A stretch of 64,000 nt of DNA, from the sequence record MH791398.1, one strand, 5' to 3'. This document shows, in pieces, positions 1 to 64,000 of this stretch (positions are counted from its first letter, which is position 1; each line of letters begins with the position of its first letter). The notes beneath the pieces were generated by a model. The model was not told the DNA's origin and made no database searches. It saw only the letters and a list, made by a program, of their open reading frames with translations. The translations under genes were made by a program, and so were the position numbers.

Positions 1-2
1 CT

Positions 3-239
3 ACCGTCCGCCTCAATGATCAGCTCAATGACCTTCAAGTAAAACTGGAATTCATTCGCGAAACTAAGGCTGCTAACGAGCTGGGTGTCGCTTCCGCAGA
101 AGATGTGGTAGAAGCTGCCGCACTGGTTGATATCGATGTGAGTGAAGTTCTTACCCGAGTTAACACCTTTACCGGTGATAAGGTTACCCAAGTAAGTGAT
201 ATTGAAGTACAAGATTACATTGACTCCCTGAGCAAGTAA
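3..239 (+). CDS. 3' end of conserved T4-like coiled-coil protein (T4 e.6-like); partial, missed by ORF track
   Basis: Frame 3 reads ...LQVKLEFIRETKAANELGVASAEDVVEAAALVDIDVSEVLTRVNTFTG...VQDYIDSLSK*, closely matching the remembered C-terminus of a conserved T4 hypothetical ([27 protein letters not shown]...VQEYINSLK); the e.6 name is from memory. Confidence 0.7.
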   Translation, partial: TVRLNDQLNDLQVKLEFIRETKAANELGVASAEDVVEAAALVDIDVSEVLTRVNTFTGDKVTQVSDIEVQDYIDSLSK

Positions 240-250
240 TAGTAAGATAA

Positions 251-279
251 GGGGGTTGTCGAAAGGCAATCCCCTTTTT
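251..279 (+). terminator. Rho-independent terminator
   Basis: GGGGGTTGTC-GAAA-GGCAATCCCC followed by TTTTT. Confidence 0.85.
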
Positions 280-296
280 AAGTTTAAGGAAACATC

Positions 297-941
297 ATGA
301 AAATGTATGATATTAATCTAAACGAAATCGAACAGGAGCTTTCATCCATGTATAATGGTGTCGGATCAAAACCAAAAAACAATTCATATATCGGTATGAA
401 TGGGGAAGAAGTGAAAGATACCAACAAAGTTTTTAGAAATATGAATGCGGAATATCTCCATAAAAAAGGGTTGTCAGAAGTCGCCGCAATACTCGAAAAA
501 ACGGTAAAATCTCATACACCATCTCACCATTATCACAGTGAATATCGACAATATAAAAATACACGTACTCCGTTAGTTGCATATGTTGAATATGAAGAAG
601 AAGTTAAAAAATTTGTTAATCTCCTTCAAAAATCCGGAAATTTAAAGCTTTTGGGAATTGTTAGGTTGTCTTGGGATGCACTTGGGATGAATGATTCCAT
701 TAACGACTTTACAAACAACGACTTGTCTTCCGTACACTACAATGACAGTAAGGTGATGGTAAAAGTAAAATATAACGATTATACTTTTTGGATCCGAACC
801 AAACATATTGAAACTGTCAAGAGTTGTTACAATGAATATAAAGGAGATACCACGTCAACGTCAGAGAAAAAACCGATTATGTCTGACGAAATCTCGTCAT
901 TCATTAATTATTGTATCATTAATGTAAGGGGAGAAGTTTAA
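297..941 (+). CDS. hypothetical protein, paralog of 943..1563
   Basis: 214 aa ORF with RBS AAGGA; shares RLSWDALGMND, WIRTKHIE and ISSFINYCI with the next gene. Confidence 0.85.
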   Translation: MKMYDINLNEIEQELSSMYNGVGSKPKNNSYIGMNGEEVKDTNKVFRNMNAEYLHKKGLSEVAAILEKTVKSHTPSHHYHSEYRQYKNTRTPLVAYVEYEEEVKKFVNLLQKSGNLKLLGIVRLSWDALGMNDSINDFTNNDLSSVHYNDSKVMVKVKYNDYTFWIRTKHIETVKSCYNEYKGDTTSTSEKKPIMSDEISSFINYCIINVRGEV

Positions 942-942
942 G

Positions 943-1563
943 ATGGTTAAGATGTATTCAAAACATGACACAGAAGACTTGAATACGGTATCCAAAGAGA
1001 AGTCAAACAAACCACCGAAATATTTTAACAAGAATGCTAGTATGATTGCAAAGAATGCAACATGTGATGACCATCTTCATGTTGCAAAAGCGTTATCTGA
1101 TACGATGTGGTTTTCCAATTACAGTTCGGAGCTTTGGCTTAATACACATAGATCTTATATTGCAATGCCAATACTTAGAAATTCTGTTTATTTGTCTAAC
1201 AAAGGACAAGTACGTTCTTTTATCAAAAATCTCAAAAAATATGGTGATGTGTCACTTACAGGTAATGAATATGGTAGACTTTCTTATGAAGCAATTGGGA
1301 TGAACGATAATTCGTTTGATGTATCTTATTATAACCTCCCGATGGGTGATAGTTCCTCTAATAGATTTTTCATTATCATTGAATTCAATAGTATCAATGT
1401 TTGTATTCGTACCAGACATGTTGACCTTGTTTGGAATTTACTTAAAACAGTGAAAGTGAAAGAACAACAGGAAGTTAACTTAGACCCAATAGAGAAAAAC
1501 CCAGATATAAAATCTTTTGTCGATTATTGTGTTGCTATGTGCAAGTTGACACAAGAAAAATAA
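943..1563 (+). CDS. hypothetical protein, paralog of 297..941
   Basis: 206 aa; RLSYEAIGMND, CIRTRHVD, IKSFVDYCV. Confidence 0.85.
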   Translation: MVKMYSKHDTEDLNTVSKEKSNKPPKYFNKNASMIAKNATCDDHLHVAKALSDTMWFSNYSSELWLNTHRSYIAMPILRNSVYLSNKGQVRSFIKNLKKYGDVSLTGNEYGRLSYEAIGMNDNSFDVSYYNLPMGDSSSNRFFIIIEFNSINVCIRTRHVDLVWNLLKTVKVKEQQEVNLDPIEKNPDIKSFVDYCVAMCKLTQEK

Positions 1564-1598
1564 TATGTAATAATATTTAAAAATTGAGAGGATATATT

Positions 1599-2060
1599 AT
1601 GAATGCAAAATGGATTGTAAACGAATTGGGTGATCGCAAGAGTAACAATTGGGAATTGTCTGTTGTTATGAGTGATTACAAATTCCTTAAAGAATTCTCA
1701 TGGCCCAATAAAGACGGTAAGATTATTATCTGGGCTGGGTGGGGTAGGTCTATTATCCAACCAGAACTGATTCCAGTAGTCATCAAATTTGCACAAGAAA
1801 TGGCAGAAACCAAGAATAAGGAATTGGATGAACTCCGAGTGAAGGCTAGGAAATCTGGTTATTATTGGGTTCAAAAAAACCGATATGGATATGGTGCAGA
1901 TGATGGGTATGAGGGTATTGGTGATTGGTGTATTGCATTCTGGAATTCAGAAAATCTTGGTTGGACCCGTCGCGACTGGGACGACGACGAATGTAGTAAT
2001 GAGAACGACGATTATTGGAACGAGATAAACGAGAATCGTATTGAATATCCGGGGGTTTAA
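1599..2060 (+). CDS. hypothetical protein
   Basis: ATG at 1599 after GAGAGG RBS; the track start at 1584 is upstream TTG. Confidence 0.75.
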   Translation: MNAKWIVNELGDRKSNNWELSVVMSDYKFLKEFSWPNKDGKIIIWAGWGRSIIQPELIPVVIKFAQEMAETKNKELDELRVKARKSGYYWVQKNRYGYGADDGYEGIGDWCIAFWNSENLGWTRRDWDDDECSNENDDYWNEINENRIEYPGV

Positions 2061-2062
2061 TT

Positions 2063-2533
2063 ATGAACGGTCGTCGTATTCGTGGAATTAAACCCTCTAG
2101 AGTGACCAAGATTAATCGCCAAATCCAACTAATGAACGATCAGATAGCAAACTGTCATCGTATTTTAGAAGAGGTAGAATACACATTGCAGCCCGGTGAT
2201 TATCTAGGTGGTAGGATAGAAGATCATTATAATTACAGTACATGGAGAACTGTCGGGGTATTAAATCTAACAGACCATTTTATTGTAAGATATTTCCAAC
2301 GAGTGGAAAATATCAAAGTTAAAGACTCAGATATCATTAAAGAATATCCAGAATTCACACCAGCAGATAGAGACATGTATACTGTCTGGTATATGGGACG
2401 GGTTGGTATCCTAGATGTAAATGCACAAATCCGAATCCGAGAATTTGTAAAGAATCCACCAGATTCTTTACGAGTAGTAAGAAACCAAGATCGAGTAATT
2501 ACAATCCTTACGGAGAATCAATATGAATATTAA
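2063..2533 (+). CDS. hypothetical protein with possible RelE/DUF4258-like RNase motif
   Basis: LTDHFIVRYFQR motif and C-terminal VVRNQDRVITIL strand. Confidence 0.45.
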   Translation: MNGRRIRGIKPSRVTKINRQIQLMNDQIANCHRILEEVEYTLQPGDYLGGRIEDHYNYSTWRTVGVLNLTDHFIVRYFQRVENIKVKDSDIIKEYPEFTPADRDMYTVWYMGRVGILDVNAQIRIREFVKNPPDSLRVVRNQDRVITILTENQYEY

Positions 2534-3121
2534 ATTTGACGAATTTAAACTGTTGGAAAACATTCAAATCGGTAAGATCTCTTTTATTTCCGTTGTATAT
2601 GAACCAGATTATTTCGGTATGGAAGACCGATATCATGCGATGGAAAGCCATACTGTGTATTATGATGCACTACGAAATTTGTTCTTCACAAAAGAGGTTT
2701 ATAGTTCTTTCCGTAAGTTGGAAGACCTAATTAAATTTTATCGAGATTATGTTGGTGACGTCCGTTCTTATCGTGATGTTGAAAACGATATTTTCCACCA
2801 AGATATTATTTGCCTATGATATTATGGGGACGTTAGGTCCCCTTTAACTTTTTAGAGGTGTTTATGTTACATAGAATTGGTGGTCCCGTATTTTATATTA
2901 AAAAAGATGGGTATCCATGTTGGGCTCATGAACATGGAGCCAAAGAAATCCATTGCACAATAATGATGTTACCCGGTAATACATATGAGGAATCTTTATC
3001 TTTTATAGAAAAAGAAAGCTCAAATGCAAAAACCCATTTTTACGCTGGTCAATTTGTTTGTTATACAGGAAATGGTGATGGTGTTATGATATGGGGGCAT
3101 ATAGGCGAACGGTATGAATGA
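2523..3121 (+). CDS. two hypothetical proteins (2523..2819, 2858..3121) with a terminator-like hairpin GGGGAC-GTTAG-GTCCCC-TTT between them
   Basis: ORF track, tight packing, hairpin at about 2827-2850. Confidence 0.7.
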
Positions 3122-4268
3122 GTCATATGATTACGTGATAATGAATCCACCATATAACAGGAATCTTCACTTAGACTTCTTTAACAAAGCGAGTTGTATT
3201 GGGAGAGAGATAATTTGTGTGCATCCATCTGCACCATTTTTCAATCGTCGCCCGGTAAAAGAACAGAAACGTGTGGTTGAATTTAAAAGTGTGGTTGGAG
3301 AAAACATAACATCGATGGAACTAATCGATGGTAACCTTTATTTTTCTGCTGGGTTGTTTGTTCCATTATCCATAACCCATACAATAATGGGTATCCCATT
3401 TGATGGGTATATCGATGTATATGGGCCTATGACTAATGGCAGAAATAGGATGAAGGTTGATGAACTAAACTATTTCGGAACCCAGATCTTAAAGCTATAT
3501 GAAGCGCTACCAATTCAAAAGAACCTTTTAAATAGCCAGAATCCAGAAGGAAACTATTTCGTTAACATTGGATTAATCCGTGGGCACGTACCAATAGCAG
3601 GTGAAAGGTTTAACGCGGATTTCTTTACTATGGTTCCAAAAGAATATTCTGTTGAAACGAAACCAAATCTTAAATGGCACCACTATGGATTTGATACTTT
3701 AGAAGAAGCTAATAAGTTCTTGGATTATATCAAATCTGATTATGCTAGGGTGTTCTTGGCACTGTATAAGAATAATCAACACCTCGATTCTGGAACCCTA
3801 GCATCAGTACCGTACCCAGACCTCACCAAACCTCTCCCAACGATTCGTGATTGGATTTGTGGTTATATGGGTGTGTTACCCTACTATGACGTAGAAACGC
3901 GAGGTAGATACCATTCAGGGACGCACACAGAGGATAAGAATCGAGTTGCTTCTGAGTTTGATTTAGAGCGCCAGAAATCCACACACGAGGTGTTTACCCC
4001 AGACGTGGTTACTGATATGTTACTTGACCGTGTTGTTAACTGGGATGGGTCATTCTGTGATCCGGCGTGTGGTGATGGGAATATCCTATACCGTATCGCA
4101 GAACGTCGGTTAGATATGGGGCATGACAAGGAAACTATCGCTAACCAGATATTCGGGTTTGACATAGTTGAATCTAACGTGGTAGCCTGTCGTCAACGTC
4201 TGGCGAACCTTCTCGGGTATCCAGAAGTATTTGACGAGCACATTGTTTGTAAGGACTTTTTAAAATGA
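3114..4268 (+). CDS. N6-adenine DNA methyltransferase, circularly permuted motif order
   Basis: N-terminal DYVIMNPPY (motif IV); C-terminal EVFTP (X), FCDPACGDGNIL (I), IFGFDI (II), CKDFL (III). Confidence 0.85.
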   Translation: MNESYDYVIMNPPYNRNLHLDFFNKASCIGREIICVHPSAPFFNRRPVKEQKRVVEFKSVVGENITSMELIDGNLYFSAGLFVPLSITHTIMGIPFDGYIDVYGPMTNGRNRMKVDELNYFGTQILKLYEALPIQKNLLNSQNPEGNYFVNIGLIRGHVPIAGERFNADFFTMVPKEYSVETKPNLKWHHYGFDTLEEANKFLDYIKSDYARVFLALYKNNQHLDSGTLASVPYPDLTKPLPTIRDWICGYMGVLPYYDVETRGRYHSGTHTEDKNRVASEFDLERQKSTHEVFTPDVVTDMLLDRVVNWDGSFCDPACGDGNILYRIAERRLDMGHDKETIANQIFGFDIVESNVVACRQRLANLLGYPEVFDEHIVCKDFLK

Positions 4269-4651
4269 TTGAACCTATTAGCACAATTTTTGGGTTATTG
4301 GTGTTTTACCAAATAAAGCATTACTCAGCAGATTACCTTCTACAAGGTAAGTATATGCTTGGGAAATTTAAAGAGGTTGGTTGGGTTACACCACTGGCTG
4401 CACATTGTACTGTACATGCATTAATGACAATGTTCGTTGCGATCATTATGGGTTTGAACATATGGGCTGTACTCGGTCTTACTCTTTTTGATTTTATCTC
4501 TCACTTCTTTATTGATAAAATGAAAGTTGAATTAAGTCGAGGTCACACACCACAAGAGCCGGTATTTTGGTATCATCTCGGGCTAGATCAAATGGCACAC
4601 CATCTTGTTCATTACGCAATAATTTTTACTATCGTGAAAATTCTTTTTTAA
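4265..4651 (+). CDS. DUF3307-like membrane protein
   Basis: KHYSADYLLQ, AAHCTVH, SHFFIDKMK and LGLDQMAHH His/Asp motifs between hydrophobic helices. Confidence 0.75.
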   Translation: MIEPISTIFGLLVFYQIKHYSADYLLQGKYMLGKFKEVGWVTPLAAHCTVHALMTMFVAIIMGLNIWAVLGLTLFDFISHFFIDKMKVELSRGHTPQEPVFWYHLGLDQMAHHLVHYAIIFTIVKILF

Positions 4652-4657
4652 AAGTAG

Positions 4658-4685
4658 TTGATCTCATATCTAACTCGTGTATACT
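4658..4685 (+). promoter_or_regulatory. early sigma70-like promoter
   Basis: TTGATC-16-TATACT with TG extension. Confidence 0.6.
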
Positions 4686-4717
4686 ACTCATATCAACTAA
4701 CGAGAAGGAAGAAAGAT

Positions 4718-5005
4718 ATGGTAATCGCACTTGGTTTTGTTGCTGGTGTTTGTTTCGTAAAATCGGTACAGGCTACTCGCGCAGCATATCAACGCGCTTT
4801 CACTACTGGCTATATCGTAGCCGGTCTTTCTTCCATATCTCTTCTTGCCATGTCTTAAGGGGATGTTATGACTTTTGCTCTGTTTGCAACCGGGTTTGGT
4901 TTAGGTACTGCTTTTATGGTATCGAAGAAAAAGAAACATAAGGTTATTGTGGTTGGTGTGAGTATTATTGCTGTTCTTGTTGAGGTTTTCCTACTTCCTA
5001 AATAG
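4718..5005 (+). CDS. two small membrane peptides (4718..4858, 46 aa; 4868..5005, 45 aa)
   Basis: RBS-preceded ATGs and hydrophobic translations (MVIALGFVAG..., MTFALFATGFGLG...). Confidence 0.6.
4997..5004 (+). promoter_or_regulatory. putative late promoter CCTAAATA
   Basis: Same 8-mer lies upstream of the spanins (60123) and the tail fibre gene (60853); variant of T4 late TATAAATA; 30 nt upstream of ATG 5034. Confidence 0.55.
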
Positions 5006-5033
5006 ATATGTAGATCTACGAAAGGAAAACAAC

Positions 5034-5909
5034 ATGTTGAAAACTAAAGAATTGTTCGAAACCCTGACCCGGTTTGATGAACAAATGGCACAAAGCCGAA
5101 ATCAAAAGGTCGAACTTACTAAAGATCAGGAATTCGAACTTAGCAAACAATCAAAGCTACCTGTTTCTATGCGGGTTGGTGCGTTTAAGGTTCAAAGTTC
5201 TGTTCATGCTCAAGCTCGCGCACACCAGCGAGCCGCTGCTAAAACGGCGGAAGAGTGGAAAGATTTTGCTCGAAAGATGGTAAAACACGTAGAAGCAAAC
5301 AAGATTAAGAATGGTACTTATATGTTCCATTCCCAATCGGAAAACCGCTCTGTAGTTGGTTCTGTAAAGGGTCGAGAAATCAATATAGTAACTGTGTTCC
5401 CAAAAGGAACTGGTGGTAAAATTTCTCATAAACAACAAGCTGCTGGACAAAAAAGCGCAATGATGGAATCGCTCGTTGAATCTCTTATGATACAAGACGA
5501 GTTTGAGTCTATGCTAAATGAAGCCAAGAATATCATTGGTTCTGATATAGATGGGGTTGAGGTGTTTGACCTTGACGAGGCAACAGAAAAGGCTGTTTCC
5601 GAAATGCCAGATGAACACAAGCCATACTGTCGTGATATTTGGCAGGATCCAATTCATCGGTCAACTGGGTCGGTTGCCCAGTTTGGTACAATTTTTCTTG
5701 ATGATTCTAACGATCCCGGTTTCCCTTTGATGATCGGTGATGTAAAGAAGGCTAAAATTGGAATCGGTGGTGAATATATTCCCATTGACCTTCGTCTAGA
5801 TTCCGGGAAATATGCATATGGTTCCATGGATGAACTAAAAGAGTTCCATCATGTGGATCTATATGATACAATTGCCGCTAGAAACTATGGGTATGGGAAG
5901 GATTACTAA
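5034..5909 (+). CDS. putative internal head protein with RegB/RelE-like N-terminal domain
   Basis: True start ATG 5034 (RBS AAAGGA); FKVQSSVHAQARAHQR...INIVTVFPKG; several xxE gp21-like sites (LVES, LNEA, LDEA). Confidence 0.5.
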   Translation: MLKTKELFETLTRFDEQMAQSRNQKVELTKDQEFELSKQSKLPVSMRVGAFKVQSSVHAQARAHQRAAAKTAEEWKDFARKMVKHVEANKIKNGTYMFHSQSENRSVVGSVKGREINIVTVFPKGTGGKISHKQQAAGQKSAMMESLVESLMIQDEFESMLNEAKNIIGSDIDGVEVFDLDEATEKAVSEMPDEHKPYCRDIWQDPIHRSTGSVAQFGTIFLDDSNDPGFPLMIGDVKKAKIGIGGEYIPIDLRLDSGKYAYGSMDELKEFHHVDLYDTIAARNYGYGKDY

Positions 5910-5910
5910 A

Positions 5911-6243
5911 ATGTTAAAGAATAAAGAATTTTTCGAACGAATCGATGAATCGTTTCAAATGAAAACATCCAAGGATTACAACCGGATTGTAAACCAATAC
6001 ATTTCTATTCTGAACAGTGTTCAAGCAAAAATGAATACTGCCGGTATGCGTGAGGCAAAACGTTTCTATGAAGTCCAAATGGGTGAATGGAAGCGTTGGG
6101 TAAAAGAAAACGTAGATATTACCAAGGTTAACATCAGCCCTATTGAGGATTTTGGTAAGATTACTTGGAAACGGTCTCAGTCTGACACACAACAAAGTTT
6201 TAACATCGCACACGGTAAACTTACCGGTATGCTCAAGAAATAA
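5911..6243 (+). CDS. putative internal head protein
   Basis: Start MLKNKEFFERIDES resembles a capsid-targeting leader; track start 5851 is upstream GTG. Confidence 0.5.
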   Translation: MLKNKEFFERIDESFQMKTSKDYNRIVNQYISILNSVQAKMNTAGMREAKRFYEVQMGEWKRWVKENVDITKVNISPIEDFGKITWKRSQSDTQQSFNIAHGKLTGMLKK

Positions 6244-6251
6244 GGAACAAA

Positions 6252-6524
6252 ATGAAAAAGTTTAATGAACTGGATAACCGCCTCGACGAGTCTATGATTG
6301 CAGAATCCAAAGATCTGATCAGTTCTGACTTCAAAAACTCCATTGCAAAGTTTTTTAATACTTGGATTGAACATCACGAACTAAAGTTTGGTTCTTTCGA
6401 AGCTAAGGCTAAATGGTCGGGAGAACAAATTGCAAAGAAAACCGCTATCGGTAAAGCGGCTGTTATGTTTGCTATGGGTCAAAACAAAGATGTTGTTGAT
6501 GCAGTAATGAAAGCCAAGAAATAA
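6252..6524 (+). CDS. putative internal head protein; paralog of 40112..40291
   Basis: MKKFNEL...LDESMIAES leader resembles the T4 CTS MKTYQEFIAE. Confidence 0.55.
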   Translation: MKKFNELDNRLDESMIAESKDLISSDFKNSIAKFFNTWIEHHELKFGSFEAKAKWSGEQIAKKTAIGKAAVMFAMGQNKDVVDAVMKAKK

Positions 6525-6528
6525 TTTT

Positions 6529-6578
6529 ATGGAGTCTTGCGAGAAATCGCTTGACTCCATTTTTGTTTCTGATACTAT
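6529..6578 (+). terminator. terminator overlapping an early promoter (PeSL-like cassette)
   Basis: ATGGAGTC..GCGA-GAAA-TCGC..GACTCCAT then TTTT; TTGACT (6551) in the 3' arm, TACTAT at 6573. Confidence 0.8.
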
Positions 6579-6602
6579 GGATTCTCAAACGAGAGGTGTT
6601 TT

Positions 6603-8645
6603 ATGAAAATCCAATTTATCAATGAAGATGTACGAAAAGTTGTGGTTTCAAAAGGTAAATCGTTGGCTGGGAAAAACGAATGGCTCATCGAGATCCCACG
6701 AAGTGAGAATTTCATCGTTGTTAATTTCAACGGAAACCCGTTGAGAGAGATTGATAATGCTGCGGTTGTTAGCTGGTCTTTCAACGGGCGGGACACCATG
6801 GAATATCTAAAAGAGATCCATAAAGACATCTACTATCAGACTTATATGGATATGTTACACACTCTCATTCTTCCAATGTTGGAGAGGGTTTAATTATGTG
6901 GACTGGTAAATTTGTTGTAAAATCATTTGTTCAATTGTCAAGAGAGTTTGAGTCTCTGAAAAAATACGAATATCGAGCATTCGAGAGTTCGGTGGAATCT
7001 TTACTGAATGATCTATACCCTATTGCATCGGCAAAAGGTTATGATGTATTATGTTGGTCGATGGTCCCAACCCACGATAGAAGTCCACATGTTTCTGTGA
7101 TGTTTACATTTAAATCTAGGAGCTAAAAATGAAACAATCTCGTATCGATAACGTAAACAACAAATCAATCGAAAAGTTCATCAACGTAATCAAAAGCCAG
7201 ATACGAAAAGTTCAGGAACAGGACTTTTATGATGCGGTTGCGGCCATTCCGGACGAATTGAAGTTTGATATTGTCCGTACCTTGAAAGACCTTCGTAAAG
7301 AACATCTGGGGAAAATCGATATTGTGGAAACCCCTTTTAATTCTGGTGTTGTCCGTGTAGAATATGAATTCAAGATTAATGGGAAAGTCCCAGTAAAAAT
7401 GGTGTACCATTGTTCCGATAAGATCACATTCCTTATCACAGAAGGGAAGTTTGAATCGGTTACCGGTGTTGAACAATGAAATATTTGGTAATAGGTACTT
7501 TACTTGGTATCTTGGCTATAGTAAACTCAGATGTATTCCAGAGTGAAAACGTAGATCTTCTTGAAGATTCCGTGTCTGGACTTAGTATTTTAATTGAACA
7601 AATGGAGAAATAGAAATGAAAAAGATGATTATCGCAATCCTTGCTGTACTGTCCTTATCTGCCTGTACTGATGCAGACGGAGCCCGTCGTGTATTGACCC
7701 AAAACGGATATACAAACGTTCATGTGGGTGGTTATGCTTGGTTTAGCTGTAGTGAAAAAGACACCTTTGCAACCAAGTTTACCGCAGTAAATCAAGCATC
7801 TGGTCAGGTTGTAAACGGTGCTGTCTGTTCTGGTTTGCTCTTTAAAAATTCCACCATCCGGTTTGAATAAGGTTTATTGATATGAGTAATCATGTATTGC
7901 GTGTGTATCGTTGGAAGGATGAATCGTCGAAAGACAAATGGTCTATTTCCGCTAGTGGTTATCAAAAGCTAGTTGCAATCTCCAACGACGTGATGAATCT
8001 TGAGGTTCTTGTTTGTGGATGTGATACCTACCAAGGTCGAAACCATGTAATGAAAATCGATGGGATTGATTACGATTATGGCGTATCAATCTTCACGACC
8101 GACGACATCGAGAATTTTTTGGTGGAATTATCGAAGGATGAAGTGGAGAAACTTTTCAAATGAAAGTAAAATATTTTGTATGGAAAGACGATAAATCCAA
8201 AGAAGATTGGAAAAATGATTTTTATAAACAACTTGGATTTGATCTGGAACAGTACAAGCCAATAGTTGATGAGATTTACAATATTGATACCCCGATGAAA
8301 TGTGTCATGAGTGACCGTTGGGAACAAACCATTGACACGGTTAATGATATTGGGATCCCCGGTTGGTTAATGTTTAGCATGAGTGATATTGTGGAAAAGG
8401 TTATCGTTGAGGTAGACCCCCCACATCAAGAGGTTAATATGAAAGAGCCTAAACTAGTAGAGCAAGGGTTTATCCCTGAAAGCGGTATGTTTACTGCTGT
8501 GTGGATAGAAAATGGTGTTATTCGTTCTGAGGATTTTATTGCCGAGGGTAATATGGTTGCAATCGCACGTATGCCTGAAATAAAATTCCCGTTGATTGAG
8601 TTAATTTTCCCTTCCAATTATAAAATTTTTGCTATCGAGGAATAA
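6603..8645 (+). CDS. run of small hypothetical proteins (6603..6893, 6896..7126, 7129..7479, 7476..7613, 7882..8163, 8160..8645)
   Basis: Abutting ORFs with RBSs; 7476..7613 (45 aa) found by manual translation. Confidence 0.7.
7616..7870 (+). CDS. predicted lipoprotein
   Basis: Signal peptide with lipobox LSAC; two further Cys. Confidence 0.8.
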   Translation: MKKMIIAILAVLSLSACTDADGARRVLTQNGYTNVHVGGYAWFSCSEKDTFATKFTAVNQASGQVVNGAVCSGLLFKNSTIRFE

Positions 8646-8647
8646 AG

Positions 8648-8911
8648 ATGAAAGTACGTTTTAAAAGTGACCAATGCTATGATGAATTTATGTCTACAAT
8701 TAGTGATGAAATTGTGACATCAGAAACCTCGTGGGCAAGCAAGGACGTACATGATATCTTTTCTAATATTGCACCAGACGAGGTATTTGAGGTAGAATTT
8801 ACCGATAAAAATGAAATCAAAGCGGTAAATGGGTTCCGACCGTTTGACGAAGGTTCTACATTCACAGTTATGTTCAAAGACGAAGTAGATAACTATCTAG
8901 ATTTCGTTTAA
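8648..8911 (+). CDS. MK(I/V)RFK family small protein
   Basis: N-terminus MKVRFKSDQCYDEF. Confidence 0.7.
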   Translation: MKVRFKSDQCYDEFMSTISDEIVTSETSWASKDVHDIFSNIAPDEVFEVEFTDKNEIKAVNGFRPFDEGSTFTVMFKDEVDNYLDFV

Positions 8912-8920
8912 TTAAGCCCC

Positions 8921-9001
8921 TAGGAAGCTCTACAATCAATTCTAAAAGTAATCCTATAACTTTGTATCGGTTTTGAATAGAATTGATTGTAGAGCTTCCT
9001 A
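8921..9001. repeat. perfect 24-bp inverted repeat with 33-nt spacer
   Basis: TAGGAAGCTCTACAATCAATTCTA (8921-8944) / TAGAATTGATTGTAGAGCTTCCTA (8978-9001). Confidence 0.95.
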
Positions 9002-9006
9002 TGAGG

Positions 9007-9112
9007 TAGTATCACCTGAAATCAAAATATAAAATCTCTATAAGTATTTATATAGAAGATCTATAATTAGAGAGCGAAGCGAACCGCCGAAGGCGTACTC
9101 ACTACGTTCGTA
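9007..9112. repeat. dispersed repeat copy 1: AT block plus GC mini-hairpin cluster
   Basis: CTATAAGTATTTATATAGAAGATCTATAATTAGA at 9038-9071 is identical to 52579-52612; GCGAAGC and GCCGAAGGC follow. Confidence 0.9.
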
Positions 9113-9127
9113 TTTTAAGGAGTAAAA

Positions 9128-9508
9128 ATGTTAAATTGGTTCAAGAAAACTGATACACTAGATCTGGTTGTAGAGATCTCTTATTACGATTCCATGAATT
9201 GTCTGGTGTTAATTGATACCCCCGAGATTCCTGTTACCTTCACAAAAGGTTGTGACGTTAGGGAAACAATAAATTCCACAATCATCACGTTTGCAAAAAA
9301 CGATAATAAGATCCAAAGTGCATTTAAAGATATTCGTGTTCCATCATTTGTTCGTAGTGGTTGGTTAGATGATTATAAACAAATACACAATGGAAATTTC
9401 GAAAAAGTAAAATCAAATCGTAAATTTTGGAATCATACCATTATCGATGTATCCGGTGCAAAAACACGGTGGGGTAAAGATATTCAAAGGTCTATTAAGG
9501 GGAAATGA
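9128..9508 (+). CDS. hypothetical protein
   Basis: 126 aa with RBS AAGGAG. Confidence 0.75.
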   Translation: MLNWFKKTDTLDLVVEISYYDSMNCLVLIDTPEIPVTFTKGCDVRETINSTIITFAKNDNKIQSAFKDIRVPSFVRSGWLDDYKQIHNGNFEKVKSNRKFWNHTIIDVSGAKTRWGKDIQRSIKGK

Positions 9509-9984
9509 TGGCTCGTGAGATTGAAAGGAAATGGGTGGTTGATAGACCCATGATCCCATGGTATGCGATTGACATGTTCGAGGAAGAACTTGAGCATCAA
9601 GAACAGTGGTATGTTGACGGTATTCGTTATCGCCACTGTGAGGATTATTATGGCAGTCATTGGTACATCAAAACAGTCAAAACCGGTTTCGGGCTTGAAC
9701 GCGAAGAAATAGAAACTGATATGGAACATGATGAGTTTTGGGAAATCATCAACAACCAGAATAGTAAGCCAGTCAGAAAGACCAGATACAAGATTCCATG
9801 TGAAGATGTAACGATTGAGGTTGACCTGATGGAAGATTTCCCATGCGTGTATGCGGAAATTGAGTTTGGAAGTGTGGAAGAAGCGTTAGCTTTTGATAAA
9901 ATTCCATATTGGTTTAAGGAAGAGGTTACTAATGATACTAACCATTCCATGTATGCATATTTTATGAGGTATAATGATGAGTAG
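9505..9984 (+). CDS. CYTH / triphosphate tunnel metalloenzyme
   Basis: N-terminal EIERKW (ExExK), KTRY, EVD and AEIEF motifs. Confidence 0.85.
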   Translation: MMAREIERKWVVDRPMIPWYAIDMFEEELEHQEQWYVDGIRYRHCEDYYGSHWYIKTVKTGFGLEREEIETDMEHDEFWEIINNQNSKPVRKTRYKIPCEDVTIEVDLMEDFPCVYAEIEFGSVEEALAFDKIPYWFKEEVTNDTNHSMYAYFMRYNDE

Positions 9985-10831
9985 TATGGAATTTGTGAAG
10001 TGTAAGATAATCACAACTGGGTTGGGGGTGGAGTCGTTTCTTGAAGCAAACATTCCTAATTGGAGGGATGAAAGCGTTGACCCACGGGATGCATTTTATG
10101 AGCTGGTAACAGAAAAAGAATTCATGATCTTAAACGATACAGTGTATCGCGTTATTTCTTATAAAGAACTAGACCCATGTGGTTATACTGACGTTGAGTG
10201 TAATGTAGATGGAACCATTGATTGTATTTCCTTGTGGTATAACGGTGGTGGATGTCTTTCCGAAACTATTGAAGGTGCTATGAAATGAAAGTAGAAAAAA
10301 GTATTTTACGAGAGATGTGTTGGGATGATTGTCCGGAAGGGTGGGAAGTTCTGGATAATGAAGTGACTGGTTCCGGACGATGGTCTGAATACCATACAAT
10401 GGTGTTTCGTATGCTTGGTGACGACCGTTATTGGGCTGTTAATTATAGTGTTGGTCTTACAGAAATGCAGGATGAACGTCCATTCGAAAGTGAACCTGAT
10501 ATGGTTGAAGTATTCGAAGTAAAACCAGTAGAAAAAGTCATCATTGAATATGTGCGGGTGTAAAATGAAACGTGTTTCTCTTAAGGACCCATTAGGTCAC
10601 GAATTCATTATGTCCGCATACCCTTGCATTGAAACAATGATCATGAATATTAGTATTGTTCGTTGGTTTTTCAATAATGAAAATAATATATTTGTTGAAA
10701 AAGATCCCAATCAAACAAACCCACAGGGATATATCTTCTATGAAGATAATAAACAAGAACCATTTCTTTATCCCTTCTCTCTGTGTGTATATGAATGGGA
10801 ACTAGAAAAATTCTTCGATGTTTTTGGTTGA
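9974..10831 (+). CDS. three hypothetical proteins (9974..10288, 10285..10563, about 10565..10831)
   Basis: ORF track, overlapping stop/start codons. Confidence 0.7.
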
Positions 10832-10863
10832 CATCCGATTGGGGCTATGAGACACTAGCCCCA
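10828..10863 (+). promoter_or_regulatory. early promoter with -10 inside a hairpin loop
   Basis: TTGACA-17-GACACT; TGGGGCTA/TAGCCCCA stem encloses TGAGACAC. Confidence 0.75.
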
Positions 10864-10883
10864 TCAAAACAAAGGAGACAAAT

Positions 10884-13800
10884 ATGAAAAATATTCTTGA
10901 TTATCCAGTTGGAACTCCCGGTAGTGAAGTTGAAAAGCATATGTTGGTTGCTCATGAACGTCGGTGTATGGAAACCATCGAAATTTCTTTTGGTGATGAG
11001 TCGTCATTCTACGACTATATCAGTGGTAAGGCACCAGAAGATTGGGCCGAAGATTTCCGCAATCGTTACGAAGAAGTAACCGGTTTTTCTTTCCCTCGTA
11101 ATATTAGGTTTGGAGAATAAGAATGAAGAATTATCCGCATTTCCGTGGTTCTGTTTTTGATGTGTTCTGTAAGAAAACCGCTATGTATCCACCATCAGAA
11201 ATTTTCGCGGGGTTAGTAAATCCAACAGGCCAACAGAAAAAGGCCGAAGTTCGTATCGCGACTATTTGTGAAGAATTATATGCACTGGAAGTTGGTGTGC
11301 TCCGGGATCTTCGTACGGTTATGAACGAAGTTCTTGTAATGGAACAGTTCCACAAAAATATTAAGTCAATCGTCTTCGTTGAAAAAACCGCAGAACTCCA
11401 AGCACATGTAAAGTATGCAATGGAACGTCTGAGTGGTATGATGAAGAAAGACCCTATTCTGAAAGACTACTTCGATTGGGGGTTGACCAAAGAAGAAATC
11501 AATAGTACAATCTTCAACATGGTAAACGAAATTGTTGATGATATGGAAGCCAAGGATATTGCCAAAGCACAAACTCCGGTAATCGTGGCAGAATATAACC
11601 GCATTAAAGGGGTAAAGAAATGAGCGATATCATTTTTGAAGATTATCAATCCGGTGGGGGTTCCGTAGAAGAGATAAAAGTGAAAAATCTCCAACGTATT
11701 GAGATTAGTTATGACGGAGGTCGTTTATCTGTTTACATCGATGGAGTCAAAGCGTATGGTAACATGTGTAGTGGCGATGATTTCCATCTAACAATTAACC
11801 CGAGGTATTAATATGCGTTATGAAGATCTAAATGAAATGTGTGGTGGTGAGGTTGCTTGTGTGGAAACATACACATTTGGCAAAAACTATGTTATCTGGG
11901 ATGTTTGTGGATATGACAATGTGTATCACAAAGTTAAAGTACCACTCCAAAAGGTTACACGCGAACAATCACTAGAACTGTTGGATTACTACGATCCAGA
12001 ACGGATTGCTAACTATGAATTGGAAATGGAACTCCACCGATATCACATAGGAATCTTTATCGACCACGACAAATATTCTGTTTGTAACTCTAAGTTTTCA
12101 GAACACACTGACGATGTAGAAGACTGGTCTACGCTACCATCACCCGTAACTCTGATGAAGCGCATTCAATGTGAAGAGTTGAGGTCTGAGATCATTGATC
12201 TTGAACTCAAGATCGAAAAAATTCAGGCAAGTATGTAATAAACAAGTTGACATCAAAATGATGGTATGAGATAGTATCCATACAACGAAATCAATCCTAA
12301 TGAGGAATTTATTATGAATATTAAAATCACTAATTCTGGATTCTCTACTGTTGGTATGTTCGGTCAAAACCATCGTTTGATTGAGATTGATGGAACACCT
12401 TTGTTTTATACTTGCACCGCATTCTCCCCGAATGACCATCGGATTTTTGTCCTAAAGTCGGATCGTCAACTGTGTCATTTTGTTCCTCGTGGTGTAGTCG
12501 TTGATGAAGAGTTTGTTTTTAATAACATCGATAAGTTGATGGAAGAATCGGAGTCACACAATAATGTGTATATTTATTGTGTGACAACCACCGGAATGAT
12601 TGTTCGTCCTGTTAAAGAGTCTTTTTCGTGGGGAGCACCCAGTTACAAAGGTGGTTATTCTTCTGATGTATTTGATATGGAATCTGATTTGTTTTCTAAC
12701 ATTATGAAACATATCATCGAAGATGATAATATCAATCACTTCTATTTTGTTGATGCGGTTACTGGTCAGGAGATCAATTAATGTTCAAATCACTATTTTG
12801 TAAACATGATATGAAGGTTATCTTTGAATATACTTCTGAAAGTCCGGCAGAACAAATTTCTAGATTGACCGAACTCTTGGAACGACCAAAAAATGTAGAA
12901 TCCCTTCTAAAAATGACACAAAAAGAACAAATTGTTATTGTATGTTGTAAAGAATGTGGTAAAATGAAGACTGTTAAGACAAAATTTAATCAAGGATAAT
13001 CCCATGTTTAAGAAAACTACCAAAACCGATAAATCTGTTGCTATCTCCAAACGTATTAGCCTCATCAAAACCCACGTCACCAACACCATGGAACTGTTTG
13101 ACTTCCTGAGTGGTGTTATCAATAAAAATATTCTGGTTGGTGGTAAATCCATCCAGTCTATTCTGGGGCCTTTGTACTACCCGAGCGCGAACAAAGCAGA
13201 ACGAAACCAATATGTGTTTTCTCGTTTTGTCAATTGTACTTTGATCCGAGAAAAATATGGTGTGCGGATCACAACCAAGAACAAATATATCGCCAAAGAT
13301 GTTGCAGATCTGCTTGGTCGGGTATTTAAAGTGTCAACCATCAACGTTGGTGATTTAATTACCTTTGTTGTGAAGGTTGGTAAGCCATCCGGTAATGCGT
13401 CGTTCACCAAAAATGAACCGGCTATTCAAGAAGCAAAAGATAAACTGTTTGAAATCAGTTGTAAGCTTCGTGAACTTGACGAAGAACAAAAAAATCTAGA
13501 TATCCGGTTGAGAGAAGTTAGTGATCTGTCTCGCCGTAATCGGACTACGTATCACAGTTTTCAACAAGAAGCATACAAGATCCGAACCGAAGCAAAAAAT
13601 AAATATGATGTAACCATCTAATGGATATATCATGAGTCTAAAAACTATAAACCAATCCCAGTTAGAAAGGGCTCTCGAAAACTATACCAAAATCATGTCT
13701 ATGGTTAATGACGCGGTTGATATTCGGGTTAATCTCCGAATGAATGAAACTATGGTGGTTGGATGGATTTTCAAGCGTCGTGTCAATACATGCCAATATT

Positions 13801-15595
13801 TTCAAGATAACAGCTTTGCTGGTGGATTCTATACCGAGAAATATATCCGTGCCGAGGTAACAAAAAACCTATTACGAAAAATTGGTATTCTTCACGTTGA
13901 GAAAGTATCTCTGTATCAGAGTATGGTAGATATCGATGGTGCAGATCCTTTCATCCAAGCCGATGAAGAAATGTGCAACTTCATCGATTTGATGATAGTG
14001 AAAACGCCATTGGTTGTTGAAAAGATTATTGCAAACTACCACGATTTGTATAGGACTAGACACGAATGAAAAAATTCACCATCCTGTTCTGGATTTACAC
14101 ATTCTTAGTTTTCGGGTATATTGTTGAAGGTCCGGAAATAAAATATGTTGATATTCCAGCTACATTAGAAGAGTGTTATTACGAACCAGAGCACACACAA
14201 AAGGGTATGCTTGTATGCGACTTTGATATCAGTGGATTCAGTAATTACGAGTCTGATAAGCTTATTGCCGAGTATGGTAAGTACATTACCAAGGAATATC
14301 CAAGACAAGAGGTTCGTAAAAAAGTTGATATGAAGGGTCATCAGTTCTTGATCAACGTAGAGACTTTGGAGACCAAAAAGTTTTTGGAAAATCTTGGGAT
14401 AGCTGTAATCTTATGGTGTCTTGGTATTCTAATAGTCGTTGTTCGATTTATAGGTAATATGATTTATGGAGATTGTTATTATGAAACTAGTTTCTCATAA
14501 TAAAGTATGCCCTACTTTCGGGGTTGATTTCCATGGGGTTAAGTTGACTTTACCCATGAAATACCTTTATGGTTTTCTGGCTATGAATTATGATGGAACC
14601 GTTGTGGCTTACATACATCCCCCGTTATTCAATAACGGGTATTGGTCTGATACATATCCACACCGTGATGATATTTATGTTGCAAAAGTAGAGACGGATA
14701 TCCATCCAAGTAAAACACTGGTATGTATTAGTGACAACCGTGTTAAAAAATATATGGAATAGGAAAATGAAACTGATTGTTAAAGAAGCCCATAAAGAAG
14801 ATGGGATGACTGTAGGGCCTTACCAATGGATTGAGAAAACTGATGGTACTCTTTACGCTTGGCGCTTCCATCGAGTGATGTCCATCGAGCTGTATGATCG
14901 AATGGTTAATGAATTGCTTGATGGTAAACCACCGGTTGGTGATTCTAAAGATCTGGCAGCCCGTAAGTATCTCAAGTTCGGTATTATTACCGATCCATCA
15001 ACTTTACCAAGCGAAAACAAGGACACACAATGATGTCAAAAGATGAAGCTATGGAAAAGGCATTTTATGAGTTGTTGGAGATGGATGATGAGTATTTTGA
15101 ACTACGTCTAAAAGAAACCATCGCACAGGGTGGAGTCTTTCAGAAAATGGCAGAAGATGGGTTTGTTCCATCCTTAGTTTCTGAGAAGGATGATCCGCAT
15201 GTCTTTTAAAGTGGCGAACCATTATGAATTAGAGGAAGGTCGAGAGTATTTATTTAAGGATTCTCGTGGGTGTTTCTTTCTTGGTATTTATTATGATTTT
15301 GATGTAAATGGGTTTTATACAGATTCTCATGATTTCATAGAGATGGGTCGAGTTTGCGTTGTGTGGGAACTACCAGATGAAAATAGTTGATACTATGCCC
15401 CAAAATGGTGCATTCGTTATGGTCTGGGAATGGGATAACGAATTACACAGCGATAGCTTCAAATATATTGACAACGTTCTTTATGTGTGGGATATTCCTA
15501 ATGAAGATACTTATCGTTCGTGTTGGGTTAAAGTTGAATTGAGTAATTACCGTTGTGTGTTTGAAGAATGTAATGTAAAATATATTGTAAAGTGA
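10884..15595 (+). CDS. run of about 14 hypothetical proteins (10884, 11123, 11620, 11813, 12314, 12781, 13004, 13632, 14066, 14480, 14768, 15030, about 15211, about 15377)
   Basis: Contiguous + strand ORFs with RBSs; internal promoter TTGACA-17-GATAGT at 12247-12275. Confidence 0.7.
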
Positions 15596-15659
15596 AAAAG
15601 AAAATAGCCCATAGGGTGTTCCGACTGGGCTTTACCTAAACTAAGTGAGGAAATGAAAG

Positions 15660-16391
15660 ATGTTTGATAAAATTGTTAAATTTGTAAATGAATTGGCTGA
15701 AAGTGGTTTCGTAAACAAGATTGGAAAAGACGAATATAGTTTGGTGATGAAACACTTTTACGGAAATTCTGATTCACCTTTGTATATTGAGGATGTGAAG
15801 ACCCATATCAGTCTGTCTCACCATCGAAAACCTCTGATTCACTCAACTGATTGTAAAGGTCGATTGATTGTGAGCGGAAAAGAAAACAAGATCTGGGAAT
15901 CTAGTTATCGTCACATGTTCAACCAAATTCTTCAAAATCATTATGGTGATATTATCGTGTGTAATACAGAACTAAAGGTTCTGATTGATACTCTAAACCA
16001 AGTACGTGAAATGTTTCGTGGTGTTGGTAAAGATCACGAAATTATTTCCAGAATGATGGTTAATTCTATCTATGTTGCCATCAATAACAGAACTGATATC
16101 ATCGACAAAGAAGAGTTTAACAATATTGTCGAACGTATGTTTGATAATACGGTCGATACGATTGTAGAAGCCGGGGGATATCCAATCTTCTGTGAGTTGG
16201 ATAAGTTCATCTACGTATCTCCTAGTGTTATCGATTTTGAAAGTAGTACTCATGACGACCGTCTGAAAAATATTCTGGTCGTTGACGGTTATACTTACGT
16301 AGCTGACGTAGATCAGAAGAAGAGTAAACGAGTTCGTCCTGTGGATGTGGATAATCCCAAACATCTTCGTTACTTTAACAATTTGAAATAG
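15660..16391 (+). CDS. hypothetical protein resembling a degenerate family-B DNA polymerase palm/fingers fragment
   Basis: YIEDV (A-like), LIDTLNQVREMF (fingers), RMMVNSIY (B-like), IFCELDKFIYV (C-like) in the correct order and spacing. Confidence 0.4.
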   Translation: MFDKIVKFVNELAESGFVNKIGKDEYSLVMKHFYGNSDSPLYIEDVKTHISLSHHRKPLIHSTDCKGRLIVSGKENKIWESSYRHMFNQILQNHYGDIIVCNTELKVLIDTLNQVREMFRGVGKDHEIISRMMVNSIYVAINNRTDIIDKEEFNNIVERMFDNTVDTIVEAGGYPIFCELDKFIYVSPSVIDFESSTHDDRLKNILVVDGYTYVADVDQKKSKRVRPVDVDNPKHLRYFNNLK

Positions 16392-16440
16392 TTGACTTCA
16401 TAATCCAAAGCCTGTATCTTAGCTGATATAGGCTTTTGTT
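16392..16440 (+). promoter_or_regulatory. promoter overlapping a terminator hairpin
   Basis: TTGACT-17-TATCTT; AAAGCCTGTATC/GATATAGGCTTT stem followed by TTTTGTT. Confidence 0.75.
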
Positions 16441-16458
16441 GTTTCTGAGGAATAGATT

Positions 16459-17757
16459 ATGTGTGGTCAGTGCCCAGTAGATGATTTCATTGGACAAACT
16501 TTTCCTACTCCGAAAGGTGGGGTATTGACTGTTGTTGGTATTGCTGGGAAAACAAAGAGTTATAATAAAATATATTCCGTTCATTGTTCTATCTGTTCGG
16601 AAGATAAAGAACTGTTTCCTGATTTGTTTGAGAGCCCAAAGGGGGTCTTGGTAAACGGTCGGGATCCTTGTGGATGTTCCAAATCCCCAAGATGGAAACC
16701 CTTTCAGATAGAAGTTATTGTAAGACGGTTGTGCAAAGAAATCGGTTATGAATATCTTGGGTTTCCAGAAGGATATAAAAACGCATTATCTAAGTTTGAA
16801 TACATCTGTCCTACTCATGGAAAACAGAAAGCTTCTTATAACGATTTCGTTAATGGTGGTAGACGTTGTCCTTCTTGTGGAATTGAATCTATGAAGGATA
16901 AACGAAGGAATTCAGAAGCCGAAACGATAACCAAAGAACTTTGTGAAGAAATGGGCTATGAATATGTTGGCTTTCCAGAAGGTTATAAAAACTGCTATTC
17001 TAAGTTTGAATACATTTGTCCTATTCACGGAAAACAAATAGCTTCTTATGTTAGTTTCGTTAATCTTGGTTCTCGGTGCCCCGATTGTGGAATTGAATCT
17101 ATCAAGGACAAACTAAGAAACTCGGAAGCAGAAACAATTGTGAAAGAACTCTGCGAAGAAATAGGTTATGAATACGTTGGCTTTCCAGAAGGTTATAAAA
17201 ACAAAAATTCTAAGTTTGAATACATCTGTCCTATTCACGGAAAACAAATAGCTTCTTATGATAAATTCGTTCATGGTGGTAGCCGTTGTCCTTCTTGCAC
17301 CAACCATGGTTATGGCAAATCCAAACACGGATACCTTTACGTAACCAACTGGACAAACTACGATAAAGATACAAACGAGTTTTTCAAGATTGGTATCACA
17401 AACTTCTTAGATCAACGTATCAAACAACAAGCTCGTAAAACGTCGTACAAGCCCCACCAGCTAATTGTATTCAAGTTCGAGGATGGTTCTATCCCACAAG
17501 AGCTAGAACGTCTCACAAAGCCATACAGGCAGGATATGGAGCATCCTATCATCACACCAGACGAGTTTGCTGATGGTGCAACAGAAATCCTCCAAAACTG
17601 GATTGATATTATTAAAATTCTCCCAGAACTGATTGACACAATCAGGGAGAAAGGACACACTCCTGAAATAGAAGTTGGTAAACGACTTTACAACAAGTTG
17701 ATTAAGCTTGACAAAGACCAAATGGCTAAGGTAATCTTAGAACATCTTTATAAATGA
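16459..17757 (+). mobile_element. putative free-standing homing endonuclease with three 70-aa Zn-binding repeats and a GIY-YIG-like (T5orf172/MUG113) C-terminal domain
   Basis: Repeated EYICP.HGKQ.ASY..FV..G.RCP.C with 210-nt period (16798, 17008, 17218); GYLYVTNW...FFKIGITN..DQRIKQQ. Confidence 0.7.
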
Positions 17758-17767
17758 GAATCAGAAT

Positions 17768-18325
17768 ATGAAATATGAACTTGGTAAGAAATATAAAATC
17801 GTGTACATTCATGCAGATGCATCAGATGAATTCGGTGTATCTACCGGTGATGTAATTGAATGTCATTTCATCGACGATCAAAATGGTTACTTATGGACTC
17901 GCGACGTTTATTGTTATGGTAAACAGGTAAATCCTTATTATGATCATGGTGCATGGTGTTTCGCTGCTCCATCAGATCCAGAAATTATTTTGGAAGAATA
18001 TGAACCAGAACCAAGCTTGTCAACCATCTTCACTACCTCGGTTGAACTTGGTCGGGTTGATACTTCCAAAAAGCGAACCTATGATTACGTTCTCTCCAAA
18101 TGTATGGAAGAACTCGGGGAACTGTCTTTGGAGGTGCAGATCGAAAACGGTTTGTCTTACAAGGAACCGGGTAAGGATGGTATTCGCGGTGAAGCTGTAG
18201 ATCTGGCTATTGCTGCTATGGATATGTTCGCTCTTGCCTGTGGTGATATGAACAAGCAAGCTATCGAAAATCTTTTCCTTTCTACTATGGAAAAGAAAAT
18301 TGTAAAATGGAAAGAGAAGGCTTAA
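17768..18325 (+). CDS. MazG-like nucleotide pyrophosphohydrolase with an N-terminal extra domain
   Basis: KCMEELGELS...GEAVDLAIAAMD (EExxE...ExxD motif). Confidence 0.7.
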   Translation: MKYELGKKYKIVYIHADASDEFGVSTGDVIECHFIDDQNGYLWTRDVYCYGKQVNPYYDHGAWCFAAPSDPEIILEEYEPEPSLSTIFTTSVELGRVDTSKKRTYDYVLSKCMEELGELSLEVQIENGLSYKEPGKDGIRGEAVDLAIAAMDMFALACGDMNKQAIENLFLSTMEKKIVKWKEKA

Positions 18326-18326
18326 A

Positions 18327-21300
18327 ATGGCAAAGAAAGAGATCGTTGAAACTCGTTGTGGTATTGACTTTTACCTTAATAAGTTTAATGAAAAGTGTTC
18401 CACTCGAAATGAAATTATGGAATGTGAACGAGATTGGATAGGTTGTTATCTTCCAAAGAAATACAAATATGTTGTTATGGAGTCCGATGGATTGTTCTAT
18501 GCATATTCCAAAAAGCCCGTTCTTAAACAATACTCATGTGGTCTTGGGTGGGGCGTAGACTCAGTACAAGGTTCAGGCGATAATAACGTTGAGGTATGGT
18601 TTAATGATAGTGATTTCGGTTGGAAACCATGGTACAGTGGATATTGTAAAATCGAAGGTTAAAAATGACACCAGTCAAGTATTGCGAAGAACACCGAGTT
18701 AGGTATTACGAATATGGGTGTCCTCAATGTAACGCACGTAACGAAAGAGAAAACCGGGTCATAAGAGAGATGTCCATCAAGAAAACAAAGAATGGACTAA
18801 CATGGCCGTTGAGTAAATCGGAAAAGAAGGTTTAAAATGAATCAATATTTTGAAGTAACTGGCAATGACCCGCTGTTTGTTCTGTTGAAAGAATCCGACG
18901 AAGCAAATAAAGCTTTTAAAGATAAAAGCTCAAATGAAAATTGGGAATTGTTAAATCTAGCATATAATGCAGTAGAAGAAATCCTCTATAATCGCTACCC
19001 CGATTGTTTTGGTTGGCGGGCTACCTTATCTCCTTTTGATGCCAATTGTTTCTTGGTAAAAATTAAAGGGTAATGTCGAAAAGGGCTTGTAATCGTTCAA
19101 GCCCTTTGCTATCCTATCTATGTTGAAACAAAGAAGAGGAAATTACCATGGCAGAATTTATCACAGAAACATCCAACAAGGCTCATCGTGAAGTGGTTAA
19201 ACTTCGAAAGGCCATTCGAAAGGTGGATACAGCAAAGATTGCTATCTTCCGAAAAACAGATTTGACTGATGCATACCGAGAGTACAACTTCGCAATGTAC
19301 CATACGGTCGAGGAAACCGGATATCACAAAATGTATATCGACTTCAAATACGACCAACCTAAAGAGAATGTAACTGATCTGGTAGAAAAGATTGGTACTA
19401 TCGAAGGTATCAAGGTAGAATGGAGTGGATCAATGGGTAGTTCGATTGTTGTTACTTTCAAAGTAGAATAAGGAAAAATTATGTTAGTTTCCTCTATTGA
19501 TGAAAATGAAAAGCTCGTAGTTCAATCCAAGTATGATTCTGGTGTCCATCTAGGTTTCACCGCAGGCGTCCAGAAAGATGGTGAATATACTCTTACCACT
19601 CTAGACAAAGAGCTTACCGCCCAACAGATCTCATATCTTGAGATGATGTTGATGATGGAAATCAAAAAGATGTTGGATCCTCGTTAAGGGAAAATTATGA
19701 CAGAACGTAGTAAGAAAGTAGATCGAATTTGCGACCACATCAAAAATGGCAATTTTACAGGTGACCCAAAAGATAAAATTACTATTGCACAAACATTAAA
19801 GCTGAAATACCTCCCCGGTGGTCGTGACCATTTCACCGACTACCTTGTCCATGACGGAAACCATGGTTACGTTGGAGAAGTTTTCAGCCAAGACGAAGTT
19901 AATTCCATCCAACTAGCCTTTGTATTTCGTCAAAAGGCTGTAGAGGTAGAAAACAAGAATAAACTTTTCGACTCGATTGATATTTAAGGAAACATTATGA
20001 AAGTAGTTGTAGAGCATATTAAAGAAAAGATCTCAACTGGGGAATATGAAGTCAGCTGTTTTGTTGATTCTTGTGGTGATCTTCGATGGGTAATCAATCT
20101 AACAAAAGATATTACAATCGACCACATTTTTAACAAAGTCACTATGAAAGGTGTAACTTATGATGATGTTTTTACGTCGTCGGATATAGGAGAGATTACA
20201 CACTCTGTTAACGAGATGTTAGAACTAAAAGAAGTGTGTCGTCAAAACGAAATCCAGAAAAAACTTGGACAATATCTTGGTATTTTGGAAAAATAATTCA
20301 AAAACGCTTGCTCTCGGGTAAGCGTTTTGTTATTCTACCCTTGTTGAAACAAAGAAGAGGAAATGACATGACCAACTTTGAATTTGCTATGAAACGCGCT
20401 AAGTTCCAAATAACCAAGCACAAAGAGACTTTGATTCTCGCTGGTATTGTTGGTGTTGTTCTTTTCGTTATCATCCCTATGTTGAACGGTTAAGGAGTTA
20501 TTATGCTGAACCAACGTTATACTGTTAAAAAAGATTTTGAAGATTTCCACAAAGAATTTCCCGAACTGGTTTTGGGTTCTTCTTTCACGGTAACAGAGAC
20601 GGACGGACCCGGTATAATATCCATCATCATGGATAGTGGAACTGAATATAACATCGACTCATATCCTTGGTGTTGGTGCTTCTACACAGAAGATATGGTT
20701 ATAGATTACCTGATCCAAGTTGAAAACCTCTCAGACGAAGAAAAGAATGAGTTAATGGTTGCCAATTTGAAGAAGAAAGAAAAGGAGATGGAAGAAAAGA
20801 AAGCTTTGTTGTTGGCAAATTGGGAGAAGGAAGAGAAGGAGTTGATTGAAGCTCTGGAAAATCATCGTAAAAACAAACCGGGGGTTTGATATGATTTCTT
20901 TGGTGGTATTATCTTGTTATGCTCCGATATACTTCATTGCCCAGCTAGGGGAAAAGATCAATCGTGATGTGATTCTATCTTGTATTCTCATGATCTTTAC
21001 TATCGTTCTAGTAGTCTGTACCACCACGATCACCCTGAAATATGGATCGAACCCTTCTGTTTTGTTTTGGATTTGTCAAACGAACATCCTTACTTGTCTT
21101 ATAGCTAAAATAATTTCAAAAAGTCTTTGACTCTATAGCCAGTTCTGGTAATATACCTATGTACCCACTGATGAGGAAATTGAAATGAAAATTCTTTTTA
21201 CCGACCACCAAGCCGAACTAATCAACCGCATCAAGGCTTATCACGATAACCGTATCGCTCTGACAATTTCCCCTGAGTCTCACGCATTTCGCGATATGAT

Positions 21301-24300
21301 GGAAGGACAAGAGTTGCGCAATTCTCAATGTATTGCGCTCCGCAACTTCTTCGGTCGGGTCATCGATTATGATGCATGTGATAATGATATCGCTGCTGAT
21401 GAAATGACCAAATACATGTACGGGGTTATGCGTGACCACGTTCGCAACTGGCTGTTCGAGGAATAAGATATGAAAAAGATTATGGAAGCTCTGGGATATG
21501 TTTGGTTCGAAACCCGTGGCGATTTTGTTGCTACTATCGGTCCATGGGAAGAGAGTTATACCTATTATGAAGAAACTGATTTCCCTTGCTGGTTGAAACT
21601 AGTGGATTCTCTCGATAGCCCATACAACGCAAAAACAATTATGATTTACGACCGTGTTTCTGAATCTCTGGTGGGAGAAATTAAGTTTGAAAAATTGTGA
21701 TTTGATTAAGATTCTCCAAGAACGAGATCCAAACGCAAAAGTAGAATTCGTTTTCTTCGGTAATCATTTCGACGTAGACGGATTGGTGCATTTCGACCCA
21801 ACTGGTTATAACGCTATCGAGTTGTATGGTCAGCCACTCCATGAGATGGAAATTGTTGTTACTTTCAACCAAGGATAAAATATGATTCTTTACGCATTAA
21901 AACATAAGAAAACTGGTAAGTTGGCTCAACTTGATGTGTGTGGTGATTGCACTTATTTGGTGGATGATACCGATGCTGATACCGCTTTGTTTCCCTATAC
22001 GGAATCCAACATCAACGACGTAAAGGATGCGCTAGCTAATAGTAATGATGACATATACACATACATCAAACCAGACGATTATGATATCGTAGAATTTATT
22101 TTGAAATAAAAGGATATAAGCTATGAAGTATTGGTGTTTTCGATTGTCTCATCCGGTTGATATTGCTATCGCATGTGACTATGTAAACAAGAAATTCCCT
22201 GATCGTATTGGTAATGTTCCCGCCCAATGTTGGTCTTGGTTGAACAAAACATCTGAACAGCAGATTCATTATTCGGATCGTCATTCAAGCAATATGATTG
22301 TTTTCGACCCGGTTAACAAATGTTGGCTACTACAGAGTAATAGTTCATATGAAGTCAATCGCCATATGAAATCCGTAGCAGGACACTATGCCAATATTAG
22401 TAATGTAGCTAATGGCTACTGCGATATCCCGTTTGATGACCTTTACGAAAACCATATGGATAACGCACGTAAAGAGTGTACTATTCCGGACTCGACTCTT
22501 TCTACTCTGGTGCGTGTTGCAAATCTGGAACTGGATATGCATAATCAAGAAGTTCGAGCTTATCACAATCGCCAGTGTGAACTCCGTGCGGAACGAGACA
22601 GCAGCAAAATGAGAAACTGGAATGGAGATTTGTTGAAGATATACCGATAAATTAGTTGTTTTGAAAACTGGTTGTGCTACTATATCCATATCGAAATTAA
22701 CGAGGTAATTAACATGAATTTCTTCAATTATATTGTTGTGATGAAAACGGTTAACGGTATGGAAAGATTTTTGGTCTCTGCTATGGATCCTTCTAAGGCT
22801 AAGAAAAAGGTTATGGATTACTTGGTGGACGAATGCATTCCTTTTAGTTGTTCCTATCCGAGGAATGAAACTATACGAGTTGCAGATTCCCAAGTGGAAG
22901 AAATGAAAAATCGCTCTGATATCAAAACCCTTTATGTTTAAGGATCTATTATGAAAATCAAATTCAAATCAGAAGCACACATGAACGAGTTCGCAAATAT
23001 CAACCTTGGTTGGTCTTCCCACAATAAAGATCTGGTTCTTCGTCATGGTATGAACCCTTTCGAGGTTGAGGTTGATATTACCGAATCTTGGTGGGATACA
23101 GTTGATGGCGATTTCACTATCCATAAAACTGGTGAAGGAATTTATTTTGAAATAGTTGTTGCATCGTAGTCTAGTTCTGGTATTATATCCATATCGAAAC
23201 GAGAGACGGAAAGGAAGAAATCATGAAACTCAGCAAAGCCCAAAACGAAGTAGTTGCTATTTGTGTTGCGGAAGTTGAGCGTCTTTGGAACCAGTATCAA
23301 GTTGATTTGGTTCGTTGGGAAAACACTCCCAAGGGTAAGGCCAAAGAAGATATGACTTTCCGTCTGGGTGCTGTTAACCGTGCTACTGTTCGCGCTCTCA
23401 TTAAGGCTGGTGTTCTGATTGTTGACCACAAGTTCAGTGTCAAAGAACCAACTTTGAAGAAATATAACTATGGTCGCGACCGTGTTTATGGTGACAACTA
23501 CTACGAAGAAAATATTTACCGTCTGAACAAAGAATTTATAAAATAACGCTTTACTCTGTAAACGGTTCTGGTATTATGTCTGTACACCAACTGAGAAGGA
23601 AAACGAAATGAAAAAGATTGCCCAAGCTGCTCTGAATTCTCTGGCTCGTGATGGTTTTGCTTGTGATGGATTCAATCATATTTCTCTACCTTCTAAAGAA
23701 CTGGCTAAATGCAAGATCGCTCTCCATTACACCAACAATCTGGTTTATGATATGTTGGTTTCTATTGGTTGTTCGGAAACCAAGAAATCTTTCTCTTTCA
23801 TTCGTGATGTTCGTACTATCCGGTCTTGGAAAGATATGAATAGCTATCTCGAAATTCTTTTCAAAAACTTGAACGAAATGGTTTGACACCATCGTCGGTT
23901 CTGGTAAGATGTTCATATCGAAACAAGAGGGAGTATTATGTTCGCCTTTACTCGTGTAATATTTCTTGGTATTATCTATGGTGTTGGGTCTAACCAATGC
24001 GGGGAATATCATTGGGTTGGAACACTGTCTGTAACTCGTCGTGGGCTTGTGATAAAGTACTGTCAAGGTAACAAATGGCGTGTTATGCTGGTAACATCTC
24101 GCGGCCTTTACAAAAACATTCAATCTGGGGTATGGAAAGTATTATGAAAAGTTTTATCGTTTCCTTCAAAATTCAAAATGCATTTGGTGATAAAGTCCTT
24201 ACTGAATACGTTTGGGCATACACCCCGAAATGTGCAGTTGAGAAGATTCAAGAAAAATATGTTGGCGTTTATCACGCTAAAGCTAAACTTGCTATCTAAG

Positions 24301-25793
24301 GAGATAGTATGAAAAATAAAATTCTTGTAGAACTAGTTGCAAAACAAACCAGTGATCTGATAAAATCTAATGGTCATCGAATGGCACTGGTGGCTTTGGG
24401 TAAATGGATTGAAGCCACACCATACATCACTGACGAGGAACTGAATTTCCTCATGAATTTGGTTAAAGTATATCAGGAGCAATAATCATGGCTAAAGGTA
24501 AAGTAACTGCAAAATCTCTCCGCGCTGGTCAGACTGTATATCGTGTATGTGGCCCCACTGGTTCTATCACCAAGATTCTGATCACTTCTCGTCCATTTGT
24601 GTACAAGAAAAAAGATTCTGTGCTCAATGGTACTCTGTGGGTGAACTATCGTAAGTGGTTCAAAACCAGTAGTTACAAATTCGGTGTGGTTCGAGAAGTG
24701 AGTGACTTCTTTAATGACGATTTCAGCCTCACCGATGCTGGTATTGATAGTAGTCATCCGGGTGGTACTAATCGCACCTTCTACACTTACAACGCTGCCA
24801 AACGCTGGTCTGAGCACGTTAAATCGCTTCCTAAGAAACAGGAGTGCTGGGACGACGATCTGTGGAGCCCAACCGATTATGATGACTTTCTAAGGGGATA
24901 GTATGATGGTTTTGATTGATACAAAGAACGTCCAACTGTCATTGAAATGGATGACACCAGAAAAGATTGGTGAATTACACCACGACCGTGTGGCTATCAT
25001 CGAGTTCATTTTATCTCTGGATAGTAACCTAGTTCCATATGTGCAATTAAACTCTGATGAGTATAATTTTCTAAAAAATTACTTGTAACGGTAATCGATT
25101 TATGGGATACTTTCCTTGTTGGGAAAACACGAGGGAAGTATCATGAAAGATTTCAAAGTGACTGTTAAAGGCTCTACCGGTTCTATTTCTTATGATGTTT
25201 ACAAGACTCATAAAGGGGCTTTGAACTTCGGCAAGAAAATTGCTAAAGAAGCTTTTTATGGTGAACAGTGTGAAATTCTTGTAGAGGAAATTTGATTATG
25301 TATATTCGATTCGATATTCAAGACCTGTTGGAACTTCTGGAAATGATTGGTGTGGACCACGTTACCAAGACCAATTATGATGAGGACATCGGCTTTACCC
25401 AAATCGATTACATTTTCGATATTGACGGCCACAGGGTTATCCTGACTGAACCAAGTTTCAATGATTACGTTACCACCTGTGAGGTGAGTGATGTTGCTAC
25501 CATGAAATATCTGGCGGAAGAAAACAATATCCCGTTTGAAATGAAAGACCACTACCTGTAAGGAGTTTATTATGATGGATTTTATTAATAGTCAAATTGG
25601 TTTCGTTCTTATTACCACCATGTTTCTGTGTGGTATCGTGTTCAACGGTGTTGCAACCTATTACGAATCTCGCCAATACAGTAAGGTAGAGAAATTCCTT
25701 TCTTACTTGATGCACTTTGCCCTGTGTGCAATGTCCATCAACGGGTATGTTGAACTTCTGAAAATTATGGATTTTAGTAAGATTATGGGTTGA
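18327..25793 (+). CDS. run of about 28 small hypothetical proteins, several under their own promoters
   Basis: ORF track plus manually found short ORFs (18665, 24309, 25143); promoters at about 19087, 20308, 21127, 22657, 23159, 23549, 23883, 25083. Confidence 0.7.
19080..19143 (+). promoter_or_regulatory. PeSL-like terminator/promoter cassette
   Basis: AAAGGGCTTG/CAAGCCCTTT stem; TTGTAA-17-TATCCT; leader TGTTGAAACAAAGAAGAGGAAAT repeated at about 20342. Confidence 0.75.
20301..20365 (+). promoter_or_regulatory. PeSL-like terminator/promoter cassette
   Basis: AAAACGCTTG/TAAGCGTTTT stem; TTGCTC-17-TATTCT. Confidence 0.75.
22951..23169 (+). CDS. MK(I/V)RFK family protein, close paralog of 29444..29659
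   Basis: MKIKFKSEAHMNEF...WWDTVDGDFTI vs MKIRFKDEKAMEEF...FWDTIDGDFTI. Confidence 0.75.
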   Translation: MKIKFKSEAHMNEFANINLGWSSHNKDLVLRHGMNPFEVEVDITESWWDTVDGDFTIHKTGEGIYFEIVVAS

Positions 25794-25807
25794 ACGGATA
25801 ATACTTT

Positions 25808-26482
25808 ATGAATGTAAACGAAAAGAATGATGAAACGACAGTTAACATTATAAATCTTTTTTCTGATGAAGATATAGTAAAGATGAGGTCTTCATCTTCG
25901 TCTAATTATAGAAGTATTATGGCATCTGTATTTGACAATATTGATATATCGTCATATACGAAAGAAGACAAAGAACTAATCGATAACTATGCTCTAGACT
26001 ACTATATCAATACAAATAAGTTTCTTTGTGGTGAAGAATTATCACCAGATCTAAATCCATCAGCGGTAGATGTCAACGAATACATTAGAAAAATGCATGA
26101 CGTGATAGACCGTTCTTGCACTATATCCGCTAGATTGTATAGAACTATATATCTATCTAAATCTCAGTGGGAAGAAGTGCTGAAAAAGAAAGAGATAACG
26201 AATCTCGGGTTTTGTTCCACATCAATAAACCCAGTACCGTTTAAGCCAGTTGATGGGATGCGAGATGATAACGTAAAAATTCAAATCGAATTCTATGTTA
26301 ACGATATGAAGGCCATTCCAGTTTGCACAGTTTTAAAAGACAAAGAATCTTCTTTCAAATCCGAGATGGAATTTTTATTACCTCCGGGTATCACGTTTTC
26401 TATTGAAAAGATAATAAGTAACAATAAACACTATAAAGATAAGGCGTTTGTTTATAAGAGATTAATTTGTCGGATAAAATAA
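25808..26482 (+). CDS. ADP-ribosyltransferase (VIP2/ExoS-like; T4 Mod/Alt type)
   Basis: R-S-E triad: LYR, FCSTS, SEMEFLLPPG; upstream Y..INKFL-like helix. Confidence 0.8.
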   Translation: MNVNEKNDETTVNIINLFSDEDIVKMRSSSSSNYRSIMASVFDNIDISSYTKEDKELIDNYALDYYINTNKFLCGEELSPDLNPSAVDVNEYIRKMHDVIDRSCTISARLYRTIYLSKSQWEEVLKKKEITNLGFCSTSINPVPFKPVDGMRDDNVKIQIEFYVNDMKAIPVCTVLKDKESSFKSEMEFLLPPGITFSIEKIISNNKHYKDKAFVYKRLICRIK

Positions 26483-26488
26483 AATGAA

Positions 26489-26524
26489 AAATGGCTTGCT
26501 TCGGTGAGTCATTTGTTTTACTAT
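26489..26524 (+). terminator. cUUCGg terminator overlapping an early promoter
   Basis: AAATGGCTTGC-TTCG-GTGAGTCATTT; TTGCTT-17-TACTAT. Confidence 0.8.
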
Positions 26525-28745
26525 GTGTATATCGAAACGGGAGGTTCTTATGGTAAACGAAATGATGAATGCAATCGCTGTCAAGCTGGAAGAAGCAAAA
26601 TCCAAAAAGCGCCAAGGTCTGGTTTATCGCAACGCATATGCGGTACTGGAAAACGGCCCGGATAGTTCTGACTATGTTGTTTCGGTTCACGTAGAGGCTA
26701 CTATCGAATATGATGGAAAAGCGCGTGATGAAGCCCAACGCCGAGCTGATGCAATGCAAACAGAGCTGGGTTATCTTGGTTACGGTTATACTGTTGTTCG
26801 TGTTGAAGTCTAAGGAGAATATTATGGAAATCGTAATTGCCCTGCGTGAAGCTTTCGAATCCGTTAAATGTTTGTCTAAGAAATTTGACGTTTCTGACTG
26901 GGATTTTGTTGATAACATGAATACCCTCTCCAACGTCTATATCTCTGTTCCTATGGGTGAGGATGAGATCCGGGGTTATGTCGATTCGGCCCTTCGCAAT
27001 ATCAATGATGCAAAAACTGTTTTTGACCGTGGCGATTCTTATGAGGATGATCTGATTGGTATTCACCTTGATATGGCTCTGGTAAATCTCCGGGCCGCAA
27101 TTTATTACGCTTCTAAGTAAGAGGAAATTAATATGAAACTGAAATTCAAATCCCCTATTCTCCGCTCCAAATTCATGTCTCGTTTTGGGTTGACTGAATG
27201 GGGTAAGAAAGCCATTGATGCCATTGAGAATGGTGCTAATTGGCAGAAGGAAACTAAGTATGATGGTTATTACACACGGGATTACTCGTTTGGTAAGGAC
27301 TATCTGACCATCATCGAAAGCGTCTCTTATTTCGAAGTTGTCATTGAAGAAAAAGCTTGGTTGATTGCGAACGGATATGGCGCTGTTACAACCACTGATG
27401 AGAATGTTGCAGAACACTATTCTATCACCAACAAAACCCCTATGGCGGAAGTTCCGTTTATCCGTGTTGATGGTGAGTTGTATGTGTCCATCAACGAAGT
27501 TAAGATGAATGAATCCGTTCAAGCTCAAATTGATAAGCGCCTCAAGAAACAGGAAATTGCTAATAAAGCTGGTATGACAGTACAAGAAATGGAAAATATT
27601 TTTCGGAATTGATTGACTCCATTTGGTGATCTGGTAATATACACATATACCCACTGAGGAAGAAAAGGAAATTGCCATGAACTACGTCGTTTCCCTTGCC
27701 AAAAAAGTTATCAACGTTGCAGAGAACAATATCACTGATGAAGTGTATGATGCAGCTCAAACCGTGTGTGGTGTCGATTATGACTGGGCTTGCGAAATGA
27801 TTTATCTCGGTGATGTGGAAGAATGTATCGAGGTTATCCGGGCTTATATGGAGTTCCTGAATTGCTTCCCTGCTCAATATTGGATTAGCGATCTGAAAGA
27901 TGAGATGGAAGAAATCAAAAATCTTTTGAAAAATTGATTGACTCTGAAAGCGTGTTTTGAGATACTAGCTTTGTCGGGAAATGGTTCCCTCTCTTAAAAA
28001 GGAAATTGTCATGACTGCACAAATCTTCTTCGCCACTCGTTCCGCTGCTCGTGTTGCTGGTTTTGGTAAAATGACTGACAACGGTACTCAGGCCACCAAT
28101 CGTTGGGCTCGTACTGTAGATGTGAACTCTACCGGGAACAAAACCCTGTCTGTTGGTCGCGGTGTTCGTAAGAATGGTTGCAAGGCCGTTACCATCATCA
28201 CCAAGAAAGCAAAAACTCTGGTTCACTAAGGAGCTGATTATGTTCTCGTTCTTCCGTAAAATCGACCCCAAAGCCGCAGCCATGGTACAGTATATGGATA
28301 CTCATCCGACTGGGGATATCTTTGGTGATACGCCACGGACTGTTTTCTTTGAAGGTTTTCATCTTGGTTTTAGTTGTGATGCCGAAGGAAAACCCCGCAG
28401 TATTTTCCTTAACAAATCCAATACCAATGGCGGGACTACATGTATTGAGATTTTCGATATCAATAACAACAAGAAAGAAATCAAAGCACTGGATAATGCG
28501 CGACACCGAGCCCTTAAACGTTACAATAACCATACACAAGAAAAGGCCCAAGCCAAACGTCAGGAAGCTCTGGATAGTCTGGAAGTATGATGAATATCCT
28601 CATTTCCTTGGTTCTGGTATTACTCGGCCTCTTTCTTATCCATGTTGCCGAATGGGCTGGTAAAAAAGATGCAAATGGTGGGATTGGAGGGTTGTTTACT
28701 CTGGTAATCTGTTTTATAATGTTTGTGTTGATTGTTAAGGAGCTA
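26523..28745 (+). CDS. run of hypothetical proteins (about 26550..26813, 26824..27120, 27133..27612, 27677..27937, 28011..28229, 28239..28590, about 28587..28745)
   Basis: RBS-supported ATGs; promoters at about 27613 and 27938. Confidence 0.7.
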
Positions 28746-28747
28746 GT

Positions 28748-31470
28748 ATGAAAATTCGTTTCAAAGATACCGACGCCCAATATGAATTCTTGTGTATGTC
28801 TGATGCAAATGCAGCTATTGCAGAATATATGGGAATGGATACCCATGACGCCATTTCGTATGAAGAGTGTGGACAAACCATCATTGCTCTGGTAGACGTT
28901 AACGGCGACCCAATCACTGTTGGTGAATTCGACCAGTGGGAAGCACAGGTACATCAAGGTGAACAACAGTTCTTTATCATTGAGGAATAATTTAGTGTCA
29001 AAGACCAATCACATTCCGAGCATAAAAAGCGTCTGGGACCAAGGCCGTCATCCAGCAAACTCACGAATCATTGGCCTTGAATCATTAGCACGAAGTGGTT
29101 CAACTAGTGAGGTAAGGCGCAAGGCTATTGTGGCACTAAAGAGAGATTTCGGAATTGAATTCAAGGGGTGAATACTGTTCGCCAACTATTAGAGGAATAA
29201 GATATGCTGAACAAGAAATTCAAAATCATCGAAGAAGTAAGCCCTATCATGAAATCAGAGTTTCCACTGATGGAAGTGGGTAACTATTTCACAGTAAAAG
29301 AAACCCTCAAATCTGGATATACCGAAGGGATTACGGTGATTGAAATGGATGATGGTACTATCTACAATATCCAAGATAGCTCAATGTCTTGGTGTTTCTA
29401 TACCATTGGTATGATCCCGTGGCGTCTGGTGGAGATTAAGTAAATGAAGATTCGTTTTAAAGATGAAAAAGCCATGGAAGAGTTTTCTAAACGGGATCCG
29501 TCTTTCCACCGCCACAACCACAACATGGTTAAGAATTATGGTATGAAAACCTTCAAAGTAGAGATTGACGATACCGGTGATTTCTGGGATACTATTGATG
29601 GAGATTTCACTATCCAAATTGAAGACGAAAGCCATTACTTCACTATTGTTGAGGAATAAATTATGAAGATTCGTTTTAAAGATGAACAAGCCCATCAGGA
29701 CTTCTCCAATTGTCGTGCTAACGTTGCTATTGCAAACTATATGGGAATGGATACACACGAAGCATACAATTATTGTAGCGGGGATATTGGGCTGATAGAT
29801 GATAATAATTGTGGTATCACTATTCCAGATCCATATATCTCTGGGTTTGAAGGGTGGAATGCGGTTATCCATAAGGGTGAGCGTCGTTACTTTGTTATTG
29901 AAGGGGAATAAGATATGAAGATCCGTTTCAAGTCAGAACAACATCTACGCGATTTTAAAGCTGCATCGGTAGAAAATTTGGAAATTGCAGATTTTATGAG
30001 AATGCACCCTGTTGAAGTAGTTAAGATCCATGGTCATTACTACATCGAAACAGACATTCTTGATTCTACTCTCATCCTCGAATCCGAACACGATTTCTTC
30101 GATTGGATTGAAGATGATCCCAAAACCCTTTTCGATATCATGTTAGAAAAGAAGGCCGAATACGACAAGGCTTTCAACGACTACATCCAATCGGTTAAAG
30201 AAAACAGTTGACCATCTATTAGGTTATCTGTATATTGGTACTTGTCCCGTTGACATCAAAAGGAAATTTAAATGGATATTCGGACTATCTATTACGCCTT
30301 CGTTGATAAAGGTTATGCCAATCCAACTCATAACCTATTTGTTCCTGTTGAACGTCTTTCCTCTACTGGGCACAAAGTAGAAATGTCGGTTGCTAATACC
30401 AACTCAAATCTGGCCTTTACTTATGAGGACGATTCAGGTATTCTCAACGTGTACATTGATGGGGAAGTAGATTTCGTTCCCAAGGTTTATATCGTCAATG
30501 GTAAAGTCCAAAATAGTAAAGGAGAATAAATTATGTCAGATATTATGCGTATCCGTTTCCCCAGTGAAGATCACAGGAGTCGATTTATAGCTCATAGCGT
30601 ACACGCAAACACCCACATCGCCAAACATATGGGTATGGATTGGAATCGAGTATCATTCAATGGTCGTCGTTGGTCTCTGGTGGATGAGAACAATAAGGAT
30701 GTGGTTATTGGTGGTATTGATGTTGCCACTACTATCCTTCCTTTGGAATATCAATTTTTCGAATGGGATATTCTCCCAGTAGAAAATAAACCTTCCATTA
30801 AATCTCTCTGGGATATTGCACAACAGAAGAAAGCAGAGTATGATGATGCTATGACTGAATACAACAAAGCAGTAATGGAGAAGCTCGATGAAAGTGCGAT
30901 TTAAAAATCTCGAATCCAAGTTCGCGTTTACCACTGGTGGACGAGCTAATATGTCTATCGCCGAATACATGGGTAATGAGTTCCACGAAGCTCAAACGTG
31001 CTTTGATGGAAGCATCGAACTCGTGGATAGTAAAGGGAATAATATTACTCTCAATACGTATGGTAAAGCGGTTCCAGACAATGGATGGAATGCTTGCTTC
31101 TTTGAAGATGAAACTCAATATTTGGAGATGCATTATGAAGATTAAGTTTAAAGACGAACAGTCCCGACACGAGTTCCGCCAATGCGATAATCTTAATAAA
31201 GATATCGAGTTTAAGATTGGTAATGAACCACATGAAGTAATCCAGAATGAACATGGTTGGTATCTCTCCAATGATGGATTAAAAATAATCATCAATGGGT
31301 TTTATGCTTTCATCAGTTCACGCGAAATGAAGTATTTTGATATTGTTGAAGATGTTATCAATCCCATGGATACCATTGAAGCTCTATGGGACGATGTACA
31401 AGAAAAGAAAGCTGCTTTTGAACGTAGCTTGGAACTTTACCACGCTGAATATAATCGAATGTTCCGCTGA
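28748..31470 (+). CDS. tandem cluster of MK(I/V)RFK paralogs (28748, 29444, 29663, 29915, 30533, 30888, 31135) with interspersed genes 28995..29171, 29204..29443, 30272..30529
   Basis: Shared M(K/R)(I/V)(R/K)FK..E....F, N..IA..MG and E..YF motifs; 31135 is the true start within track ORF 30937. Confidence 0.8.
28995..29171 (+). CDS. hypothetical protein (58 aa, GTG start)
   Basis: The translation given for track ORF 28920..29171 reads on the + strand although it is labelled -; GAGGAA RBS precedes GTG 28995. Confidence 0.65.
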   Translation: MSKTNHIPSIKSVWDQGRHPANSRIIGLESLARSGSTSEVRRKAIVALKRDFGIEFKG

Positions 31471-31733
31471 ATCATCAAACGATCATGAGAGGGGTAAAAT
31501 GCACTTTTTTGGTGCATTTTCTTTTATACACCATTTTAAAACATTTTCTCTCTATCCCTTGTGGTATAAGGGATTCTGTTAATATTCTTTCACATATTTT
31601 CATAACTTTTCATATCTGTTAACATTCTTTCATATTTTGATAATGTTTGGTTCTTAAATTAAAAAGTTTGATTCTGGAACAAAAAAGTGTGGACACACAT
31701 TAGGTGATGTAGTACCATGTTCTTGCTGACTGA
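31471..31733. other. AT-rich intergenic region with hairpins and 10-bp phased repeats; candidate replication origin
   Basis: Hairpins at 31496-31520 and 31554-31574; imperfect direct repeat 31576-31605 / 31616-31643; apparent skew switch; promoter TGGACA-17-TACCAT at its right end. Confidence 0.5.
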
Positions 31734-33822
31734 TTGGAGATAGATATGAAAAACATTCGTGAAATTGCTGCTGAAATGAAAACCCTGCTGAACTCTCGTG
31801 GTTATGGTATCACTTCTGTTTTTGGTATGTATCTTGATAACCATGCTATGATGGTTATCAAAGGCCGTGAGTTGGAAAAGGTAGCGCGTGACTTTGCGTT
31901 AGTTCGTGGTATTCATTCTGTGGTTATCTCAGAAGAACTTTGCTATGATTCAGTTGACTTTGAAGATCCGACTAGTGAAGCTGAGTTGGTTCGTGTGTTG
32001 AAGTGCTGTATTGACTATGTGGAGTAAGATATGGAATGGGTTATTGGTGTTGTTGTTGCTCTGGTGTGGTGTTTCTTGATGTTTGCTTATATCACTGAAA
32101 ACAAGTTTAAGAACGAGCGGTATTCTATTCGTGATTGGTTGAAGTATCATGGATTTGGTGTTCATATTCATCGTAATGACTTTCTTCTTGATAGTTGTCA
32201 AATGGTTCGTCTTGGTGGTATATCTCAATGTAATAAATGTCTTTCTTGGGTTGTGTACTGGAAACTGTACAATATCCGTCGAAAGAAATTGAGTCGTGAA
32301 GATACTATTAAGAAACTGAATAAGTTGGTTAATGGTATGGTTGTTGTTCGTGTAGAGCGTGAGAGTAAGAAAGATTTTTGGAAGGATTAGATGAAGAATC
32401 TCATTGCTTTATTGGCTGTGATTGGATTGATTGGTTGTGTTCCCAAAGTAGTTCATCAAGAAACTTATCGAGATACTGTTGTTGTTACTGAGTTTGTGAA
32501 GAGGCATAAGCGACAGCGGATTAAGGTACGAACATCTGATGGTGTTTTGATTAATCAATATGTTGCTAAACGCTGTAGTGGGTGTTATGCTTATAAGGGT
32601 GATAAGTTCTCTGTAACTGTTACCAAGAAAACTTGGGATGATGGTGGTGTTACTTATAGTATCAACCGTTATGAGACTAAAGAATTTTTGAGGAAATGAT
32701 TATGACTGCTGCTGAATTGGTAAAGGCCGTTCGCGAGAAAGAACAAGCTCGTGTAGAACTTCGCAAGGCTATTGTGCAAGGGATTTATGATGAGACGGTT
32801 GAATCCATGCTCGATCAAGATGTATTAGAAACAAACCTTAGTATTTATGATATCGAGCGCATTTGTAATGTTGAACTTGATGGGGTTATGTTCTATGATC
32901 TTATCCGTGATGACATTATCCCGTTGTTTGTTAAGAATGGTTTCTCTGCTGTCTGGGAAGATGGTAAAAACTATGTAGAGATTAATGCACTTGGAGAGTA
33001 ATATGAAAGTTATTGACTATATCAAAATGTATCCTAACGCTTATGCATGTGCTTGTGTAGAACGTTCGCACACTACTCCCAATTATGTTAACCATCTTAA
33101 CCATCGTGCACTGGCTACCTTCATCAAGGCTGAGTCATGGGATAAGGTTGAGGAACTGATTAACAGCTCTGATTACTATAAGCCTCTTGAGGGTGTTGTT
33201 CTTGCTGCTGCTGATTATATGGATGATGACAATGATGATCGCTGGAAAGCTTATGATGCATACCAATCGGGGGAAATTGTGTGAGAGCATTAATTGTTGG
33301 TCTAACTTTGTTGTTGGTTGGGTGTATGCCTGTTGGGATTGTTAACACCTTTAGCTTTAAGGAATCAGTAACCGTTATCAAATGGGATCCTAAAAATCGG
33401 TTTATTAGTTTTGTTTCTGATAGTGGGTTAGTGGTGACTGACGTTTATATCTGGAAAGCATGTGAAGGGTGTTATTCTATCATTGGTGATAAGATGGATG
33501 TTACTATTACCCAACAGGTGAAAGATAACAATACAACCGTTCTCGTTGTCGATCTAAATGAGATTGAAAAACAGATGAGAAAGTTTAAATGAAGAAAAAA
33601 TATAGTCAGAAAGAGATAAACGCGCTACTTAAACTTGCGAAGGGTATCAAGGCCGGTGACCAGATTGAAGCAACTGATAAGATGATCTCCGATTTGGGTA
33701 AGATTTCTTTTCCATTGTTTCGTGAGCCTTGTACTGGCAAAATGTTTTTTGCTTGGAGAGGTTGTTCATATGTATTCAAAGACCGTATTAATGAGATGCT
33801 TGATTCGTTGAGGATGGAATAA
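31734..33822 (+). CDS. G/T-rich early genes (31743, 32031, 32696, 33003, 33589) plus two lipoproteins
   Basis: Contiguous ORFs, strong G>C on + strand. Confidence 0.7.
32391..32699 (+). CDS. predicted lipoprotein, CxGCY family 1
   Basis: Lipobox LIGC; RCSGCYAYKGDK. Confidence 0.8.
   Translation: MKNLIALLAVIGLIGCVPKVVHQETYRDTVVVTEFVKRHKRQRIKVRTSDGVLINQYVAKRCSGCYAYKGDKFSVTVTKKTWDDGGVTYSINRYETKEFLRK
33281..33592 (+). CDS. predicted lipoprotein, CxGCY family 2
   Basis: Lipobox LVGC; ACEGCYSIIGDK. Confidence 0.8.
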   Translation: MRALIVGLTLLLVGCMPVGIVNTFSFKESVTVIKWDPKNRFISFVSDSGLVVTDVYIWKACEGCYSIIGDKMDVTITQQVKDNNTTVLVVDLNEIEKQMRKFK

Positions 33823-34350
33823 AGTACTTGCATCGGTCTTTGGTTATGGTATTATGCCTACATCGAAGCGAAGGAGACTATTATGAAAATCGAATGTGAA
33901 TTCAAAGCCGTACCTAACAATACCAAGTTTTACGTTCTTCGCTACGTTGGTGCACCAGTCAGTGACTCTATTAGTTTCTTCAAGGGGGATTCTAATATTT
34001 GTTATGATGTGTACGGTGAGTGGAAAACCCCAGTCGATTTTGATAACACTCATCCATGTTGGTATTTTAAGGATTGACAATGAATGTGATTGTTCGTAAA
34101 ACAAAGAATGGGAAAGACCTAATCTATTCTCATGATGGTGGATTCACTCGCCACGTTGTTCAAATCTATAATGGTAGTTACGCTTGTTATCTTAACGAGA
34201 GTCGGTGCTTTAAGAGAAAAACACACGAGATGATGATGACCCAATGTGGTATTGATCCAAAAGAGATTAATCCTTTGCCATGGAATTCTGATGCATATTA
34301 TCGAAATTGTGTGATTTAGTACTTGCATCGGTCTTTGGTTATGGTATTAT
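33823..34350 (+). repeat. 33-bp perfect direct repeat (duplicated early promoter) flanking two small genes
   Basis: AGTACTTGCATCGGTCTTTGGTTATGGTATTAT at 33823-33855 and 34318-34350. Confidence 0.95.
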
Positions 34351-34388
34351 ATCTACATCGAAACGAGATACCTAACTGAGGAAAGATT

Positions 34389-34736
34389 ATGAAACACGTA
34401 CTGATTGCTCTGATTGCTTTGTTCGTTCTGGTTGGTTGCAAGAAAGAAGTTAGCGAAGTTTCTTTCGTTGATACTGTGACTGTTACCAAGTTCGTTAAGA
34501 AGCATTCCGATAGCCAGCGTGTTAGTGTTACCACTTCCGAAGGTATCGAGATGAACAACCATGTTGTTTCTCAGAAGGGTACAAACTGCCTTGGTTGCTA
34601 TGCTAAAGCTGGTGATAAGCTGGAAGTCACTGTTAAGAAAACTACCTATGAGGATGGTTCTGTTCATTACTCTTTCAATAAATCTGAAATGAAAACCGCC
34701 CTGAAACTGAACCGTCGTAACAACTATGCTAACTAA
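34389..34736 (+). CDS. predicted lipoprotein, CxGCY family 3
   Basis: Lipobox LVGC; NCLGCYAKAGDK. Confidence 0.8.
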   Translation: MKHVLIALIALFVLVGCKKEVSEVSFVDTVTVTKFVKKHSDSQRVSVTTSEGIEMNNHVVSQKGTNCLGCYAKAGDKLEVTVKKTTYEDGSVHYSFNKSEMKTALKLNRRNNYAN

Positions 34737-35203
34737 GGAACGATAATGAAACTAATTGAACTGATTGAGATTGTTAGTAGTGGGCAGTCCGAGGTTTTGG
34801 TTGACCAATCGGGCTTTCATAATGTCTTAACCAAGCTTGGTATTAATGATTGTGTGTTTGAGGACTTCATCGAAGCAGAAATTTGGGTAGAGAAAAACAT
34901 TGTTCTTCATAAGGTTGATGGAGTTATCTATCTGTTTTATAAGGATTTGTATCTCGCCAAGTGGAATTCCTATTGCAATCAATCCGGTTGCAACCTGTGT
35001 AACCGTGCCACACTTGAAAGTAAACAGAATCGTAATATTTCCAAGTTCATGTATGACCTGATGGAACTGTATATGGACAAAAACGTATATAGCCACAATC
35101 CATTCAAAAACTTGGAAATGGATGACGAAATTTAGTTGACGGGGTATCTCATTTATGGGATACTCTATTTGTCGATTGGGACATAACTATTGAGGAAGAA
35201 ATC

Positions 35204-36058
35204 ATGACTATGAACAAATGGGAATCTCAAGGCGTTGGTAAGGCTCCGTTCCGTTGTGTTGGTATGTTCAAGATGCCTAACAAGGATACTGCGACTATGC
35301 AGGATTATGCGGCACTCCCTCAAGGTTATGGTGCTGGTTCCTGTCATGTGTGTGGTACTGGTATCGTATACAACTACATGATCCACGATGCAGACGGTCA
35401 GAAATTTGTGGTTGGTTGTGAGTGTGTGAACTACACCAACGACACCACATTGATTGATGCTGTCAAGGCCGAGCGTAAGGCTTTCAACAACGCGCAGAAG
35501 GCCGCAGAAACGCGCAAGCGCAACGAAGAGGAACGAGCGCGTAATGGTGGTCTGACCGACAAAGAAATGGCACAGAAGGCCATACAGGATGAATGGGACG
35601 CAAAGCGTAAAGTGTATCGCGAGACCCACAAAGAACTGTTCGACTCTGGGTTGGCTACTGGTTACGAGTGGATTGAAGAGATCATCGAATCCTGTATCCA
35701 TTACTGCTCTATGTCTGATGCACAAAAAACTGCAATTGAAAACGGTATTGCTGATTTCGAGTTCAAGAAAAATCAGTTGAATGAATTCTTCGGTGCTGTT
35801 GGTGATCGGGTGAAGAAAGTCGAACTCACCACCACCTTTGAGATGTGTGTTAAACAAGCTCAATATTACGGCGATTATGATGTTTACCTCGCTGTGTTGA
35901 TTGACTCAGAAGGTCGAACTTACAAATACATGGGTTCATCTTTGAAGTCCATCCCAACTAAGGGAAATACCGCCGTAATGTCATTCTCTATCAAGGCTCA
36001 TGAAGAATATAAAGGGGTCAACCAGACCGTAATCCAACGTCCTAAAATGCACGATTGA
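35204..36058 (+). CDS. hypothetical protein with a Cys-rich Zn-finger-like motif and an OB-fold-like C-terminus
   Basis: CHVCG...GCECV; C-terminal GAVGDR...IKAHEEYKGVNQTVIQRPK. Confidence 0.6.
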   Translation: MTMNKWESQGVGKAPFRCVGMFKMPNKDTATMQDYAALPQGYGAGSCHVCGTGIVYNYMIHDADGQKFVVGCECVNYTNDTTLIDAVKAERKAFNNAQKAAETRKRNEEERARNGGLTDKEMAQKAIQDEWDAKRKVYRETHKELFDSGLATGYEWIEEIIESCIHYCSMSDAQKTAIENGIADFEFKKNQLNEFFGAVGDRVKKVELTTTFEMCVKQAQYYGDYDVYLAVLIDSEGRTYKYMGSSLKSIPTKGNTAVMSFSIKAHEEYKGVNQTVIQRPKMHD

Positions 36059-36059
36059 G

Positions 36060-36096
36060 TTGACGACATAACGGGAGTGTGTGATAATACTCCCGT
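36060..36096 (+). promoter_or_regulatory. early promoter with -10 in a hairpin loop
   Basis: TTGACG-17-GATAAT; ACGGGAGTGT/ATACTCCCGT stem. Confidence 0.75.
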
Positions 36097-36116
36097 AACT
36101 TAACAAAGGAAATATT

Positions 36117-39100
36117 ATGAAGACTATCAAAGAAGTTTACGAAGAATTTAAATCGAAAGACAATGCAAGTATCCATATTGACCTTCTGGAACAAATCCGC
36201 AATCAAACTGAATACAATTTTTATCGTGGTGTTGATGGTGCTACTGATTTCTTTGAAGACCAATCGGGTACTATGTTTATTGATGTAGATGGGAAAAATT
36301 GGTTTGTTTCTGCTCCACAAGTTAACATCCAACCCCGAATCTGGGCAACTAATCTAAAGACCGATGAGCCTTATGACATTGTTGCGTTAATCGACGGTGT
36401 TCTTTATGAAAGCCCAGAGACATATTCACGAAAAGAGTTTGTTATTGCATCAGTTAATAACCTTCGGGAAGAACTGACAAAAGAATTTGTCAAAGAGAAC
36501 TGGAACGAAACAGGTTATAACAAACTGGCTTTCGATGTAGCAATTAAAGATTGGGATGATGATAATGCGAACTCTTAACATTTATGAAATCGGGGTGGAC
36601 GAACCACCAATCCCCGGTTTAGAGATCTGTTATTTGGATCGTGGTTATTCGTTTGGCTTTGTGAACGACCATCTTAAAATGGGTATTGTTGGTGTAGCCT
36701 GTAAGCCCGGTGATGAAGACCGCGATGATTACTTTTACGGTGAAATCGATTGGGCCGACTGTGATGAACAGTTCTTTAACGAAGAAGGATATCCCCATAC
36801 CCCATATCTCTATATTGATGATATGGAGAACCAACTTGAGGAAGGTGACAAGTGGGCTTACTTCCACGAATATAATGATGCGTTTGGAGTGACTGATATT
36901 TTCCCTTTCCAAGAGGGTGAATCGTTGGAGATCGCAATCAAGTATGGTATCGTAGAGGAACTAAGTAGGAAACAGACTGTTATCAAGAAAGGATCTATTA
37001 GTAACGATGGACGTCCACGACCAGACTGTGATTTGTATTACACAGACATTAAAGTTTGGTACAATGGGAAACGATATCTGTTGAAATTTAGCTCAACAAA
37101 ACCAGATGTTCCGTGTGGTCGTTTGTTTAGTTATGAATCTATTGTTGAGGGATAAAAATGAGTAGTGGAAAAGCAGTATTACGCAACGCAGCTAAACAAG
37201 CACGATGGAAACGGAATACTAGTCGTCTCATCAAAAAATACCTTCTCCGTGGCTATGATGGGGAATATAATTATTCATCTGCAAAATCAAGATTTGATTT
37301 GTTTGTAAATTATTGTGGTATATATTCACTCTATCGTTACGAGCCTGCATCTGGTATTGGTACAAAAATAGAAAATCTTTGTAAAAAGAAAGGGTTAGAT
37401 ACAAAACTTTTTAGTTTTTCAAAATGTTTGATAAATGGCCCGTTTCTATCCATCCATGGTCACAGTAAAGAATTTTTAAGATTCCTAGATCTGATTGATA
37501 TTAGGTACATGTATGAAACATTTGGTGAACAACCACATATTAGTATTATTTTGAATCAGGATATTGGGGATAAGGTTAAAAAACCGAAGTCCAAGAAGCC
37601 CGTTAATGTTTCAACCGAAACCATTACCATACCTCATCAAAGTAAATCCGAGTTTGAGTACATCAAAGATACAATCGATAATATCATCAAAGAGAAAGCG
37701 ATTGCAGAAAACAAAGTAATTTTCCTCAACTCTCAACTCGAAGAGGCAAAGGGTATGATGCGTCGATTGGTAAAGGATTACATCTAATGTGTTCGAAGGA
37801 AGAACTTAGATTTTTCTTAATGTCAAACTATCGACATTCAAGGTTCAAAGATAGAAATACTGGATTTTGGATTGACTATCAGGATATTATCACAGATAAT
37901 CACAACGAGGCTCTGTTGAAGTATGGGAGGTCGATGATCTCCCAACATGATAGTATCAACGGACAGATTTTAGTGTTTGACAGAGACCTAAACAAAAAGT
38001 ATATTGATTATGTCGAGACCCCAAAGCAGTCTCAAACCCTTACACACTTATTTTGAGGTTAAAAATGAAACTTGTTCAAGTTGATGGTATTCCGGAAAAA
38101 GGTTACTTTGTTGTTACTGGTATCAGTAATTTTCAAGAAACCCCGTTCCCGTTTGGTGAATCTTTTTATGCAGACGGAAACGGTCGTATTTTTGAATATG
38201 AAAATGAATATGACACATGGGAACATGATATTACCGATTCTCTTTATTTCGAGGGATGGTCTGATGTAAAATATTTTGTAATCGAGGAATAATTATGGAT
38301 TTCATTATTCGTTACTGTCATATGTTAGCCTCTTTTCTGTTCGCCTCTCTGAACTCTATTTATTATTGGGTTCCTGCTTATGGTATCGAATGGATCCTTA
38401 TCATCGTTGCAATCACTATTGTTGGTGTTGGTGTTGGGAAAAAATACGAACAAAAGAAACAACAAGATGATCAATTCGATTTCGGAACTCCATCAAAATA
38501 AGGATTTTGTATGTATATTCAACATAATCTAAAAGTGGATGAACTGGTTAGGATAATCGATGAGATCTCCCCGGAACTAGCGCGTCGAGTTGATGATATG
38601 ATTGAATCAGAAATCGAATCAGCTATGGATTCTTGGGGTGATCAGGAAGAGTTTGAGAAGGGATGTCATAAGGAATCTGTTCGTGCTGCGATCCACTTCT
38701 CCAAGGATCCTGAATGGGTAAAAGACACTAATTCGTCAAAAGAAACGTATTACGTGAACTACGTATATCGCCCTTTCCATATGGACAATCATAACGTGTC
38801 TATGACTCGATTTAACAACGATACATGGTCTATTGATATCAGTATGGGTACAGTTGGTCAAGATGGTTGGAAAGGCTTTCTGAGGGGTTCTGTTGAGGAT
38901 GTACAGCGTGAAGTAGTTGACACGGTTCTTGATTTACTTCAAGATGGTTTGTATCTAAAAATTAATGATTAAGGGACTTTATGATTGTATTTATTGGTTT
39001 TGATGATGATATGAATGTGGTGGAAATTACAGAATGTACCCCTACTCGTATTGAGGTTATGGATATGATGGTAAAATCTCATCATGCCGTTTGTGTGGTT

Positions 39101-40054
39101 GTTGATGTGGAAGAAGAACAGATCGACACTTGGATTGATAGCGACTGTTCAACTCTTGGTGATGACCTAGCAGAACTAGATATGTGCGGTATGGTAATAG
39201 CAAAAATTGACAATCGGAAATTTTAAAATGAAAAAATTAGAACTCCCAATTGGGACTGTTATCCCCCGTGGTTACATTGTGGGGATCACAAGTTGGGAAA
39301 ACGACGGTGATTATTACCACACCATTTACCACACTGGTCTGACTCGTGATGACGTCGATTTCTTCCGTGTTATTGCTCCGTTTTTTAACAGCGCAAATGA
39401 TTGGAAAGAGCCGGGTTATGGTAATGATCCTTATACAGATGCATTAGTTTTTGAGTTGTTTGATAAACTCGAAGAAAATCCACATATGGCTAACCAATTC
39501 AAGCGCTTTCTTGATATCGATTGTAATGTGATTGATGAAGAAGAGGGTGTTCCTAATTGGGTAACTATCCTAGAAACTATCAAGAAAAATGTTACTCATG
39601 AAGCAACCTATTATGACGGTGATCATATTCGTGTGGTAGAAAGTATTGATGTTTGGTTCATTCATGATGAATTTGAGATCAAAGAAATTCCAGCTAATTT
39701 TATAGAGAGTATAAAATGAAAATGTTTTCAACTGTAACAAGTCTATTAACTGTACGAAACATCAAATTCTTTGAGTTCTACATCAAAGATATTAGTAGTG
39801 GTGAACTTATTTGGTTTACTTATGATGGTTTTGCATATTTATTCAAAAAAGATACAAACGAATTCATCGATTGCGAAATCGATTATGATGATCCGGAAGA
39901 ACCGCAACGGGTTGTAGATAAGTTTATAAACAGTCCTTGTGACCTTCCACATCGATTCTCTCTTGTAGACCAGATCGACCAGCTTCAAGAGGAACTGAAA
40001 GACCGGTTGTATCAAGATTTTCGTTTTAATCGTGACATGACAGATAAAAAGTAG
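36117..40054 (+). CDS. run of about 11 hypothetical proteins
   Basis: Contiguous ORF track entries 36117 to 39716..40054. Confidence 0.7.
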
Positions 40055-40088
40055 TTGACGTAGATTAGGGGGTATGAGATTATACCCC
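40055..40088 (+). promoter_or_regulatory. early promoter with -10 in a hairpin loop
   Basis: TTGACG-17-GATTAT; GGGGTAT/ATACCCC stem. Confidence 0.75.
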
Positions 40089-40111
40089 TGTACCAACAAA
40101 GGAGAGAAAAG

Positions 40112-40291
40112 ATGATTAACACAGAATTCAAAAAAGCGGTTGCTGAGTTTTTCAACACTCATATCGAAGATCAGAAACTGATCTTCGAATCCTTTGATGC
40201 CAAAGTTTTGTGGTGTGGTAAGCAGATCAATGATAAAACTCCTGTTGGTCGTGCGGCCATTATGTTTGCAATGTCTAAAGTAAAGGTGTAA
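40112..40291 (+). CDS. 59-aa protein, leaderless paralog of 6252..6524 (not in ORF track)
   Basis: MINTEFKKAVAEFFNTHIEDQKLIFESFDAKVLWCGKQINDKTPVGRAAIMFAMSKVKV; RBS AAGGAG. Confidence 0.8.
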   Translation: MINTEFKKAVAEFFNTHIEDQKLIFESFDAKVLWCGKQINDKTPVGRAAIMFAMSKVKV

Positions 40292-40293
40292 TA

Positions 40294-43200
40294 ATGAAAT
40301 TTAAGAAAAATCAAGAGATTGTATGTGTTAACAACCTTGAGATGGAGGGTATTTTAGTTGTAGGTCAAACATATCTTGTTGACAAATACACAAGTCTTAT
40401 GACTGGTGACATTGTTCAACTATTCGGGGTTAAAATTCAATTATCCCCATCTCGTTTTCTTCCAATTGGTCATAAAAACGAGTTGGAGATAATGAGTCTA
40501 TATTATAAAGTTCGTGAACTTGATAGCGAAATTGAAGAATGTTTTAATATTGAAGCATTGACCGGGGTTGACCATTATTGGAAGCGGGAAAAACTCCGTG
40601 GGCAGATCGATGATATTGAGCAAGATATCAACAATCTAAGGGAAGACGTATGATTTTCTGGAAAAAGAATACTTGGGGGAGATTGGCTATCGGTGACTCG
40701 TTTAATGATGGTAACCTTAAGTCTAAAATCGTTGATATAAACCATATGTATGGTCAGATCAAACTAGAGAGTGGTGTAGAGATCAAATTTGATTCTGTGC
40801 ACAGTTACTATTACAAAACACAAACATCTCACTGTAACACAACTCAGTGGCACTACGCCTTTATTGACGGCTGTTTGTATACGTTTGGTGAACGTGAAGA
40901 ACTTAAGGTTGGTGACGTTGTACGAGCTTCTTATTATGACGACGCAGACCGTCTTAAACATGTGTGTTTTGTGGTAAAAGATTTCTTTAAGTCCGACTCT
41001 ATTATCGTTGAAATTGAAGGTAATGAAGAGATCTTGACAGTCGGTTATGGTCATTTGATTACACTTTACAACGACGACCTACCTTCTTATTTTTGTAACG
41101 ACCTTGAGGTTGGTGTTGGTGGTCTGGTTGAGAGGATCCGAGATGAACGACGGGCTTGTTAAACTTGAGGTTGAAGGTAAAGAGGAATGGGTTGACTCAT
41201 TCCTCAACCTGAATAAAATTCCTTATGTATCAATTGGTTCGGCTAGAATCTTTAAGATGAACAAAGAAAGTGCTTGCTATATGACGAAATGTAGTTCATC
41301 ATACGTTACCGATGACGATATTGAACTTTACAAAAGAGAATATGGGGTGTAAAGTGCATTATACATTGTGGTTTGACTACTGGAATAATTCAGCTTCTGT
41401 GTTTGAAACTCATCTCGAACTATCAGGAATAAAATACGAATGGGAAGAACGAGAGGGGGATGAATCCACCATGGGGCTGGATGGTCTTGTTTATGGGTTT
41501 TTCAGTGAAGAAGACCTAGAAAAAGCAAGTAATATTTATTTGGATATGTGAGATTTTATGACATTTCTTAATGTTTTTGTTCTTGAAACCGTGATTGGTG
41601 TTGTAGTAATATTTGGTCTGTTGGTCTGGCTTGAAGTTCGTAAGGAAAAATAATAATTTATTGTTGCTTTTTGAAAATAGATAGATTACATTATCCCATA
41701 TCGAAACAAGAGGAAGAAATCATGACTGCTAACGAATATGAAGTAAACAAGGCAACCCGTATCGCAGAAATGCAAAAGAATGCGGATTATATCCTTTCTA
41801 AGGTAGACCCTGTTCTTCTCCCATACATTCAAGCATACCCTAGCTGGTGTATTGGGCAAGCCGATACTACCGTTGCATTCATTGCAACTGGTAAAGAGGT
41901 TGAAGGTGGGGTCGAATACTTCAACGGGCGAACCATTCAATTCATTATGCACGAAGATGAAACAAAGTTTAAAGTCCTTTTGAGTAGTGTTGGTAAGCCG
42001 GTGCTTCGTAAGAAGAAAACCCAACTCGAAGCATGTGATGCAGTAATCAAGTTCTTTAATGAAAACGTTGAAAACTTTATGGCTGTTGTAGCCAAATTTA
42101 ACTGAGGAAATTATTATGTTCGAATCTATCAATACTTGGTTGTTTACTTTGTCTGGCTGGGAATGTTTTTCTCTGGTACTTATGGTTGTTGGTACATACT
42201 TCCATTGGAATGCGCCACTTCTTCGTATTGCGGTAATCAATAACAAGCTGTTTGGTGATGGAAAACTGACGGTCGATCAACACCCGATTGGTACTATTAC
42301 CGAGGTTCTTTGGTATTATGGTATCTACTACTTTGTTACTCTGTAAGGACTGGATATGAATACAAAGCTCAATGATTTTGTCAAGAAAATGACGTTTGGT
42401 TATTATACAGTATATATGAAAGGTGATATCCAAATTTTTGTTCATGCTACCAACGGACGTCAGATCACACCTAATCCATTCGGAAACCATCCCGTCTATA
42501 TGTCTAGTACTGAGTTTCAAGAAAAATACGGAGATGATATCTTACATGTAGAACATGGAATCAACACCCCACATGGTCATGATGTAAACAGGGTGATAAC
42601 GGAACAACTACAAGTAGGGTCTACTGGTAAGATCACCGAATATGGATATGATGACACATACGATTTCTTTGTATCTGAAATGTCCATACAGGGAGAAGAT
42701 GTTTTAGTAATGACATACTACACCAGCAAGGATAATATCAAGTCTTGTTCTATTGAAACAGTTAATGATATCATACAGTCATATTACGAGGTACAACTAT
42801 GAAAGATATAATCGAAAAAATTGATATCGGTACTGAGTTTTGGGATGGTCGTTTTGGTCCATTCAAATGCACAAAGAAACCAGAATTTACCAAAGTCAAT
42901 GCAAATAGAGACGATGGGTATATCTGGAAAGCATCAGATAAATTTGGTTTAGAGCATGAATTTTTATGGATTGAGAAATATTCTCATTATGGTCCAAAGA
43001 TTTATCTATATCAGGCTTATATGAATTAGGATAGTTTCTAAAAATAGTAGTTGCATCTTTAGCCCGTTCGTGTAGAATGGGCTTTGTTGATTCGGAGGAA
43101 ACGATATGAACCATTACGTTGAACTGAACATGAAGAAGTTAGAATCACTTGGTAAACAGGCCGCATACTGTCGAAATATGTTGTCAAAAGACATTGACGA

Positions 43201-45064
43201 TAACACCAAAAAAGAATATGCTGGTCTTCTCGCTGATTACGAGCAAGAGATCAAAGAAATCCAAGCTCGTTTAGAAGAAATGATTAACGACCCGTGGTTC
43301 AACTAAGAGGTAAAATATCATGAAAAATTTCGAACTTCTTCCTACTGGTGCATATGCCGTTGAACTTCGTTGGTTATCTGGTCACAGTGAAGAAATGGCA
43401 GAACGTTTCTTTAAGCGGCATGATATCAATTACCAAAAGGTATCTATTGGTTGGGGTAACTCCTTCGTCATCACAGACGGTCAGTATAAAGGGTTCTATG
43501 ATGTTCACGCAGACCCAGCAAACCGAACCATTCTCATCCTTCAAGATCTCGGATAATTAGGAGATACAAACATGACTTACGAACAATCCCATAAAATCAT
43601 TGATCAGATCAAAGTTTTGGAAGATATTATCAAAAACGGTATTTCGGTAACAACTTCTGGGGGAACAGACAACCATTGGATCTATAGTAATACTATCCGA
43701 GAAGAAGCTAATAAGGCTGCCAAGGCTCAAGCTCGTATCGAACTTGACCAATACAAAGAACAACTGAAACAATTTTTGAACGGGAAATAAGATGAAAAAG
43801 AAATATAAGTTTAAAAGTCAAGCCACTTGGGATTTGTTTGTCATCAACAATAACGATAATTTGTACAATAGTATCATTTCCGTATGTGAATACCCCAAAT
43901 GGTTTACTATTGAAGAGGATGAACTCTTTCGACCGGTTGTCATTAGTGAAGATCGAAAAACCGTGAATTATCATCCGGGGTACAAAATGCCATTTACCAA
44001 AACTGAGATGGAATCTTTTCTTGATTCAGAAGAAATTACTTTGAGCGGACAACCGGAATTTACAAAGACTATGATGATGGAATGGGCTATGAACGACCCA
44101 GAAGTATCTGAGTATGTCAAGGATAAATTCGTTCAGAGTCATATTAAAAGTAAAGAAAGTATGTTGACAAAAGAACTACAACAGATTAAGATTCGAGAAC
44201 GTGATATTTACAAAGAACTTGAGTCGGTAGGCTCGAATATCACCCCATCAAATTTTATTATTGACATTGAGGAATAAAATATGCGCAATTTTAACAGCAA
44301 TCAGCCTTGGTTTTTCCGCCACTTCAACAAGATCTTTACCGTGTTCTTTATCGGTGTTCTCTTGATGATTGCAGCACAAATCGCTCTTGTTGGTTATGCT
44401 GCCGTTAACGTACAGGAACAGGGCCTTAAAGGCGTTGCTGAGTCTATCTGGTGTGGTAGCAACCAAAACACCGAAGAATGCAAGGAATCGATTCGTGGGG
44501 CGTTTATCGATATGCTGAAAGAGGACAAGTGATGGATATTAGTCTGAGTAGTTTTTCACCTTATACACCCAAAACCCCCGGAACCTACTTGTGGAATAGC
44601 GGAACAGATAAGAAACCAGATGTTCGATCTATTCATGTTGTGCAGTTCCACAAGAAAACTCAATATGGAATTGAGTGGGATTCTTATCTTGGCGTTCCGT
44701 CCATGGGTGGTAGAAACGTCGGTCATCTCCAAGGGTCTTTCCTTAAATTGGAGTTTGTGTAATGCAATACATTTTGACAGAAGAAGAGTATAAAGAACTG
44801 AAAGCCGTTCAAAAACGTAATGTAATGGACAACAAGAAACAGCTTCAACAACTTTGCACCAAAATTGCTAACACAATGCCAATCTTCTACTGGGGAAAGG
44901 AAGAGGCTGATATTTGGGGTTGTATTCATAATGAAGAAATTGACCCAGATGAATGGGAAGATGTAACCATACCCGGTAAGGAAGTAATGCATACTTCCGG
45001 TTACTGCGATGAATGTCCTGTTCAAGACATCTGCCCTACCGAATACAAGCGATGGAGTAAATGA
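40294..45064 (+). CDS. run of about 16 hypothetical proteins, including small membrane proteins and a Cys-rich protein (44762..45064)
   Basis: ORF track; promoters at about 41663 and 43051. Confidence 0.7.
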
Positions 45065-45067
45065 CCA

Positions 45068-45784
45068 ATGGCTAAGATCAGCAAACAGGCGTTGAAACTC
45101 CATAATAAGGCAATGGATCTTGTTCACTCTGATAAGGAACTTTCATGGGACGAACGTCGTTTTATCCTTGAGAATTATCAAGAGGGTGCAACCCAGATGA
45201 ATGGCCTTGCTGGTGCATTTTTCACCCCAGTTATGTTAGCTCGTGATGCTATGATCGAAGTTAACCCAGACCGTTCTGTATTGGATCTATGTGCTGGTAT
45301 TGGTGGTTTGTCTTTCTGGTTGTACGACAACGATGTTACTTGTGTTGAGTTGAACCACGAATATTTTGAGGTTGGTAAACGAGTCGTACCACATGCAAAC
45401 TGGATCCGTGGCGATGCACTGGAATACTGTGATAACACTAATGATCGGTTCGATTTTTGTATTAGCAATCCACCTTTTGGCAACATCAATACATCTGGTT
45501 ATAAAGGTCGGTATACTGGAGCAGAATTCGAATATAAGGTAATAGAGGCCGCTAGTAAGGTATCTGAATTCGGGGTCTTTATTATCCCCCAAATGAGTGC
45601 TGGATTTAAATACAGTGGTGTACGTTCATTTTGTGACAAAGACCAATCAAATAAGTATTTGAAGTTTACCGAACAAACCGGTATCCGTCTTGATCCGGGA
45701 TGTGGTGTAGACACTTCGATTTATCTTTCTGAGTGGCATGGTGTAAGTCCTATGGTCGAAATAGCAACAGCGGAATTTTACTGA
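45068..45784 (+). CDS. SAM-dependent N6-adenine-type DNA methyltransferase
   Basis: VLDLCAGIGGL (motif I), CVELN (II), ISNPPFG (IV). Confidence 0.8.
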   Translation: MAKISKQALKLHNKAMDLVHSDKELSWDERRFILENYQEGATQMNGLAGAFFTPVMLARDAMIEVNPDRSVLDLCAGIGGLSFWLYDNDVTCVELNHEYFEVGKRVVPHANWIRGDALEYCDNTNDRFDFCISNPPFGNINTSGYKGRYTGAEFEYKVIEAASKVSEFGVFIIPQMSAGFKYSGVRSFCDKDQSNKYLKFTEQTGIRLDPGCGVDTSIYLSEWHGVSPMVEIATAEFY

Positions 45785-48700
45785 TGAAACATACATACCA
45801 AGTAGTAACAACAAAAACAATTGATATTACAGTTTCTCAATTTGTCAAGAAATATCTGAAAGAAATTCGTGTGTGGGAAGATGAATATGATTTCTTTGTT
45901 GATGACCCAACGAGTCGCGGTGATGGATTTTTAATGCGCAAATTCTCTCTCCCGAAAAGTCTTTTCTCTATGGATATCAGACACTTTAGTTGGGAAAAGG
46001 ATAAAAACAAAGCTATGGTTTCTCATATTATTGATGTAATTGAAAAAAATTATAAGGGGTAAAAGATGAGTCAGATGAAAGAGTATGAGGTAAGAAAAGA
46101 GATTAGTGGATACATTCGCGGACATAAGACTGCTTATGTATATGCAAACTCAGAAGAGGAAGCAATCGAAATTGCGAAGAAAACTGATTGTTGGGGAGAA
46201 CTAGATGTAGTTCGGGATGACACAGAGACTCAAGATATTTGGTGTTTGTAAACAGTATAAGTAGTTGACAAAAGGTGTATTGAATGAGAACATACCAATA
46301 CACCGATAAAGGAGAAAAGTATGGTTTACATCACTTCATATTATAGTAATGTACTTGGAAAAACCACGATTAGCCTTTCTGGTAAAAAGATCCGTGGGAA
46401 AACTCATAGTGTTAAAGATGACATCAAGGAGATTCGGAAGGAAATTAACCGTCATGTTCCTGTTGAGGATCGAATGGTTAAAGGGGTTGATACCTTGACA
46501 ATTACGTACTTCCCACATATGGATGTCGAAAGTTATATGGTTTCTCCTAGTATTCAATTTTAAGGTGATTTATGATTGATTTTGATAATGTAAATGAATT
46601 CTATGGCGAAAGTTGGCATGTCGATTCATATAAGTATGTTAAATGTGAACATGCATTGGTTAACCTGAAAGGGTTGTTTCCTAATATCAAATGGGTTTAT
46701 GTTCTGAAACAGATTCCATTTGATGGTCAAGAGGCGTATAATCCACCAACAGTAGATGGTGATTGTTTGGATATTTGTGCTCGTGATTACGTGATCGTCA
46801 CAGAAGAAGGAAAAGTCATCTCATTGGGTACTAGTGAATGGGGTCATCTCGAAGAGATGAACACTGACGGATTTAAGGAAGTATAACATGATTGTTGACT
46901 ATGGTGATGTAAAGGTTTATTCTGGGTCTCATATCAAAGAGATCTGTCAATATCTTTTAGATAAGAAAATGTATGTTGAAGGGTGGTCATTGAAACCATA
47001 TCTCGTACAAGTTATCAAATTTGAAAAGAGGTTTATCACCAAAGTTGCAATCAAGTACAAGGACGGTAACCCCGTCGGACTAGCAACCCGTGGGCTCTTG
47101 AGTGGTTATAAAAACTTTATGATGTGTTACGTCAAAGATGAATTTCGTAACTCGGGTGTCGGTTCCGAACTAGTAAACAGATTGAAGGTTGACGGTGAAA
47201 GTCATTGGGCTTATACTGGATATTCTTATTCTGTTTTATTTTGGGAATCTCTTGGTGTTGTTCCACATACACAACATCGGTCGTGTTGTGGTGATAAATT
47301 TACATCTATATTCTTAAAAATTAACAATAAAAAGAGGTAGTAATGGCTAAAGAAAAAGTAGAAGCACATGCACATCTAGTTGATAAATGGGTTTTAACCG
47401 AATCCATCAATGTCGGTGGTGTTGTTGCGTCAAAACCTCGTCTTGTAACCAAAGTTTCCGGGGACCGAGTTTATATTTCACGACGAATCCCAGCAGGTTT
47501 GAATCGACAATCTACTGAATTAGAGGAAGATTCTTTTGTGAGTTCTAGGAAAGTTCTGTATGTGTTTGATACGGAAGAGATTGCGATTGAGGCAGCCAAT
47601 CAATGCTATACTTTGTGGAGTTCTTGGTTTTTTAATCAGAAACAAAATATGATTAATGAAAGTCAGAGGATCCTAAAGGAACTCAGTAATGGATAAGGTT
47701 TATACTTATAAATTTTATGAACACCCGATAACACAGCTATATCGGATCCGGATTTATGACGGACATCCAAAAGGAGGTTGGTATCGTCAACTTACCTCTA
47801 TTGAGGGGTTTGTCGGTCGTATCCTAAACAGATGGTATGATAAACATATGGGTGTTATTGACAAGGGCGTATTTGGTCGATATGATCCATGTGATTCCGG
47901 TAATAATGAACGGATGAATAAAGCCATAGGTGAAACAGACTACTACAAAAATCAAGAAATTTATTTTGATAGTGTATGGGACTTCTATGAACATATAGGT
48001 TATAATCGTAGTGACAAAAAGGTGAGTACGTTAGATAATCTCATCATCAACTGGAAAATTGAAAAGGAATAAAAATGAATATTAATAAATCAAGCTGGCA
48101 CTATCGTCTGAACAACAAAATGTTTGATACAATCCCAACTAGTTTGTGTCCATATTTTTGGAAAACTGTTTGGGCATTGGTTCTGATATCCGGTATGTCA
48201 ACCCTGTTTATTTTTGCCCTAACTGGGATTGGACTGTCGATTCTAAAAGCATTTGGTATCACCAGTGGTCTCGTTTTGATAACTTCTCCTTTGATTGGTT
48301 TTGTATTTGCTGTGATTGCGATTGTGATTATAGTTGGGTTTTTCTTCCTTTGTGACCATATGAAGAGTTCTATGCGCCGAAAGAAATGGCAGCGAGACGC
48401 TAAGAAACTCGAAGAAAAAGCAAATGGGGAATACAAAGAATCGTTGATTATATCTTTCCTGAAAGCGAAGAAAGAAAAATTCTGCCCTTCCCTGAAATTT
48501 GTTGATTAAACTTGTTGACAGAGGATACTAATAAAGGTATCCTCTCTTTGTTGAAACAAAACACACTTAAAGGAAATTGATTATGAGCGTATGTACTTCT
48601 ATTTTTGTTGACATCAGCAACCATAACATGAACATCACCACTATCGGCCACGTTGTTCATAATCTTATACAGCGAATTCATGCGAAGAATACCAGTGGCG

Positions 48701-51700
48701 TTGGTGGATTTGCAACAATCCACTCTTACGACTTTCAAAGCTTTTCAATTGTCTTTAACGCGGAAAGCGGAAAGCGAAGTATGTTTATGTGTACTGTTTC
48801 ACAGAAAGAAGAAATCGACGGTTTTGTTTATGAGGGAGATAAGGTTTATATCTCTATTGGTCACAACCAAGAAGGTATCGAGATTATGAAGATGATTGCA
48901 GAAAATCTCGTTCAAGAATTCAATGACCTTCCGGTATTCTTCCGAGAATCCGACTCTATTTATCATGAAAACAACGAATGGGTACAAGTAAAATGAAAAA
49001 TTTCGATAAATGGCCTAATGCTAAAGTAGTAATGGAACACATGGATAACCTTATGTGGTTGATTGGTTATCGCCCAAACAACGGAAAAGGTTGGACTGGT
49101 TACTACTACGATGGGATTATTAAACAACAGAAGGTTATGATTAACCTATCTTGGCAGGAAGCTCGTACCTTGTGTGTTAATGTATTTGATACCGTATCGA
49201 TGCCGTTATACCGAGTTGTAAATGGGGTTCGAATTTCTGCCGATTCCATGATGGATCTCGACAACTATATTCGAAATCACGTTAAAGAGGTTGATGTTAT
49301 CCGACAACTGGTATACCATAAGAAAGAACGTAAAATCTCTCTTGTTGGTTATAACGAGTTCAAAATCGAGGGTTAATGATGAAGATTGGTTACTGTCACT
49401 ACAGCACGTTCATGAGTCAATGGACGGTTTGGATAGGCGAAAGTGGTGAATTCAAAGACGCAGTTAGGTACAATCCGGATGATTGTGTTGTCGATCACAA
49501 AGCAGGTACAATCGAGATAAACAACGATGGTGTTATCTCTCGTTGGGAATTTGAACCTAACTCTTTTATTGGAGATACCGTTTATAAAGCGTTTGTTCGC
49601 GAAGAAAAAGAATATATTTTAGGTCGCGAATATACCAAGGTATGGATTACCTCAGAGATGAGTATCACGATTCCAACCGAATTCCTTAAACGAACTAAAT
49701 TCCGTTCTCAGGAATGGTTCATCAAGGAATACAAACGGTATATCGGTAGCAAATACCCAAGTGATATCAAGACGATTACCAGTAGCGTCATTGATATGAT
49801 GATTCGCCATCACCTGTATCGTCATCGGGGTTTGGAGGATTGTCAGACCATCCCAACAGTATACAAAACAGTTGATATCCTCAAAGAAGCATTAGGTTCC
49901 ATCAATTTCACTATGGAAGATGTATTTGTATGAAACAATATTCGTGGAATCAAGGGGTTACATTCATCCCACTGGAATTTGACGATCAAGCATATCTGAT
50001 TGATAATTTCCAGCTAATGATCGATATGTTGACAGAACATCTGGAAAAGAATCCGGACCCTGTTCATCGTCACTGGTTAGATTGCTTAGAAGTACGATAT
50101 AAAAATATTTGCAAACAATCGCAATTAGAGCGTTGACATCCAGTCGTATTCTGATAATATAGGTCTTGTCGAAACGGGGAGTGTTCCCCTTAAGGAGAGA
50201 GAAATGAAAAAGTTCAATTACGCTGTGTCTATCAAGGTTCTGGGTTCTACCAATATGAAAGATTTCTTAGTGGAAGCAGTAAGCTTGAAACTTGCATATA
50301 TCACCGTGTTAAATTATCTCGAATCTCAGGGGATCACTCACAGTCCAGACTTTTCAATGAACACCGTTGGTCGCGTTGGTTCTAGTCAAGTTGAAAGTCT
50401 GGTACAATCTGGTTTCACCATCGTTAAATAAGAGGATAACACTATGACTCATATCACTATGCAACAACTCCGCGAACTCATTATGGGTATTCAGTCCGAA
50501 CTGGTAATGGTAAATGCCAAGGTTGTTACTGGTATTAGCTCCAACTTCACTTTTTCCCAAACCGCCAACGACATGAAAGAATTGATGAACAACTTGGGGC
50601 CTTGTGAATCACGCAACTACGTAGGGAAGGCCACAATCGAGTTCAAGAACTGTCACGATGTATGTGCGGCTCATGACGGAGAGATTACTGAAGAGTTCAG
50701 TATCTATATGGATCTGGTTGTTGCCAATCTTCGGGCTGCTTACATCAACCTCGGAAAATAATTTAAAAAGTTGTTGATCGGTATTCCGGCCTATGAGATA
50801 CTAACTGTGTCGGGAAATGGTTCCCAAAGGAGATTAAGATGGATAACGTATTGCTTGCTCTGCATGATGTTAAAGGTTTCAAGCATATTGATCTGACTCA
50901 ATTTGAGGACAAGATCGTTGTTGTTCTTGAATCTGGTGTCGAAATGGTGTATGAAAGCTATTACGATGAAGATTTTGAGGGTGATGTACATTGCTACTAT
51001 GACAAAGTGACTGGTGGTGGTGTTGAATCCTTTGACTTTCAAGATGTTCTGGATTACGAGGTCTGATATGAAAAAGAAAATCATTGATGATATCAATAGT
51101 GCAATCGATATTTTCGAAAACGAATCTCGGTTCAAAGGTACTAATGATTGTATTGGTGTGACGATTTTCTCTTTGAATGGCGGCCCTTATTTCGAACACC
51201 ATACATTTGCTTTTCAGGCTTTAGTACGGGCAAGTGAAGTTTTCAATAAGTACCAGATCGCAACAGAAAACGAATTTTTTAATGTTCAAGATGTGGATGT
51301 ACGACAAGCGTACTTTGATGTAATCGTTTCTGAACTAAAATTGGCTAAAACTTTTGTAGAAAAGTACTTGATCGAATAATCACGTTATGAGATACTATCC
51401 CTGTTGAGACGAGACACCAATTAGGAGAATGACTATGATGAATCAAATCGAAGTAATGGTTGCTGAAATGATGGCCTTCTCAGAAGAAGTATACTTCAAC
51501 AAGGTTATCCCTGATATGAAAGAACGTTTCGATGAGGAACATGTTGAGTCTTTCGTTAGTCAAAACCTGAATCGCAATTCTTACTCCATCATGAAAGGTC
51601 GTAAGTTTGCCCGAATCGTCCGTCACGACTTTGGACGTGAGGATACTACCGGTTCCGTTGTCTGGTTTGTTAACATGGAAAACGGTAATATCCACAAGGC

Positions 51701-52081
51701 AAACGGTTGGGCTTCTGCATCCAAATATGTTCGTGGTAACGTGAGCAACTGGAAAGACGCTATGCATGTTGGTTCTCGCTCCGGTATCTACGGTTTCATC
51801 GCGATTCGCTAAGAGGAAAAATTATGATTATTAGTCTGAATATGCATGAGTTTTATGAACTTTACCCGTGTTATCAAGAGTGGGTTTGTAATGAATCCCC
51901 TTCCCAATATTCTATCAATGCGGTTTATAATCGTATGATGCATAAGAAATCTCTAAACGTTATGGAAGCTCAGGAAGTTATGGCGTTTATTGCTTGGGTT
52001 GAAAACAACTCTTGCAAAGAAGATCTAGAAATCCTCAAATCAACTATCCAATATATGAAAGGTGTATTAAATGCTGCTTGA
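45783..52081 (+). CDS. run of about 18 hypothetical proteins
   Basis: ORF track; promoters at about 46266, 48515, 50134, 50774, 51368. Confidence 0.7.
46888..47340 (+). CDS. GNAT-like acetyltransferase
   Basis: CYVKDEFRNSGVGSELVNRL (motif A, RxxGxG) and LFWESLG. Confidence 0.6.
   Translation: MIVDYGDVKVYSGSHIKEICQYLLDKKMYVEGWSLKPYLVQVIKFEKRFITKVAIKYKDGNPVGLATRGLLSGYKNFMMCYVKDEFRNSGVGSELVNRLKVDGESHWAYTGYSYSVLFWESLGVVPHTQHRSCCGDKFTSIFLKINNKKR
48515..48545 (+). promoter_or_regulatory. early promoter with a hairpin spanning spacer and -10
   Basis: TTGACA-17-TATCCT; AGAGGATAC/GTATCCTCT stem. Confidence 0.75.
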
Positions 52082-52550
52082 ACAAATTAAGAAAGACCAA
52101 ATTAAAGCCCGTAAATCAGAAGACCGTTCTACCCATCACGGGAAAGTTCGTATCAACGCTCTAACAACCCTAATTGGTGAAGCAAGTCCTTCCGGTAATC
52201 AGGTAGTAACTGACGAACAAGTCCAATCGGTTATTCGCAAATTCGTTAAAAACATTGACGAAGCAGTTACCGAGATCCGCAAAAGGGTTGTATCCGTATC
52301 AAACGATATGACTAATCAAGAAGTGATGGATATTCTTAAAACTGATATCAAATTCACGGACTTGATGATCGAACGTGAACTGCTGAGTTCCTATCTTCCG
52401 AAGGTGTTTGGTGAAGAACATATCAAAGAGGTACTTAGTCAGCTCGTTGGTGGTTCTAACATCGGTCAAGTCATGGGCGCTTGTAAGAAAGCAGCTTCTG
52501 CCAAAGGTCTTTTGTTTGATGGTGCCCTTGTCAAAAAGGTACTGGGCTAG
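52071..52550 (+). CDS. GatB/YqeY domain protein
   Basis: LLEQIKKDQIKARK, LTTLIGE, VTDEQVQSVIRK, ELLSSYLPK, NIGQVMG. Confidence 0.8.
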   Translation: MLLEQIKKDQIKARKSEDRSTHHGKVRINALTTLIGEASPSGNQVVTDEQVQSVIRKFVKNIDEAVTEIRKRVVSVSNDMTNQEVMDILKTDIKFTDLMIERELLSSYLPKVFGEEHIKEVLSQLVGGSNIGQVMGACKKAASAKGLLFDGALVKKVLG

Positions 52551-52646
52551 TATCATATGAAATCAAATTATAGATTTCCTATAAGTATTTATATAGAAGA
52601 TCTATAATTAGAACGAGTGAAACGAGTACGGCGTAGCCGGTTCGCT
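52548..52646. repeat. dispersed repeat copy 2: AT block plus inverted GC mini-hairpin cluster
   Basis: 34 bp identical to 9038-9071; GAGTACG..GGTTCGC is the reverse complement of the copy-1 GC module. Confidence 0.9.
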
Positions 52647-52660
52647 AAAGCTCACCAATC

Positions 52661-52729
52661 TGTCTAGAATCAATTCCTCGTTATCTCATACAATGTTATT
52701 GTATTCTCCATAGGAATTGATTCTAGACA
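52661..52729. repeat. perfect 18-bp inverted repeat with 33-nt spacer
   Basis: TGTCTAGAATCAATTCCT (52661-52678) / AGGAATTGATTCTAGACA (52712-52729). Confidence 0.95.
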
Positions 52730-52748
52730 CCATACACGAGGTTTAATC

Positions 52749-53185
52749 ATGGTTTCTATAGAGAGTTTCGTAAACATTAAGAAAAGTGAAGGCTATAAGG
52801 AAGTAATACCGTTTGTGTCTGGTTATACAAGCCTTCAATTAAAGGTTAAAGACTGGGTATATTCCTTTCATGTGAATCACGATACCAAAGACGTCGAATA
52901 TCGTGTTGTTACCCCATATGAAACCAAAGGGTTCATCATTTATAATTTGGATCATGTACTGGTTCGAGACGGAAAATTTTTTCGGGTGGGTGAATGAGAT
53001 ATCAACCATACGATGAGGATGAAGGCCCTAGGCTGATGGATACTCACGACCGTTATGGCAATAAAAGAGATATACCAGAAGAAATGTATCACCCGGAATC
53101 AATGATGATCACTCCCACCGGTTGGTTTATTAAAATATTGGGTCTTGGTATTGTCTTGTTTTTAATTTTTAATATGGTGAAATAA
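52749..53185 (+). CDS. two hypothetical proteins (52749..52997, 52994..53185)
   Basis: ORF track; the second has a C-terminal TM segment. Confidence 0.7.
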
Positions 53186-53589
53186 TGAAAAAGAATTTAA
53201 CTACAAAGGAGCTTGTCAAGTCTGGGGCGGTTGTTGTTGGTAACTTTGATGGTATCAACCTTAACGAAACTGGTGATGTAACGAAAGAGGGGTTTTACTT
53301 CATTTCTGCCCCAGCTAGTTCTGTTGTTTATATGACTCATGTTGGAAACCAACAGCGAAAACGTGGTTTTGGTGAAACCATGATCCGACTTCGAAAACCA
53401 CGTACCGGACAGGCTAAAGATGTTCATGATTATCTGATGACAGGAAAGACCGTAAAACTATATTTCCTTAAATATAGCCAAGCCCGACACCTCCTTGGGA
53501 TTGAAGAATACGGACAGATGAATAATGGTCATGAGTTGACTGGCAAGATCCGAAACAAATTTATCATCCATGGTCGAATGGTAAGTTAG
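53185..53589 (+). CDS. ndd: nucleoid disruption protein Ndd
   Basis: LTTKELVKSGAVVVG, KEGFYFI and HVGNQQRKRGF match T4 Ndd (TVTDLNNAGATVIG, KPGFYFL, YVGNQRSKQGF); T4 synteny with gene 52. Confidence 0.75.
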   Translation: MKKNLTTKELVKSGAVVVGNFDGINLNETGDVTKEGFYFISAPASSVVYMTHVGNQQRKRGFGETMIRLRKPRTGQAKDVHDYLMTGKTVKLYFLKYSQARHLLGIEEYGQMNNGHELTGKIRNKFIIHGRMVS

Positions 53590-53592
53590 AAC

Positions 53593-53645
53593 AAAGCCCG
53601 TCTTTTGATGGGCTTTACAGTTTATATTCATATGTGTTATGATAC
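53593..53645 (+). terminator. terminator overlapping a promoter upstream of gene 52
   Basis: AAAGCCCGTC-TTTT-GATGGGCTTT; TTTACA...TATGAT. Confidence 0.65.
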
Positions 53646-53672
53646 ATAAAATAAATTAAAATAAGGAATGAT

Positions 53673-55019
53673 ATGAAATTTGTAGATCGTACTATTTCAA
53701 GTTATATTCACAACGAAGCAAAAGAATATACATTTTATACCATCGTCAACCGGGCATTACCTTCCATGGTAGATGGGTTCAAACCATCTCAGCGTTTTGT
53801 TTTGTACTCCACAATCAAAAACGCAAGTAAGGACTTCAAGAAATCCGCATTTCTTTGTGGTGTTATCTCCGACTATGGATATCCCCATGGAGAAGCAAGC
53901 GGGTATGATGTTCTTGCGGGCATGGCAACTGAATACGCAAACAACTTCCCAGTTATCAAGGGTCGCGGTAACTTTGGTTCACGACAGAACCCAGCCGCAG
54001 CAGAACCACGTTATATCTTCGGTAAGTTGGATGATAATTTTGACCTACTTTTTAAAGATTTGGATCTAGTTTTACCAAGTGAGATAGATTCTTATTCTAT
54101 TCCAAAATTTTATCTTCCCGTTATTCCGTTTGTTCTAATCAATGGGGTTCATGGTGTTGCAACTGGTTACGCGACTCATATACTACCACATGACATTCAC
54201 AGCGTTATTGATGAATGTATTTCTTATGTTAAGACTGGTAAATGTAAAGACCCAGAAATCAAGTTCCCTTCTTTTATTGGGAACGTTAATACATCAGGTG
54301 AACAATGGACAAACGAAGGGGTTTATGAACTTCAAGGTAAAACCAAGCTTTTGATCACAGAAATCCCAGTTAGTTTCAATCGAATAAAATATGTGGCGAT
54401 TTTGAATAATCTCATTGAAAAAGATCAGATTGTTAGTTATGATGAGATTGAAGGTGACGGTGATTTTACATTCCGAGTCACTTTGAAACGTGATTTTGAT
54501 ACTTCTCATGAAAATATCATGAAACAGTTCTCTCTATCTGAGAATATCTATCAGAATATCAACGTAATCGGTCCAAACTCTAACATGGTTACAGGGGATA
54601 TGGATCTGCGAAAATACGACAATACAAGCCAACTCGTGTGCGAATTTGTCGATTATCGCATGACTGTCGTTGACCGTCGCATTGAAAATATGATTGAAAA
54701 TCTGACTATTCTTATCCCGGAATTGAAAGCGAAGGCAGAATTTATTCGTCTGGCTCGTGATGGGAAAATCGGTTATAATCAACCGAAGAAATCTATGATC
54801 CAACAAGTTAAAACTCTTCTGGACCCAGAGCTTTCGGTTTATGCTGATAAGGTGGTTGGTCTTCCAATCTTTAACATGACAGAAGATGAAGTAGAAAAGC
54901 TGGTTAAAGAATATGAGCAAGCGGAAAAAGATCTAGCTTATTGGAAAAGTACAAACTCAAAAAAAGAATATTTGAAAGATTTAACAACTTTGAAAAATAA
55001 ATTGAAGGATAGTAAATAA
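53673..55019 (+). CDS. 52: DNA topoisomerase II medium subunit (gp52, GyrA/ParC-like)
   Basis: RALPSMVDGFKPSQR, YPHGEAS, GRGNFGSR, AAAEPRYI (catalytic Tyr), YLPVIPFVLING...GVATGY. Confidence 0.95.
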   Translation: MKFVDRTISSYIHNEAKEYTFYTIVNRALPSMVDGFKPSQRFVLYSTIKNASKDFKKSAFLCGVISDYGYPHGEASGYDVLAGMATEYANNFPVIKGRGNFGSRQNPAAAEPRYIFGKLDDNFDLLFKDLDLVLPSEIDSYSIPKFYLPVIPFVLINGVHGVATGYATHILPHDIHSVIDECISYVKTGKCKDPEIKFPSFIGNVNTSGEQWTNEGVYELQGKTKLLITEIPVSFNRIKYVAILNNLIEKDQIVSYDEIEGDGDFTFRVTLKRDFDTSHENIMKQFSLSENIYQNINVIGPNSNMVTGDMDLRKYDNTSQLVCEFVDYRMTVVDRRIENMIENLTILIPELKAKAEFIRLARDGKIGYNQPKKSMIQQVKTLLDPELSVYADKVVGLPIFNMTEDEVEKLVKEYEQAEKDLAYWKSTNSKKEYLKDLTTLKNKLKDSK

Positions 55020-55020
55020 A

Positions 55021-55927
55021 ATGTCTATAGAAATAAACATTATGAGACAGGCAGAAACAGAAACAAACGGGATGTTGCCTGCGCTCATCCCATCATGTAT
55101 GGGGGCATTGGTAGCAAGTGTACTTGTTGGTTGTGGGTTTGTGCCGGATGTCAATCTATACATACTGTTATGTGCCATATTTTATGTTCTCCTTGATATT
55201 GTGTTCATGGTAGTTGTATGGATTAAGCGCCCCAATTATGGCAAAGAGTTTAAACATCCATTATCTATGTGTATGCTATACTCATTTTGCGATAATAACG
55301 TTGGGAAATACCTTCATATTTATAAAAATACACCAAACTTTAATCTACGAATTACTATTGCAGGAATAGTAATATACTTTTGTGATTTTGTATTTTATCT
55401 TGGTTTATTTGGTGTTCCTGTAATGGTATCATCTTGGTTGTTCCTCTAAATATAGTTTTGTAAAAAAGGAAAATGAAATGTCTATTGAAACTCGTGTAAC
55501 AAAAGTAAAACAACGTATTCATGAAGAAACCCAACGGGTTAAGTCAAATGCGATTGTTACGTGGGGCCTGTTCTTCATGGCAGCAGCCCTTGCATCAATC
55601 CCAGCATCCACTATGTATGGCCCTATTATCATTGGCGCTATCGTGATGGTGATGTTCCAGTATCTGACCATGATCTCTTATGCTAAAGAACGGGTAGGTT
55701 ATCTTGGTAAAGCTTATGCTAACCCAATGACACTGATCTACATCGAGAGTGGTATTGATGGGGTTAAAGATCTGGAAGAGTCAATTCGGAAATGGGAAGC
55801 AATGACCAACGATGAACGAGAGGCTACCAACAAACGAATCAATGCAATCACGGTTGTGGCTCTTTTGGCTCTCATTGCTGCTGTTTCTGGCTTCTTCTGT
55901 GGTCTTTTCTGGCTTCTCCCAGTATAA
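55021..55927 (+). CDS. two multi-pass membrane proteins (55021..55449, 55478..55927)
   Basis: Several hydrophobic segments in each. Confidence 0.7.
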
Positions 55928-55932
55928 ACCAC

Positions 55933-55987
55933 TTGCAAACATGTATTGGTTATGAGACTATAACCACATCAAGGGGGTTCGCCCCCT
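55933..55987 (+). promoter_or_regulatory. early promoter with -10 in a hairpin loop plus a leader hairpin
   Basis: TTGCAA-17-GACTAT; TGGTTAT/ATAACCA stem; AGGGGG-TTCG-CCCCCT. Confidence 0.7.
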
Positions 55988-56011
55988 CTTTCATAACATA
56001 AGGAATAGAAA

Positions 56012-56122
56012 ATGAATCCAGTAGCTAAACATAATTTCAATCGTCCTTCTGTTATGAAGGATAAGAAAGAGAATTCCAAGAAAATTCGTGGTAAAAAGCA
56101 TAAGAAATCAGAAGGTTGGTGA
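56012..56122 (+). CDS. small basic protein, T4 arn.1-like (not in ORF track)
   Basis: MNPVAKHNFNRPSVMKDKK...KHK resembles the remembered T4 MNNLVAKHDFNKASVHKDKK; syntenic with asiA. Confidence 0.65.
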   Translation: MNPVAKHNFNRPSVMKDKKENSKKIRGKKHKKSEGW

Positions 56123-56124
56123 TT

Positions 56125-56364
56125 ATGATTGATATGACATTATTTGGTGGTGGGGTAGTGTCTGGTCTTACAAAAGATGGAAAACCTACCCATATCAACC
56201 TTAAAGACCATTCAATGGAAACGGTCAAACTGTCTATCCAAAAAGATGCGTTTGGGTATGAAGTAAGTATTATTATTTTTCCATGTGGTAGTACTGCAAG
56301 ATTTATTGGTGATGTTCGAAATCGAACTGATGTGATCCTAAGAGACAAAGATTATAAAATATGA
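56125..56364 (+). CDS. hypothetical protein
   Basis: ORF track (ATG 56125). Confidence 0.65.
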   Translation: MIDMTLFGGGVVSGLTKDGKPTHINLKDHSMETVKLSIQKDAFGYEVSIIIFPCGSTARFIGDVRNRTDVILRDKDYKI

Positions 56365-56633
56365 AAATTACAAAAGTTGAATTGATGAAAGATATTGTAG
56401 CTACCGCATCTATCTTGGCAAAATATGGCTGTGATGACATTCTAGATACTCAATCTGGGTTTGTAGATTTTCTAAATGAACTAGGGTTTACTACCGTGCG
56501 AGGTAAACCATTAACGATTTTTAATTTCAGAGTTATGGTTAGTAGTCTAACCCCATATCAGAAAAAAGAGATTATAAAAGAATTTGATGCTGGTAGAATT
56601 GATCATTTGATTAACTGTATGGTTGACGAATAA
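56361..56633 (+). CDS. asiA: anti-sigma70 factor AsiA
   Basis: DIVATASILAKY..DDI.....FVDFLNELG...FR..VSSLT...KK.II.EF matches T4 AsiA; 90 aa. Confidence 0.9.
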   Translation: MKITKVELMKDIVATASILAKYGCDDILDTQSGFVDFLNELGFTTVRGKPLTIFNFRVMVSSLTPYQKKEIIKEFDAGRIDHLINCMVDE

Positions 56634-56666
56634 AAAAGGGATCCTGTGAGGATCCCTTTTGTTTTA
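56632..56666. terminator. bidirectional terminator
   Basis: AAAAAAGGGATCC-TGTGA-GGATCCCTTTTGTTTT. Confidence 0.85.
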
Positions 56667-56719
56667 TTTAAACTGATAATATATATCATCAGTTGCTCAT
56701 TTATATTTAGGGTACTAAA

Positions 56720-57091
56720 ATGTATACACCACCTTTTAAGAGTTTTAACATTCCTGTTATAATTGATAATTTGGTTCTCGACCTCCCAGTAAACGAACAC
56801 AAATATGACAAATTTGCTGTAACTGTAAACAATGATGGTCTGGTTGAACTTTGGCCCGAATCTTGCGTTTGTGTTGGTATTGTTTACAGTAAACAGTGTG
56901 GTTTCTATGTATGTGATGATTACAAAGGGTTTTGTTACGACAGTGAGATCCCAGTGGGTCGCATTGACCATGAAGACCCCAGTTCACTGGGATATCTAAA
57001 TTGCATTTGGTTGTTTGAACGTCCAGATGATGGGGTAATAAATTTTATTTCTAAAAACATATTGACACCAGCCGACGAAAGTGTAGAATAA
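56720..57091 (+). CDS. hypothetical protein
   Basis: ORF track. Confidence 0.7.
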   Translation: MYTPPFKSFNIPVIIDNLVLDLPVNEHKYDKFAVTVNNDGLVELWPESCVCVGIVYSKQCGFYVCDDYKGFCYDSEIPVGRIDHEDPSSLGYLNCIWLFERPDDGVINFISKNILTPADESVE

Positions 57092-57118
57092 GGGTTGTAA
57101 CGTTGATGGAGAGAAGAT

Positions 57119-57457
57119 ATGACAACTATTCACTGCAAACCAGATTATGTTGAGTTCTATCATGGTTCCTGTACTCTTGGTTTGAAAGGTAATATGTTGC
57201 TTCCTCCTGAGATGACTGATACAATTTCAGAGAAAGGTCGTAAGAAAAACTTAGACCGTGTGTTCTTCACTAAAGACCGTGGACTGGCAAAAGTATATGC
57301 ACGACGGGCGGCTCGGTCGATTGGTGGAGAACCAACTTTGTTTCGTGTTGTGGCCCCGGTTGACACTGTATTTATGAGTGAAACCCCCGGTGCTACCGTT
57401 TATCATGCCGCTTGGGCTTTTGTTGAACAAATCCCGTTCGGTAAACTGAGTGACTAA
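57119..57457 (+). CDS. Arr (rifampin ADP-ribosyltransferase)-like ART domain protein
   Basis: FYHGS, LLPP, VFFT and LAKVYA..A...GG..TLFRV motifs. Confidence 0.6.
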   Translation: MTTIHCKPDYVEFYHGSCTLGLKGNMLLPPEMTDTISEKGRKKNLDRVFFTKDRGLAKVYARRAARSIGGEPTLFRVVAPVDTVFMSETPGATVYHAAWAFVEQIPFGKLSD

Positions 57458-57469
57458 GAGGAAATTATT

Positions 57470-59608
57470 ATGAAATTTGGACTTGATGAAGCTAACCTTG
57501 TTGTGAATCACCTGTTGCTTGACCAATCAGATGAAATTTTGGAAAAGATCCGAGAAACTCGAAAGGGTGATATCAAGGATGAACCTTTCAAACTGACTGT
57601 CTTGATCAACGGCATCGAGATCGAACATGTCGAATCTTACGAAAACTTCATGAAATACCAGTATGAAGTTATGGAAAATAGGGTTAAAAAACAATACAAC
57701 GTAGAAGCATTTGATCAACGGGTGCGAGAAGCGGCAGAACAACTTATCAAATCCAAGTTTGGTGATTTGATGAACAAAATGTATGATTTCGAAAATTCAG
57801 TTGATTTTTGCAACGACGTAATTCAAAAAGAATGGGGTATGTAATAAAGTATTTGACATAACCAACCACACTCTGGTATTCTCTATCTCGTAAACAACAA
57901 CGAGGAAATGACTATGAAAGAAGGTAGCAACGTACAGATCAATAGCAATGTGATGAATGACGAAAGTCAACGTCATTTGTTTGGTGTGGTTGGTGTGGTT
58001 TCATACTACAATCCAGAGGTTTGGGTTGAGGTTACTTGGCCCAATGGTACTATCAGTGCATATGAAGAGAATGAACTGATCTGTCTCGACAAAGAAGAGA
58101 AGAAACCACTTCCGGAAGTAGTACAACCGGAATCTGGATATGATGTTTCTTTTGTTGAAAAAGTAATCGAGAAAATCAATGATTATCATCGGGACTACCT
58201 TGAGCGTCATCCCCACGATTGGGACTGTTGTGGATTTTCCTCTGTGTATGTTGAGTTTGGAAGAAAGAAAAAAGTAAAAGACCTTGTTTTGGGTCTTGGG
58301 TTTGAAATTGCGTATAAATCGGGTAAAGAATCTTTCTTGGAACCAAAATTTAGAATTCCGTATTGTGGTCATCAGTCTTTGACTTACAAAGAGGAAATCA
58401 TGCAGATCATTTGTGACGAAATTAATAGTGTGGTTGGTGAAAAAGTTGCATATCGCAGCTCTTACATGGACTAATAAAAGGAAAAAGAATGAAAGCATTT
58501 GTTTATAAATTCAAAACTCCAAAAGACCGGAAAGAGTTTATCGGTCTAGCCAAAATTAATGATTGGATTGTTTCTAATTATCTGGTTGATTATCGTCTGA
58601 CAGTTAACCAAGATAGCTTGAACAGACTTAACAGCGATGGTTATATTAGCCGTTTTATTGTTAATGGTGTATTGAAGGTGGACGAATTCAACACTATTGA
58701 GAGTGACGAATTTTATAAATATTTCGTACTTGATAAAGAGATTGAAATTGAAGATCTTCCGAAGCCTCGTCAGATTAGTGATGAGGAACTAATGGGTGGG
58801 GTCTGTAATGAGATTATTCTCAATAAAACACCAGTCGTTTCTAAGTTCGAGGGGAACAAACCCACATTTTCTGGGGATGTAACTAAACCTTTGAAGAAAA
58901 ACGACGAAGGTCTTAACATAACAGGTAACCTAAAAATTGGTAATTGTCAGTTGACACCACTCGATCAAGCAATTTTCAATCTAGTTAACACACAAGGTAA
59001 ACTTTCTCAAGATATGGAAATCAAAATTTCCATTAAAAATGGTAAGGTGACATTCAGTGTATCCAAATGATCAATACCCACGTATGAACTTTGATACCAT
59101 TTACCGTTTTCGGTCTGTAGAAGCGGCTCAAGAATATCGTACCAGTTGCGAACGTAATTTTTATAATTATGAAATTCTCAAGAATGGGTTCATTGTATTT
59201 CATATCGACGATGATGAAAATGTAATCGCGGTTTGTGATATTGAAGATAAGGAAAAGAAAAATCCAATCTATATCAATGATGGAACCGTTTTTATTAACC
59301 AAAAAGAGAGTTTTCTTTTTATTCCGTGTCGGTGTTAAAATATGACAGTTAAAGAATTGAAGGATAAAGCCCGGTCTTTCGGGCTTGCTGCTGAAATTAT
59401 TTTGAACAATGCAAAATATCGCGGGTTCAACGATTGGATGTATGATTTCGTAACCCTTGATGAATCTCGTGGAATTACAGAAACAAACGTAGTTAAATTT
59501 TATTTTGTTAGCGGCGTCCATACCATTTCCCATCCAGTCAATATGGTTGTGTTGGGTCATTCACCAGAAAAAGTTATTGGTGAATTTCATAAGGATATTA
59601 TTGAATGA
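57470..59608 (+). CDS. hypothetical proteins (57470, 57908, 58489, 59057, 59342)
   Basis: ORF track; 58489 and 59057 start with Y(K/R)F(K/R)-type Frd.2-like motifs. Confidence 0.65.
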
Positions 59609-60099
59609 AAATTCGTTATGTTAAAGGCGATATGATCGCCATGATGAAAGACCCAGAAGTTTTGAAGATCCCAACCCTGTTCGTTCATGGGTGTAATTGT
59701 CATACTGCAATGGGTTCCGGTATTGCTGCTGGTATTGCCATGAACTTCCCAGATGCGCCTATTGTAGACGCACATTTCCAACGGCTGTTTAAGACAAACG
59801 GTCAAGTGGATATTGGAATGTTGGGTCAATATAGCTGGACTCCCTTAGATTATGACTCTCGATTGATTAACCTATACACACAATATTTCCCCGGTCGAGA
59901 TCTTCGTTTGGATGCATTAGAGAATGGTTTCGTCCACTTAGCGGAAGATTTTGGATATGAAGGGTATCGACTTATATTCCCAAAGATTGGGGCTGGTGTT
60001 GCCGGTGGAGATTGGGATGTTATCTCACAAGTAATTGAAAATTGTTTTGACGAAGACGATTTCGAAGAATTGATTTGTGTCGAATGGGATAAAAAGTAA
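59605..60099 (+). CDS. macrodomain protein (Appr-1''-p processing / ADP-ribose hydrolase, T4 Tk.4-like)
   Basis: YVKGDM, HGCNCHTAMGSGIAAGIA, INLYTQY, FPKIGAGVAGGDW. Confidence 0.9.
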   Translation: MKIRYVKGDMIAMMKDPEVLKIPTLFVHGCNCHTAMGSGIAAGIAMNFPDAPIVDAHFQRLFKTNGQVDIGMLGQYSWTPLDYDSRLINLYTQYFPGRDLRLDALENGFVHLAEDFGYEGYRLIFPKIGAGVAGGDWDVISQVIENCFDEDDFEELICVEWDKK

Positions 60100-60111
60100 T
60101 CATTATCCCCC

Positions 60112-60146
60112 AAAGGCTCTAACCTAAATAAGGTTGGAGCCTTTTT
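60112..60146 (+). terminator. terminator hairpin whose loop carries the late promoter CTAAATA
   Basis: AAAGGCTCTAACCT-AAATA-AGGTTGGAGCCTTT followed by TT. Confidence 0.75.
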
Positions 60147-60163
60147 ATTTGGAGATATTAATA

Positions 60164-60541
60164 ATGGTAAGATACAAGGCAATTATATTTGGGATTCTTC
60201 TTATTTTGGTTGGTGGGTCTACTTGGTATATGTTCAACAAGATCGAATCACAGGCAATAACAATCGGAGAGATGACCCAACAACTAGAAACAATGACATC
60301 CAAATTATCCGCCATGGAATTGAGTATAAGCGATTTCAAACAACAGTCCAGTGAGTATAGTCAGACGGAAGAGAAATCGAATAGAGAGCTTTCTAAGCGC
60401 ATTGGTACGCTGGAATCTAATGCTAGTCGCGGTAAGGATGCAATAGACAAGAAACCTAAGCTAGTAGAGAAGATAATCCAGAATGATTATGAAGAGTTTG
60501 GAAGCAGAATGGATTGCCTTACTCTGGGGGAATGTAAATGA
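60164..60541 (+). CDS. i-spanin (Rz/PseT.3-like)
   Basis: N-terminal TM then long coiled coil; ATG 60164 after GGAG; overlaps the o-spanin start. Confidence 0.8.
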   Translation: MVRYKAIIFGILLILVGGSTWYMFNKIESQAITIGEMTQQLETMTSKLSAMELSISDFKQQSSEYSQTEEKSNRELSKRIGTLESNASRGKDAIDKKPKLVEKIIQNDYEEFGSRMDCLTLGECK

Positions 60542-60837
60542 AAAAAATTCTAATTATGATGTGTATAGTGGTTCTTGCTGCATGTTCAACACCACCGAGA
60601 CCAGACCCGGTATTAGTGTTTCATCCAAATAGACCAATCCCTGTAAAAACTTATATTCCTAAATGGACTGTTATTAAGGAAGGTGAAACAACTTATGTCG
60701 GGATGACATATGAGGACAGTTTAAGGTATAGGGCTTGGCTTGAAAAAATAGGTGTTTATATAGATTCACAAAATAGAATGTTATGTTCTTATAGAAAGGA
60801 TCTGAAAGAACCACAATGTCAAAAAGTCCCCAAATAA
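60538..60837 (+). CDS. o-spanin lipoprotein (Rz1/PseT.2-like)
   Basis: Lipobox LAAC, Pro-rich segment, MTYEDSL and C-terminal Cys pair. Confidence 0.8.
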   Translation: MKKILIMMCIVVLAACSTPPRPDPVLVFHPNRPIPVKTYIPKWTVIKEGETTYVGMTYEDSLRYRAWLEKIGVYIDSQNRMLCSYRKDLKEPQCQKVPK

Positions 60838-60860
60838 GGGACTTTTTTGTTACCTAAATA
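60821..60860 (+). promoter_or_regulatory. terminator plus late promoter CCTAAATA
   Basis: AAAAAGTCCC-CAAATAA-GGGACTTTTTT then CCTAAATA (60853-60860). Confidence 0.7.
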
Positions 60861-60898
60861 AAAGAGTAGAAACAATTTCAAAATAGAGGAATTTAAAA

Positions 60899-63800
60899 AT
60901 GGCAGACCTTAAGAGTTCGTCTACCGCTGGGGGTGGATTAGTTTGGACACAGACTAACCTACCATTTTCCCCGCAAGACGTTAAGCTGTTTTATAATGGT
61001 AATGAGGTTATTGATAGTGTTAGTAATCAATCTATTGGTGGGGATAAAACCTTTACCGGAACATTGACATATAAAACTCCTGTCAATTCTAATGAAGTTG
61101 CCATTAAAGGTTATGTTGATAACCTAGATAGTACATCGGTGAAATCTGTAACCGGGACTCTCCCAATCGTCGTTACTACTGGTGTAAGTCCGCGAGTTTC
61201 AATTAATAACGCAACGCAATCCGCCCATGGGGCAATGAGTAAAGAAGACAAAACAAAACTTGACGGTTTGCCTGTTCGAGCTGTTAATAGAGATGGTGAT
61301 ACCATGACTGGAAACCTAATGGTTAATGGTCAGGTTGAAGCAAATAGAATCAAGTCCAACGGTCAAGTTGAAGTTTATGATTCTGCTACCAATACATATG
61401 CACAACGTCTAGTTGCATCTGGTTCCTTACTTTATTTCCAAGGTGGTAAAGTAGATAGAGACGTTACGGATCAACGAATTGCTTTTAGTGGTTGGTATGG
61501 TACACCACTAACTCAAGTAAGATTTAATATGGCTGCCGGGGTTAATCCTCAAGTGTCTTATGGAAATACAAACTATGATATTTTCCATAAAGGTAATTTG
61601 CCTAGTGCGGAAGAAGTAAAGGCAATGGCGGTATATGATCGTCCACCAGAAGATGATTGCGATAAAGCAATTATGCCCGGTAACTATGGTGTTTTCGCCA
61701 ACACAAAAAATACTCCCGTTGCTGGTGGTATAGGACCTAGTGGTTCAACCCTCCTTGTTACTCGTTGGGGTAATGGGGCAAACGCACAAATATTCTTTTC
61801 TTATACTGAAAACCGTGTATGGGTGCGCAGACAATATATCGGTGTTTGGCAGCCATGGGCTGAAATGTATACCTCTCTGAACAAACAGCCGGTGGGTGGT
61901 ATGGGTCTTGGTGTTGGTGATAGCCCCAACGCGATCACAGTAACCGGTGGTGTTCGTGACTTCAACCTAATTAAGACCAACGGTGTTTTTACAGTTGATG
62001 GTAACTGGGCTAATGGAACTGACAATACCGCAACTGCAACTACTCATACGGGTATTGTTGAGGTTAAACAACGATCTTTCGATAACTTGACTGTTCAGAA
62101 ATTCAGTAACTGGGTAACAGTCGGTGGATTTGTAGAACCAAGAGAGTTTACAAGGGTATGGATTAATGCAGTTGAAGGTTGGCAACCATGGTTACCGACT
62201 GGTGTGTGGGAACAGGTAAACACATACAGAACTGGTATTCTAAGACACAATAACTCTACTAATGACGACTCTGTTTATCCTTACGTATCTTATACCAAGG
62301 AAAAATATCGTGATGGTGTTGCTGCTGGTATTCCATACACAATAGGTGAGGTTAGTTTTAGAGTTGGTGCTACAAACCGATATGATCCCCATAGTGGCGA
62401 TCAGTTGTCTAGAATTATAGGTCAAGCAACAAACACAACCACAACCGGTGAATATGAAGGTACTTTGTTCTTAGCTTCTAGATATCGCAAAGGGTCTGAT
62501 GGTTCGACTGCTGACACTAGTACACTAAGAATAAGTAGAGATGTTGGTGCTGAATTTACCCATGCAGGTAAGAAAGTACAGATCGAAACCGGTAATGTGA
62601 ATGCAGAGAAATTTATTGTAACCACAACTGGTTATGCACTTCAATATTCCGGTAATGCAAACCAAGGAATCTATTTAGATAATAGAACAATTATTGGTGG
62701 TGGTTCATCTGGTGTTGTGATTCGTCCAAATGGTTCGGGAACTGTAACTGGGGAAACTGTCTTTAATGCAACCGGTACTATATCAAATAACCAAGTTCCG
62801 ACGTTGGCAATGCATTTAACAAACAAGGCATATGTTGATGGTGTTGCTCTTGGTGGTTTTAGTTCTATTATCACACTGAGAGATACAGATAACCTCAACG
62901 ATATTAAAACCGCTGGTATATATAGCCAAGTTGCTAACGCTAAAGCATTAACTAGTTTGAACTATCCAGTTGAGAAAGCTGGTAACCTTATTGTTACTAC
63001 TTCCGCTGGCGTTATTCAAAAATATTGGGTATATAACTCGTCCGAAGTTTGGTCTAGAGCACAATATTCAAGTGGTGCGTGGAAGCCTTGGTATCGTGAC
63101 TATAACGAAGAGTTTAAACCTACTTCCGCTGATGTTGGGGCGTTATCTTTAACTGGTGGTACTGTAACTGGGGATGTTAGATTTAACTCTGGCAACACCA
63201 CTAGATTGACTCTTGGTAGTGGTTCTGATTATTACGTCGAACGCTCACCATCTGGATTGACATTAGCTTCTGGAACTGTCAATCCGAAGGTTAAAGTTAA
63301 TAACACAGATTATGACATATATCATACCGGCAATAAACCATCAGCCGCCGACGTTGGTACATTAACAACTGCACAGATAAACACAGAGCTTAACAAAAAG
63401 CTTAATCTGTCTGGTGGTATCATGACTGGTGCAATTCGTTGGGATGCAACAGATGAATATATCAACGCCGCGAGCAACAATATATATCTGGCTGCTAAGA
63501 CTGGTACTGTATATCTTGAAAGCAAAAATAACCCAATGGTGAGGATTGGAAGTAACGATTACACCATATATCACACTGGTAATAAACCTTCTGCTGGTGA
63601 TTTTAATGCATACACAAAAACTGAAACAGATAATTTACTTAATACTAAATTAAATCTGTCTGGTGGCACTCTAACTGGAGCGGTAACTACTGCAACCATA
63701 AAGAATGCTGTTATGATTAATAATGGTGCATCGATTAGTTTTCAAGATGGTTCTAATGCTAGATTTCATATATTAGCAGAAGGAAACACATTTAAACTAA

Positions 63801-64000
63801 AACATGGTAACTCAGGCGAAAACCAGATAATACAAGTTAGCCCAACAGTAACAGAACTTCAAAATCAGTTAAGTGCAAGAACTGCAATGTTTGTAAGTGG
63901 TGCAGATGGTACTAGGGTATTTGGGCTTGGAGCACAAGAATCTTCTGGTATAAACCCATACATATATGTAAGAAGATCTGGAGACACTGCAAACATACGT
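60899..64000 (+). CDS. 36: long tail fibre subunit, gp36-like N-terminus; partial at the 3' end (not in ORF track)
   Basis: MADLKSSSTAGGGLVWTQTNLP matches T4 gp36 MADLKVGSTTGGSVIWHQGNFP; GDTMTGNL, YHTGNKPSAADVG and LSGGIMTG fibre repeats; frame at the window end is consistent with the start (internal codons only spot-checked). Confidence 0.8.
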   Translation, partial: MADLKSSSTAGGGLVWTQTNLPFSPQDVKLFYNGNEVIDSVSNQSIGGDKTFTGTLTYKTPVNSNEVAIKGYVDNLDSTSVKSVTGTLPIVVTTGVSPRVSINNATQSAHGAMSKEDKTKLDGLPVRAVNRDGDTMTGNLMVNGQVEANRIKSNGQVEVYDSATNTYAQRLVASGSLLYFQGGKVDRDVTDQRIAFSGWYGTPLTQVRFNMAAGVNPQVSYGNTNYDIFHKGNLPSAEEVKAMAVYDRPPEDDCDKAIMPGNYGVFANTKNTPVAGGIGPSGSTLLVTRWGNGANAQIFFSYTENRVWVRRQYIGVWQPWAEMYTSLNKQPVGGMGLGVGDSPNAITVTGGVRDFNLIKTNGVFTVDGNWANGTDNTATATTHTGIVEVKQRSFDNLTVQKFSNWVTVGGFVEPREFTRVWINAVEGWQPWLPTGVWEQVNTYRTGILRHNNSTNDDSVYPYVSYTKEKYRDGVAAGIPYTIGEVSFRVGATNRYDPHSGDQLSRIIGQATNTTTTGEYEGTLFLASRYRKGSDGSTADTSTLRISRDVGAEFTHAGKKVQIETGNVNAEKFIVTTTGYALQYSGNANQGIYLDNRTIIGGGSSGVVIRPNGSGTVTGETVFNATGTISNNQVPTLAMHLTNKAYVDGVALGGFSSIITLRDTDNLNDIKTAGIYSQVANAKALTSLNYPVEKAGNLIVTTSAGVIQKYWVYNSSEVWSRAQYSSGAWKPWYRDYNEEFKPTSADVGALSLTGGTVTGDVRFNSGNTTRLTLGSGSDYYVERSPSGLTLASGTVNPKVKVNNTDYDIYHTGNKPSAADVGTLTTAQINTELNKKLNLSGGIMTGAIRWDATDEYINAASNNIYLAAKTGTVYLESKNNPMVRIGSNDYTIYHTGNKPSAGDFNAYTKTETDNLLNTKLNLSGGTLTGAVTTATIKNAVMINNGASISFQDGSNARFHILAEGNTFKLKHGNSGENQIIQVSPTVTELQNQLSARTAMFVSGADGTRVFGLGAQESSGINPYIYVRRSGDTANIR

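Follow-up and report, generated by a model that had tools for sequence, protein, structure and literature searches.

A late gene island within the early genes of Aeromonas phage Asswx_1 that may encode three T4-kind internal head proteins

Aeromonas phage Asswx_1 is a T4-like phage (Ceceduovirus), and within a long stretch of its early genes a late motif is located upstream of three closely spaced open reading frames (g12, g13 and g14). What could be the role of late proteins encoded among early genes? Proteins injected with phage DNA act ahead of phage gene expression, which makes them prime candidates for shutting off the host and evading immediate defences. The window analysed here was the first 64 kb of the genome, and the following features were identified in the island and its flanks.

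4658-4685, plus strand: early sigma-70-type promoter (TTGATC, 16-nt spacer, TATACT), driving the two small genes for membrane proteins that precede the island
4997-5004, plus strand: late promoter (C)CTAAATA, here CCTAAATA, 29 nt from the motif end to the g12 ATG at 5034
5034-5909, plus strand: g12, 291 aa, N-terminus MLKTKELFE
5911-6243, plus strand: g13, 110 aa, N-terminus MLKNKEFFERIDES
6252-6524, plus strand: g14, 90 aa, N-terminus MKKFNEL, with MIAES by residue 19
6529-6560, plus strand: intrinsic terminator closing the island, hairpin dG -19.8 kcal/mol, z = -5.4 vs shuffles
6551-6578, plus strand: early promoter (TTGACT, 16-nt spacer, TACTAT, with TG), restarting early transcription past the island

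The hairpin at 6529-6560 was directly followed on its 3' side by a U-run (UUUUUGUUU), and early sigma-70-type promoters were present on both sides of the three genes. The late promoter ahead of the genes, the terminator at their end and their position in the early region had all been claimed in the preliminary description, and each of these points was confirmed. From its sequence, the block 4997-6560 is proposed to be a self-contained late transcription unit. For g13, the GenBank start is 5851, which lies within g12, while all homologs favour the start at 5911 that was used here.

The motif CCTAAATA overlapped the last codons and the TAG stop of an upstream 45-aa gene (4868-5005). A convincing terminator between the 4658 promoter and 5034 was not found in the terminator scan, so early read-through into the island would be possible. 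A stem of 4985-4992 with 5023-5030, which would mask the Shine-Dalgarno sequence (SD) of g12, was predicted to be missing from the late transcript and present in the read-through RNA, and for this reason a translational control like that of T4 gene e was considered. It was rejected, with a fold no better than shuffles (z -0.75) and not conserved in phage 65.2.

CTAAATA was rare in the window (6 observed vs 12.1 expected), and the copies on the coding strand were located 25-38 nt upstream of a gene start in 4/4 cases. Genome-wide, 40 of the 55 copies had an ORF start with SD and ATG no more than 90 nt away, and the genes preceded by the motif included gp23, gp20, gp19, gp24, gp22, gp67, gp13, gp15, wac, gp34, gp48, gp4, gp9, hoc and inh. 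The distance from motif to ATG at the island matched that at gp23, gp20, gp19, gp24 and other late genes. The T4 late motif TATAAATA had no association with gene starts in the Asswx_1 genome. In the related phage Aeh1, CTAAATA has been reported to be the late promoter (Nolan 2006, PMC1524935), and, judged by its placement, it is the late promoter of Asswx_1 as well. It has been stated that late promoters in these phages precede T4 late-gene orthologs only (PMC1524935), which the late promoter at the island would correct. The motif was also found upstream of non-virion genes, such as the spanins (60164-60837) and a gp21-inhibitor homolog, and only four gene-preceding copies existed across about 100 kb of early genes. 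With a late motif at the standard distance that is kept in relatives, the three proteins are predicted to be made during prohead assembly.

The late promoter and the [L/I]-x-E sites were conserved across five Aeromonas phage genera. Promoter and leaders occupied the same locus in 65.2, avDM6 and ZPAH1, where the sequence upstream of the promoter was non-coding and different from that of Asswx_1, and in Aeh1, PX29 and phiAS5 the promoter was located one gene farther upstream. A terminator equivalent to 6529-6560 followed the island in 65.2; in ZPAH1 one terminator was placed directly before the late promoter and another after the island. The gene content was variable: the islands of CC2, P19 and AS-szw had g12 but no g14, an unrelated gene took the place of g14 in ZPAH1, the Aeh1-type phages carried g12 without g13 or g14, and the gene order was swapped in 65.2. 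The parts of the three proteins, together with a second copy of one domain, are given below (the arrow marks a predicted cut, here and in the text).

5034-5081, plus strand: g12 leader, residues 1-16, a predicted capsid-targeting propeptide with a predicted cut after FDE16
5082-5522, plus strand: conserved core of g12, residues 17-163, RelE/ParE/RegB-like fold over about residues 45-139
5523-5909, plus strand: variable C-terminal module of g12, residues 164-291 and the stop codon, with at least two unrelated versions in relatives
5911-5949, plus strand: g13 leader, residues 1-13, predicted cut IDE13↓S
6252-6305, plus strand: g14 leader, residues 1-18, sites LDE13↓S and IAE18↓S
40112-40291, plus strand: leaderless paralog of the mature g14 domain, 59 aa, served by an SD and an early-type promoter (TTGACG, then TATAC) of its own

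It had been noticed earlier that the three N-termini resemble T4 capsid-targeting sequences cleaved after xxE. The likeness of the leaders stood, and protease-type sites conserved in homologs were present at the leader ends of g13 (IDE13), g14 (LDE13 and IAE18) and g12 (FDE16↓Q), whereas the site first proposed for g12, LFE at residues 7-9, was not conserved and reads LFA in both P0001 (95% identity) and P0002 (about 70%). At the position of FDE16↓Q, which is the conserved aligned site, homologs show IEE↓S, LDE↓S, LYE↓S and INE↓S. The g12 leader of Asswx_1 is a 16-residue variant with Phe instead of Leu/Ile at P3, and it was predicted to be a helix in the AF2 model. Similarity among g12, g13 and g14 was limited to the N-termini, and their longer leaders, with L7/F8 (g12), F7/F8 (g13) and F4/L7 (g14), do not fit the strict T4-type pattern.

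The g12 protein belongs to an unnamed family, for which 83 representatives were collected at E <= 1e-3 among 1.84 billion sequences. Leaders were counted in these 83 and close relatives (n=90) by a T4-type rule, which asked for Glu at residue 9 or 10 and a hydrophobic residue at each of 4, 7 and 8, and the rule was satisfied by 32/90 family sequences vs 0/441 Asswx_1 proteins; a regular expression for the leader, written post hoc, matched three early proteins as well and serves as a rough filter only. The family consensus M-K-T/S-F-K-Q/E-F-L-x-E-S, in a leader of 9-10 residues, could be set beside MKTYQEFIAE of T4, and its conserved positions were 4, 7, 8 and 10. In mutagenesis of T4 IPIII, positions 4 and 7 matter for targeting, and 8 and 10 for processing (PMC9026906). 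When the g12 family was compared with T4 IPII and IPIII by hhalign, residues 1-11 were aligned and nothing beyond, and the g12 homologs of Aeh1, PX29 and phiAS5 begin with M-K-S/T-L-x-x-F-L-A-E↓S. Fusions in the family include RelA/SpoT and kinase domains, and in one member a SAM lyase is fused behind a leader; the contig of this member carries a gene for a T4-type major capsid protein (Gp23) as well. Elsewhere in the Asswx_1 genome, a leader-tagged J-domain protein and a leader-tagged Zeta-toxin-like kinase were observed.

In g13, the residues M1, N4, F7, F8, R10 and E13 were invariant among homologs, and a homolog from the non-T4-like phage TS9 (93 aa) was leaderless. The residue-18 site of g14 was retained in the form LSE↓S by 65.2, avDM6 and P0019, a metagenomic relative. 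The early gene at 40112-40291 shared 52% identity (E 1e-16) with the mature domain of g14, and its Met1 was placed opposite g14 residue 22. The leaders are thus conserved and modular, with relatives of both g13 and g14 existing without them.

The machinery which would process such leaders is present in Asswx_1, with gp21 (117546-118271), gp22 (118293-119126) and annotated gp67 and gp68. The gp22 protein had many [L/I]-x-E↓S sites, among them IAE↓S and IDE↓S with the tripeptides of g14 and g13, and gp23 had LTE↓A where its maturation site is expected. In T4, Glu-to-Asp changes at the cleavage site stop processing and leave targeting intact. N-terminal [LI]xES sites were enriched among late-promoter genes (Fisher p = 0.003), and the scan recovered gp22 and gp24, whose T4 homologs are known gp21 substrates, as positive controls; the motif [L/I]-x-E is short, and the looser [LIVFM]-x-E within residues 8-20 occurred in 27% of all Asswx_1 proteins. 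Taken together, the island is probably a late unit encoding three internal head proteins of the T4 kind, which would be targeted by their leaders, cleaved by gp21 and injected, and the core of g12 would be RNase-like. The parts of the internal-head-protein reading that can be tested on sequence came out favourable, with the island leaders as longer variants outside the strict T4-type pattern. With a late promoter and T4-like address tags, the three products are probably injected with the DNA.

It seems rather unlikely that g12, g13 and g14 are late proteins staying in the infected cell, where they would serve assembly, lysis timing or late host control, with the N-terminal likeness arising from an amphipathic helix or common ancestry. 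Late promoters do precede non-virion genes such as the spanins and the gp21-inhibitor homolog, and some long family members (the RelA_SpoT fusions) carry the leader-like stretch internally rather than at the N-terminus, so it might be partly a structural helix. However, the conserved leader positions are those which target and process T4 IPIII, the leaderless versions of g13 and g14 occur where head targeting is not expected (a non-T4-like phage and an early paralog), and a cleavage-type site is retained while the rest of the leader drifts. These points favour internal head proteins. Virion proteomics was not found in the literature on P19 and AS-zj, in the comparative genomics of Aeh1 or in T4 reviews. 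The sequencing runs on record yielded assembled contigs only, with none entered as RNA.

As for the function of g12, the largest of the three, H58, R66, W75, S100, T120, P123 and E145 were nearly invariant in its core (69 sequences). The AF2 model built on this 69-sequence alignment reached pLDDT 94-98 for residues 30-140 (an earlier alignment of 11 sequences gave pLDDT 45), and two helices on a four-stranded antiparallel sheet were present in it. Of the top 17 VIA matches (Z 5-6.4, 72-84 residues aligned), nearly all were RelE, HigB, ParE and YoeB toxins, and T4 RegB was matched with Z 4.3. Foldseek ranked ParE, HigB2 and RelE at the top with E about 0.1, and a RegB homolog was among the BFVD structure matches with probability 0.96. 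The core has a RelE/ParE/RegB-like fold, an assignment of moderate strength because the structural Z values are middling (Z < 8). The motif H-x3-R-A-x-Q-R puts H58, located at the start of the first core helix, opposite the catalytic His48 of RegB, in an alignment (E 0.18) not significant alone. On the model, g12 looks like an RNA-cutting toxin, and its core would most likely be an endoribonuclease.

Sequence models gave no match to the g12 core (Pfam, PDB and NCBI-style profiles); Pfam at E <= 10 returned only noise, and the 69 relatives had no Pfam toxin-fold family in the core region at E <= 0.01. For g12, g13, g14 and their parts, Pfam, PHROGs ("unknown function" families only), PDB sequence profiles and two ESM Atlas searches were uninformative. 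The core was also considered as a mimic of the antitoxin domain in CapRel-type fused toxSAS defence proteins, and this was rejected as unsupported: its fold is RelE toxin-like, not antitoxin-like. Three relatives pair RelA_SpoT with a C-terminal core, on contigs too short for gene context, and P0087 had no match by sequence to CapRel or any other RelA/SpoT structure in the PDB.

The g12 core ends with a conserved site, L-N-E163↓A. The following residues 164-291 had low AF2 confidence and no family match in Pfam, and this module was missing in short forms of the family; in the metagenomic P0008 it was replaced by the g14 domain, with both [L/I]-x-E↓S sites retained in the linker between it and the g12 core. 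From these features the following course may be suggested, in which we infer packaging, cleavage, injection and RNase activity of the island products. Each of g12, g13 and g14 would be made late with a short N-terminal leader, which would dock the protein on the gp22 scaffolding core of the prohead. The gp21 prohead protease would then cut the leader after [L/I/F]-x-E (E16 in g12, E13 in g13, E13 and/or E18 in g14), and the mature proteins would be retained in the DNA-filled head and pass, along with the DNA, into the next host. A second cut at E163 of g12 would probably free the RelE/RegB-like core and the fast-evolving C-terminal module, and the freed core may act on host mRNA or translation right after injection. 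The g14 protein would be a packaged copy of a small domain which is also made early, and leaderless, from gene 40112. The idea of injected takeover or anti-defence factors is given indirect support by the RelE/RegB-like fold modelled for g12 and by the SAM lyase fusion.

The RelE/ParE fold of the g12 core, the two small genes directly downstream of g12, the natural fusion of core and g14 domain in P0008 and the second, early copy of that domain would also suit a toxin-antitoxin-like module for superinfection exclusion or competition, in which g12 is the toxin, g13 or g14 the inhibitor and 40112 an extra antidote. This is quite improbable: an antitoxin should always be co-encoded, and g13 and g14 were not consistently beside g12 homologs, with g14 lacking next to g12 in CC2, P19 and AS-szw, an unrelated gene in ZPAH1 and neither small gene in Aeh1-type phages. 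It also leaves the late promoter and the T4-type leaders on three proteins unexplained. Such a module would be compatible with packaging, since the inhibitor could be packaged alongside the toxin.

Internal head proteins are already known from T4, and the comparison supports the island products as further proteins of this kind. T4 IPI, IPII and IPIII likewise have a short leader at the N-terminus, in which the same key positions precede a gp21-type Glu-X site, unrelated and fast-evolving mature parts behind the shared leader, and genes outside the head cluster; they too are proposed injected factors, and T4 IPI* blocks GmrSD. In contrast, their leader is 10 residues long vs 13-18 in Asswx_1, the mature domains of the island proteins are unrelated to IPII and IPIII, and only the island is bracketed by a clean late promoter and a terminator. 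By tblastn, T4 ipII, ipIII and alt had no match at the island, and ipII and ipIII had none anywhere in the Asswx_1 genome. T4 ipII and ipIII have no TATAAATA in the 90 nt upstream and look early-type by eye, which, with the overlap of the motif with the end of the 4868-5005 gene and the lack of an upstream terminator in Asswx_1, could suggest that CTAAATA at 4998 is fortuitous and the three are ordinary early genes served by the 4658 promoter, but this is very improbable for a motif that is two-fold depleted overall yet stands at the standard distance from an ATG, is one of just four gene-preceding copies among the early genes, and is conserved in 65.2, avDM6 and ZPAH1 behind differing non-coding sequence, in ZPAH1 behind a terminator.

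T4 Alt, a head-packaged, gp21-processed and injected ADP-ribosyltransferase, resembles g12 in several respects: its ATG is preceded at about 28 nt by a late promoter, its leader MELITELFDE resembles the g12 start and contains FDE as at FDE16, and it is an enzyme effector processed at both ends, as the second conserved site E163 would allow in the g12 family. Alt differs in its enzyme fold, and g12 is without an ART domain. The sole Alt-like match by tblastn in the Asswx_1 genome was an early-region gene (25808-26482).

The g12 core shares its fold with the BECR-type proteins RegB, RelE, YoeB, HigB and ParE by two structure-search methods. Sequence similarity between g12 and these proteins is not significant, and His68, the second catalytic His of RegB, has no invariant counterpart in g12; RegB is an early, cytoplasmic and leaderless enzyme, whereas g12 has, from its sequence, a late promoter and a leader. 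PBECR domains, which occur in the "polyvalent proteins" of phages, are RNases of the BECR fold for which packaging in the head is predicted (Iyer et al. 2017, PMC5512222). In both cases a RelE-like RNase is predicted to be delivered from the capsid, a His in the N-terminal helix is combined with a conserved Ser/Thr in a late strand (H58 and T120 in g12), and fusions to RelA/SpoT and kinase domains occur. The delivery differs: g12 would use a T4-type leader and the prohead protease, not a MuF or portal fusion with an in-built metallopeptidase. Pfam contains PBECR models, and with no Pfam model matching the core or its 69 relatives, there was therefore no match to PBECR1-5. The T-even hyperplastic IP loci of coliphages (Repoila et al. 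1994, as cited in PMC3012670) are, as far as that citation describes them, alike in that gene content varies among close relatives and the leader is retained. At the island, g14 is present or absent, 65.2 has a swapped gene order, and g12 occurs with differing C-terminal modules. The hosts and control differ, as far as that description goes, with coliphages in one case and Aeromonas phages (Emmerichvirinae; Cinqassovirus, Angelvirus, Chrysonvirus) with another late promoter in the other.

To our knowledge, very few injected phage proteins are known outside T4 (IPI*, Alt). The combination of late promoter, T4-type leader and [L/I]-x-E site may serve as a rule for finding such proteins in poorly annotated phages, and a large unnamed family with a RelE/RegB-like core is opened to testing. 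The island would provide natural cases of a leader added to an existing domain, which bears on how phages recruit cargo, and the modularity of the leader bears on the loading of foreign proteins into capsids. As a tentative possibility, aquatic T4-like phages may share a widespread family of leader-tagged RNases of the RelE/RegB fold which carry swappable effector modules, reach the capsid through the T4 system of targeting and cleavage, and are injected to cut host RNA ahead of all phage gene expression. If so, the variable C-terminal module, SAM lyase, Zeta-like kinase and RelA/SpoT would be the modules, freed at L-x-E sites, and the injected dose would be controlled or complemented by leaderless early copies such as 40112. 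Along with the J-domain protein and the Zeta-toxin-like kinase, both leader-tagged, these proteins would then form a whole injected "effector kit".

The window is identical (100%) to positions 1-64000 of MH791398.1, the 229,103-bp genome of the T4-like Aeromonas phage Asswx_1 (Straboviridae, Emmerichvirinae, Ceceduovirus), and promoter and protein statistics were computed on the whole record, beyond the window. The preliminary description had placed a late-type motif, three genes and a terminator in this early region, and that anatomy was borne out, since the motif, the genes, the hairpin and the flanking early promoters were all located:

4658-4685 and 6551-6578 (+), early sigma-70-type promoters flanking the island
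4997-5004 (+), late promoter CCTAAATA, its end 29 nt 5' of the g12 ATG
5034-5909 (+), g12, 291 aa
start 5911 (+), g13, 110 aa, one base after g12
6252-6524 (+), g14, 90 aa
6529-6560 (+), terminator hairpin and U-run closing the block, dG -19.8 kcal/mol, z -5.4

In MH791398.1 and all relatives the three genes are annotated as hypothetical proteins only. The GenBank start of g13 (5851), giving a 59-nt overlap with g12, was backed by no homolog; all homologs begin at the 5911 ATG, and the annotated reading frame therefore probably includes 20 codons too many (window 5851-5910). Early read-through from the 4658 promoter into the island is possible. A hairpin blocking translation of early read-through RNA was also considered, and was unsupported.

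CTAAATA is the late promoter of Asswx_1. The genome carries 55 copies, 40 of them followed within 90 nt by a Shine-Dalgarno sequence and the ATG of an ORF, and the motif precedes gp23, gp20, gp19, gp24, gp22, gp67, gp13 and gp15 as well as wac, gp34, gp48, gp4, gp9, hoc and a homolog of the gp21 inhibitor. It is rarer than expected in the window (6 copies vs 12.1), where all four coding-strand copies precede genes. The T4 motif TATAAATA, with 22 genome copies, had no association with gene starts. Six of these copies lie in a repeated intergenic palindrome of about 32 nt, present in six near-identical copies, none adjoining a gene start:

window 9021-9052 and 52562-52593 (-), palindrome repeats
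record near 81194, 123433, 147992 and 189621, four further copies

The late promoter of the related phage Aeh1 was also derived as CTAAATA, and was reported only 5' of orthologs of T4 late genes (Nolan et al. 2006, PMC1524935); the Asswx_1 island is an exception to this statement. The co-directional early genes span about 100 kb, and only four copies stand before a gene there, that of the island and three more:

window 55446-55927 (+), motif before 55478, 149-aa predicted membrane protein adjoining the topoisomerase gene
record 189781-190308 (+), outside the window, SLT-domain transglycosylase with a signal-peptide-like start
record 204327-204701 (+), outside the window, 124 aa, starting MKTIKQSIIE/S (slash, predicted cut)

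The first would be a further isolated late gene, and the start of the third has a strong likeness to a T4 leader, the short N-terminal stretch that targets proteins to the capsid.

The products of g12, g13 and g14 are probably internal head proteins, which is the best explanation of their sequences. Likeness among them is limited to the N-termini, and in each family the leader ends in a conserved protease-type site. In the g13 leader M1, N4, F7, F8, R10 and E13 are invariant, and the site is [I/L]-[D/N]-E13 with S, A or T as the next residue. The g14 site is IAE18/S in Asswx_1 and LSE18/S in 65.2, avDM6 and the metagenomic relative P0019, while that of g12 is FDE16/Q, aligned with IEE/S, LDE/S, LYE/S and INE/S in homologs. 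These sites uphold the preliminary view that the leaders resemble the T4 type; LFE9 in g12 did not stand as part of it, being LFA in the close relatives P0001 and P0002.

In T4, L/I-x-E is the site after which the prohead protease gp21 cleaves, and IPIII needs no more than its first 10 residues for packaging (PMC9026906). Asswx_1 encodes gp21, gp22, gp67 and gp68; its scaffolding core gp22 contains many [L/I]-x-E/S sites, IAE/S and IDE/S among them, and gp23 has LTE/A at the expected maturation point. Scanning 441 predicted Asswx_1 proteins for an [LI]xES site whose last residue falls at 9-20 gave nine matches (g13, g14, gp22 and gp24, a further two genes with late promoters, and three others), with enrichment in late-promoter genes (p = 0.003) even when g13 and g14 were scored as not late. 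T4 Alt, with TATAAATA 28 nt 5', starts MELITELFDE, close to the g12 start and sharing the FDE tripeptide.

The wider g12 family is the strongest evidence for the internal-head-protein reading. Searching 1.84 billion representative proteins with a profile built from g12 and ten close relatives gave 83 members at E <= 1e-3, most of 120-180 aa, with a common core at about residues 28-126 of g12. A T4-type leader (9-10 residues, hydrophobic at positions 4, 7 and 8, Glu at 9 or 10) starts 32 of the 90 family sequences examined (the 83 members and close relatives) vs 0 of the 441 Asswx_1 proteins. The consensus of the family reads M-K-T/S-F-K-Q/E-F-L-x-E-S, and T4 IPII and IPIII start MKTYQEFIAE/A; with hhalign, residues 1-11 of the family align with these two proteins and nothing beyond. 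The conserved positions are those found important by amber-suppressor mutagenesis in T4, where 4 and 7 serve targeting and 8 and 10 processing (PMC9026906).

Judged from the alignments, the leader is an add-on module. Residues 22-79 of g14 match the whole 59-aa product of gene 40112-40291 (52% identity, E 1e-16), whose Met1 pairs with g14 residue 22 and which has its own Shine-Dalgarno sequence and an early-type promoter. The 93-aa g13 homolog of TS9, a non-T4-like Aeromonas phage (Plateaulakevirus), begins at the end of the g13 leader, and in the metagenomic protein P0008 a g12 core is fused to a g14 domain by a linker that retains both [L/I]-x-E/S sites. Since a second conserved site, [L/M/I]-x-E163/A, sits at the boundary of the g12 core and a variable C-terminal module, g12 may be cut into two mature proteins, similar to T4 Alt, which is processed at both ends (PMC9026906). 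Long family members include one with a SAM lyase, one with a Zeta-like kinase and three with RelA_SpoT domains. The first lies on a metagenomic contig also encoding a T4-type major capsid protein Gp23, and may be an injected anti-restriction enzyme:

L010:5001-6179, SAM lyase fused to a g12-type core, 392 aa, own leader MVNNQEIINE/A

The mature g12, g13 and g14 proteins were named by none of the sequence libraries searched, and not one Pfam model matched the g12 core. AlphaFold with a 69-sequence alignment gave pLDDT 94-98 over g12 residues 30-140. Foldseek with this core placed ParE, HigB2 and RelE at the top, weakly (E about 0.1), and in an exhaustive VIA-align search RelE, HigB, ParE, YoeB and YafQ toxins made up nearly all of the best 17 (Z 5-6.4, rmsd about 3 A, 72-84 residues aligned), with the Cami1 RelE-like domain at Z 5.7 and T4 RegB at Z 4.3; a RegB homolog was matched in a viral structure library at probability 0.96. 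A RelE/RegB-type fold is predicted with moderate confidence, because the structure-match scores are middling. H58, R66, W75, S100, T120, P123 and E145 are near-invariant in the family, and hhalign pairs H58-x3-R-A-x-Q-R of g12 with H48-x3-R-A-x-Q-R of T4 RegB (E 0.18, alone not significant). RegB, in which His48 is one of two catalytic histidines, is known to be structurally related to RelE and YoeB (PMC3014915). The core also fits the description of PBECR, phage RNases of the BECR fold for which delivery from the capsid is predicted (Iyer et al. 2017, PMC5512222). If packaged, g12 may act as an RNase effector, a tentative reasoned inference.

Two more late-promoter genes encode proteins with effector-like domains and a leader-like N-terminus closed by an L-x-E site, and these may be part of one injected set with the g12-g14 products:

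record 75430-76443 (-), outside the window, DnaJ-domain protein, 337 aa, starting MSKMFNELFE/S
record 67315-68166 (-), outside the window, Zeta-toxin-like P-loop kinase, 283 aa, starting MKMKFSEFVQLEE/K

The J-domain homolog of Vibrio phage VmeM-32 has a T4-type leader with TATAAATA 5' of its gene, which is two genes away from that of the g12 homolog. Separately, tblastn matched residues 403-590 of T4 Alt, in its ADP-ribosyltransferase part, weakly (E 4e-4) to the early-region hypothetical protein at window 25808-26482 (+), which may be a leaderless enzyme of the Mod/Alt kind.

In 65.2 and avDM6 (Ishigurovirus) CTAAATA stands 29 nt 5' of the g12 homolog in otherwise different non-coding sequence, and the gene order is g12-g14-g13. 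The ZPAH1 island is insulated at both ends, because one intrinsic terminator lies immediately 5' of the late promoter and a second, with an early promoter, follows the island. In three further genera (Aeh1, PX29 and phiAS5) the motif is 5' of a conserved membrane-protein gene (85/86 aa) that overlaps the g12 homolog and has no counterpart in Asswx_1:

L007:1176-1433 (Aeh1)
L016:900-1160 (PX29)
L017:873-1133 (phiAS5)

The g14 gene is absent from the island of CC2, P19, G2 and AS-szw and its position is taken by an unrelated gene in ZPAH1, a plasticity of gene content similar to that of T-even IP loci. The Asswx_1 island would add new members to a system of a known kind, which the g12 family usefully widens.

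Follow-up and report, generated by a model that had tools for sequence, protein, structure and literature searches.

Of the cargo carried by T4-like phages, the internal head proteins are understood least, and only a few of them have a known role. Among those to which the literature assigns one are IPI* (PMC3012670) and Alt (PMC2988021). The targeting propeptides of T4 are 10–20 residues long (PMC5694885), and the T4 prohead protease gp21 recognizes the motif L/I-x-E and cuts after the Glu (PMC9026906). In T4 IPI, IPII, and IPIII, a short N-terminal propeptide ending in L/I-x-E is common to otherwise unrelated small proteins, whose mature products are small and basic and which are expressed late; gp21 and the gp22 core are encoded by the same phage, and the IP genes lie together at a hypervariable locus that has promoter plus stem-loop cassettes on its flanks. 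That a packaged protein can have an early paralog is a concept already known from Alt and ModA/ModB, the paralogs of one domain of which Alt is packaged and injected and the Mods are early proteins (PMC2988021; PMC5512222). Two other systems have to be considered here: the early promoter plus stem-loop (PeSL) cassettes of phages RB49 and phi1 (PMC2839356), and the polyvalent packaged proteins, in which several modules are joined in one polypeptide (Iyer et al., 2017; PMC5512222).

In this work we analyzed bases 1–64000 of Aeromonas phage Asswx_1 (MH791398.1), to which our stretch of 64,000 nt, hereafter the window, is identical. Asswx_1 (Straboviridae, Emmerichvirinae, Ceceduovirus) is a T4-like jumbo phage with a 229-kb genome and its host is Aeromonas salmonicida. 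Aeromonas phages are under study for aquaculture therapy. Almost every gene of the first 60 kb is small, annotated as hypothetical, and located on the + strand, and the same strand continues the early-direction region with the replication genes. Within this region one small domain is encoded twice, and the closest known case to this pair is T4 Alt with its early paralogs ModA and ModB: one paralog has a predicted propeptide and a late promoter motif, the other a predicted early promoter.

Two Copies of One Small Domain in the Asswx_1 Genome

A first-pass annotation of this DNA had proposed that the ORFs at 6252–6524 and 40112–40291 (here the long and short copies) carry the same domain. Both ORFs are present at these positions on the + strand and align without gaps: residues 22–79 of the long copy match residues 1–58 of the short copy with 30/58 identities and 44/58 positives (BLASTP, E = 2e-21). 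Both copies fall into phrog_14960, a family of unknown function, and in a tblastn search the domain was found at exactly two places in the Asswx_1 genome. The 59-aa ORF had been called unannotated, which needs correction: MH791398.1 contains it as a CDS, ASswx1_108, described as a hypothetical protein and equal to CC2 001. Table 1 lists the features of the two loci.

Table 1. Positions in the window (position 1 is its first base) of the genes and signals at the long-copy and short-copy loci.
Feature	Coordinates	Strand	Remarks
Possible stem	4985..5030	+	4985-4992 with 5023-5030, 8 bp; pairs the ORF12 Shine-Dalgarno in read-through transcripts
Late-promoter motif CTAAATA	4998..5004	+	36 nt before the ATG at 5034
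ORF12, 291 aa	5034..5909	+	Opens the late block; leader, conserved N-domain, linker, variable C-terminal module
ORF13, 110 aa	5911..6243	+	Leader ending in I-D-E13|S; phrog_18704 covers residues 1-110
Left 10-bp direct repeat CAAGAAATAA	6234..6243	+	Last codons and stop of ORF13; from alignment with CC2
ORF14 (ASswx1_14), long copy, 90 aa	6252..6524	+	Leader 1-18 (6252-6305), core about 22-79, tail 80-90
Right 10-bp direct repeat CAAGAAATAA	6515..6524	+	Last codons and stop of ORF14; from alignment with CC2
Intrinsic terminator	6529..6560	+	Hairpin followed by T-run; ends the late block
Early promoter, sigma-70 type	6551..6578	+	TG-extended -10; for gene 6603; overlaps the terminator
Early promoter of the short copy	40055..40083	+	TTGACG, 17-nt spacer with TG, GATTAT; member of the promoter class
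G/C-stem hairpin, PeSL-type	40068..40089	+	GGGG...CCCC, 9-bp stem, overlaps the -10 box; region z -2.87
ORF108 (ASswx1_108), short copy, 59 aa	40112..40291	+	Bare three-helix domain; Shine-Dalgarno AGGAG at 40100-40104

A Late-Type Promoter Motif and a Terminator Enclose Three Genes

The motif CTAAATA, usually with a C before it, is found 30–46 nt ahead of the start codons of structural genes of Asswx_1, including gp48, gp9, wac, gp13, gp15, gp19, gp20, gp24, gp34, and others, and CTAAATA is also the late consensus of Aeromonas phage Aeh1 (PMC1524935). The window contains six matches vs. 12 expected by chance, and the one ahead of ORF12 is the sole match in the first 55 kb. In CC2, phage 65, and the metagenomic contigs L011 and L012 the locus likewise has one late motif each, at the same position. 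By its promoter motif, the block of ORF12, ORF13, and ORF14 would be transcribed late, as the genes of T4 internal proteins are. More late motifs occur at 55446, 60124, and 60854 (+), before the genes at 55478, 60164, and 60899 in the tail-fibre region, and a further one at genome position 204257 (+), outside the window, precedes a 124-aa hypothetical gene that is a homolog of CC2 180; this gene lies inside the early-direction region and may be another late gene.

For ASswx1_13 the start annotated at 5851 is probably wrong and the true start is probably 5911, where a Shine-Dalgarno sequence and ATG come directly after the ORF12 stop; the common leader described below, the annotation of CC2_101, and the full coverage of the PHROG profile agree with this start. 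Downstream of ORF14 the terminator hairpin has a predicted energy of -20.3 kcal/mol (z -5.35; not one of 200 shuffles is as stable), it is conserved in CC2, and an analogous hairpin is present in L011. The gene at 6603–6893 that follows the late block matches the Pfam domain 2CompARG (ADP-ribose glycohydrolase) below threshold (E = 0.003, 18 bits vs. a cutoff of 27).

No terminator was found between the upstream early-direction genes and 5034, and early read-through into the late block is therefore possible. The stem at 4985–5030 appears in both the MFE and the centroid structure at -11.5 kcal/mol with a z of -1.0, a value indistinguishable from shuffles, and since it is identical in CC2 it offers no covariation. 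RNA from 5010 onward is unstructured on folding. According to these models a late transcript starting at ~5010 would be made without the 5' arm of the stem, and in read-through transcripts the stem might block ORF12 translation; a stem that hides a Shine-Dalgarno sequence in read-through RNA has a precedent in T4 gene e (PMC3014915). The place of the stem is taken in L011 by a G/C hairpin and T-run ahead of the late motif. Two tiny ORFs (46 and 45 aa; 4718–5005 of the window) are located directly before the late promoter, and similar ones are found at the same place in relatives; at least the second (4868–5005) is membrane-spanning by appearance, and the stop codon of this one overlaps the late motif.

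A Common Leader with Prohead Protease Motifs

The adjacent genes ORF12, ORF13, and ORF14 encode proteins with similar N-termini. When these were scored against all 2736 Met-started N-termini of the whole 229-kb genome of MH791398.1 (background mean about -6, sd about 8), the three leaders were mutual best matches with scores of 33 and 29, the next best being 23–26. Comparison of the three bodies beyond the leaders detected no relatedness. The leader of 13–18 residues is thus common only to the long copy and two neighboring, otherwise unrelated genes in this genome, and a leader shared by unrelated proteins of one phage is also what is seen for the T4 internal proteins. The leaders of ORF13 and ORF14 differ synonymously, which, read directly from the sequence, suggests that they are conserved at the protein level.

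The L/I-x-E motif stands at I-D-E13|S in ORF13 and at both L-D-E13 and I-A-E18 in ORF14; as background, 4% of ORFs have an L/I-x-E ending at residues 11–13. An (I/L)-x-E at residues 16–18 followed by S-K-D is found in all four long copies, and the first site is missing in three of the four. In ORF12 both expected sites deviate from the canonical motif, with F-D-E closing the leader and P-D-E at the domain junction. Homologs of gp21 and gp22 are annotated in the Asswx_1 record (ASswx1_224, ASswx1_225), so that by annotation the phage encodes a gp21-type protease and a gp22 core; the gp22 scaffold has an L-S-E|S-K context at its start that resembles the leaders, and contains 13 L/I-x-E sites in total.

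Residues 1–18 of the long copy are absent from the short paralog and are predicted at a pLDDT of 55–57 vs. >90 for the core. In length (~10–20 residues), in its position outside the fold, and in its putative L/I-x-E end, this segment corresponds to the propeptides of T4-type internal proteins; it is likened to them by length and cleavage motif, the leader of Asswx_1 having 13–18 residues vs. 10 in the T4 IPs. With cleavage after Glu18 (I-A-E|S) the mature long copy would begin at Ser19 and comprise residues 19–90 (72 aa, predicted 8.0 kDa, pI 9.65), small and basic like the mature T4 products; Leu22, three residues on, is paired in the alignment with Met1 of the short copy. The earlier remark that the early copy starts almost at the mature start of the late copy is therefore right provided that this putative cleavage site is correct. 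Lack of an internal L/I-x-E in the mature long copy was not counted as evidence, since we estimate that ~45% of 72-residue proteins lack one by chance.

A Predicted PeSL-Like Early Promoter Precedes the Short Copy

In the 57-nt gap before 40112, TTGACG and GATTAT are separated by a 17-nt spacer ending in TG-A. Within the window the general pattern (TTGAC, 14–15 nt, TG, N, K-A-N-N-N-T) is found at 14 sites, always on the + strand, vs. 1.41 expected, and none of 100 shuffles reaches 14. These sites range from 6551 to 50160 and nearly all are located 25–44 nt before a Shine-Dalgarno sequence and ATG. Upstream of the short copy the -35 and -10 hexamers are conserved and the spacer is variable in Aswh_1, CC2, AS-zj, and the metagenomic contigs L018 and L021. 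As in the PeSL cassettes of RB49 and phi1, there are sigma-70-like boxes, an A-rich upstream stretch, and a GGGG...CCCC stem over the -10 box, placed immediately upstream of an orphan ORF within a hyperplastic region; from the sequence, 40055–40089 is thus a predicted PeSL-type cassette. Several of the 14 promoter-class sites overlap G/C hairpins in a PeSL-like manner.

Distribution, Gene Architectures, and Selection

The domain family was found in 21 phage records representing 17 distinct phages, all of them Aeromonas T4-likes. Large protein collections add only a handful of metagenomic family proteins: a profile search of 1.84 billion representatives yielded five, and IMG/VR contained no family members beyond the isolate genomes. 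The proposal of double delivery made the co-occurrence of the two copies in relatives of interest, and it proved to be partial. Both copies are present in 6/17 phages (Asswx_1, Aszh-1, AS-zj, AS-yj, AP1, and AsSzw2), the short copy only in 8/17 (CC2, Assk, AS-sw, P19, G2, AS-szw, Aswh_1, and ZPAH1), and the long copy only in 3/17 (65, 65.2, and avDM6), so that double delivery, if it takes place, is optional. In the unannotated record of AsSzw2 (MN871441.1) tblastn aligns the long copy from residue 11 onward only, and the leader there may therefore be incomplete. The short copy of AS-zj (P0005; L015 3001–3204) carries an in-frame 9-residue tandem duplication in helix 2, and the long copy of this phage is intact.

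Aligned with CC2, which lacks it, ORF14 is a 281-bp indel, and its presence varies among phages that are 95–99% identical. This indel is bounded by a 10-bp repeat within coding sequence (Table 1) and not by two PeSL cassettes. In phage 65 the long copy is located before, not after, the ORF13 homolog. Like the T4 IP genes, these genes are clustered in a hypervariable locus with promoter plus stem-loop cassettes at its flanks.

A third architecture is seen in the metagenomic protein P0009 (273 aa), in which a leader and the conserved N-domain of the ORF12 family are followed by a junction with I-D-E and I-N-E|S-K-D and, behind the junction, by the domain including its C-terminal tail; its gene is located behind the same late motif. 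The ORF12 family in general has a conserved N-domain, in most members an I-(N/D/M)-E junction, and then one of several interchangeable C-modules or none. P0009 and the ORF12 family are similar to polyvalent packaged proteins in that several modules are carried on one leader-bearing polypeptide with likely proteolytic release. They differ from them in having two modules only and in that the prohead protease, cutting at I-x-E, and not a peptidase domain of their own, would release the modules; Pfam detected no known polyvalent-protein domain. In L011 the fusion protein and the ORF13 homolog are separated, still inside the late block, by a 101-aa ORF (6824–7129) that has an acidic tail and no leader. 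In the deposited sequence of phage 65 (L003), two breaks, one or both of them frameshifts, fragment the ORF12 homolog, and an intact 287-aa relative of it is the metagenomic P0014.

The family alignment has 19 invariant columns, and a basic C-terminal tail that the short copies lack is conserved within the long clade. In a neighbor-joining tree the putatively packaged forms group together, as do the short copies of the early locus in a second clade, with two bare forms outside; the support is weak because the alignment has only 58 columns. The dN/dS is 0.05 (Asswx_1 vs. CC2) and 0.08 (vs. Aswh_1) for the short copy and 0.08 (vs. phage 65) for the long copy, and synonymous sites are saturated between the long and short paralogs. 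Purifying selection on both copies indicates that both are translated and constrained; this includes the 40112 ORF, with values of 0.05–0.08, whose translation the first-pass annotation had made a precondition of its proposal.

Predicted Fold and Searches for a Function

AlphaFold2 predicts three helices for the short copy (residues 4–20, 28–40, and 44–56; mean pLDDT 94.7). In the long copy the core is predicted at >90, the leader at 55–57, and the tail at 64, and residues 2–41 form one continuous helix. Neither copy has a Pfam match. The best Foldseek match of the fold in PDB has an E of 2.4, BFVD returned only the family's own members, a sequence-profile search of PDB gave a best E of 0.86, and PADLOC reported nothing. 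By sequence or by fold, no similarity to a characterized member of an anti-defence or defence-related family was found. The top PDB match in Foldseek, an HMG box (E = 2.4, TM 0.40), was rejected as not meaningful. DNA binding by a helix-turn-helix was also rejected: helix 3 is largely hydrophobic, and its conserved A-A-x-M-F-A-M points to the core rather than to a recognition helix.

Comparison with the known systems by the same means gave no sequence or profile link of the domain to T4 IPI, IPII, or IPIII (by Pfam; the PHROG families have no assigned function and are confined to these phages), and the long copy would thus be a functional analog and not a homolog of them. ModA, ModB, and Alt are ADP-ribosyltransferases of several hundred residues, unlike the Asswx_1 domain with ~58 residues and three helices, in which no ADP-ribosyltransferase domain or enzyme signature was found (Pfam; 58-residue three-helix fold). 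In the literature we found no virion proteomics for CC2, P19, G2, ZPAH1, AS-zj, or phage 65, and no virion proteome, N-terminal sequence, or transcript map for any Ceceduovirus phage.

Discussion

The reading that we prefer, with a probability of roughly 60%, places the long copy at the end of a late operon of three genes (5034–6524), all coding for internal-protein-type head proteins, and has the domain act early in the cytoplasm. From the promoters, leader, and cleavage motifs we infer packaging, cleavage, injection, timing, and target in the following way. The operon would be transcribed from a gp55-type late promoter at 4998, and the short acidic leader would take the long copy into the prohead core, where the gp21-type prohead protease would cut the leader off after Glu18 (I-A-E|S) and possibly also after Glu13. 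The resulting 8-kDa basic three-helix protein would be carried into the cell together with the DNA. The short copy, which has neither the leader nor the C-terminal tail, would be made by host RNA polymerase from its own sigma-70-type promoter on DNA arrival, so that one paralog would arrive pre-made and the other be newly synthesized. Since the bare copy would be made before heads exist, the most likely site of action of the domain is the host cytoplasm as infection begins, and, judged from these sequence signals, its role is most likely in host takeover or counter-defence and not structural in the head.

The last point has to be weighed against a function in the head itself. The long copy could be packaged and work there, as a core accessory or by neutralizing DNA charge, with a separate cytoplasmic role for the early copy. 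A small mature product with a pI of 9.65 would suit this, as T4 internal proteins contact DNA phosphates (PMC3012670), and so would the basic C-terminal tail that only the long clade conserves. We consider it unlikely: the paralog is bare, 52% identical, and expressed before heads, and the core residues are conserved between the forms (the 19 invariant columns), which argues for a shared activity that is free of the capsid; the three phages with the packaged form only and the eight with the early form only further suggest that the functions of the two forms overlap. Whether the leader is a targeting signal at all can be questioned from the fold, since the predicted helix is continuous from residue 2 to 41 and the packaging of the long copy is inferred. 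The N-terminal extension might then do nothing more than lengthen helix 1, and the copies would be ordinary cytoplasmic early and late isoforms. A mere helix extension would not be expected on two unrelated neighbors and on no other protein of the genome, ending in L/I-x-E and predicted at low confidence; furthermore, P0009 retains I-x-E|S-K-D internally and the ORF12 family has I-x-E before its C-modules. Of the alternatives discussed here we give this one the lowest probability.

The presence of both copies in one genome could also be devoid of special meaning, ORF14 being a cassette recently gained or lost at a hypervariable locus, with either copy sufficient and the possession of both a transitional state. 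The 281-bp indel between 10-bp repeats that varies among 95–99% identical phages speaks for this, as do the distribution of the copies (six both, eight short only, three long only) and the 9-residue duplication in the short copy of AS-zj, a phage with both. Against a transitional state stand the strong purifying selection on both copies and the saturated synonymous sites and separate clades, which indicate that the paralogs are old and that both lineages have long been kept; we regard it as quite unlikely.

The first-pass annotation had gone further and had interpreted the pair as one domain that is delivered both by injection and by immediate-early expression and that inhibits a fast-acting host defence. 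Its structural half, a late copy with a targeting-type leader and a bare copy under an early promoter, is strongly supported at the sequence level by the leader on three adjacent unrelated genes, the L/I-x-E sites, the sole late motif in 55 kb, an early-promoter class that is enriched and conserved, and the natural fusion behind an I-x-E junction. The defence-inhibitor half found no direct support, as the domain matched no family, solved structure, or defence-related model in our searches. By analogy with T4 IPI*, an anti-defence role is possible.

In these phages one domain is found in three natural formats: bare with an early promoter, leader-tagged with a late promoter, and fused behind a protease junction. 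Together the three formats pin down the end of the leader, and they suggest that the leader is a portable tag in nature and not just in engineered T4. The orphan three-helix fold and the two neighboring leader-bearing proteins are candidate injected proteins of Aeromonas phages. It is a tentative suggestion, and one we hold with considerable doubt, that the domain represents a previously undescribed effector family that serves host takeover or counter-defence, is required from the very first seconds of infection, and is delivered in three formats. If this is true, the family would be a natural model for the gain and loss of head-targeting leaders, and the Emmerichvirinae would have three ways to deliver one effector: pre-made via a leader type of their own, expressed from an early promoter, and released by the protease from a two-module internal polyprotein.

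Follow-up and report, generated by a model that had tools for sequence, protein, structure and literature searches.

A six-copy intergenic element with an AT-rich dyad and a GC palindrome as a candidate set of replication origins in Aeromonas phage Asswx_1

The window analysed here is a stretch of 64,000 nucleotides, bases 1–64000 of the 229-kb genome of Aeromonas phage Asswx_1, a T4-like Ceceduovirus. Between ASswx1_22 and ASswx1_23 lies a long inverted repeat that begins 10 nt past the stop codon of ASswx1_22 (8921–9001; arms 8921–8944 and 8978–9001), which we denote LH1. It is followed by an AT-rich block (9007–9071, plus strand) and by a GC-rich imperfect hairpin (9072–9110, plus strand), which we denote the GC module; an SD sequence and the ATG of ASswx1_23, at 9128, come next. 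A second locus contains an AT block (52548–52612, plus strand), as delimited by repeat analysis and self-similarity, a GC module (52613–52657, minus strand) and a long inverted repeat, LH2 (52661–52729; arms 52661–52678 and 52712–52729), which sits 20 nt upstream of the ATG of ASswx1_145. An initial annotation had regarded the first locus (c1) as one copy of a two-copy composite whose three modules recur at the second (c2). All three are indeed present at c2, but their order is AT–GC–IR rather than the IR–AT–GC of c1, and the c2 GC module recurs as the reverse complement of the usual one. The 34 identical base pairs reported between the two regions were recovered exactly (9038–9071 and 52579–52612; chance expectation, 0), and the likeness widens to 70 bp at 87% identity (9002–9071 against 52543–52612).

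Self-BLAST of the genome revealed that the AT block and the GC module form one unit of roughly 115 bp that occurs six times, at about 9.0, 52.6, 81.2, 123.4, 148.0 and 189.6 kb (c1–c6). All six copies are intergenic, and their orientations are mixed. The two-copy description is therefore wrong for this unit, and is accurate for the long inverted repeat alone, which is limited to c1 and c2. The left and right ends of the element are unrelated to each other. Its loci are unannotated in all 21 records that contain it, and we found no mention of it in the literature on Ceceduovirus, Ishigurovirus and phage P19. Loci c1 and c2 are two members of an undescribed, six-member family of cis-acting elements.

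The AT block is an AT-rich quasi-palindrome of about 56 bp, preceded at c1 by the conserved left end TAGTATCAcctGAAATCAAA, and carries two divergent −10-type hexamers 30 bp apart and no −35 element. At c1, the left-hand hexamer is TATATT (9026–9031, minus strand) and the right-hand hexamer is TATAAT (9062–9067, plus strand), with the dyad core CTATAAGTATTTATATAG, of the form CTATA-N8-TATAG, between them (9038–9055). At c2, both hexamers are TATAAT (52567–52572, minus strand; 52603–52608, plus strand), a motif scan places CTATAAGTATTTATATAG at 52579–52596, and the block, whose 21-nt arms are 86% complementary and 8 nt apart, exceeds all other copies of this genome in palindromic character. Internal repeats of the AT block are inverted (TCTATA/TATAGA/TCTATA). 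Across copies and genomes the left-hand hexamer reads TATACT, TATATT, TATAGT or TATAAT, with T1, A2 and T6 invariant, and the right-hand hexamer is TATAAT in all copies read but two (TACAGT in c2 of ZPAH1 and in c3a of phage 65); variation that retains T1, A2 and T6 is the signature of a sigma-70 −10 element. A consensus scan of the c1 and c2 elements found no full sigma-70 promoter, the hexamer 17 bp upstream, TATAAG, matching TTGACA at 2/6 positions. The dyad is centred at about −28 relative to the predicted start sites of both hexamers. Its core occurs exactly six times in the genome at up to three mismatches, each time within an element, and the architecture of half-site plus hexamer is equally confined to the six elements, with no degenerate relatives. 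When 40-bp loci across the 229 kb are ordered by nearest-neighbour stability, starting with the least stable, the AT blocks take places 2–6 and 9, that of c1 being among the first six; over 60-bp windows, the lowest stability in the genome belongs to the c2 block. A T4 late promoter was considered, as the block has TATAAATA on its minus strand, and was rejected: the element of phage 65 is without TATAAATA, and the late genes of Asswx_1 are preceded instead by CCCTAAATA.

The GC module is a GC-rich imperfect palindrome or hairpin of about 40 bp, located on one side of the AT block and found in either orientation. Its apical stem at c1 pairs CGCC (9085–9088) with GGCG (9092–9095) around a GAA loop, and the conserved 3′ half, CTCACTACGTTCG, occupies 9098–9110; at c2, CGGC (52629–52632) and GCCG (52636–52639) enclose a GTA loop. 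The c2 module is inverted with respect to its AT block, as judged by identities of 33/45 in reverse against 29/45 forward in Asswx_1 and, more clearly, 36/42 against 26/42 in ZPAH1. The inversion extends to CC2, AS-zj and ZPAH1, with ACGAACGAAGTGAGT being the exact reverse complement of the ZPAH1-type ACTCACTTCGTTCGT. The distance from hexamer to GC module ranges from 4 to 15 nt, and the hairpin starts 0–8 nt past the predicted start site. An inverted module that keeps its motif, at so variable a distance, argues for recognition at the level of DNA rather than of a strand-specific RNA.

This bears on whether the elements are small-RNA genes, in which the TATAAT hexamer would drive a short structured RNA corresponding to the GC module, with six copies providing a high dose. 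The hairpin does follow directly on the −10 hexamer, its apical stem covaries across copies (CGGC/GCCG, CGCC/GGCG, CGCG/CGCG and CCC/GGG) with freely variable loops, and some substitutions preserve pairing through G·U on the sense strand, in c4 of phage 65 and in a metagenome copy in which CGAAC has become CGAGC. We nevertheless consider small-RNA genes very unlikely, given the inversion at c2, folding z-scores of −0.7 to −0.8 for the GC module, which are not significant, a folding energy with mixed rather than consistent strand preference, and the lack of a common terminator or defined 3′ end. A scan of the relevant strand of the c1 and c2 regions for a GC stem followed by a T-run found no intrinsic terminator, and TATTTT follows the GC module in c1 only. 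Searches of the window with Rfam 15 returned no gathering-level match, and permissive searches gave scores far below gathering; the window contains no tRNA genes. Two pairing models of the GC module, a pseudoknot-like arrangement (GTGAG:CTCAC plus CGAAC:GTTCG) and a long imperfect hairpin, are both 94–96% paired, and the variation is too small to choose between them.

The long inverted repeats are as precise as originally described: the arms are 24 nt in LH1 and 18 nt in LH2, 100% complementary in both, and each pair encloses a loop of exactly 33 nt, with a small apical hairpin in LH1 and a 7-bp one in LH2. No other long perfect inverted repeat occurs in the 64 kb, and the folding z-scores of LH1 and LH2 are −9.4 and −8.4, respectively. 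The arm cores CTACAATCAATTC and CTAGAATCAATTC are each found solely in both arms of their own repeat, and the arms of c1 and c2 have the core AATCAATT in common. The LH1 stem is kept in CC2 (with two G·U pairs, plus strand) and in ZPAH1 (with one mismatch), and LH2 is kept in CC2, AS-zj and ZPAH1 with its core-to-core distance unchanged. Measured from AATCAATT to AATTGATT, this distance amounts to 39 nt at c1 and c2 of both Asswx_1 and ZPAH1, in which the loops differ, and the c1 locus of phage 65 has an unrelated stem of 11–14 bp that again encloses a 33-nt loop, the centre of which is common with Asswx_1. The contention that geometry is conserved while sequence changes is thus borne out.

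Perfect arms and equal spacing at both loci could suggest that the long inverted repeat is itself the functional core, providing dimeric half-sites or a cruciform at a two-copy origin, packaging or recombination site, and the initial annotation had placed it at the centre of the element. The repeat is accessory, however: four of the six conserved loci do without it, it lies on opposite flanks of the AT block at c1 and c2, and it is absent from the c2 locus of phage 65.2. Spacers of 33 nt disfavour cruciform extrusion, which makes the proposed cruciform improbable. The arms at c1 of phage 65 are entirely different in sequence yet still pair, which favours a hairpin over sequence-specific half-sites; because a stem that is exchanged entirely between genera yet still pairs indicates a hairpin in single-stranded nucleic acid, the suggested dimeric site about three helical turns apart is needless. 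A core function of the inverted repeat is accordingly a very improbable reading. Most likely, it is an accessory hairpin at c1 and c2 that acts in RNA, processing or stabilizing the flanking transcript.

The element family is limited to 21 records of Aeromonas Emmerichvirinae and two 65-like metagenome fragments. Within this group, CC2-like and 65-like phages, two genera whose flanking sequences have diverged to about 70% identity, carry the element at the same six loci. CC2 and AS-zj agree in the position and orientation of the copies, as does the 65 lineage at all six loci, and well-assembled genomes have neither extra nor missing copies. The copies within a genome carry common, genome-specific variants, indicating concerted evolution, a pattern expected of sites that are read by one phage factor. 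Beyond this group, one AT-block pattern had no match in 185,579 bacterial genomes, a strict pattern found nothing in metagenomes, a looser one recovered the two 65-like fragments among 69 chance matches, and matches in IMG/VR came solely from the isolates 65, CC2 and AS-zj; the sets scanned contained no further viral or metagenome contig with the element. Fixed loci and orientations across two genera are difficult to reconcile with selfish, MITE-like miniature mobile repeats of no function for the phage. Copies of such repeats would be multiple, intergenic, present in both orientations and near-identical within a genome, as these are, but we found no terminal inverted repeats or target duplications, copy number is constant and the copies are evenly spaced. 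We rejected assignment to MITEs, and regard mobile repeats of this kind as extremely improbable.

The gaps between the six copies range from 24.6 to 48.5 kb, and the spacing is more even than chance (P = 0.0057 for a minimum gap at least as large as that observed, P = 0.0014 for a maximum gap no larger and P = 0.0016 for a standard deviation no larger); the places at which long intergenic gaps are tolerated might account for part of this regularity. GC and AT skew track only the strand of the genes, and GC skew has no inflection at the elements, a result that is uninformative rather than negative. Even spacing would also suit architectural or recombination sites, at which a phage DNA-binding protein organizes domains of about 25–50 kb, for purposes such as condensation, clamp loading or topoisomerase action, or which serve as preferred recombination points, the hexamers being incidental to an AT-rich palindrome. 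Dyad symmetry, concerted evolution, independence of orientation, the occurrence of the GC module in either orientation and the c3 locus of phage 65, where two convergent AT blocks surround the hairpins, are all consistent with such a role. So, at first sight, are the AS-sw and AP1 records, in which unrelated flanks are joined exactly at the element; these junctions, however, resemble assembly errors, and we discarded them as evidence of recombination because they are most likely artefacts. In AS-sw the c4 locus is intact as well, and the stretch concerned in AP1 is pieced together from many small segments. In at least two genomes deposited for this group, apparent mis-joins fall at the 115-bp repeats. 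We know of no architectural system of this kind in T4-like phages, and such a system would leave the conservation of T1, A2 and T6 in both hexamers unexplained; overall, we judge this role unlikely.

At c1, c2, c4 and c5, the right-hand hexamer faces a co-oriented gene or small ORF 20–60 nt downstream; c5 lies after gp35. Copies c3, between gp26 and gp54, and c6 are antisense relative to the neighbouring genes, and direct their left-hand hexamers at gp26 and the SLT gene, respectively. Intrinsic terminators lie just upstream of c4 and c5, and a long hairpin without a U-tract lies upstream of c1; upstream of c2, c3 and c6 we found no comparable terminator or hairpin. The ordinary early promoters of the phage (TTGAC(T/A)-N17-TAnnnT, the best of them preceded by ctgG) form a class distinct from the element. 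In comparison with T4-type middle promoters, the conserved −10 is present and a TGCTT-type box is not, its place being taken by the palindromic dyad at about −28. The phage encodes AsiA (PF09010, 74.8 bits). Annotation of the phage 65 record, followed from gene 36 to beyond asiA, 52 and ndd, includes no motA, and the phage was reported to have no recognizable motA (PMC2988021). Pfam scans of the neighbouring and AsiA-adjacent genes recovered only AsiA, a YqeY-like match of borderline score and, below threshold, weak matches to Ndd and other families, with a DksA/TraR zinc finger elsewhere; they gave no candidate for a dyad-binding protein, initiator or activator.

The elements are possibly, and nearly as likely as they are origins, purely transcriptional cassettes: six bidirectional, −35-independent promoters with an activator on the dyad and no role in replication, the equivalent of a ‘middle mode’ in a phage that has AsiA and, as far as is known for its lineage, no MotA. 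Their transcripts would begin with a protective hairpin, either the GC module or, at c1 and c2, the long hairpin. The sigma-70-type variation of the hexamers, the genes that both sets of hexamers face, the terminators or hairpin upstream of c1, c4 and c5 and the hairpin that begins within 8 nt of the start site all fit these cassettes. There are, however, just six such sites in 229 kb, with no degenerate relatives, whereas middle promoters number in the tens in T4; promoters would not be expected to be evenly spaced or to be nearly identical across 115 bp that include non-promoter parts; gp26 and the SLT gene already have late promoters of their own (CTAAATA) between element and gene; and at c2 the GC module keeps its motif but runs in reverse, so that no common leader RNA is made.

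Our best reading, which we hold tentatively and by analogy with oriF and oriG of T4, is that the elements are factor-bound unwinding and promoter sites that act as replication origins, the six of them making up the candidate origin set of the phage. A phage-specific factor would bind the dyad, and the AT block, among the easiest-melting duplexes of the genome, would open. Host RNA polymerase could then start at one or both hexamers, independently of a −35 because its sigma-70 would be remodelled by AsiA, and the transcript and the opened DNA would prime replication, as at oriF and oriG. The GC palindrome may bound the unwound region or serve as a loading structure. Copy number, exclusivity, fixed positions, even spacing, mixed orientation, low duplex stability, concerted evolution, hexamer variation, AsiA without MotA and reading at the DNA level all count for origins. 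Against them count the AT-rich DNA, which surrounds the hexamers instead of lying beyond the promoter as in oriF and oriG, the Pfam scans, which yielded no dyad-binding candidate, the fact that T4 origins have no motif in common, and the layout at c1, c2, c4 and c5, which resembles a plain promoter cassette. The ‘candidate origins’ of the initial annotation remain a live reading, then, but one that attaches to the six-copy AT–GC unit and not to a two-copy composite centred on the inverted repeat. It is conceivable, if doubtful, that the elements are sequence-defined origins, the missing AsiA-dependent promoter class of MotA-less T4-like phages, or both, with a novel phage protein that would recognize CTATA-N8-TATAG and open a bidirectional start site. 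As the only −35-less, dyad-associated −10 sites of the genome, they bear on the role of AsiA in MotA-less phages (PMC2988021).

Several known systems share parts of this design. We compared the sequences by eye with IHF sites, DnaA boxes, parS and CRISPR repeats, and set these aside as poor matches. Bacterial REP and BIME sequences are intergenic, GC-rich imperfect palindromes that lie in both orientations and are accompanied by further short motifs. The GC module is like them in its location, palindromic nature and free orientation, but REP and BIME sequences number hundreds of copies, are not conserved in position between genera and have no AT-rich palindrome with −10 hexamers. In the origins of lambda and of iteron plasmids, dyad-like protein-binding repeats are followed by an AT-rich region and then by a GC-rich palindrome, the same layout as in the Asswx_1 element; those origins, however, are single-copy and lie beside or inside the initiator gene, whereas the element has six dispersed copies. 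We rejected an iteron-type origin, as the internal repeats are inverted, there is no direct-repeat array and the neighbours scanned have no initiator-like domain.

Promoter-early stem-loop (PeSL) cassettes, described in RB49/phi1, T4/PST and KVP40/nt-1, are likewise conserved, composite, non-coding cassettes of T4-like phages, in which a stem-loop and then AT-rich promoter DNA lie between genes, and they are possible recombination points (PMC2839356, PMC4122927). Copies c1, c4 and c5, with a hairpin or terminator and then the AT block, have this order. PeSLs, however, contain a full −35/−10 early promoter, are numerous, lie in hyperplastic regions and are co-oriented with genes, whereas the Asswx_1 family has no −35, exactly six copies, two of them (c3 and c6) antisense, sites among core structural genes and positions fixed across genera; we therefore rejected both a PeSL and an ordinary early promoter.

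T4 is the textbook system for the initiation of phage replication, and its origins, which are motif-less and not conserved among relatives, leave origins unpredictable across T4-like genomes, of which hundreds are sequenced. A minimal T4 origin is about 100 bp, with a −35-independent promoter and an AT-rich unwinding element, and T4 origins are spread over the genome without a common motif (PMC3016281). The Asswx_1 element resembles oriF (uvsY) and oriG (gene 34) in being a unit of about 100 bp with a putative −35-independent promoter, a normal sigma-70 −10 and AT-rich DNA, present at a handful of sites genome-wide; several T4 origins lie near switches of the transcribed strand (PMC3016281), to which c3, c4 and c5 may be compared. 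The direct-repeat iterons of 12 nt in oriE of T4 (PMC3016281) are not seen in the element. T4 has a MotA box and an unwinding element downstream of the promoter, whereas the Asswx_1 element, in a lineage reported to lack a recognizable MotA, has a palindromic dyad with two divergent hexamers, its least stable block contains the hexamers, and a GC hairpin lies downstream of the right-hand one. Origins in T4 have no motif in common, a point on which an origin family defined by sequence would depart from T4; the six Asswx_1 copies are one sequence family. If the origin reading is true, the T4 superfamily would gain its first example of a phage in which all origins have one motif and one dedicated recognition factor, and the conserved, unwinding-prone palindrome offers six exact candidate origin coordinates in one lineage.

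The initial annotation described a two-copy element in the window, which is 100% identical to positions 1–64000 of Asswx_1 (MH791398.1; 229,103 bp), a T4-like phage of the genus Ceceduovirus (Straboviridae, Emmerichvirinae). Self-BLAST after retrieval of the remaining genome instead found the AT block in six copies, mostly with the GC module: c1 (8999–9110), c2 (52543–52612), c3 (81137–81216 onward) and c5 (147939–148056) on the plus strand, and c4 (123367–123478) and c6 (189555–189666) on the minus strand. The consensus unit of roughly 115 nt starts with AGTTTCA..TGcAATCAAA, followed by a left-hand hexamer, the dyad core CTATAAGTATTTATATAG, AGATC, TATAAT, TAGAAA and a GC-rich imperfect palindrome with the end CTCACTACGTTCG. 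Every copy is intergenic, with c3 in the gap separating late genes gp26 and gp54, and c5 after gp35; c3 and c6 run antisense to the genes beside them, and c6 has no ORF downstream on its strand. The c3–c6 regions (81075–81306, 123321–123574, 147900–148244 and 189577–189780) lie outside the window, and c4–c6 are mutually around 97–100% identical over roughly 115 nt. Because c6 extends over the final 22 nt of ASswx1_316 (annotated as a CDS at 189385–189576), either this ORF prediction or its endpoint is doubtful. Successive copies are separated by 43.5, 28.6, 42.2, 24.6, 41.6 and 48.5 kb; when six points were placed at random on a circle 200,000 times, a minimum gap this large arose in 0.57% of trials, a maximum gap this small in 0.14% and a spread of gaps this low in 0.16%. 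Architectural sites distributed in this way are a weaker explanation than replication origins or transcriptional cassettes.

The window copies occupy gaps between small hypothetical genes that form long runs on the plus strand, c1 between ASswx1_22 and ASswx1_23 (8912–9127) and c2 between ASswx1_144 and ASswx1_145 (52551–52748), with ndd, gp52 and asiA about 440 bp downstream of c2. ASswx1_144 (52071–52550), directly upstream of c2, gives a YqeY/GatB-C-like match in Pfam that is borderline (27.5 bits against a cutoff of 27), and its RefSeq relatives are named ‘tRNA amidotransferase’. As first noted, 34 bp are identical between the two loci: 9038–9071 recurs exactly at 52579–52612, with 0 matches expected by chance, and the similarity extends to 70 bp at 87%. 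The three modules reported at both loci are indeed all present, but their order differs (inverted repeat, AT block, GC module at c1; AT block, GC module, inverted repeat at c2), and the GC module is inverted at c2, where the related phage ZPAH1 keeps a 15-nt motif exactly in reverse complement.

The AT block is a quasi-palindrome, in that the right-half pattern also matches the reverse complement of the left half in several copies; at c2 its 21-nt arms are 86% complementary. Two outward-facing hexamers, 30 bp apart, flank the dyad core. The right hexamer is TATAAT in all copies read but two (TACAGT), and the left, read on the opposite strand, varies among TATACT, TATATT, TATAGT and TATAAT. Positions 1, 2 and 6 are invariant, as is characteristic of sigma-70 −10 elements, and neither hexamer has a −35. 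Outside the six elements, the Asswx_1 genome contains neither the dyad core nor the half-site-plus-hexamer arrangement. Ranked by nearest-neighbour energy, AT blocks make up five of the genome’s six least stable 40-bp loci (the sixth block ranks ninth), and the c2 block is the single least stable 60-bp window. Only at 168985–169062 and 191069–191132 does a 60-bp stretch contain at most 8 G+C; these two loci are even more AT-rich than the elements and unrelated in sequence to the family.

With their divergent hexamers, the elements could be purely transcriptional cassettes without a replication role, a reading that we consider rather unlikely and rank close behind a set of origins. The early promoters (TTGAC(T/A)-N17-TAnnnT) and late promoters (CCCTAAATA) form classes clearly distinct from the element’s hexamers. 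Asswx_1 encodes AsiA (56361–56633; PF09010, 74.8 bits), which blocks sigma-70 recognition of the −35. The phage 65 lineage was reported to have AsiA without a recognisable MotA (PMC2988021), and the syntenic region of phage 65 carries no MotA annotation next to gene 52 or asiA. Upstream of its late genes, Asswx_1 carries CCCTAAATA(a/c) in place of the T4 late-promoter sequence TATAAATA, for example before 119253 (gp23), 115280 (gp20) and 140380 (gp34); a divergent pair stands between 83713 and 83783. Strong sigma-70-type early promoters (TTGAC(T/A)-N17-TAnnAT) stand in the window at 6551, 16392, 21127, 23550, 23883, 27613, 50133 and 57062, several with ttctgG before the −10 (extended −10) and several at gene boundaries within small-ORF arrays. 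Directly after c5, within 148068–148240, lies an early promoter of T4 style (GTTTACA-N17-TACTAT) together with an unannotated short ORF that has a Shine–Dalgarno sequence; the ORF matches 65p047 of phage 65 in position and is directed at the 3′ end of ASswx1_259, a convergent gene.

The apical stem of the GC module varies among copies yet stays paired, with free loops: CGGC/GCCG in most copies, CGCC/GGCG in c1 and ZPAH1, CGCG/CGCG in ZPAH1 c2, CCC/GGG in c2 of phage 65.2 and two hairpins in phage 65 c3. Around it, GTGAG, CGAAC, CTCAC and GTTCG could form either a long imperfect hairpin or pseudoknot-like pairing; both models are 94–96% paired, with too little variation to choose between them. 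Folding energies have no consistent strand preference, and the hexamer-to-module distance ranges from 4 to 15 nt. Together with the c2 inversion and the phage 65 c3 arrangement, these features argue that the module may be a symmetric DNA feature or generic hairpin rather than a specific RNA sequence; small-RNA genes are likewise a weaker reading than origins or transcriptional cassettes. The phage 65 c3 locus, a gp26–gp54 intergenic gap of about 500 bp, contains two convergent AT blocks around two GC hairpins (CGCC-TTT-GGCG and CGGGC-AAA-GCCCG), with a CCTCTAG...CTAGAGG hairpin beside them.

The perfect inverted repeats with 33-nt spacers in the initial annotation were recovered by a repeat finder, with fully complementary arms of 24 nt at c1 (8921–8944/8978–9001) and 18 nt at c2 (52661–52678/52712–52729); no other long perfect inverted repeat lies in the window. 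Their single-strand folding energies are −43.6 and −29.2 kcal/mol (z-scores −9.4 and −8.4, respectively). Spacer length is kept while its sequence changes, as first noted: the core-to-core distance from AATCAATT to AATTGATT is 39 nt at c1 and c2 of both Asswx_1 and ZPAH1, and the loops cannot be aligned among these loci. In phage 65 c1 the arms are replaced by an unrelated 11–14-bp stem with a 33-nt loop, whose centre, CCTATAACTTTGTATAGG, is common to Asswx_1; c2 of phage 65.2 lacks the long hairpin. Pairing and geometry, not arm sequence, are therefore under selection, which favours the reading as a hairpin in single-stranded nucleic acid. The simplest reading is an RNA processing or stabilising structure, because an 18–24-bp perfect stem would lie on the path of the flanking mRNA. 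The repeat is confined to c1 and c2 of the six loci, and a site centred on it explains the family less well than origins or transcriptional cassettes. Other hairpins in the window include 19-nt arms (89% complementary) 16 nt apart at 40440–40493 and, immediately downstream of asiA (56629–56665), a palindrome resembling a terminator (AAAAAAGGGATCCT/AGGATCCCTTTT).

BLAST against phage records, the check suggested at the outset, found the element in only 21 of 50,697 records, all Aeromonas Emmerichvirinae, mostly at five or six places (range 4–9) and unannotated in every record. When IMG/VR, JGI metagenomes and 185,579 bacterial genomes were scanned with patterns, just two 65-like fragments were added to the known isolates. 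Copies in CC2 and AS-zj match Asswx_1 in position and orientation by flank mapping, and all six loci are occupied in the 65 lineage (c1 and c3–c6 in phage 65, c2 in 65.2), where flanks have diverged to about 70% identity. Copies within each genome share genome-specific variants: TTCTATAA-TATATTAATAGAAACTTTATAAT in all phage 65 copies, CTCTATAAGTATTTATATAGAAGATCTATAAT in all Ceceduovirus copies. The sites are therefore old, fixed and evolving in concert, which rules out recent mobility; a selfish repeat is a weaker reading than origins or transcriptional cassettes. Such concerted evolution would be expected of cis-sites for one phage-specific factor, or of homogenisation by gene conversion. In AS-sw (3786–9479), an additional copy of the flank upstream of c4 (the gp21-inhibitor gene) meets the genes downstream of c1 exactly at an element, with the normal c4 locus also intact, and AP1 (217521–223061) is patched together from numerous short segments of the Asswx_1 map. 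Misassembly triggered by the 115-bp repeats is the probable cause of both arrangements, although either may be a real rearrangement.

We found no description of the element in the searchable literature. It departs from a PeSL cassette in defining features, having no −35, only six copies and some copies antisense to their neighbours, and it lacks those of an intrinsic terminator, a MITE, an iteron origin or any Rfam family. In phage T4, origins are spread over the genome, and oriF and oriG each combine a −35-independent promoter with AT-rich unwinding DNA in a unit of some 100 bp (PMC3016281). Six fixed, evenly spaced, orientation-independent and highly meltable palindromes with −10 hexamers would fit this logic better than that of any other known system, and we therefore rank first, tentatively and at less than even confidence, a candidate set of origins. 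A phage factor would bind the dyad and open these origins, every step from binding onward being one that we infer. The element shares some, not all, features of T4 R-loop origins, and differs from the T4 layout in its downstream GC hairpin and in a motif common to all sites.
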